20,000 bases of DNA from an uncultured virus (IMG/VR IMGVR_UViG_3300010885_003647) (Duplodnaviria > Heunggongvirae > Uroviricota > Caudoviricetes): the IMG/VR virus record IMGVR_UViG_3300010885_003647. One strand, given 5' to 3'. Position 1 is the first letter of the stretch. The number at the start of each line of letters is the position of its first letter. A program made the translations under genes and the position numbers. The notes under the pieces are model-generated. The model was given only the letters and a program-made list of their open reading frames with translations. It was not told where the DNA came from and did not search any database. Of the stretch, positions 1-20,000 are shown in pieces.

Positions 1-772
1 CTCGATTATCTCACCTAATGCAATGGTTACCGTGAACAACGTGACTTACTGGATGGGTAAAGAGAAGTTCTATATGTATTCTGGACGAGTAGAAACCCTA
101 CCTTGCTCACTGCGTCAGTTCGTATTCCAAGACATAAACCAAAACCAAGCATTCCAAATCTTCTGCGGAAGTAACGAGGCATATAACGAGGTTTGGTGGT
201 TCTATGTCAGCAACGAAAGCGTAGGCAATACAGTAGATAAGTATGTTATTTATAACTACCTAGACCGTGTTTGGTACTACGGAACTATGGCTCGTACTGC
301 ATGGCTTGATACTGGAACTCGTCAATACCCGCTATCTGCAGATTACAACAACCGTATCCTAAACCAAGAAGCTTCAGTAGACGATGAGGCTTTAGATGTA
401 CCCGTAGCTATTAATGCTTATGTGCAGTCTTCAGACTTTGATATCGGCGATGGATTTAACTTCGGCTTTGTATGGCGTATCTTGCCAGACGTGAACTTTA
501 ACGGCTCTAATGTGAATAACCCACAGGTTACAATGACTGTTAGACCGCGTCAGAACTCAGGTGCTCCATATACCCAAGCAGATAGCCCACAGGTAATCAG
601 TGATGATAACTATAAGTATGGCTCAATCTACAACATTCAATTGTTTACAGGTCAGGTCTACACCCGCTTAAGGGGTAGGCAAATGGCATTTAGGATTGAG
701 TCTACTGGACTTGGTACTGCATGGCAGCTAGGTAGCCCCCGTATTGATATTAGACCGGATGGTAGACGCTAA
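1..772 (+). CDS. Tail tube / head-tail stabilisation protein (P22 gp10 / T7 gp12-like), 5'-truncated C-terminal part
   Basis: The frame is open from base 2 (SIISPNAMVT...), so the ATG at 23 is probably internal. The protein is aromatic and beta-strand rich (EVWWFY, YVIYNYLDRVWYYG). Its end, RLRGRQMAFRIES...WQLGSPRIDIRPDGRR, is typical of podovirus tail stabilisation proteins. It lies upstream of the ejection-type genes. Confidence 0.7.
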   Translation, partial: SIISPNAMVTVNNVTYWMGKEKFYMYSGRVETLPCSLRQFVFQDINQNQAFQIFCGSNEAYNEVWWFYVSNESVGNTVDKYVIYNYLDRVWYYGTMARTAWLDTGTRQYPLSADYNNRILNQEASVDDEALDVPVAINAYVQSSDFDIGDGFNFGFVWRILPDVNFNGSNVNNPQVTMTVRPRQNSGAPYTQADSPQVISDDNYKYGSIYNIQLFTGQVYTRLRGRQMAFRIESTGLGTAWQLGSPRIDIRPDGRR

Positions 773-1446
773 TGGCAAATGCAGCAATCATTGCAAAAAC
801 CTCGATAATTCCATCGAAGGCACCCAACTTACCTATTGGGCCAGTAGAGTACACCCAGTTGTACATGGATCAGTTTGCAAATACATTGCGCCTATACTTT
901 AACCAAATTGATAATACACAGGGCGCTTTGCTAGGCCCCAATGGTGGCAAGTTCATACGCAACCCCACCCTAACCGCTTATAACCCTAGCTCACAATACG
1001 CATTAAGTAATACGGCATCTAGCATTGAGTGGGAAAACATAGTTGTTTCGTCTGGGTTTGTAATCGATACTGCAAACAATTCAGCCGTTTGTGCGCAAAC
1101 AGGGGTCTATAAGGTCAACTACAGGATAGCCTTATCCAATAACGACTCTGTCCCGCACGATGCCACGATATGGCTACAGCTCAATTTTGAGGATGTTGAT
1201 AACTCAGCTACTACCTTTACGGTACCTGCTAATGGTACTACGGGGGCTTTCTCTACCTATTCCTTTTTGGTCAATGCGGCTGATGCAATTTCACTATCTT
1301 GGGCTACAGATCAGGCAGCCACTGCCAACAGTTCTTCATTAGGGGTGTTCCTTGAGGCTACCCCAGCATTGACTTCACCCTATACCGCGCCCGCTGTACC
1401 CTCGGCTGTAGGCGTAATAACCTTTATATCTGCACCTGTTACATGA
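772..1446 (+). CDS. Virion structural protein, probably tail-associated (N-terminal helix plus C-terminal beta-sandwich)
   Basis: Translationally coupled to the upstream gene by a TAATG overlap. N-terminal PNLPIGPVEY...NTLRLYFNQID segment, then a beta-rich domain (TGVYKVNYRIAL, ATIWLQLN) reminiscent of C1q/TNF-like knobs. Function is inferred. Confidence 0.55.
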   Translation: MANAAIIAKTSIIPSKAPNLPIGPVEYTQLYMDQFANTLRLYFNQIDNTQGALLGPNGGKFIRNPTLTAYNPSSQYALSNTASSIEWENIVVSSGFVIDTANNSAVCAQTGVYKVNYRIALSNNDSVPHDATIWLQLNFEDVDNSATTFTVPANGTTGAFSTYSFLVNAADAISLSWATDQAATANSSSLGVFLEATPALTSPYTAPAVPSAVGVITFISAPVT

Positions 1447-1452
1447 TAAAAT
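1444..1452 (+). promoter_or_regulatory. Possible extended -10 promoter (TG-A-TAAAAT) upstream of the ejection-protein genes
   Basis: TGnTAAAAT overlaps the stop codon of the 224-aa gene, at the only ~30-nt intergenic gap of the + arm. No convincing -35 element. Confidence 0.3.
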
Positions 1453-1476
1453 CTACACAAATTAACTGGAATTCTT

Positions 1477-3501
1477 ATGCCTGTCAATGATCCCAACAAT
1501 CCGGGTCCGCTAAGCTCTATGGGACAGTCCATGTTCCCTGGAAGTACTGTGCACACGGCTGAATACAATGTATCTAGCCAATACCCTACGGCTGCTTTAA
1601 ACGCCATGACAGGCTATGAACCATCCACTAACCCCCTAACGGGCGAGGAACTGCCAAACTTTGCTGGTGGTGGCATTGTGTCCCTTGCTACTGGGGGCGA
1701 AATTGCAGATGCTTATCGTCAGTATTTAGGTCGTGATCCTGAAGCAGGTGCTTACGATGCTTGGGCTGGCGCTGATATGGGTTCTTTAATTGCTGGTATA
1801 ACTGGAAGTCAAGAATATGCAAACCGGAGTAGTGGCGGAGGTGGTGGCGGCGGTAGTAGTTCTAGTGGTGGTGGTAGTTCTGGTGGGACTGACATTAACG
1901 CTCTTTACCAGCAATATTTAGGACGTAATGCTGATGCTTCTGGAGCAGCTACCTATGCTGGCTGGAATCCAGATGATATTCGTAATGCTATTTTAGGCAG
2001 CCAAGAATACGCTAACCGTACTAGTAGTGGGGGTGGCAGTAGTGGCGGAGGTGGTGGTAGTGCTGGTGGTAATGACATTAATTCTCTTTATCAACAGTAT
2101 TTAGGTCGTGGTGCAGACGCTTCAGGTATTGCTACCTACGCTGGATGGAGTCCAGACCAAATCAAAGCAGCTATCTTAGGTAGCCCAGAATATGCCAACG
2201 CACACCCAGAAGCTGTTAAAGCTGATTCAGCGCAAAAGATACAAGAGCTAGCTGATGTAGCTTTTAGTAAGTACAGAACAAATCAAAACTACGATGCAGA
2301 ACTTCAGCAATTAGATGCCTTGGCTGCTACTAACCCTGCAGCATACTATAAAGCAAAGATTGGTTGGGTTGGTAATCAAATGGGTTGGCAGGCTGGTCAA
2401 GGTACATCCTCAGCTACTATGCCTGGAATGACGGCTGAACTTAAGACCTATTTAGCTGGAGCTAAAGCGGCAGGTGTTACCGATGCTGAAATCAATAGCA
2501 TTGTTAATACTAATTCTGCATTACAACAGAAAGTAAATGCTGAACGAATTGCATCAGATGCTAAGGGCGCGCATGGCTGGATTGATCAGAATCTAGGACA
2601 AGGTGTAACTTCAGGTCTTACTACTGCAGCAGCTCTGTTAGCTTCTTATTTTGTTCCTGGTGGTGGCGCGCTTGTTGGTATTGGTAAGAACCTTCTTAAT
2701 AGTACAGAAGATAACTACACTAAACCTAATGGTATTGGTACTTTAAATTACAAGTCCCCAACTACAGGTACTTCATCTACATCTACCGCCTCACGCACAC
2801 CGACAACAGTAACTCGTACCCCTACCTATTCCACAACTTCAAGTACCCCTTCATATAGCAATCCTGGAGATCCTACTTCGGTTACAGGCACTGGAACAAC
2901 TACTGGGACAGGCACTGGAACAACTACTGGGACAGGTATAAATTCTTTAAGTACAAGCAATCCTATTAATGCCAATGGCGATCCAGTTGTACAAGAAGTA
3001 CCTCTCTTTAAGGCTACACCAAGCGGTTTGGCTGGTTCGGCTTCTGTTGCTCAAAATGTCACTCAAAACGCTAATCCAACTCAAACTTCCATAGATGAGT
3101 TAGCAAGAAAAGTACAAGAACAACAACAAATTACCGCACAATTGCAACCAGAATACAACCCAGACTATTACGATATGGCTCAAGGGGGTCTTACAAGTCT
3201 TCGTAGCGGCGGTATGGGTGCTAGTCTTGGTGGTTATTCTGATGGTGGGCAGCTACTAAAAGGCCCTGGAGATGGCATGAGTGACAATATTCCAGCTACA
3301 ATAGGGAATAAACAACCTGCTCGCTTAGCGGATGGGGAATTTGTCATTCCTGCAGATGTAGTATCGCACTTAGGTAATGGCTCAACCGATGCTGGGGCAA
3401 AGCATTTGTATAGCATGATGGAAAAGATTCGCAAAGCAAGAACAGGTAACCCTAAACAGGGTAAACAGATTAACGTAAATAAGTTTTTACCAAGAGGTTA
3501 A
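1477..3501 (+). CDS. Putative internal virion/ejection protein with three DUF4214-like repeats, G/S and T-rich linkers and a conserved-looking C-terminal domain
   Basis: 674-aa ORF with three YxQYLGRxxxxxGxxxxxG...GSxEYAN repeats. The C-terminal GPGDGMSDNIPA...ARLADGEFVIPADVVSHLGNGSTDAGAK segment is of a type seen in phage structural proteins. It lies between the tail gene and the giant protein. Confidence 0.65.
   Translation: MPVNDPNNPGPLSSMGQSMFPGSTVHTAEYNVSSQYPTAALNAMTGYEPSTNPLTGEELPNFAGGGIVSLATGGEIADAYRQYLGRDPEAGAYDAWAGADMGSLIAGITGSQEYANRSSGGGGGGGSSSSGGGSSGGTDINALYQQYLGRNADASGAATYAGWNPDDIRNAILGSQEYANRTSSGGGSSGGGGGSAGGNDINSLYQQYLGRGADASGIATYAGWSPDQIKAAILGSPEYANAHPEAVKADSAQKIQELADVAFSKYRTNQNYDAELQQLDALAATNPAAYYKAKIGWVGNQMGWQAGQGTSSATMPGMTAELKTYLAGAKAAGVTDAEINSIVNTNSALQQKVNAERIASDAKGAHGWIDQNLGQGVTSGLTTAAALLASYFVPGGGALVGIGKNLLNSTEDNYTKPNGIGTLNYKSPTTGTSSTSTASRTPTTVTRTPTYSTTSSTPSYSNPGDPTSVTGTGTTTGTGTGTTTGTGINSLSTSNPINANGDPVVQEVPLFKATPSGLAGSASVAQNVTQNANPTQTSIDELARKVQEQQQITAQLQPEYNPDYYDMAQGGLTSLRSGGMGASLGGYSDGGQLLKGPGDGMSDNIPATIGNKQPARLADGEFVIPADVVSHLGNGSTDAGAKHLYSMMEKIRKARTGNPKQGKQINVNKFLPRG
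1702..2202 (+). repeat. Three ~42-aa intragenic DUF4214-like repeats separated by poly-Gly/Ser linkers
   Basis: IADAYRQYLGRDPEAGAYDAWAG...GSQEYANR; INALYQQYLGRNADASGAATYAGW...GSQEYANR; INSLYQQYLGRGADASGIATYAGW...GSPEYANA. DNA-level similarity is also visible (gacattaa..ctctttа-like starts, tatttagg). Confidence 0.85.
2884..2936 (+). repeat. Perfect 24-bp tandem repeat (2.2 copies) encoding TGTGTTTG
   Basis: acaggcactggaacaactactggg at 2884-2907 and 2908-2931, then acagg. Confidence 0.95.
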
Positions 3502-3503
3502 AC

Positions 3504-4994
3504 ATGGGTATTTTTGATCCACAACCACTCCCTTCAAGTCCAACGTCGCAAGGCACCACAACTGGAGCAATCAATCCGTGGGCACAACCGTATGTAACTA
3601 ACTACTTAAATCAAGCTAATGCTGTAGTTGCAAACCAAGGCTTTACTCCATTACAACAACAAGCCTATGGCGGAGCAGGAAGTTTGTCGGGTGGCGCAAC
3701 AACGCAACAAGGGTTGGCGGCTGCAAACCAAGGTATTACTGGAGCATTAGGTGCTGGTCAGAACTACCAGAATATGGCTACTAATCCAAATTCAATGCAA
3801 GCGTATATGAGTCCATATATTCAAAATGCTTTGGATCCTACACTTAGAGAAATTACACGTCAATACGGTATTACTGGGATGCAAGAACAAAGCGCGGCAA
3901 CTAACGCAGGTGCTTTTGGTGGTTCACGTGAAGCGTTAATGGCTGCAGAAAACCAACGCAATAAGAACCTTGCTATGAACCAAGCGATTGGTACAGGTTA
4001 TCAGAACGCTTTTCAAAATGCACAACAAGCGCAACAGTATCAAAATACTTTAGGGCTTCAAGGCAATCAGGCTGCGATTCAAGGTGCCAATCAAATGGCT
4101 ACTCAAGGACAAGGCATTCTTGGACTACAAAATCAATTTGGTACACAGCAACAACAATATCCGTACCAACAAGTTGGCTTCCTACAAAGTATGCTCAATG
4201 GTCTTCCTGTATCTAGCCAAACTACACAAGGCTGGCAAGCAGGTCCTAATAAGGCTTCACAGATTGCAGGTCTTGGTACTGCGGGTGCTGGCATATTGGG
4301 TTCATTACTTGGTGGTGGTGCTAAAGGTTCTCAAGCTGCTAGCCTATTAGATTACTTATTTGGTACAGGTGGTAGTAAAACGGGTGGAGGTACTACTGGC
4401 GGTACAGGTGGTACAGGTACTAGCGCTGTCGGCGCTGCTACTAACTATGGTATTGGCTCTATTAAAAATTGGCTTAATGGAAATCCTTATTCTGGTCAAA
4501 CTACTGGTATGGGGGATCAAGGTGCCTCTAGTCCAACATTACCAGACGGTTCTCCAAATCCTAACTATGACGCTTATGCAGATCCTAATGCAACTCAAGA
4601 TGCAATAAACGCACAAAACGCAGCTAATCAAACTGGTGGACAGGCGTTTGATTCAAGTGGTAATCCTATAGACAATAGCGTAAGCCAATATGATCCAAAT
4701 TGGAATGTTGACTCTGGCTATGTACCCGACAATTCTGTAATCGACTCAAGCACTTACAATCCTAGCGATTTTGGTGGTGGCGATTTTAGTTATGACACTT
4801 CTAGCCTCTATGATCCTGGTTCTTTTAACTTTGACTATAGTAGCGTTGCTGATCTTGGTGGTGACGCTAGTAGTCTTTTTGACTTTGGATCTTTGTTTGG
4901 AGCTAAAGGTGGACACATTAAAGACGGCGGTATTAAACGATACGCAAACGGCGGTTTAGTAGCGCTTGCCATTAAGAACGCATTGAAAGGTTAA
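3504..4994 (+). CDS. Putative DNA ejection/pilot protein
   Basis: 496 aa. The Q/A/G-rich N-half has AYMSPYIQNALD and AGAFGGSR motifs typical of podovirus ejection proteins. It is followed by a Gly-rich hydrophobic stretch (IAGLGTAGAGILGSLLGG) and an acidic low-complexity tail. GAGG SD upstream. Confidence 0.65.
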   Translation: MGIFDPQPLPSSPTSQGTTTGAINPWAQPYVTNYLNQANAVVANQGFTPLQQQAYGGAGSLSGGATTQQGLAAANQGITGALGAGQNYQNMATNPNSMQAYMSPYIQNALDPTLREITRQYGITGMQEQSAATNAGAFGGSREALMAAENQRNKNLAMNQAIGTGYQNAFQNAQQAQQYQNTLGLQGNQAAIQGANQMATQGQGILGLQNQFGTQQQQYPYQQVGFLQSMLNGLPVSSQTTQGWQAGPNKASQIAGLGTAGAGILGSLLGGGAKGSQAASLLDYLFGTGGSKTGGGTTGGTGGTGTSAVGAATNYGIGSIKNWLNGNPYSGQTTGMGDQGASSPTLPDGSPNPNYDAYADPNATQDAINAQNAANQTGGQAFDSSGNPIDNSVSQYDPNWNVDSGYVPDNSVIDSSTYNPSDFGGGDFSYDTSSLYDPGSFNFDYSSVADLGGDASSLFDFGSLFGAKGGHIKDGGIKRYANGGLVALAIKNALKG

Positions 4995-4996
4995 GT

Positions 4997-6535
4997 ATGA
5001 TTGGCGATTACTTTAGCAAGATGGCTGCTGCACAAAAATTAAATCCAGCACAACAACAACAATCTGTACAAAATGGAATACTAACTCCCAATATGGCTCA
5101 AGACGCACGTCAAGGGCAACCAAAAGCTATGCCACAAATGCCTGCACAAGAGCAACCACAAGGACTTGAAGGAATGGCACAACAAGTTATGCAAGAAGCA
5201 AGCCAAGCTGCTGGTCCAAACCCTGTTGTATTACAACAAATTGCAAAGCTACGGCAAGAGATACCACAAATCCAAAAGCTAATAGAAATAGATAAGTTAA
5301 AACCTTATGAGGGTATTCCATTACTAAAAGAAAAAGTAGGGATGTTAAAGAAGCTAGAAGCTCAAGTACAACCAAGCGCAGGTTTAGGTGCATTGCCAAC
5401 AGCCCAAGAAGGTGTAGCTGCATTACCTACTGGCATGAATGAGCAAAGCTTTGCTGGTGGTGGTATTGTTGCTTTTTCTGAAGGCGGCTATAACCCTTGG
5501 AGTATTAGTGCACCTAGCGCTTCTGGTTTAGATAAACGTATTTATGAAGCTATTAAGAACAAACTTAGCGAGTGGAATAAGCCTTGGGGTAAAACAGTTG
5601 ATGCTACTCCCGAAGAAATTCGTGGCGCTATGACAGGTAAAAATTTAGCTAGCGAAAAAGAAAAGTTTGCACCTGCCCCTACTGCAGAACAAACAGCTAA
5701 CTTTATGGGTGACCTTAATCCAACTTCTGTAAAAACTAGTGGTGTTCAGTTTGATCCTACGGCTGGTGGTACTTATAGTCCACCTAAAGCCCCTGCACGT
5801 GTTTTTTCAAGTGCTCCCCCTGCGGCTCCTAACGCTGAGGCTCCTCCACCTCCTCCTCCACCTCCTGCTCAAGCAGCTGCTCCTAAAAATGGTGCAGAAG
5901 ATCAATTTGCTCCGCTTGCTCAGTTACTACAGGAAGATAGAGAAAATAAACGAAGAGAGCATGAAGGTGATAAATGGTCACGTATTGCAGAGGCTGGCTT
6001 TAATATGATGGCTGGGTCTTCTCCTTATGCACTTACTAACATCGGTGCTGGTGCTGCTCAAGCTATGAAAGGCTATCAGTCAGACGTTGCTGCTGCCCGT
6101 AAAGATGAAACAGAAGCTATTAAGTCTATGGTCGCTCTTGGTATGAAGAAGAACGAAATGGCTCAGACTCTTGGACTTAAAGACCGTGAGTTTGATTTAG
6201 AATTGAAGAAGCTTGGTATTACTGAGAAGTTATCTGAGAAGCATGGTAACTATTACGATCTAGCTGGTAAGGCATTAGCAACTCGTGCTGCTGCTGCAGG
6301 TTCTGGAGCTGGGTCTACTACTAAGATGGATATCGCTAAATTAAATGCGGTAAAATCTACTTTTGCAACTTTACAAAAAGGCGCTGGAGATATGATGAGT
6401 CCAAATTATGGTAAGTCTCCTGAAGAACTCTGGGCTATGGCAGAATCAATGGTTACAGGTCAAAGTAACGCTGTAGCTGCCCCTGCTCCTGTTGGTACTT
6501 GGAGTCCAAAAAGCGGTTACAAACCTAATAAATAA
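4997..6535 (+). CDS. Putative ejection/internal virion protein
   Basis: 512 aa. Q-rich N-terminus, FAGGGIVAF motif, polyproline linker (~5843-5866), an AEAGFNMMAGSSPYALTNIGAGA segment and a coiled coil. AAAGG SD upstream; the gene sits just before the giant protein. Confidence 0.6.
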   Translation: MIGDYFSKMAAAQKLNPAQQQQSVQNGILTPNMAQDARQGQPKAMPQMPAQEQPQGLEGMAQQVMQEASQAAGPNPVVLQQIAKLRQEIPQIQKLIEIDKLKPYEGIPLLKEKVGMLKKLEAQVQPSAGLGALPTAQEGVAALPTGMNEQSFAGGGIVAFSEGGYNPWSISAPSASGLDKRIYEAIKNKLSEWNKPWGKTVDATPEEIRGAMTGKNLASEKEKFAPAPTAEQTANFMGDLNPTSVKTSGVQFDPTAGGTYSPPKAPARVFSSAPPAAPNAEAPPPPPPPPAQAAAPKNGAEDQFAPLAQLLQEDRENKRREHEGDKWSRIAEAGFNMMAGSSPYALTNIGAGAAQAMKGYQSDVAAARKDETEAIKSMVALGMKKNEMAQTLGLKDREFDLELKKLGITEKLSEKHGNYYDLAGKALATRAAAAGSGAGSTTKMDIAKLNAVKSTFATLQKGAGDMMSPNYGKSPEELWAMAESMVTGQSNAVAAPAPVGTWSPKSGYKPNK

Positions 6536-6543
6536 AGGTAGTT

Positions 6544-9500
6544 ATGCCATTAGTTAATGTTGAAGGTGTAGGTCTAATCGACTTTCCTGAAGGTATGTCG
6601 GGCGAGCAAATTGATGCTGCGGTTAGAAAAGATATCCTTCCACAATACCCCGATATTGCCGCTAAAACAAAACGTGGATGGGGTGAAGCCCTAACTGACG
6701 TAGGCGCTAGTGCTATTAAAGGTGTTGGTGCTTTAGCTCAGTTACCTGGGCAGATTGGGCAATTAGCAGGTGTTGTAGCTCCTACCGAAACTAATACTGG
6801 ATTGCAAGGTATCGGTAAACAAATAGAACAGTTTGGTGAAGAAGCTAAATCTCCAATACTTAAAGGTAAAGAAGTAGTACGTGGACAAAAGATTGAACAA
6901 GCAGATGGAATGCTTTCTGAATTTGGTACTGCTTTTAAAGAGACAATTAAAGACCCAGCATTACTATCTTCATTCTTTGCAGAACAATTACCAAACTTAG
7001 CTGGTTCATGGGGTGGTGGCTTACTAGCTAAAGGTACAGCTAAAGCTTTGATGATGGCTACTACTGAACAAGCATTGGCTAAAGTAGGGGTTGCAGGTGC
7101 GGTTGGTACAGGCGCTATCCAACAAGGTGCTGATGTTGGTTCTGATACTTACGAAACCATCTACAAACGTCTTATTAAAGAAGGTATGGGGGATGAGCAA
7201 GCTAATGGTATTGCTTTATCCAAGGCTCGTGTAGCCGCTTTAGAAGCCGCAGGTTTATCTTTAGGTACAGCCGCACTTCCTGGTGGTACTGCTATTGAAC
7301 GTGCATTAGTTGGTAAGGGTTTACCTGGAGCTGGTGGATTTACTAAAGGTCTTTTGGGCGAAACAGCTTCTGAAACTATCGAAGAAGGTGGTGGTAAGCT
7401 TGCATCCAACTTAGGCGTACAAGAAGTATTTCCTGAGACAAGTTTAACTAAAGGTGTAGGTGCCGCTGCAGGTATGGGCGCACTGGGCGGTGCATTGTTT
7501 GGTGGTGTTGCTGGATATGTAAATGCAGACCGGGCTACTCCTGAACAGAAACAAATAGTAGCTGATGGTATCGATACTGTACAACAGCTAGAAGATCAAG
7601 CTCGCCGTGATGCGTTTGAAGCCGAGCAAAAAGCTATTGAACTCCGTGCCTTGGAAGAACGTCATGGGTTTACAAATTCAGCAGCATACGCTGAACTATC
7701 TGCAGAAGTAGAAAGATTAAAAGCAAAAGCCCAATTAGCGTTCGCTAAAGCGGATAAAGGTAAAGCAGAGATGTCTGCGTTTGCAGAAGCGCAACCTGAT
7801 TTGTTTGGAATGGTTACTGCCGAAAAACAAACACAAGAAGCTGAAGTTCAGCCACCTGTAGAACAACCTAATCAATTATCTTTACCTCTTGAAGATCAAC
7901 AATCACTTGCACTTAACGCTCCACCGCAACCATTAAATTTAAACTTACCTGCTCAGACGCAAGCTCCAGTAGTTCAAGGTCGCCCTATTACGCTAGAAGA
8001 TATTAAAGGTATGGGTATTGGTGGTGGTCCAAACGTAAAGATCAAACAAGCTATTTTAGGTAAAGATTTAACTGACCCTAAACAAGCTGCAGAAGTTAAA
8101 GCTGCTTTGGAAGAATACGCTGGTGGTGATCGTAGTGCTAGCATTATTGCTAAAGTAGAAAGATTTTTAAATAGCGCTCCATTCCTAGAACAACAAAAAC
8201 TTAGTTTGCGTCGCCCGTATGGTAGTATGAAGAAACCTGGAGTAGAAACTCCAACGGAAGAAGAACAAGCACTCTATCAAGCGGAACTAGAAGCACTACA
8301 AACATCGGAGGAACAAAATGCTGGAAAACCTATTGAACCTCTCAATGGAGGAAATGAGCCAAGCGTTCGCGTGCCTAGCAAGCGACCTGCCATCCCCACC
8401 GCAACTAAAAAACCTAAACGACGAGGAGTGGTTCCTCCTGTCGATACTACTGGACAACCTATTGGAGCAGAAGTACCAGTCGAGCGTACACTAGGCGCAA
8501 AACCATTAACCTTAGAAGAAAAAGCGGCGCAGGCTATTGCCCAGCGTCAAGCCCCTAAAGGTGGTTACAACCCAGATATTCAAGAACCTTCTGTAGAACT
8601 CAGTACTCGTCATGCTAGAGAATACAAAGAAGCTATTGGTAACTACTTAGAAAACGCAAACTATATAGGAGCTAAGGCTCTTGATGCACTTGCTGGTGAT
8701 ATGCACGCTGGGGACAACCTTACAGATGCTAAGAGAGCGTACCGTGGGTTATCTGAAGAACAAAAGGCTTACGTAGCAGAGAAAACTAAAGAGTTAGAGA
8801 AGTACACTCGTCGTGGTGATGCGTATGCTAAACAACAAAACGAAGAAGTCGCAAGACGTAAAGCTTTCCAAGGTGAACTTGACGAACAAGAGAAAAGCCC
8901 TAAGCTTGAACGCATCCTTCCTGGTTCAACAAACGAAGAGCTTACGCAAGCTGTGCAACGGGGCGACCTTAACGCAGCACTAAACGCAATCGCCAAAGAC
9001 AAATCTGACACATTTAACATCTTAGAGAAACTGGTCTCAAATCGCCTTTTGGCAAATAAAGGTAGCCTACCTAAGATTGAAGTTGTACCCGCTGGAACTA
9101 TTAAAGATGGCGCAGCGCAATACAATCCGTTTACCGATACCGTTCAGATCAATGAGGGTGAGGTTGATTCGCATACTGTGCTACATGAAACCGTTCATGG
9201 CTTCTTGCACGCATTGATTCAGAAGTTTGAGGCAGGTGCTAAGAACAAAGGTATTGCTGATCTTAAAACTCTATACGACTTTATTAAAGAGAACCACCCT
9301 AACGTAGCAGAAGAATATGGCATGTCTAGCTTGACTGAGTTTGCATCTGAACTTATGTCTAACCGCCAATTCCAAGAAACCCTTGCACAGATTCCATATC
9401 GTGCAGAAGCTCAAAACTTATTTAGTGCATTCATACGCGCTGTATTAAACGCATTAGGGTTATCCCCAACATCTAAGTTAAGCGCACTAGCTAGCGGCTT

Positions 9501-12216
9501 GTTTGCGGCAGATCGTTCCCTTGCTATAGGTCGTAAGATTCAAGAGGATGTAGTTACAGGTAAAGAGACCTTACCTACGGCTAAAGTAACCCGAGACTTA
9601 GAAGCCATATATAAAGCTACTGGACCAAAAACAGTAAAGCCTGCTACTACGCCAATACAGTCAGTTCAAAATACTAAGAAAGAAATTAAAAACTTAGCGT
9701 CTAGTTTTGAGACTATGTATCTGTCATCTGATGCTGCTTTAAACAATGCTATTCGTAAGGGTCTAGAAGCTAACGGCAAGGATTGGGATACTACTAAGAA
9801 CGCAATGCTTGAAATAAGCACCTCTCAGGCTACTCATGCCGATGCTGTGGCAGATCAATTCTTAAGAGAAGGTAATGTTGAGTACGACCCTAAGTTACAT
9901 AAGTGGGAAGTCAAATCTGCCAAAGATAGCTGGGCAAAACTAATTACAAAAAACTTAGCTGATATTGCTAAGAAGTATGGTATTACTCAAGACCAAGCAA
10001 ACAATTATGCTAACCAAGCTTTGGTTGCTAGCCGTTTAGATGGACTATCTAAATCAGATAAAGAAATCTACAGTCACATGACCCCTGAGCAGATTAAGGC
10101 TGGTCTATCATTCTTTGAAGCAATACCTGAGCTAAAGGCAGTTCGAGATAGTTGGAATGCAATTCGTAAAAATGTAATGAAGGTAGCAATTGAAGGCGGT
10201 TTGTACAACGAACAACAAGCTGAAGAACTACTAAAGATTATGGACTATGTGCCATTTTTCCGTATTGAGCAATTAGAACAGAACGCTGGGCCTAGTGAAC
10301 GTGGTGGTCGTGGTTTACTTAACTTTGCTAAGAACTACAAGATTAAAGGTAGTGAGCAGGAAGTTAACGATATCTTTGATAACATGGGTCGTTGGACTAG
10401 CTATACCGTATCCCGTGCAGTTAAGAACCGTTCCGCATTAAGCTTAAAGAATGCTGCAATTCAATTCCTACCAGAAGGCGAAGTGAAAGAATTACGCATA
10501 GACGAGAGTACAAAGAAAGAACAACACGTAATTGATATATGGGAAAATGGACAACGTAGGAAATACGAATTTTCAGATCCATTGTTTATACATGCTTTCC
10601 AAGGTATTGATGGTATAGCTATCCCTCATTTTGGTATGGCGCAAGCGGCATCTAATATATTACGTAAGACTATTGTAATGGTGCCTATCTTTTCTATTAG
10701 TCAGCTTTCTCAAGATTCGTTTGGTGCTATGCTTACTTCAGGACTTAAGCACCCTTGGGCATTACCATTAGAAGTAGTTAAAGAATTTACTAAGACTCTA
10801 TTTAATAAAAGTAAAACCCATAAAGAACTGACCGCTATCGGTGCAGTAGGGACAAAAGATTATTCTGCAACTACTGGGTTATTGGGTGCTACTAGACGAG
10901 AGACTATTGAAAGAGAAGCAGGGTTAAAGAAGACTCCTATTTGGTCTCGTTTATATAACAGTTTAGAAAAGTTCTCAATGACATCTGATAATGCTGTTCG
11001 TCAAGCTGTTTATAATTTGACCATGAAAGAAACTGGGGATAAAGCTTTAGCTACTGAGAAGGCTTTTGAACTTATTAACTTTAAACGTACAGGTGCTAGC
11101 GCTAAGGTGCAATTGCTTCGTCAGGTAATACCATTCTTTGGCGCATACTTGCAAGCACAAAACGTTATCTATAAGACTCTAGCTGGTAAAGGCATATCTC
11201 CAGTACAACGTAAAGAAGCCCATCGTATCTTAGCTAGTAATGCTTTGAAGATCGGTGCTTTAGCGTTTATGTATGCCGCCCTTGCAAGTGATGATGAAGA
11301 GTATCAGAAGATGGATCCAGCTATACGTGACCGTCATTTATTAATTCCTGGTACAAACTTCATGCTCCCTATGCGTAGCGATTTGACTTTAATGCCTAAG
11401 TTAATTGCGGAATACACCTATCTTGGTATGACAGATAATGGCTTTACGGATGGTAAAAAGATTCGCCGTGCTATGACTGATGCCCTTGTCAATGCAGTAC
11501 TAAGCCCAACCGTTGCACCGCAAGCAATTAAACCAGCCTTAGAGGTATTGGTAAACTACGACTTCTTTACAGATCGCCCAATTATCGGACAGGGTATTGA
11601 GCACAAAATTACTGCAGAGCAGTATACAAATAGTACATCTGAATTTGGTAAGTTTATTGGTAGTTCGGGATTGATTGCACCTGTGAATGTAGACCACTTG
11701 GTTAAAGGCTATATGGGTACTGTAGGGGGATTAGGGTTAATGTTTACAAATGCTGTTGTAAACGCAGGTTCAGACCAACCAAAACCCGAAAAGAGTCTCC
11801 AAGATACTGTTTCTTCTGTACCTGGATTGAGTGCGTTTTTTGCAAAAGAGTATGGCAACGCAGATAAGAACGATTTCTATGAGTTACGTAAAGATGTAGA
11901 TAAGGCAGTAACTACATTTAATTCAATGAAAAAGCAAGGGCGTGTTGCAGAGGCTAAAGAGTTTTTAGAAGAAGGTACATTGAATCCTCTTAACCCATTT
12001 AGCCCAAATGTAAAAGACTTACTTAAAGTTAATAAGCAGGTGGACAACATTAACAACCAGCTAACCAAGCTAAGAGATTACGAAAAGAAAATATACGACT
12101 TGCCTGAGTCTAGGATGAGTGCAGAAAAGAAAGGTGAAGAGATTCGCCGTGTTCGGGAGATGGAGAAAGTATATTTAAGTAATGTGCACAAGCTACGCCA
12201 AATGGCTGGCTATTAA
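6544..12216 (+). CDS. Large polyvalent ejection-type protein with zincin-like metallopeptidase motif and LPD38-like C-terminal domain
   Basis: 1890 aa. N-terminal IDFPEGMS motif and G/A-rich hydrophobic region (aa ~45-325). HETVH (HExxH) at 9184-9198 with a downstream EFASE third-ligand motif at 9337. The C-terminal RHLLIP...NYDFFTDRPI...PVNVDHLVKGYMGTVG pattern resembles LPD38. Last gene of the structural arm. Confidence 0.75.
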   Translation: MPLVNVEGVGLIDFPEGMSGEQIDAAVRKDILPQYPDIAAKTKRGWGEALTDVGASAIKGVGALAQLPGQIGQLAGVVAPTETNTGLQGIGKQIEQFGEEAKSPILKGKEVVRGQKIEQADGMLSEFGTAFKETIKDPALLSSFFAEQLPNLAGSWGGGLLAKGTAKALMMATTEQALAKVGVAGAVGTGAIQQGADVGSDTYETIYKRLIKEGMGDEQANGIALSKARVAALEAAGLSLGTAALPGGTAIERALVGKGLPGAGGFTKGLLGETASETIEEGGGKLASNLGVQEVFPETSLTKGVGAAAGMGALGGALFGGVAGYVNADRATPEQKQIVADGIDTVQQLEDQARRDAFEAEQKAIELRALEERHGFTNSAAYAELSAEVERLKAKAQLAFAKADKGKAEMSAFAEAQPDLFGMVTAEKQTQEAEVQPPVEQPNQLSLPLEDQQSLALNAPPQPLNLNLPAQTQAPVVQGRPITLEDIKGMGIGGGPNVKIKQAILGKDLTDPKQAAEVKAALEEYAGGDRSASIIAKVERFLNSAPFLEQQKLSLRRPYGSMKKPGVETPTEEEQALYQAELEALQTSEEQNAGKPIEPLNGGNEPSVRVPSKRPAIPTATKKPKRRGVVPPVDTTGQPIGAEVPVERTLGAKPLTLEEKAAQAIAQRQAPKGGYNPDIQEPSVELSTRHAREYKEAIGNYLENANYIGAKALDALAGDMHAGDNLTDAKRAYRGLSEEQKAYVAEKTKELEKYTRRGDAYAKQQNEEVARRKAFQGELDEQEKSPKLERILPGSTNEELTQAVQRGDLNAALNAIAKDKSDTFNILEKLVSNRLLANKGSLPKIEVVPAGTIKDGAAQYNPFTDTVQINEGEVDSHTVLHETVHGFLHALIQKFEAGAKNKGIADLKTLYDFIKENHPNVAEEYGMSSLTEFASELMSNRQFQETLAQIPYRAEAQNLFSAFIRAVLNALGLSPTSKLSALASGLFAADRSLAIGRKIQEDVVTGKETLPTAKVTRDLEAIYKATGPKTVKPATTPIQSVQNTKKEIKNLASSFETMYLSSDAALNNAIRKGLEANGKDWDTTKNAMLEISTSQATHADAVADQFLREGNVEYDPKLHKWEVKSAKDSWAKLITKNLADIAKKYGITQDQANNYANQALVASRLDGLSKSDKEIYSHMTPEQIKAGLSFFEAIPELKAVRDSWNAIRKNVMKVAIEGGLYNEQQAEELLKIMDYVPFFRIEQLEQNAGPSERGGRGLLNFAKNYKIKGSEQEVNDIFDNMGRWTSYTVSRAVKNRSALSLKNAAIQFLPEGEVKELRIDESTKKEQHVIDIWENGQRRKYEFSDPLFIHAFQGIDGIAIPHFGMAQAASNILRKTIVMVPIFSISQLSQDSFGAMLTSGLKHPWALPLEVVKEFTKTLFNKSKTHKELTAIGAVGTKDYSATTGLLGATRRETIEREAGLKKTPIWSRLYNSLEKFSMTSDNAVRQAVYNLTMKETGDKALATEKAFELINFKRTGASAKVQLLRQVIPFFGAYLQAQNVIYKTLAGKGISPVQRKEAHRILASNALKIGALAFMYAALASDDEEYQKMDPAIRDRHLLIPGTNFMLPMRSDLTLMPKLIAEYTYLGMTDNGFTDGKKIRRAMTDALVNAVLSPTVAPQAIKPALEVLVNYDFFTDRPIIGQGIEHKITAEQYTNSTSEFGKFIGSSGLIAPVNVDHLVKGYMGTVGGLGLMFTNAVVNAGSDQPKPEKSLQDTVSSVPGLSAFFAKEYGNADKNDFYELRKDVDKAVTTFNSMKKQGRVAEAKEFLEEGTLNPLNPFSPNVKDLLKVNKQVDNINNQLTKLRDYEKKIYDLPESRMSAEKKGEEIRRVREMEKVYLSNVHKLRQMAGY
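8318..8494 (+). CDS. Putative overprinted 58-aa protein nested in the +1 frame of the giant gene
   Basis: GGAGG at 8307-8311 lies 6 nt before ATG 8318; TAG at 8492-8494. Translation MLENLLNLSMEEMSQAFACLASDLPSPPQLKNLNDEEWFLLSILLDNLLEQKYQSSVH looks helical, while the host frame here is a disordered P/K-rich linker. Confidence 0.6.
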   Translation: MLENLLNLSMEEMSQAFACLASDLPSPPQLKNLNDEEWFLLSILLDNLLEQKYQSSVH

Positions 12217-12240
12217 AAAAGGACCCCGCCGAAGCGGGGT
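12215..12240 (-). terminator. Rho-independent terminator of the - strand replication arm
   Basis: The minus strand reads ACCCCGC-TTCG-GCGGGGT-CC-TTTTTT: a 7-bp GC-rich stem, cUUCGg tetraloop and U6 tract, between convergent genes. The + strand has only a weak U tract. Confidence 0.88.
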
Positions 12241-12284
12241 TAAGTCCTCAATGTGGGGTAGAGGAGAAGAGTGAGGTAACTATA
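12215..12284 (-). ncRNA. Candidate 3'-UTR small RNA with an anti-Shine-Dalgarno loop
   Basis: Minus strand AGU(UA)CCUCA-[CUCUUCUCCUCUACCCCACAU]-UGAGG-ACU followed by the terminator. The loop is complementary to the GGAGAAGA RBS of three genes in this window. Confidence 0.45.
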
Positions 12285-12485
12285 TCACTTAATCCTCCAT
12301 AAGCGCAAGCCATATATTCCATTTTCTACAACTTGCTTGCATTTGACTTCCATACCCAGACGCTTAGCTTCTGCTAACAATTCCTTTTCATGGGCTTTGC
12401 GGTCTAGGCACGGTACAAAAAACGAATCACCACACTCAAGCCGCATCCACGGCATCAGGAAGGTTTGGTTCAGAATCTTTAACAT
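12285..12485 (-). CDS. Small hypothetical phage protein (66 aa)
   Basis: Protein-like pattern W..LECGDSFFVPC...GIYGLRLWRI. It overlaps the primase gene end by 50 nt and ends just before the stem-loop/terminator. Confidence 0.7.
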   Translation of the reverse strand: MLKILNQTFLMPWMRLECGDSFFVPCLDRKAHEKELLAEAKRLGMEVKCKQVVENGIYGLRLWRIK

Positions 12486-15294
12486 TTAGTAAGGCTTCTT
12501 CCCTAAAGAACTCCAGCTTGGTAGCATCAAATACTAAGGCTGGTGCATTTAAATTGGTATCTACAATAGTACCCGCAGTCATACGTTTACGTTTAGTACC
12601 TAAGAAAGCCCCACTCTTTCTGTGCATAGATATAGACTCGTCAAAGTTTAACTGCATTCTATTGCACTCATTACGATACTCTTTAGCAACTACATATAGA
12701 AGCTTTGTATCAGGCTCATAACGTGCAGTTAATGCGCCACGTGGTTCACGAATCGGACCTGTCTCCAAGCCTGTTCTAGCGTCGGTTTTACCGTTAATAA
12801 CCAATACTTCGTGGAACTTGCGTTGGATAAAGCCACTTAAGAAGTCGCTATTCTCATCGACCATAAGTTTGTTCTGCGCCCTAGATTCTTTAATATGCTT
12901 AACGATGTATTGCATTACAGGTACGTGGTCAATATTATGCAACCCTAACCTACCAGCAATTATTCCCCCTGTCATAGCGATTGCCGCCATAGCTGACCAA
13001 TAGCGTTCTTGAGACCTAATATCTGCTGATTGCTCAATCCTAGTCTGTATATCTGCTAACTCTAAAATAACTTGAGGTAAGTTTCCAACTATATGTTGCA
13101 TGAATGGAAATATAGCGTGCCCATAGTTAGTATGTAATCGCCCGAAGTGTTGTCTTGCCCATACAGGATCATCATTAGCATCATTAAAGATATGTAACTC
13201 CATCATACGCATCAGTTCGCCTTCAGGGAAAGCCTTGATAGAAAGCAAGTCATCACGTAGTGAACGGTTTGATGTAGTGATTAGTCCTGTTGCCCACTTG
13301 GTATGGTTAAGACGCTCCGCATTGTTCTGCGACTGCATACGGTTCTTAGCACGACCCTCAGTAATATCGTAGGCTAAGTTAGACTTTTGGATTGGATCCA
13401 TGTTAGTCATCTCATCAAACAATATAGGGATGTTTTGGAATGTACCAATACGTTGTAGCTTTTGGTTATAAGTATCCTTAACCCGCATAAAGGTATCTTC
13501 AGGGTGTCCATAAATACTGCCGATGGTATGCAGGACTGTAGTCTTACCTGAACCTGAACCCTGTGATTTAAGACTTAGTAAGTACCCTTTAAGGTTAGTG
13601 AACTTAAGTAGTGTGTTGCCAAATCCCATAAAGAACGCAAAAGCTTTAGCTTCCATCTCATCTCTAGCATACGCATTGATTACATCTTTCCATACATGGA
13701 AGTCACCCTTTGATTTAAACATTGGTACAAGTTCAATAGTCGTAGCTGTTGGTGGACTGTACTTAATTTCTGTAGCGGTGATCTCTTTGTCGCCAAGTAT
13801 AAATCCTTCGTTCTCAGGTAACCAACCAAACTGTTTACGTGCTAGTTCTGCCTCGGTGCTTGCTTGCAATTCTTCCACCCATCGTGTTATATATGCCATA
13901 AGTATGTCCTGTTTCTTGCCTAATACTGCCAAGCCCTGCTTAGCAATCGCATCTCTAAATCTATCCTTAGCTAATACATCTGTCAAAGGCATGACAAATT
14001 CTTTAACTCCATCCTTTGGTAAATGCAAACGCATTAAAAGACTCTCACCCCTATCAGGGTCATTCATACGCTTAACTACATAGAAGTCGTATGGATAAAT
14101 CAATAGCATTTCTTCGTTACCGTCTTCATCTTTCATCTTGGTGTATATACCACCAGCCGCACCCCTTGTGTATGGGAATGGGTATTTAGGAATCTGATAG
14201 ATGGTAGGTGCTTCGCCTTCTTCCTCGGGGGGTACTTCCACTACATTGTCTTCTTCTTTAGCTTCGTTAAACTCCTTGCCTAACTGAATAGGAGAAGTAA
14301 TACTTAACTCACAACCTTGGCATGCGCTTGGGTTTAGCTTCTTAAATGTAGAACAAGTATAAGGACCTTTTGTTTCATTAGCCTTACGCTCAGTAGCTTG
14401 CGCTGAATAATCGGGGTGTTTATTAGAAAGCGTATGAATGGCTTTTTCCCGATCCACACATTGCTGGGCAATACTTAGCCCTCCTCTCCAAAGCGGCTCA
14501 TCTATTGTCGTTTGGTTTTTGTATATATGCAAGAGTTGTTGGCAACCTTCTCCCTTAACGCTTTTGAGCATAATAGTTTTAAAGCGGGATATATTGTTAC
14601 CCATCAAGGCTAGGGTCATTGCATCCATCTGACGTGGTACAAACGGCTTACCTGACATGCCAGCAAAAATGTCCTGCTCTACCGTGTCAAATACATCTTT
14701 TAGGGTAGAGATATGAACCTGGGACCCTGTAAGTAATAACTCTACTTTAGCTGGGTTTTCAACGTCTTTGAAGTTAAGGGTGTTTGGGATACGTAATATG
14801 CGTGCGGTATCCGCAGTAACGGATGGGTCTGCCTCAAGCTTATGCTGGGTGCATAGGGCTTTAAACTTCTCAGCTAGGGGTTTCCATTCCTCGCTTGGCA
14901 AAGCCTCTTGTAGTGTCCAGTATGCGTGTACCCCACGACCTGAATTAACTATCGTAGGTCTAGGTAGTTTGGTGTCTTTAATGAACGCTTTAAGCGCAGT
15001 CATACCTTCTGCTTGGTCAGCATAGGGTTTACCAATACCACAATCAATATCAATAAAGAAACACTTTAAAAACTGTGCGTTCTTAGCCGTGCGACCACCT
15101 TTAGGGTCAGCAAACGAGGCTAATGCAAAATACGCATTGTATTGATCTGCAATTAATTCTTTGGCTAATTCATTTACTTCTTCAATACTTCCCACAAACT
15201 TTTGTCTTGGGCTTCCATCATCTTTTAAACCTACCACACAATACGACCCTGTATCGGGGAGCACTGCGGATAAGAAATTATTTGTTTCTATCAT
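12436..15294 (-). CDS. Primase-helicase: N-terminal RepB-like/AEP primase, Cys-rich linker, DUF927-type helicase domain
   Basis: 952 aa. AEP-like motifs FFIDIDC, NSGRGVHAYW and DTARILRIP; PYTC-x8-C-x2-C cluster; Walker A GSGSGKTT (~13537-13560); Walker B ILFDE. Confidence 0.85.
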   Translation of the reverse strand: MIETNNFLSAVLPDTGSYCVVGLKDDGSPRQKFVGSIEEVNELAKELIADQYNAYFALASFADPKGGRTAKNAQFLKCFFIDIDCGIGKPYADQAEGMTALKAFIKDTKLPRPTIVNSGRGVHAYWTLQEALPSEEWKPLAEKFKALCTQHKLEADPSVTADTARILRIPNTLNFKDVENPAKVELLLTGSQVHISTLKDVFDTVEQDIFAGMSGKPFVPRQMDAMTLALMGNNISRFKTIMLKSVKGEGCQQLLHIYKNQTTIDEPLWRGGLSIAQQCVDREKAIHTLSNKHPDYSAQATERKANETKGPYTCSTFKKLNPSACQGCELSITSPIQLGKEFNEAKEEDNVVEVPPEEEGEAPTIYQIPKYPFPYTRGAAGGIYTKMKDEDGNEEMLLIYPYDFYVVKRMNDPDRGESLLMRLHLPKDGVKEFVMPLTDVLAKDRFRDAIAKQGLAVLGKKQDILMAYITRWVEELQASTEAELARKQFGWLPENEGFILGDKEITATEIKYSPPTATTIELVPMFKSKGDFHVWKDVINAYARDEMEAKAFAFFMGFGNTLLKFTNLKGYLLSLKSQGSGSGKTTVLHTIGSIYGHPEDTFMRVKDTYNQKLQRIGTFQNIPILFDEMTNMDPIQKSNLAYDITEGRAKNRMQSQNNAERLNHTKWATGLITTSNRSLRDDLLSIKAFPEGELMRMMELHIFNDANDDPVWARQHFGRLHTNYGHAIFPFMQHIVGNLPQVILELADIQTRIEQSADIRSQERYWSAMAAIAMTGGIIAGRLGLHNIDHVPVMQYIVKHIKESRAQNKLMVDENSDFLSGFIQRKFHEVLVINGKTDARTGLETGPIREPRGALTARYEPDTKLLYVVAKEYRNECNRMQLNFDESISMHRKSGAFLGTKRKRMTAGTIVDTNLNAPALVFDATKLEFFREEALLNVKDSEPNLPDAVDAA

Positions 15295-15376
15295 AGCCGC
15301 CTTAAGCCGTCAGTAAAAAGGATGGGCAGGGATATGACGGCGGTAATATCCTTTTCGGTAGCTAACCTAGCCCCCC
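15295..15376 (-). ncRNA. Structured c4-like regulatory RNA / attenuator in the primase leader
   Basis: An outer stem GGGGGGCUAG / CUGCCCAUCC (with bulges) encloses the hairpin GGAUAU-[UACCGCCGUC]-AUAUCC and is followed by U5. The loop is complementary to UGACGGC (15312-15306) and GGCGG (15301-15297) just before the ATG. Confidence 0.55.
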
Positions 15377-15382
15377 ACACAA

Positions 15383-15613
15383 CTATCTTAATTTATCAAT
15401 AAGTTTTTTCATCTTGTCCCAATGCTTCTCAGGGACATTACTTCTACCACGAAACCAAGAGTAGACCGTCACTCGGGATACAGAAAAGAACTCAGATACA
15501 TCAACTACAGGAATATCTTTCCTGACGCATATAAGCCCTAACTGCACCCCTATCTTGGATTTGTCCGAAGCTTTAACTTCATTGATAAAGCCACTCGCAT
15601 ATCCTATTGACAT
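15383..15613 (-). CDS. Cro/XRE-like helix-turn-helix DNA-binding protein
   Basis: 76 aa with HTH pattern IPVVDVSEFFSVSRVTVYSWFRG; GAGGAG SD upstream of the ATG. Confidence 0.75.
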   Translation of the reverse strand: MSIGYASGFINEVKASDKSKIGVQLGLICVRKDIPVVDVSEFFSVSRVTVYSWFRGRSNVPEKHWDKMKKLIDKLR

Positions 15614-15615
15614 TA

Positions 15616-16512
15616 TTACTCCTCGTCATCCCAATCAGAAAGAATCTTGCTCAAGTCTTTCTTAGCGGTTGGTTCTTCTTTCTTAGCAGTACGCTTAGTA
15701 GGTTCTACCAATGCTTCAGCTTCTTTTTCAACCTTGATTACTTCTTCAGGGTCTACAATCTTAGCCTTTGGCGCATCTAACTTAGGCGCATCTTTCTCTG
15801 CCTTGGCAACTGTCATAGTGATTGCCTTGATAGCTTCTGCGCTCTTGCCTTGGTCGATAGCCGTAGCAATCTCACTTGACTCTAAGAAACGTACTGGTTT
15901 GAAAGTAATCTTAGGTGTAGAACTTGCAGTATCAAAACGCATCTCTGTAACAACTGCAGTAATAGGAACACCTTTAGCACCGATCATTTTAGCGTACATT
16001 TGGAGAGGCCACTTACCAGCTTCACCTTCACCGAAGATTGAAGTAGAAGGAAGAACTAATTGGAATACATCTCCACCAATATCGTTATCCAATACAACTG
16101 CAATACGTTGACTAAAGCGGCAAGCACGACCATCACCTTGACCTGAACCTTTAATGTTCTGTGGGCAGTTAGCGCATCCAGTAGACTGTGGTGCTTCTAC
16201 AGATTTATCAGGATAGTCGCCGTTGGCAGACCAGCAATCAGGAGGTGCAGATACACCCTTCTTGTATGTACCAGCGTAGTAAGTACGAGCAACTTTAGAT
16301 GATGCCGCAACTACCACCACATTAAGATTACGTTCTTCTTTCTGTGCAATCTCTTTACCGTTTACTAACAAGCGCCATACACCGCCCTCGATAGAAATAC
16401 GTTTGCTACCGCCACCACCATTACCCATAAGGGCTTTAGTAGTATCATCCAACTCCAACGCTTGTAAGTGCGCTGGTAAACCCATGTCCAACATAGCAAG
16501 TTCTTTGCTCAT
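15616..16512 (-). CDS. Putative ssDNA-binding/annealing protein with four-Cys motif
   Basis: 298 aa with a beta-rich core, PDCWS...CANC...RACRF, a K/E/A-rich linker and an acidic aromatic tail (SDWDDEE) as in phage SSBs. It lies in the replication module; AGGAGAAGA RBS. Confidence 0.55.
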   Translation of the reverse strand: MSKELAMLDMGLPAHLQALELDDTTKALMGNGGGGSKRISIEGGVWRLLVNGKEIAQKEERNLNVVVVAASSKVARTYYAGTYKKGVSAPPDCWSANGDYPDKSVEAPQSTGCANCPQNIKGSGQGDGRACRFSQRIAVVLDNDIGGDVFQLVLPSTSIFGEGEAGKWPLQMYAKMIGAKGVPITAVVTEMRFDTASSTPKITFKPVRFLESSEIATAIDQGKSAEAIKAITMTVAKAEKDAPKLDAPKAKIVDPEEVIKVEKEAEALVEPTKRTAKKEEPTAKKDLSKILSDWDDEE

Positions 16513-16521
16513 TATCTTCTC

Positions 16522-16914
16522 CTATTTTCTACTACGAGTAACTCGTACAACATATTCAGCATCCGCTTGAAGCCCTGGCGGGTGCAAATCAGGGTTTTCT
16601 GCAAGGAACGTATCAACATTCCCATTGGAAATTCTTTGGTGTAAAAAGTGAAAGGCATTATGTTCTTTAATAAATGTATATAAAGATTCCCAATCACTAG
16701 TCCAATATCTTTTGTTTAACTTACGGCTGACTGTGCCATGTTGCGTCTTCAATCCATCCGTGCCTGTGTCTTTGCAAATAGATAACAACTCGGTTTGAAT
16801 TATCTCTTGTTGCTCTTCTAAGTCTCGAATTTGTTTCTCTAGTTCGAGTCGCTTGTCACGGATTTTTATATACGTTTTAACTAGCTTGTCGGCTGTTGCT
16901 TGGTGTTCACTCAT
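16522..16914 (-). CDS. Hypothetical phage protein with N-terminal coiled coil (130 aa)
   Basis: Strong RBS AAGGAGAAGAG-ATG directly after a sigma70 promoter; coiled coil YIKIRDKRLELEKQIRDLEEQQE. Confidence 0.75.
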   Translation of the reverse strand: MSEHQATADKLVKTYIKIRDKRLELEKQIRDLEEQQEIIQTELLSICKDTGTDGLKTQHGTVSRKLNKRYWTSDWESLYTFIKEHNAFHFLHQRISNGNVDTFLAENPDLHPPGLQADAEYVVRVTRSRK

Positions 16915-16940
16915 CTCTTCTCCTTCTTATCTATACCCAC

Positions 16941-16969
16941 AATGTACTCCTATTCCTTTACTCTGTCAA
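16941..16969 (-). promoter_or_regulatory. Sigma70-type promoter driving the 130-aa/SSB/HTH/primase genes
   Basis: Minus strand TTGACA (16969-16964), 17-nt spacer, TACATT (16946-16941). The -35 box contains the helicase TGA stop codon. Confidence 0.8.
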
Positions 16970-18516
16970 CCCTCATCTTGAATTATATTTTTATAAAGAT
17001 CAATCATTTTTGTATGTATGTCTACCTTACCCTGCAACATCTTATACATTCTTTTTTCTACAGGGGAACCCTGCAAATGAACTACTGTGCAAGGATTATG
17101 TTGCCCTGCACGATGCACCCGAGCGTTAGCTTGAAGGTACGTTTCAACGGAAGTAATAGGGGAAAACCATACTACTAAGTTAGCGGCAGTTAGTGTTACT
17201 CCGTGTGCGGCGGCTTGTGGTTGTATTACTAGAATCTTTGGGTTAGGTTCTGTTTGGAATCTAGCGAAAATGTCTGTGCGATTACCTGCTGATACTGAGC
17301 CATTTATAATCTCTGCGGTATATCCTGACTTTCTCAATTCTTCTGTAACAATCTCAATAGCATGTCGGTAGGGAACAAATATTAGCACCTTATGACTAGC
17401 CTCGTCAATCACTTCTTTTAGTGCGCTAATCCTGTTGGAAGCATCGAACTCAACTACCTCTCCACTATCCGAATAGACTGCACCACATGAAAGCTGGAGT
17501 AATTTATTCAAGTTTGCGGCAGCATTAACTGTAGTGATTTCTTCCCCAGCGGCTACGGCTAACATGTTCTTTCTAATGATTTCATAATACTTTTCTTGCT
17601 GCTGAGTAAGCGGAACGTCACGCGTTACATAAGTCATATCAGGTAGGTCTAGACACTCGTCTTTGGTAAACCGTATTGCAGGTTGTAGTACTGTGTGTAT
17701 TGTTTTCTCTGAACTAGGTTTTGGAACCCATTTAAACTGGGTTAGTTTGAACATCACCATGTCCCTGAAAGAACCGTAGAACTTAGGTACTGACTGTGGG
17801 TTAACTAATCTTGCTAGTCCGTATGCGTCTGTTGGTGACTGAGAAGCTGGTGTGCCTGTAAGCATCCATAACCAAGTGTGTGGTTTGATTATAGAGTTTA
17901 GTATCTTCCAACGTGTTGTAGATACCGTCTTGTATGCGTTAGCTTCGTCTATAACAATAAGGTCAAAGTCCCCAGCGATTACGGCATCCTTGATAATCCC
18001 TAAGCCATCGTAGTTACATATAACAAACTCAGCATCACCTTCTACTGCTTGGATTCGCTTCTCTCTTGAATAACTATGGGCTATGGAACAAGTGCGGTGC
18101 ATAGCAAACCTAAACAAATCATTCTGCCAAGCCGACTGCATAATAGATAGAGGGCAAAGAACTAAGACTCGTTTAATCATACCTACCTTCATTAGGTAAT
18201 CAGCCGCCCATATCACGCTACCTGTCTTGCCAGTACCTTGCTCGTTAAAACAAAATGCACGGCGGTGTAGGGTTAGGAACTCAGCGGTAGTACGCTGGTG
18301 GTCAAATGGTTTGTAGAGTCCAGGCCAATCGTAATGCGCTCTAATGGGGGAGGGTACACCACGCAGTTTTAGGTTCTTTAGTATTTGGGCTTCTTCTAGT
18401 CCCCAGTTTACCAATACCTCACCTGTGTCGAGCAACTTGCTCTTTGGGATTATCGTGGTAATGCGGTTAGGCTCACGTACTTTAACTAATAAAGCCTTGT
18501 TATCTATGATTTCCAA
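16966..18516 (-). CDS. SNF2-family (SF2) helicase; probable TTG start at 18516
   Basis: Motif I NEQGTGKT, motif II IVIDEAN, motif III LTGTP, motif V HGVTLTAA, motif VI QANARVHRAGQ. GGAGAAGAGA lies immediately before TTG 18516, matching the RBS of neighbouring genes; the track start at 18543 lacks an SD. Confidence 0.88.
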   Translation of the reverse strand: MEIIDNKALLVKVREPNRITTIIPKSKLLDTGEVLVNWGLEEAQILKNLKLRGVPSPIRAHYDWPGLYKPFDHQRTTAEFLTLHRRAFCFNEQGTGKTGSVIWAADYLMKVGMIKRVLVLCPLSIMQSAWQNDLFRFAMHRTCSIAHSYSREKRIQAVEGDAEFVICNYDGLGIIKDAVIAGDFDLIVIDEANAYKTVSTTRWKILNSIIKPHTWLWMLTGTPASQSPTDAYGLARLVNPQSVPKFYGSFRDMVMFKLTQFKWVPKPSSEKTIHTVLQPAIRFTKDECLDLPDMTYVTRDVPLTQQQEKYYEIIRKNMLAVAAGEEITTVNAAANLNKLLQLSCGAVYSDSGEVVEFDASNRISALKEVIDEASHKVLIFVPYRHAIEIVTEELRKSGYTAEIINGSVSAGNRTDIFARFQTEPNPKILVIQPQAAAHGVTLTAANLVVWFSPITSVETYLQANARVHRAGQHNPCTVVHLQGSPVEKRMYKMLQGKVDIHTKMIDLYKNIIQDEG

Positions 18517-18540
18517 TCTCTTCTCCAATAGGAATACCAC

Positions 18541-18733
18541 CAAAACCGTAGTTTTGATTTATTATAAGTAGCACCTTACGGGTGCTATTCGGTTGTCTCT
18601 CTGTCCAAGGAAGAAAATGCCCCGTGAAGGGAAAACATTTAATTAACAGCGACAACTGATATGGTTATATTGGGCGAGTATCGGACCCTGTTGCTAACAC
18701 TCATACCTTACTTCACAACAATACCACAACAAC
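18541..18733 (-). other. Structured intergenic leader with several hairpins
   Basis: CAAAAC-UACG-GUUUUG (18556-18541), UAGCACC-CGUAA-GGUGCUA (18587-18569), and long-range GUUGUC/GACAAC (18656-18651 with 18597-18592). Confidence 0.45.
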
Positions 18734-19048
18734 TTATTTCTTCTTACGTTCTTTAGTGCTTATCTCAGAAACTAAATTACCTTTTGAATCTCGTTTAAAG
18801 CTACGGTTCTTAGCGGCAGATTGAATCACTACGCCGTTCTTATTTGAACCACCTTTGTCTAATGCTTTCTTGTGGGCTACGTCTTTACCTTCTCGCTTGT
18901 CTGCTTTACCGTTCCCATTAGCATCCTTACCTGTCTTATCAATTGCTCGTCTAGCACGCTGACGCTCCATGCGTCGTGGATGCTCTCCACGCTTTTTCTC
19001 CATGTCGTATTCATGGTCGTAAGGTCTAGGTGTTTTAGTGTACGGCAT
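18734..19048 (-). CDS. Small basic HNH-like endonuclease-family protein (104 aa); start revised to 19048
   Basis: MPYTKTPRPY start with GGGAGAA SD and a TAATG overlap with the upstream stop. DVAHKKALDKGGSN...SAAKNRS resembles an HNH (H-N-N) motif. Confidence 0.65.
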   Translation of the reverse strand: MPYTKTPRPYDHEYDMEKKRGEHPRRMERQRARRAIDKTGKDANGNGKADKREGKDVAHKKALDKGGSNKNGVVIQSAAKNRSFKRDSKGNLVSEISTKERKKK

Positions 19049-19719
19049 TAGTGGTTTCTCCCATTGTGTTCGCAGTCGGTTACTGAGCACCAAGCACGAC
19101 AAGAAAAATTGGGCTTCTTATTCCATACATCATTTAAGATAGCGGCTTCCAAGCGTTTAGTATCTTCTAACCATTTGCTCCAGTAGACACCCTGACTATC
19201 TTGCTCGTAATTGGCTTTAATCAAGTCGTCTGCTACAACAAATAATAACCCAGCTTTGACCTTTTTGACTTGTGGGAAGTGCTTAAAAAGGGCTAGAGAA
19301 AGTATCTCCAACTGCTGTGTATCGGCATATTTAGAGGATTTTCCTGTCTTATAGTCAATGATATAGGCTTTATCTTCGTTAAGGATTATTAGGTCAGCTA
19401 CCCCCCGCCACCATACTTCTTTGTCAAAGAACCCACAAGGTTCTAGATTGCGGGTTAACCCTAGCTTTTCTTCGCACAACTTATCTCCTGGCAGAGATTT
19501 GAGTTTATCTAGGTGGGGTTTTACAAAAGCGTACTTCTCAGGAATTGGTGTACCCTTCCCTATGTAGTCTTCAGCCGCCTTATGTACTTCCAGTCCGTAA
19601 CTCAAATGCTCTGTTGGAGGGTCAGTAATGTCCTTTACCACCCGCAAGCGGTAATACTTGTGGGGGCATTGTTTAAAAAGACTCAGGGAGGAGTACGACC
19701 AATTATATTTGACTGTCAT
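19048..19719 (-). CDS. PD-(D/E)XK exonuclease, Cas4/RecB-like
   Basis: WSYSSL...CP, G..VH, RGVADL and IIDYKTGK catalytic motifs. The C-terminal C-x3-C-x4-C plus the N-terminal Cys form a Cas4/AddB-like Fe-S staple pattern. Confidence 0.85.
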   Translation of the reverse strand: MTVKYNWSYSSLSLFKQCPHKYYRLRVVKDITDPPTEHLSYGLEVHKAAEDYIGKGTPIPEKYAFVKPHLDKLKSLPGDKLCEEKLGLTRNLEPCGFFDKEVWWRGVADLIILNEDKAYIIDYKTGKSSKYADTQQLEILSLALFKHFPQVKKVKAGLLFVVADDLIKANYEQDSQGVYWSKWLEDTKRLEAAILNDVWNKKPNFSCRAWCSVTDCEHNGRNH

Positions 19720-20000
19720 TTAGTTCTCGGTAACTGTCCGCTAAATCCGTAAGTGCCAGTATGCGTGAAGGTTGCCCAAGGTGCGGCATAGACTTTGATA
19801 CCATTCTTTCTAGCTAAAGCGCAGAAGTGGTAGTCCTCAGATAACAAGCGTTTTGATTCATGGTCAATACTTGTAGTGAAGTACTCTTTAATGATCTTAA
19901 CCTTACGCTCTGTGTCTACTGCATGAAACATGTCATTATGGTAGGAAGGTACTTTGTCGGCTAACTGCTCAAAAACTTCACGCTTAATTAACATGAAGCC
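19716..20000 (-). CDS. GT-A fold (GT2-like) glycosyltransferase-family protein, C-terminal part, truncated by the window edge
   Basis: The frame is open to 20000 (GFMLIKREVFE...). LSEDYHFC and the downstream THTG are typical GT2 C-terminal motifs. 4-nt overlap with the nuclease gene. Confidence 0.65.
   Translation of the reverse strand, partial: GFMLIKREVFEQLADKVPSYHNDMFHAVDTERKVKIIKEYFTTSIDHESKRLLSEDYHFCALARKNGIKVYAAPWATFTHTGTYGFSGQLPRTK

Follow-up and report, generated by a model that had tools for sequence, protein, structure and literature searches.

The 1890-codon gene that closes the plus-strand structural block of an uncultured tailed phage contains, in its +1 frame, a 58-codon open reading frame (ORF) with a ribosome-binding site of its own. 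This locus raises the question of whether such a short frame is a gene in its own right or a by-product of the long coding sequence around it, and, if it is a gene, what its product might do. We addressed both questions in the 20,000-nucleotide stretch of DNA (hereafter the window) taken from IMG/VR record IMGVR_UViG_3300010885_003647. Sequence comparisons and structural models together make it very probable that positions 8318-8494 are a real, independently translated gene nested in a giant LPD38 gene. The role of the product can be argued much less firmly. The features used throughout, in window coordinates, are as follows.

6544..12216, + strand: host gene of 1890 codons for a giant phage polyvalent protein, identified as an ORF; last gene of the plus-strand structural block
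7978..8211, + strand: small helical domain that closely precedes the nested gene, host-protein residues about 479-556; pLDDT about 80
8307..8311, + strand: Shine-Dalgarno sequence GGAGG of the nested gene, read directly, 6 nt before the ATG
8317..8496, + strand: Pro/Gly/Arg/Lys-rich linker, host-frame codons 592-651, on the same DNA as the nested gene
8318..8494, + strand: nested gene (very probable) of 58 codons and a TAG stop, in frame +1 relative to the giant gene; relatives conserve it as an open frame; small acidic helical protein
9184..9198, + strand: HExxH motif of the host protein (residues 881-885), read in translation; presumed zincin-like metallopeptidase domain
11293..11805, + strand: LPD38 domain (host-protein residues 1584-1754); Pfam PF18857 at E 2.2e-22, scoring 80.5 bits where the cut-off is 27

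The giant gene and the frame within it

The host protein matches PHROG 18222 and has 60 full-length relatives. Its N-terminal part is long, Gly/Ala-rich and hydrophobic. In the HExxH region, T878, H881 and E882 are invariant across 29 relatives and H885 is nearly so; no Pfam peptidase model matches the protein. A virion structural protein gene lies upstream within the same block. Phage polyvalent proteins with LPD38 have been described (Iyer et al. 2017, PMC5512222), and gp47 of phage phi24B, a 2811-aa protein with LPD38 and a metallopeptidase domain, is abundant in virions and has been proposed to be an ejection protein (bioRxiv 10.64898/2026.04.10.717836). The giant gene resembles such proteins in having LPD38 and a conserved HExxH and in adjoining virion genes, and judged on the genes alone it fits the class (PF18857 at 80.5 bits, 1890 aa, HExxH, virion gene upstream). 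The host protein is probably packaged in the virion, and that it is an ejection protein is what we infer from the LPD38 domain and the genome position. The sequencing runs listed for this phage are of DNA only, with shares of 0.19 or less.

The nested ORF lies wholly within 6544-12216, on the same strand and in frame +1 relative to the 1890-codon ORF. The initial annotation had proposed a GGAGG, a 6-nt gap and an ATG opening a 58-codon frame, and the sequence bears out these coordinates: the spacer is AACAAA, the ATG occupies 8318-8320, and 58 sense codons lead to a TAG at 8492-8494. Its description of the product as acidic and Leu-rich is equally accurate (pI 4.05; 14 Leu among 58 residues). 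The protein looks soluble, begins with an acidic amphipathic segment, and has a single Cys (residue 19) inside a predicted helix. An AlphaFold2 (AF2) model built from a 35-sequence alignment reaches a pLDDT of 85 and places helices at residues 3-6, 10-22, 28-32 and 35-57. The two helices that had been noted on either side of LPSPPQLKNL correspond in this model to the long helices 10-22 and 35-57, which are linked via a Pro-rich segment. With three main helices overall, the product is predicted to be a compact bundle.

The giant gene reads the same DNA very differently. In an AF2 model of host residues 470-760, the overlap linker has a pLDDT below 50, except for two residues (166-167 in the numbering of the model) that fall between the two listed low-confidence segments, and is flanked by folded helical parts. 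Pro makes up 18% of the host frame in the overlap versus 4.6% gene-wide, which together with the low pLDDT agrees with the earlier description of a disordered, P/K/R/G-rich main frame. The codons that had seemed atypical are indeed concentrated here, with CGA accounting for 3/5 Arg codons in the overlap versus 3/73 outside it, and GGA for 6/7 Gly codons versus 19/150. In the arrangement we favor, the nested gene would be translated from the same late mRNA as the giant gene, with ribosomes starting internally at its own Shine-Dalgarno sequence and ATG, and the host frame would make no more of the overlap than a disordered Pro/Gly-rich stretch that joins two folded parts.

Long alternative frames can arise by chance, and the window sequence by itself is only suggestive. 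Among ATG-initiated ORFs in alternative frames of the giant gene the nested one is the longest, and in 500 codon shuffles of that gene 39% hold an alternative ORF of at least 58 codons, versus 1.2% when a GGAG upstream is also required. Among the giant gene and its relatives, only about 1.7% of 58-codon windows in the +1 frame are open. The second-longest alternative ORF (8819-8983, 54 codons) was rejected as a candidate, as diversity there follows the normal host-frame pattern. It is the comparative evidence from relatives, and not the length of the ORF, that places the nested gene far beyond chance.

Conservation and distribution in relatives

In the window and in 16 distinct related genes, the aligned place holds an open stretch of 61-73 codons in the +1 frame; in 17/17 of these close gene versions the stretch ends at the same aligned stop (13 TAG, 4 TAA), while the +2 frame at this place is full of stops. 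In all 17 the ATG stands 6-10 nt behind GGAG, AGGAG or GAGGAG, and in one clade it has shifted 9 codons upstream together with an AGGAG of its own. An ATG with a Shine-Dalgarno sequence is again the rule in distant members of the family. ATG is the start codon in 62 of 71 distinct members, and a Shine-Dalgarno-like motif accompanies the start in at least 56, versus 5.4% at random positions, in counts that treat related sequences as independent. The findings that had been named in advance as contrary to a gene, namely a lack of homologues, or stop codons or a lost Shine-Dalgarno sequence or ATG in close relatives, did not appear.

Nesting itself is just as constant. In 36/36 distinct pieces recovered by profile search, the family member sits within a long ORF, in frame +1; the same holds for 53/53 loci of a second subfamily and for 3 further loci. 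The initial annotation had asked whether homologues are also nested in LPD38-type genes, and in every one of the 99 loci with a profile match the frame is nested in +1 of a long ORF and never free-standing. The nested ORF occurs in 25/27 distinct loci that span the region, is matched even in giant genes whose protein is only about 27% identical, and remains detectable as a peptide where the surrounding host-frame region fails to align. A profile of the small helical domain just upstream matches 5-335 nt before the nested ORF in 32 loci and has zero matches in loci without it. The putative gene is evidently old: it is spread over a broad clade of uncultured phages, and each time it is nested.

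Nevertheless, the gene is not universal, since no recognisable copy exists in the giant-gene relatives L051, L054 and L055, and the family profile found none in the giant-gene regions of seven cultured relatives (Aeromonas phiARM81mr, Achromobacter CF418P1, Escherichia Pondi, Vibrio D274, Vibrio 1.232.O, Synechococcus MinM2 and Pelagibacter HTVC034P; best E 0.28). Cultured phages likewise gave no match in a nucleotide search with 7800-9000 or in a tblastn search with the 58-aa protein at E <= 10. Prokaryote genomes scanned with the giant-protein alignment contained no relative, and there is therefore no prophage and no clue to the host. Scans of IMG/VR with a single piece of the host protein gave no match, those with proteins P0085 and P0077 recovered no family member, and the loci found with P0085 (L167, L168) and weakly with P0068 (L172, L173) were not confirmed by the family profile.

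In a protein library clustered at 50% identity, 455 representative clusters match the family at E <= 1e-3 and 48 at E <= 1e-10, none of them named. Nearly all of the 150 library matches listed are 47-110 aa long and carry the domain at the very C-terminus. On nine contigs with family members (2-32 kb), the nested protein appears only as nameless 'hypothetical' mini-proteins. The family has stayed unannotated in long phage genes because gene callers forbid nested genes.

Selection on the two frames

The initial annotation had seen in the odd composition of the main frame a signature of dual coding, and the pattern of diversity gives this substance. Nucleotide diversity at host codon positions 1, 2 and 3 is 0.389, 0.274 and 0.145 in the overlap, versus about 0.30-0.35, 0.22-0.26 and 0.51 elsewhere, so that host third positions fall from about 0.51 to 0.145 where the second frame is open. 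Read in the nested frame, the order is that of a coding sequence, with position 2 below position 1 and position 1 below position 3. Among 62 sliding windows along the gene with data, host position 1 exceeds position 3 only in those starting at codons 552, 581 and 610.

The same conclusion can be approached from the variants themselves. Changes that are silent in the +1 frame and alter the amino acid in the host frame are seen at 60/97 possible sites, whereas the converse, silent in the host frame and changing in +1, is seen at 27/136 (odds ratio 6.5, Fisher p 1e-10, with related sequences counted as independent). In these alignments, selection over the overlap evidently acts mainly on the nested frame.

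Other explanations for the conserved frame

Two explanations would account for a conserved +1 frame without a separate gene, and we regard each as highly improbable. One holds that what has been conserved is an element of the nucleic acid itself, for example an RNA structure, a binding site or a signal for packaging, with the open +1 frame as a by-product. Lowered host third-position diversity could stem from any constraint at the sequence level, but the reduction has a three-base periodicity, in the order given above for a coding +1 frame. Moreover, the frame is open in more than 70 distinct sequences, some recognisable only at the protein level, and their alignment gives a confident protein fold. 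RNA folded from 8270-8500 does not exceed shuffled sequences in stability (z 0.23), and a search of 7900-8700 found no internal plus-strand promoter-like or terminator-like site.

The other is programmed ribosomal frameshifting, by which the giant protein would be cut short to an N-terminal product of about 590 aa that carries a folded tail of 58 aa. P0212 (566 aa), a protein in the database, has just this build, in that the first part of a giant protein continues into the small ORF, and in the window 9 codons ahead of the ATG are free of +1 stops. However, the stretch of P0212 before the ORF resembles the upstream domain read out of frame, as would result from an indel in a single contig. In the relative L089 the ATG directly follows a +1 stop, in L028 and L006 one codon separates the two, in L025 two codons do, and in L122 the open piece starts at the Met. 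With +1 stops right before the start in these relatives, a frameshift cannot deliver the whole conserved domain, and the frameshift product was rejected for this reason. Conservation of the ATG and Shine-Dalgarno sequence, even when shifted as a unit, also speaks against it, and no shared slippery motif was seen in the aligned DNA.

Comparison with known overlapping genes

A real gene at 8318-8494 would not be without precedent. In phage lambda, Rz1 is embedded in the +1 frame of Rz, and the two products form a two-component spanin. The resemblance is close in layout, in that a small gene is wholly enclosed by a larger one, shares its strand, uses the +1 frame and has its own ribosome-binding site and start. 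As in lambda, both products would be functional. Rz1 is, however, a secreted lipoprotein with a lipobox Cys, whereas the nested product is acidic and lacks a signal peptide, and its host gene encodes a giant virion protein and not a lysis protein. Spanin pairs may be embedded, overlapped or separate, whereas the gene described here is nested wherever it was found (99 loci). An Rz1-type outer-membrane spanin (o-spanin) was rejected as an identity for the product, which has no signal peptide or lipobox, has a pI of 4.05 and is encoded by a gene with no lysis genes next to it.

Overprinted genes are also familiar from small viruses, for example genes B, K and E of phiX174. These cases share with ours the production of two proteins from one stretch of DNA, one frame of which is disordered or compositionally odd. 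The difference is in which frame this is: here the disordered, odd-codon frame belongs to the long host gene, and the short nested frame is the ordered and more constrained one. Overprinted viral genes have been reviewed (PMC8227390 and PMC3494269). The genome here is also that of a large tailed phage, in which pressure for compaction is weaker. A further comparison is with programmed frameshift products of phage structural genes, such as G/GT of lambda and 10A/10B of T7, where a second frame in or behind a structural gene likewise yields an additional protein. Those systems depend on a slippery site and lack a start codon of their own, whereas the frame considered here has a conserved ATG and Shine-Dalgarno sequence, and in relatives +1 stops precede the start. 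Judged from its sequence, the nested gene is an embedded, same-strand overlapping phage gene, which is a known kind.

Possible roles of the small protein

Searches for a family or fold gave no positive indication of function. Pfam gave no match for the nested protein of the window, with a best E of 0.049 among 35 members; PHROGs gave a best E of 0.0083, in 3/35 members, and PDB sequences a best E of 0.31, neither of them significant. The last of these matches is to the C-terminal domain of the RNA polymerase alpha subunit and is at most a lead. A Foldseek search of the model against the PDB returned nothing at E <= 0.001. Among 48,161 chains compared with VIA-align, the highest Z was 4.8, for a homeodomain-like three-helix arrangement, below the level that would point beyond a common arrangement, and the best ESM Atlas score of 0.76 is likewise a lead at most. 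A complex prediction of the nested protein with host residues 1-345, 478-560 and 660-1055 scored 0.00 in both runs, made without controls, and counts neither for nor against binding. The initial annotation had suggested a chaperone, an inhibitor of the downstream metallopeptidase domain or an exclusion factor, and none of the family, fold and complex results favors any of these.

Our best guess, a tentative one, is a joint action of the small protein and the giant protein within whose gene it is encoded. It might be a dedicated chaperone, or a helper in assembly or packaging, for a giant protein with a hydrophobic N-terminal part. Type III secretion chaperones are small acidic helical proteins that are encoded with their substrate and bind it directly. 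By analogy, the nested protein may be compared with them, being small, acidic, helical and encoded with a candidate substrate.

About equally likely, and so just as tentative, is a real gene whose product acts on the host cell, in takeover, counter-defence or superinfection exclusion, and is unrelated to the giant protein, with nesting a historical accident that is hard to reverse. Small acidic phage proteins often inhibit host proteins, and the family is acidic, with a median pI of 4.7 and 56/71 members below 5.5. The faint likeness to the polymerase alpha domain noted above (E 0.31, not significant and at most a lead) might be added on this side. Yet the gene sits in the late structural block and not among early genes, and an effector that is portable should now and then turn up outside a larger gene, whereas no free-standing copy occurs among the 99 loci. 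Permanent nesting can, on the other hand, reflect evolutionary lock-in without functional coupling.

Implications

Our literature searches found no description of the nested gene, although this is no proof of its being unpublished. The consulted portions of PMC5512222 and bioRxiv 10.64898/2026.04.10.717836 do not mention it, and the word 'overlapping' occurs 0 times in PMC5512222. A broader and decidedly speculative reading is that small, independently translated genes may regularly hide in the disordered linkers of giant phage virion-protein genes, with the acidic three-helix family (at least 455 clusters, always nested) among the largest examples. On this reading the small product, made in cis from the shared mRNA, would be an obligate partner that keeps the hydrophobic, Gly/Ala-rich N-terminal part of the giant protein soluble or marks the giant protein for packaging, in the manner of type III secretion chaperones and their substrates. 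In this stretch the small frame could even be the older of the two, the giant gene having formed by read-through.

A nested gene can evidently be ancient, widespread and under stronger selection than the host frame that surrounds it. Its product is short, is predicted to fold well, and should be easy to express and to knock out silently. The small protein would offer a concrete way to study how giant ejection or polyvalent proteins are synthesised, stay in solution, and are processed or packaged.

Results

The nested gene and its host frame

The initial annotation had placed a small gene inside the giant gene, opened by a GGAGG Shine-Dalgarno (SD) motif six nucleotides before an ATG and running for 58 codons in the +1 frame. 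Its coordinates are confirmed from the sequence, and the main features are as follows.

8307-8311, + strand: Shine-Dalgarno GGAGG, read in the sequence; 6-base spacer to the ATG
8318 (ATG) to 8492-8494 (TAG), + strand: nested ORF, 58 codons translated, +1 frame of the host ORF
6544-12216, + strand: host ORF, 1890 codons
Host residues 881-885, + strand: HExxH motif, conserved in relatives
Host residues 1584-1754, + strand: LPD38 domain (Pfam, E 2.2e-22)

The window belongs to a 23.5-kb IMG/VR virus record, and the host ORF closes a + strand block that opens with a virion structural protein gene and is followed by replication genes on the opposite strand. Read by eye, host residues 1-340 (window 6544-7560) are rich in Gly and Ala and contain hydrophobic stretches that resemble glycine zippers, one of them near residues 300-330; this composition suggests a membrane-active N-terminus of the giant protein, a property that has been proposed for ejection proteins.

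The atypical host-frame composition that had been described over the overlap is also borne out by counts: proline makes up 18% of residues inside versus 4.6% in the whole gene, CGA serves 3 of 5 Arg codons inside versus 3 of 73 outside, and GGA serves 6 of 7 Gly codons inside versus 19 of 150 outside. No other alternative-frame ATG ORF in the host gene is as long as the nested ORF. Judged from the window alone, it is suggestive and not conclusive, because 39% of 500 codon shuffles of the host gene hold an ATG ORF of at least 58 codons; such an ORF with GGAG upstream occurs in only 1.2% of these shuffles. The second-longest alternative-frame ATG ORF (8819-8983, + strand, frame +1, 54 codons) looks like chance, since diversity across it peaks at position 3, as is normal for the host frame.

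Conservation of the +1 frame

Cultured phages yielded no nucleotide match to positions 7800-9000 and only distant matches to the giant protein, confined to its C-terminal third. Searching a large protein collection with host residues 420-800 returned 60 matching proteins, including the query, with identities reaching 65%; when 30 of the 60 were aligned, the host-frame stretch over the nested ORF was collinear apart from a single 4-residue insertion in one sequence. Relatives' DNA came from 79 IMG/VR loci and 24 loci on metagenome contigs, and host residues 560-700 were matched in 19 of these, 16 of them distinct, which form the close comparison set.

At the aligned place, the window and each of the 16 distinct relatives carry an open +1 frame of 61-73 codons that encodes a clearly alignable peptide; the +2 frame there is full of stops. 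Stop-free 58-codon windows are uncommon in the +1 frame of these genes, at about 1.7%. All 17 sequences share the aligned stop position (13 TAG, 4 TAA) and carry an ATG 6-10 nt downstream of GGAG, AGGAG or GAGGAG. One clade (loci L004, L005, L008, L020 and L006) has its start nine codons upstream of this point, behind an SD of its own; the start signal is thus kept even where it has moved. Across 71 distinct members of the wider family, ATG is the start in 62 and an SD-like motif is present in at least 56, against a rate of 5.4% for random positions; among the 15 misses, several arose as artefacts when the start was chosen automatically. Directly before the stop stands His (104) or Gln (39) in 143 of the 150 listed representatives of the family, and the same bases read in the host frame give a nearly invariant small residue, then Leu, Ile or Val. 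Constraints from the two frames together may therefore hold the end of the nested gene in place.

Nucleotide diversity at host codon positions 1, 2 and 3 is 0.389, 0.274 and 0.145 over the overlap, against 0.346, 0.263 and 0.507 upstream and 0.300, 0.223 and 0.513 downstream. Position 1 exceeds position 3 in only 3 of 62 sliding windows with data, those starting at codons 552, 581 and 610. In +1 terms the overlap has position 2 below position 1 below position 3, the order expected of a coding frame. When distinct variants in the 17 sequences were classified against the consensus, 60 of 97 possible sites silent in +1 and amino-acid-changing in the host frame were occupied, compared with 27 of 136 silent in the host frame and not in +1 (odds ratio 6.5, Fisher p 1e-10, shared ancestry uncorrected). 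Over the overlap, the nested frame is the main target of selection.

Depth and breadth of the family

A peptide profile run over loci L001-L104 recovered 36 distinct open pieces, all on the + strand and in the +1 frame of an ORF of 1057-2292 codons, sizes measured as far as the loci reach. The 36 include genes (L098, L103) whose giant protein shares only about 27% identity with that of the window; in several of them the middle 600 codons of the host protein can no longer be aligned to the window's protein, and the nested peptide is still matched at E 1e-14 to 1e-21. Of 27 distinct loci spanning the region, the peptide is present in 25. In L054 and L055, and in L051 as well, neither the nested gene nor a small domain encoded upstream of it could be recognised; these three giant-gene relatives, with an identity of about 39-40% over the C-terminal part, keep the N- and C-terminal parts and HExxH.

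Among 1.84 billion representatives, 455 proteins matched the profile at E <= 1e-3, of which 48 reached E <= 1e-10. Nearly all of the 150 listed are 47-110 aa long with the domain at the very C-terminus, and nine that were looked up, whose contigs measure 2-32 kb, carry either no name or the label "hypothetical protein". A second subfamily (query protein P0070) is nested in +1 in 53 of 53 IMG/VR loci, 16 of which have an enclosing ORF similar to the giant protein within 3-kb flanks; three further loci have the same +1 nesting. No free-standing copy was found among the loci examined.

Two oddities were seen among these sequences. In locus L134 (640-680) the enclosing ORF runs into a stop about 50 nt beyond the nested gene, directly behind a homopolymer C run, and resumes in another frame at 807; this is probably a sequencing error and, if real, would be a split version of the giant gene. 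Protein P0118 (202 aa, 2.8-kb contig) combines a sigma-factor-like N-terminus, as read by eye, with the last two thirds of the small domain, and is most likely a chimeric assembly.

Predicted structures of the two products

AlphaFold2, run on the 35-sequence alignment A2, models the +1 product at mean pLDDT 85 with helices at 3-6, 10-22, 28-32 and 35-57. The product is acidic (pI 4.05; family median 4.7). When host residues 470-760 were modelled, pLDDT stayed below 50 throughout 592-651, except at model residues 166-167, which separate two low-confidence segments; this stretch is flanked by helical domains at 479-554 (pLDDT about 80) and from about 679 (pLDDT above 90). The giant protein is thus predicted to read the nested gene as a floppy linker.

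Searches with the +1 product found no known match in Pfam, PHROGs, PDB sequences, Foldseek or the ESM Atlas, and the best VIA-align score (Z 4.8, homeodomain-like three-helix chains) is not meaningful. Profile positions 4-51 gave a weak, non-significant match (E 0.31) to RNA polymerase alpha subunit residues 256-304 (PDB 8qma chain C), which we take to be its C-terminal domain; this match is no more than a lead.

Discussion

Comparison of the relatives argues that the nested gene is real, old, widespread and so far unnamed. Frameshifting from the giant gene into the +1 frame is an unlikely route to the product. Protein P0212 (566 aa, 59.9-kb JGI contig) does have the form expected of such a product, an N-terminal part related to the giant protein joined to the nested ORF, but the approximately 60 residues before its small domain look like out-of-frame text, probably from an indel in one contig. 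Moreover, in one locus (L089) the start codon directly follows a +1 stop, one or two codons separate the two in three others (L028, L006, L025), the open piece begins at the Met in another (L122), and no common slippery motif was seen in the aligned DNA. The three-base periodicity of diversity, the protein-level conservation and the RNA fold over the nested ORF (z 0.23) all speak against a nucleic-acid element. As for a separately expressed gene, no promoter-like site was found upstream of it on the + strand, so that it would most simply be read from the late mRNA and translated by internal initiation.

The gene lies in the late structural block, inside the giant gene at every locus where it was found, and a small helical host domain is encoded 5-335 nt upstream of it in 32 of 32 loci with a detectable domain and never without the nested gene, although this co-occurrence is confounded with phylogeny. 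The late-block position, the exclusive nesting, the upstream domain and the Gly/Ala-rich hydrophobic N-terminal 340 residues make a dedicated partner of the giant protein (a chaperone, assembly or packaging helper) a tentative possibility. A free-acting small effector is a comparably speculative candidate, and the remaining probability falls to some other role.

Passages of the LPD38 polyvalent protein paper (PMC5512222) and of the phi24B preprint on an LPD38 polyvalent protein (bioRxiv 10.64898/2026.04.10.717836) mention no nested gene. A full-text literature search likewise found no description of the small gene. Embedded phage genes are familiar from lambda Rz1 within Rz, which has the same embedded-gene architecture; in contrast, the product here is no lipoprotein and its family is only ever nested. 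The small gene would thus be a newly found case of an already known kind of phage gene, and the three loci in which no copy was recognised (L051, L054, L055) may serve as natural comparison cases for its loss or absence.

Follow-up and report, generated by a model that had tools for sequence, protein, structure and literature searches.

The replication operon of the uncultured virus IMGVR_UViG_3300010885_003647 ends in a convergent intergenic region (12217-12284) that holds a small-RNA-like element, which raises the question of whether the end of the operon encodes an RNA acting on the ribosome-binding sites (RBSs) of the operon's own genes. An earlier note on the window (the whole stretch of 20,000 nucleotides that was analysed) had proposed a repressor of this kind, built from a stem, a 21-nt pyrimidine-rich loop and a terminator. 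Hardly any regulatory RNAs are known from virulent, uncultured phages, and most of the phage small RNAs described so far belong to temperate coliphages and act on host genes or immunity. The observation made in the earlier note is partly confirmed, in that its sequence facts hold and its fold does not, and its interpretation as a small RNA repressing its own operon is partly supported. The best reading, at about even confidence, is that the minus-strand element is an anti-RBS small RNA of ~57 nt, which would probably dampen the translation of three replication genes.

The region is flanked on its 5' side by a 1890-aa plus-strand gene with its stop at 12216, and on the other side by the last minus-strand gene, which ends in a TGA stop at 12287-12285. 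This last gene of the replication operon is small and has a stop codon that overlaps a -10-like element; the way third codon positions vary among relatives supports coding on the minus strand in the given frame. The gene and the parts of the element downstream of it are as follows:

12285-12485, minus strand: small conserved gene of 53-66 aa, start uncertain, overlapping the 3' end of the primase gene
12262-12273, minus strand: the seed, a conserved CU-rich anti-RBS motif that reads CACUCUUCUCCU and complements AGGAGAAGAGUG
12245-12265, minus strand: hairpin 1 of the minimum free energy (MFE) fold, UCCUC 12265-12261, 11-nt loop, GAGGA 12249-12245
12215-12244, minus strand: A/U linker CUUA 12244-12241, terminator, CC and U6, from the terminator scan

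The intrinsic terminator hairpin (ACCCCGC-UUCG-GCGGGGU at 12240-12223, minus strand, followed by CC and by U6 at 12220-12215) has a 7-bp stem and the UUCG loop that had been claimed for the minus-strand end, and the scan calls it on the minus strand only. Among 25 distinct RNAs, RNAalifold finds compensatory changes in the stem pairs of the terminator (AU/GC/GU and CG/UA).

The claimed CU-rich stretch is likewise present on the minus strand ahead of the UUCG terminator, where positions 12271-12251 read CUCUUCUCCUCUACCCCACAU. Conservation in the intergenic region is strongest over the anti-RBS stretch, CA-N-UCUUCUCCU (12273-12262). YTCTTCTCC occurs in 24/24 related loci that reach the region (31 related loci in total, of which 7 stop short of it), and scans of IMG/VR and metagenomes extend the family to 35 unique sequences, or 30 distinct RNAs, all with the motif and drawn from several clades, despite differing hairpins and terminators. 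The form A.TCTTCTCCT is invariant both in the 25 distinct RNAs of alignment A2 and in the 22 aligned intergenic regions of alignment A1, and the seed is invariant as A.UCUUCUCCU in the same 25 RNAs, which are not alike in their hairpin loops, linkers and terminator loops. Comparing clades whose primases are 65-88% identical, the flanking spacer, hairpin loop, linker and terminator loop are variable, and 10 of the first 12 positions are invariant. The earlier note had named a loop not conserved in relatives as grounds for refutation; the CU-rich, RBS-complementary part is invariant across diverged relatives, and therefore this check did not refute the idea. Nor is the conservation of the motif coding, because the frame is shifted in clade 2 by a deletion of 2 nt and in locus L095 by an insertion of 2 nt, and the motif is the same in both. 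No second copy in the same orientation was found in the complete relatives, and the other terminators in the window lack the motif.

The fold differs from the one first proposed. In the MFE structure of 12284-12215 (-20.3 kcal/mol) UCCUC pairs with GAGGA with a probability of 0.913, whereas the CCUCA/UGAGG stem of the earlier note reaches -18.3 kcal/mol, 2 worse than the MFE, with a pair probability of 0.075, and is broken in relatives (e.g., CAUCA in L002-L004, AUCACA in L006, AUUCA in clade 2). On this fold the CU-rich stretch does not form a loop of 21 nt; it is predicted to consist of a single-stranded 5' part and a 3' part lying in the 5' arm of the hairpin. The predicted architecture is shared by 25/25 distinct RNAs: 8-11 free nucleotides at the CU-rich 5' end lead into a hairpin that varies, and an A/U linker connects this to the intrinsic terminator, with at least six different stem solutions at the position of hairpin 1. 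Hairpin 1 contains G.U pairs in L014, L015 and RNAs of the L022 type, which would read A.C on the plus strand; these pairs favour the minus strand as the functional one. If the RNA starts at CA, seed positions 1-8 (12273-12266) are predicted to be unpaired with a probability of at least 0.9. The last 3-5 nt of the seed are placed in the stem of hairpin 1, so that full pairing over 9-10 bp is predicted to require the opening of 3 bp, and in the context of the mRNA the 5' half of the seed is predicted to be able to pair with the stop-codon region.

The complementarity of 9-10 nt to three replication-gene RBSs, on which the first proposal rested, is borne out at all three sites. It is perfect, and the sites lie on the same strand 4.2-6.3 kb upstream, with promoter-like sites before the 130-aa gene. 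The predicted targets are:

18514-18526, minus strand: target 1, GGAGAAGAG 18526-18518, then A and the TTG start (18516-18514) of an SNF2 helicase
16912-16924, minus strand: target 2, AGGAGAAGAG 16924-16915 with the ATG of a 130-aa gene
16510-16523, minus strand: target 3, AGGAGAAGA 16523-16515, then UA and the ATG of a 298-aa gene

The helicase (Pfam SNF2-rel_dom and Helicase_C) starts with TTG or GTG at the same place in relatives, and GGAGAAGA stands directly before this start in 18/22 loci and before an inserted small ORF in the other 4. The 130-aa protein has weak Gam/gp157-like and Pam3 gp33-like matches; the RBS of its gene keeps GGAGAAGA in 21/29 relatives and lacks it in 8/29, with the seed unchanged there. 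The RBS of the 298-aa gene has GGAGAAGAT, and keeps GGAGAAGA, in 29/29 relatives, with a U facing the C of the seed in most clades. The label of SSB given earlier to the 298-aa protein finds no backing, as Pfam, NCBIfam and PDB yield no match to the protein and AF2 models it with a pLDDT of only 33. A second pairing, CCCACA with UGUGGG, had also been claimed for the 130-aa gene; UGUGGG does occur at 16941-16936, but it is not conserved, most clade-1 relatives having UAUAGG or UAUAGA instead, and the bipartite pairing is not supported.

On the strand of the RNA in four genomes, GGAGAAGA is an RBS (before an ORF of at least 68 aa) in 15/16 occurrences, with the start 1-4 nt after it in genuine RBSs, and it occurs 5-10 times per record in ten related records (G001-G010) versus 0-3 times for the reversed control. 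With 20000 composition-preserving shuffles of the 13-mer, perfect complementarity of at least 8 nt to at least 3 of 15 start regions has P=0.0116. The pairing check against start regions that had been suggested places the three RBSs at ranks 1-3 of the 15 tested in the window by cofold net energy (130-aa gene -21.4, 298-aa gene -12.4 and third site -7.9 kcal/mol, all others -6.6 or weaker), and the ordering is similar in relatives. In whole-genome duplex scans of clades 2 and 3 the RBSs are not at the top, and G-rich coding sites score alike. Strict conservation of the RBSs can be explained by translation efficiency alone.

Changes in the seed offer a further comparison. The variable seed position forms a Watson-Crick pair with the 130-aa RBS in 22/25 genomes, a G.U pair in 1 and a mismatch in 2 (CxA in L030, AxA in L365), and a change from C-G to U-A occurs in two separate clades. 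In the co-change check called for by the earlier note, 3 of 5 independent pairs changed in the same way, none in the opposite way and 2 were unchanged (sign test p=0.25); the covariation of seed and RBS is suggestive and, at 5 independent pairs, underpowered.

The sequence upstream of the seed resembles a promoter, the parts of which are:

12303-12308, minus strand: weak -35-like TTGCGC, read from the sequence, 18 nt upstream of the -10-like hexamer
12279-12287, minus strand: TGATATAGT, the TGA stop 12287-12285 plus TATAGT 12284-12279, which reads as an extended -10 (TGnTATAAT-like)
12273-12278, minus strand: 6-nt spacer TACCTC between the -10-like hexamer and A 12272, the predicted +1

Among the 35 unique sequences, 28 have TATAGT as the hexamer that stops 6 nt short of the conserved A, 5 have GATAAT and 1 has TACACT. 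The GATAAT type is that of clade 2, where the register is kept despite the 2-nt deletion, and the sole exception to the fixed register (34/35) is L095, in which the hexamer is displaced by 2 nt. In L095 TGC also replaces the TGA stop, yet TGcTATAGT is retained. Alignment A1 shows no variation at A(-11) or T(-7), and CA stands at the predicted -1/+1. The spacer is variable in sequence (TACATC, TATCAC, GGGGTC, GAACTC, TAATTC and others) and constant in length in 34/35. The -35-like hexamer matches TTGACA at 3/6 positions and falls within the small gene's coding sequence, at its GLRLW codons; TTGCG is found in all relatives, but it is coding. The promoter scan of the window does not list the proposed -10/-35 promoter. 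Because a -10-like hexamer ends exactly 6 nt before the conserved A in 34/35 sequences, the data suggest that the element has its own promoter, and instead of being processed from a 3' UTR it may be a small gene in its own right.

Several other explanations bear on the same observations. It is quite unlikely that the plus strand is the functional one, with AGGAGAAGA-NTG as a further copy of the RBS cassette after the late operon. On late transcripts that read through, such a copy would load ribosomes onto a start-stop, a mini-ORF or a short ORF (e.g., to stabilise or shield late RNA, or to couple to Rho). The variable position does give start codons in 34/35 sequences (GTG 27, ATG 6, TTG 1) with the adjacent TG invariant, unrelated matches to the pattern in IMG/VR are mostly reverse complements of an RBS plus ATG on the opposite strand, and there is no U-tract after the hairpin on the plus strand, so that late transcripts may read through. 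However, no conserved ORF follows, as clades 1-2 reach a stop after 1-2 codons and the 52-62 codons of other clades are antisense to the small gene; the start is always 0 nt after the 8-mer here versus 1-4 nt in genuine RBSs; and L139 has GTT, which is no start codon, while keeping the motif and, through compensatory changes in the hairpin, the minus-strand architecture. Only the minus strand suits the G.U pairs and the terminator, and the -10-like hexamer in fixed register is left unexplained. Less probable still, and already disfavoured, is that only the terminator is functional and that the conservation reflects recent ancestry or chance. Many of the 35 sequences are closely related, with a mean column identity of 75% in alignment A1, but spacer, loops and linker vary between clades around the invariant positions, and the stems of hairpin and terminator both carry compensatory changes.

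A real minus-strand small RNA with its targets elsewhere (host mRNAs, other phage genes, or Shine-Dalgarno (SD) sequences in general) is an unlikely alternative in which the matches to the phage's own RBSs follow from both being SD-related. The seed core CUCCU is anti-SD-like, a plain GAGGAG SD before an HTH gene likewise reaches -2 to -11 kcal/mol, ranking by energy across whole genomes lacks specificity in clades 2 and 3, and there is weak sub-threshold Rfam similarity to CU-rich small RNAs (RF02278 and RF02837). Against this, the invariant stretch exceeds the SD core, with UCUUCUCC pairing with GGAGAAGA, this 8-mer is almost exclusively an early-gene RBS on the minus strand, and U-A/C-G changes occur together in the seed and the 130-aa RBS in two clades. 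It is quite unlikely that the motif is kept for a reason other than pairing, as a site on RNA or DNA for a protein of phage or host (e.g., one that binds pyrimidine tracts or regulates termination or replication) or as part of a signal for operon termination or 3'-end stability. Conservation alone is silent on the ligand, and the motif adjoins the operon terminator at the boundary of the early and late modules; such a role does not account for an exact reverse complement of the 8-mer that the RBSs share (P about 0.01 against CU-rich shuffles) or for the co-changes of seed and RBS. Operators would give repeated copies in the same orientation, which the complete relatives lack, and the other terminators of the window are without the motif.

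In the anti-RBS reading, we infer a discrete RNA species from a minus-strand module of ~57 nt, roughly 12272 to 12215, in which the CU-rich seed (A)CUCUUCUCCU is single-stranded and forms the 5' end, a small hairpin comes next, and a Rho-independent terminator closes the module with its U tail. Such an RNA would arise as the tail of the replication-operon mRNA or, more likely also, as a primary transcript with its 5' end set by the extended -10 promoter TGaTATAGT overlapping the stop codon of the last gene. Its seed would base-pair in vivo with the lineage-specific extended SD GGAGAAGA(G), which lies 1-4 nt before the starts of the SNF2 helicase, 130-aa and 298-aa genes and, in relatives, before those of a few further early genes. 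With the RBS occluded by this pairing, translation of the replication genes would fall, and the duplex might be exposed to RNase III; the repression might serve as feedback or as an early-to-late timer. A stronger version, rather unlikely, makes this a post-transcriptional regulon in which the ~57-nt RNA masks the private extended SD GGAGAAGA of early and replication genes simultaneously. Encoded at the early/late boundary, the RNA would shift translation from replication proteins to late genes, which would escape through weak AAAGGU-type RBSs, and late read-through across the intergenic region would produce a perfect antisense that removes it, a self-contained RNA timer for the lytic programme of a virulent phage. 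If the anti-RBS reading is confirmed, the replication module would be autoregulated at the RNA level, and its anti-RBS/RBS pair would be simple and portable; if it is refuted, one would still have to explain why a pyrimidine motif of 10 nt next to a terminator is so strictly conserved.

Judged by sequence and predicted structure, the element is a candidate new RNA family, compact, conserved across clades and absent from Rfam, of a known kind of regulator. It offers testable targets (at least three replication-gene RBSs sharing one 8-mer) and a plausible promoter. No Rfam covariance model reaches its gathering threshold, and the matches rest largely on the terminator: SorY (RF02651) scores 21.1 versus a threshold of 111, the second-best match, tsRNA (RF02278), 19.5 bits versus 50 (E 0.51, over 12215-12269), and anti-hemB (RF02837) 15.9 versus 49.5; C4 (RF01695) gives no match up to E=10. 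The RF02278 toxic small RNA carries CU-rich anti-SD motifs. DapZ and MicL of enterobacteria are 3'-UTR-derived Hfq-type small RNAs with an internal promoter that share the Rho-independent terminator of the mRNA; the gene of each overlaps the 3' end of a coding gene, the promoter falls within that ORF or at its end, the seed lies near the 5' end, and they act in trans on unrelated mRNAs, whereas the predicted targets here are genes of the same operon or module. The c4 RNA is co-transcribed with its target in the same operon; unlike c4, the element here has a 3' end position, a linear 5' seed, predicted targets among replication genes and an apparently lytic lineage.

In the available text on the c4 antisense RNA of phages P1 and P7, the RNA pairs around the RBS of a phage gene and blocks its translation, a likeness to the present candidate phage-encoded RNA with its predicted pairing at the phage's own RBSs; c4 is described there as lying upstream of icd/ant, with two loop sequences and a role in temperate-phage immunity (PMC12197685). 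The Betaproteobacteria toxic small RNA (RF02278) is given in the part of its source at hand as 57-92 nt long and chromosomal (PMC4603805), and to that extent the element is like it in being short, with a terminator and CU-rich stretches, although its score is below threshold and it is not a member. In Staphylococcus aureus, the available account of the icaR mRNA has a UCCCCUG in the 3' UTR pair with the SD region of its own transcript, in cis or trans, blocking ribosome loading and making an RNase III substrate (PMC3868564). The likeness is a pyrimidine-rich anti-SD motif in the 3' UTR (PMC3868564), here complementary at the sequence level to the SDs of genes of its own operon or module. As far as that account extends, the icaR case involves one gene of a bacterium and a single target, with 260 nt between the stop and the motif; the motif here, predicted from sequence, lies 12 nt past the stop of a phage operon's last gene, directly before hairpin and terminator, faces at least three RBSs with an extended SD of 8-9 nt and, unlike icaR, probably has its own promoter. 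The lambda PreS/LPR1 RNA, in the available part of its description, is a phage base-pairing small RNA that influences replication in the lytic cycle, with the host gene dnaN as a target whose translation is enhanced (bioRxiv 10.1101/2024.10.31.621285); the element here has no sequence relation to it. The parts of an Hfq-type module, i.e., a GC-rich terminator with a U-tract, a preceding hairpin and an A/U linker, are found in sequence and fold in 25/25 RNAs, together with a conserved seed that is single-stranded and accessible in the predicted fold.

The window belongs to a viral contig fragment of 23.5 kb in which a - strand replication module converges on + strand structural genes, with the element lying between the two:

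6544-12216, + strand: 1890-aa LPD38-domain protein, last of the structural genes
12217-12284: convergent intergenic region holding the element (68 nt)
Ending at 12285, - strand: small gene of 53-66 aa, last of the replication module
Remainder of the replication module, - strand: PD-(D/E)XK nuclease, SNF2 helicase, 130-aa gene, 298-aa gene, small HTH protein, and 952-aa DUF927 primase-like protein

Every sequence string quoted in the earlier note was found at its coordinates, and the terminator (ACCCCGC-UUCG-GCGGGGU followed by U6) was called on the - strand only. The 81-nt region folds with z = -3.66 versus shuffles, and the minimum free energy (MFE) structure pairs UCCUC (12265-12261) with GAGGA (12249-12245) at -20.3 kcal/mol and a pair probability of 0.913. 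The proposed CCUCA/UGAGG stem with a 21-nt loop (-18.3 kcal/mol, 2 worse than the MFE) has a pair probability of 0.075 and is not conserved; the observation is real as sequence and was wrongly drawn as structure. A bipartite contact between CCCACA and UGUGGG, also proposed, is present in the window and used by the cofold, yet it is not conserved among relatives: UGUGGG, which overlaps the -10 of a promoter-like site, is UAUAGG, UAUAGA, or UGUGGA in most relatives of clade 1, whereas the RNA loop stays the same.

With the primase as protein query, a scan of IMG/VR recovered 31 related loci at 65-100% identity. The motif YTCTTCTCC is present in all 24 loci that reach the intergenic region (the remaining 7 end short of it), and with the anti-RBS (ribosome-binding site) motif kept throughout, the interpretation survives the loop-conservation test set by the earlier note. 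The longest invariant run among 22 aligned, non-identical intergenic regions (omitting L008, L018, and L027, duplicates of L006, L017, and L026) is C32 A33. T35-T43, or CA.TCTTCTCCT. Further subclades came from pattern scans of IMG/VR and metagenome contigs, most other matches being unrelated, and the family now counts 35 unique sequences, which encode 30 distinct RNAs; the seed starts with CAC in 27, CAU in 6, CAA in 1, and AAC in 1. Small-gene coding extended or read through across the motif was rejected as an explanation, since the frame shifts between clades and clade 2 has an in-frame TAA: clade 2 carries a 2-nt deletion between the small-gene stop codon and the motif, and locus L095 carries a 2-nt insertion plus a TGA-to-TGC change, its open reading frame (ORF) passing through the motif in another frame. 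Judged by these frames, conservation of the motif does not come from coding. In L095/L188 (record G008), where the stop is TGC instead of TGA, the small-gene ORF stays open across the motif and hairpin 1 and ends at a stop codon beyond them, and this locus keeps the -10-like hexamer, the motif, the hairpin, and the terminator.

Beyond these relatives, a nucleotide search of the phage collection gave no match to the window. The nearest cultured phage by protein is Pseudomonas phage Rollin (27% primase identity), which has no corresponding intergenic region because its convergent genes overlap there. A primase search of bacterial genomes found no relative and therefore gave no clue to the host. 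PF00940 (T7-like RNA polymerase) had no match in two complete relatives, but control genomes were equally silent, which makes this negative uninformative.

When 25 distinct RNAs, each spanning 53-63 nt with the conserved CA at one end and the U-tract at the other, were folded singly, all 25 had a common layout of 8-11 unpaired 5' nt (the seed), a hairpin, a linker, a GC-rich terminator, and a U tail. The 5' arm of the hairpin starts within the last 1-5 nt of the motif, and the linker is 3-5 nt long and A/U-rich. Hairpin 1 is built from at least six sequence solutions (including UCCUCGA/UUGAGGA, UCCUC/GAGGA, UCCUCG/UGGGGA, UUGACU/AGUCAA, CCU-GACU/GGUC-AGG, and UCCUUAACU/GGUUAAGGA), its G.U pairs would become A.C on the + strand, and compensatory changes are seen in the terminator stems. 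RNAalifold on a MAFFT alignment recovered the terminator alone since hairpin 1 cannot be aligned from one clade to another, and this hairpin was therefore judged by the single-sequence folds. The architecture reads as the footprint of a structured - strand RNA, with the motif apparently retained for a role beyond local structure.

The motif can also be read on the + strand, where AGGAGAAGA-NTG would be an RBS plus start codon. A GTG, ATG, or TTG does follow AGGAGAAGA in 34 of the 35 sequences, and most unrelated database matches to the pattern are RBSs of this sort belonging to genes on the other strand. However, no conserved ORF follows on the + strand (1-2 codons in clades 1-2), locus L139 has GTT in place of the start codon with everything else retained, and the start adjoins the 8-mer (0 nt) here versus 1-4 nt in real RBSs, and the evidence from structure and terminator holds for the - strand only. 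Alternatively, the motif might serve a host-directed or generic anti-SD role, might be a protein or DNA site, or might be kept by plain ancestry. A functional - strand element is judged quite likely.

On the - strand of the whole contig, GGAGAAGA occurs four times, three of these being the RBSs of the helicase, 130-aa, and 298-aa genes; on the + strand its sole occurrence is the complement of the element. Only 1.16% of 20000 shuffles of the CU-rich 13-mer reach perfect complementarity of at least 8 nt to at least 3 of 15 start regions, and the complementarity is therefore unlikely to be due to chance, but not overwhelming alone. The 298-aa gene is preceded by GGAGAAGAT in 29 of 29 related loci. 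At the helicase, GGAGAAGA lies ahead of the start codon in 18 of 22 loci (and ahead of a small inserted ORF just upstream in the other 4), and it is retained at the 130-aa gene in 21 of 29 relatives, the variants there being AAGGAGAGUAU in L006-L008 and AAGGAAGAAGAG in L024-L028. On the RNA's strand of four genomes, an ORF start (at least 68 aa) lies 1-4 nt after GGAGAAGA in 15 of 16 occurrences, and each of ten related records contains 5-10 copies, versus 0-3 of the reversed control. Several additional copies are RBSs of other early-strand genes, and the RBSs of other genes differ (e.g., primase AAGGCGGCU; late genes AAAGGU). Cofolding of the window RNA with 15 start regions placed the 130-aa (-21.4), 298-aa (-12.4), and helicase (-7.9) genes as the top three, followed by the HTH gene (GAGGAG; -6.6) and the remainder at -4.4 or weaker; the same genes are generally best in relatives. 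In clades 2 and 3, a blind whole-genome duplex-energy scan did not set the RBSs apart from other sites.

Frequent variation in the seed is confined to position 12271 (C, U, or A), which lies opposite the base that follows GGAGAAGA. On a tree of 3 kb of primase and small-gene DNA (33 rows, RNA region excluded), 5 changes fall in the seed and 3 in the 130-aa RBS base, with C-G to U-A replacements on the L347/L373 stem and within the L021/L023 group, and with L005 as a wobble intermediate (U.G). Of the 33 rows, 8 were left out because their 130-aa RBS is not GGAGAAGA; among the remaining 25, whose 130-aa RBS is canonical, pairing is Watson-Crick in 22, and mismatches at 12271 occur in L030 (CxA) and L365 (AxA). 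Among five independent pairs differing in the seed, the RBS followed the seed in 3, went against it in 0, and did not change in 2, giving a sign-test p = 0.25, the best value attainable with 3 informative pairs. The covariation between seed and 130-aa RBS is suggestive, not proof. On the short branch between the sister contigs L362 and L365 (~4% apart over 3 kb), the seed base changes from C to A and the facing 130-aa RBS base from G to A, leaving a non-pairing AxA; these changes co-occur without being compensatory, and the RBS change creates an ATG.

Directly upstream of the element, the small-gene stop codon and the TATAGT behind it, TGATATAGT, together resemble an extended -10. Of the 35 unique sequences, 28 have TATAGT, 5 GATAAT, and 1 TACACT as the hexamer that ends exactly 6 nt ahead of the conserved A; in L095, TATAGT stands 8 nt away, and TGcTATAGT is kept though the stop codon is lost. 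GATAAT is the hexamer of clade 2, where it holds the same register despite the 2-nt deletion. The sequence of the 6-nt spacer between hexamer and conserved A varies freely, and the conserved C-A is compatible with a -1/+1 pair. The -35 candidate (TTGCGC, 18-nt spacer) is weak and within coding sequence, and a generic promoter scan did not list the site. Setting the extended -10 register against the weak -35 and the missing scan call, we infer, with good motivation, that the element may have its own promoter and a transcript start near 12272. The same sequence would also form the 3' end of operon read-through mRNA, in which the 5' half of the motif is predicted to pair with the stop-codon region RAGUGA.

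Rfam returned no family at threshold (best SorY, 21.1 versus 111, and CU-rich tsRNA, 19.5 versus 50), and no description of the element or lineage was found in the open-access papers searched. In layout the element resembles 3'-UTR sRNAs with an internal promoter. We rate it a new RNA family, an anti-RBS small RNA or 3'-UTR element of a kind already known. The systems closest in function are the icaR 3'-UTR anti-SD element (PMC3868564) and the P1/P7 c4 RNA (review PMC12197685). The odds seem even that the candidate function, masking of the phage's own GGAGAAGA RBSs, is the correct one. The earlier interpretation gains a conserved sRNA-like architecture and a plausible promoter; expression, pairing, and direction of control stand as predictions.

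Several observations concern the neighbouring genes. The 1890-aa protein has its LPD38 domain at residues 1584-1754 and a metalloprotease-like HExxH stretch, and resembles large polyvalent proteins of mobile elements more closely than a classical tail protein. On the + strand at 12217-12260, past the end of this last late gene at 12216, the late operon has no U-tract behind the shared hairpin on its own strand, and late transcripts may therefore continue into antisense of the small and primase genes; such read-through RNA would be a perfect complement of the candidate RNA. The small gene shares 11-50 nt with the primase gene at the latter's 3' end, in a different frame (12436-12485, - strand). 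The position of its start codon varies (ATG in the window, AAG or ACG at the aligned codon in relatives), the N-terminal stretch (I/M)PW-R-LE is conserved, and the true start is probably upstream and variable. For the 130-aa and 298-aa genes (15616-16914, - strand), weak leads are the Pam3 gp33-like (PF23984, sub-threshold) and Pam3_Gp34 families, the latter a lead for the 298-aa protein from the Atlas only (17% of one cluster). Nothing confirms the label of SSB given previously to the 298-aa protein, which contains four conserved Cys, ends in an acidic DWDDEE tail, has no match in PDB, Pfam, or NCBIfam, and gave an AF2 model with a pLDDT of 32.9. A promoter-like site (TTGACA-17-TACATT, 16969-16941, - strand) lies just 5' of the 130-aa gene with its -10 (TACATT or TAAATT) retained in clades 1 and 2, and the replication module may therefore comprise more than one transcription unit.

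Translation of the SNF2 helicase appears to begin at a non-ATG codon that follows GGAGAAGAG/A by 1-3 nt in every case (window and L003-L031): the window (18514-18516, - strand) and most relatives have TTG, and clade 2 and L031 have GTG. The in-frame start listed first by the ORF tool, at 18543, probably goes unused. Several relatives carry a small additional ORF between the conserved GGAGAAGA RBS and the helicase (66 aa in L007, L008, and L352; 68 aa in L030; 65 aa in L362; 83-84 aa in L370 and G010; 180 aa in L347; also in L012), and the insert takes over the motif while the helicase uses another start. This site looks like a hot spot for moron-like insertions.
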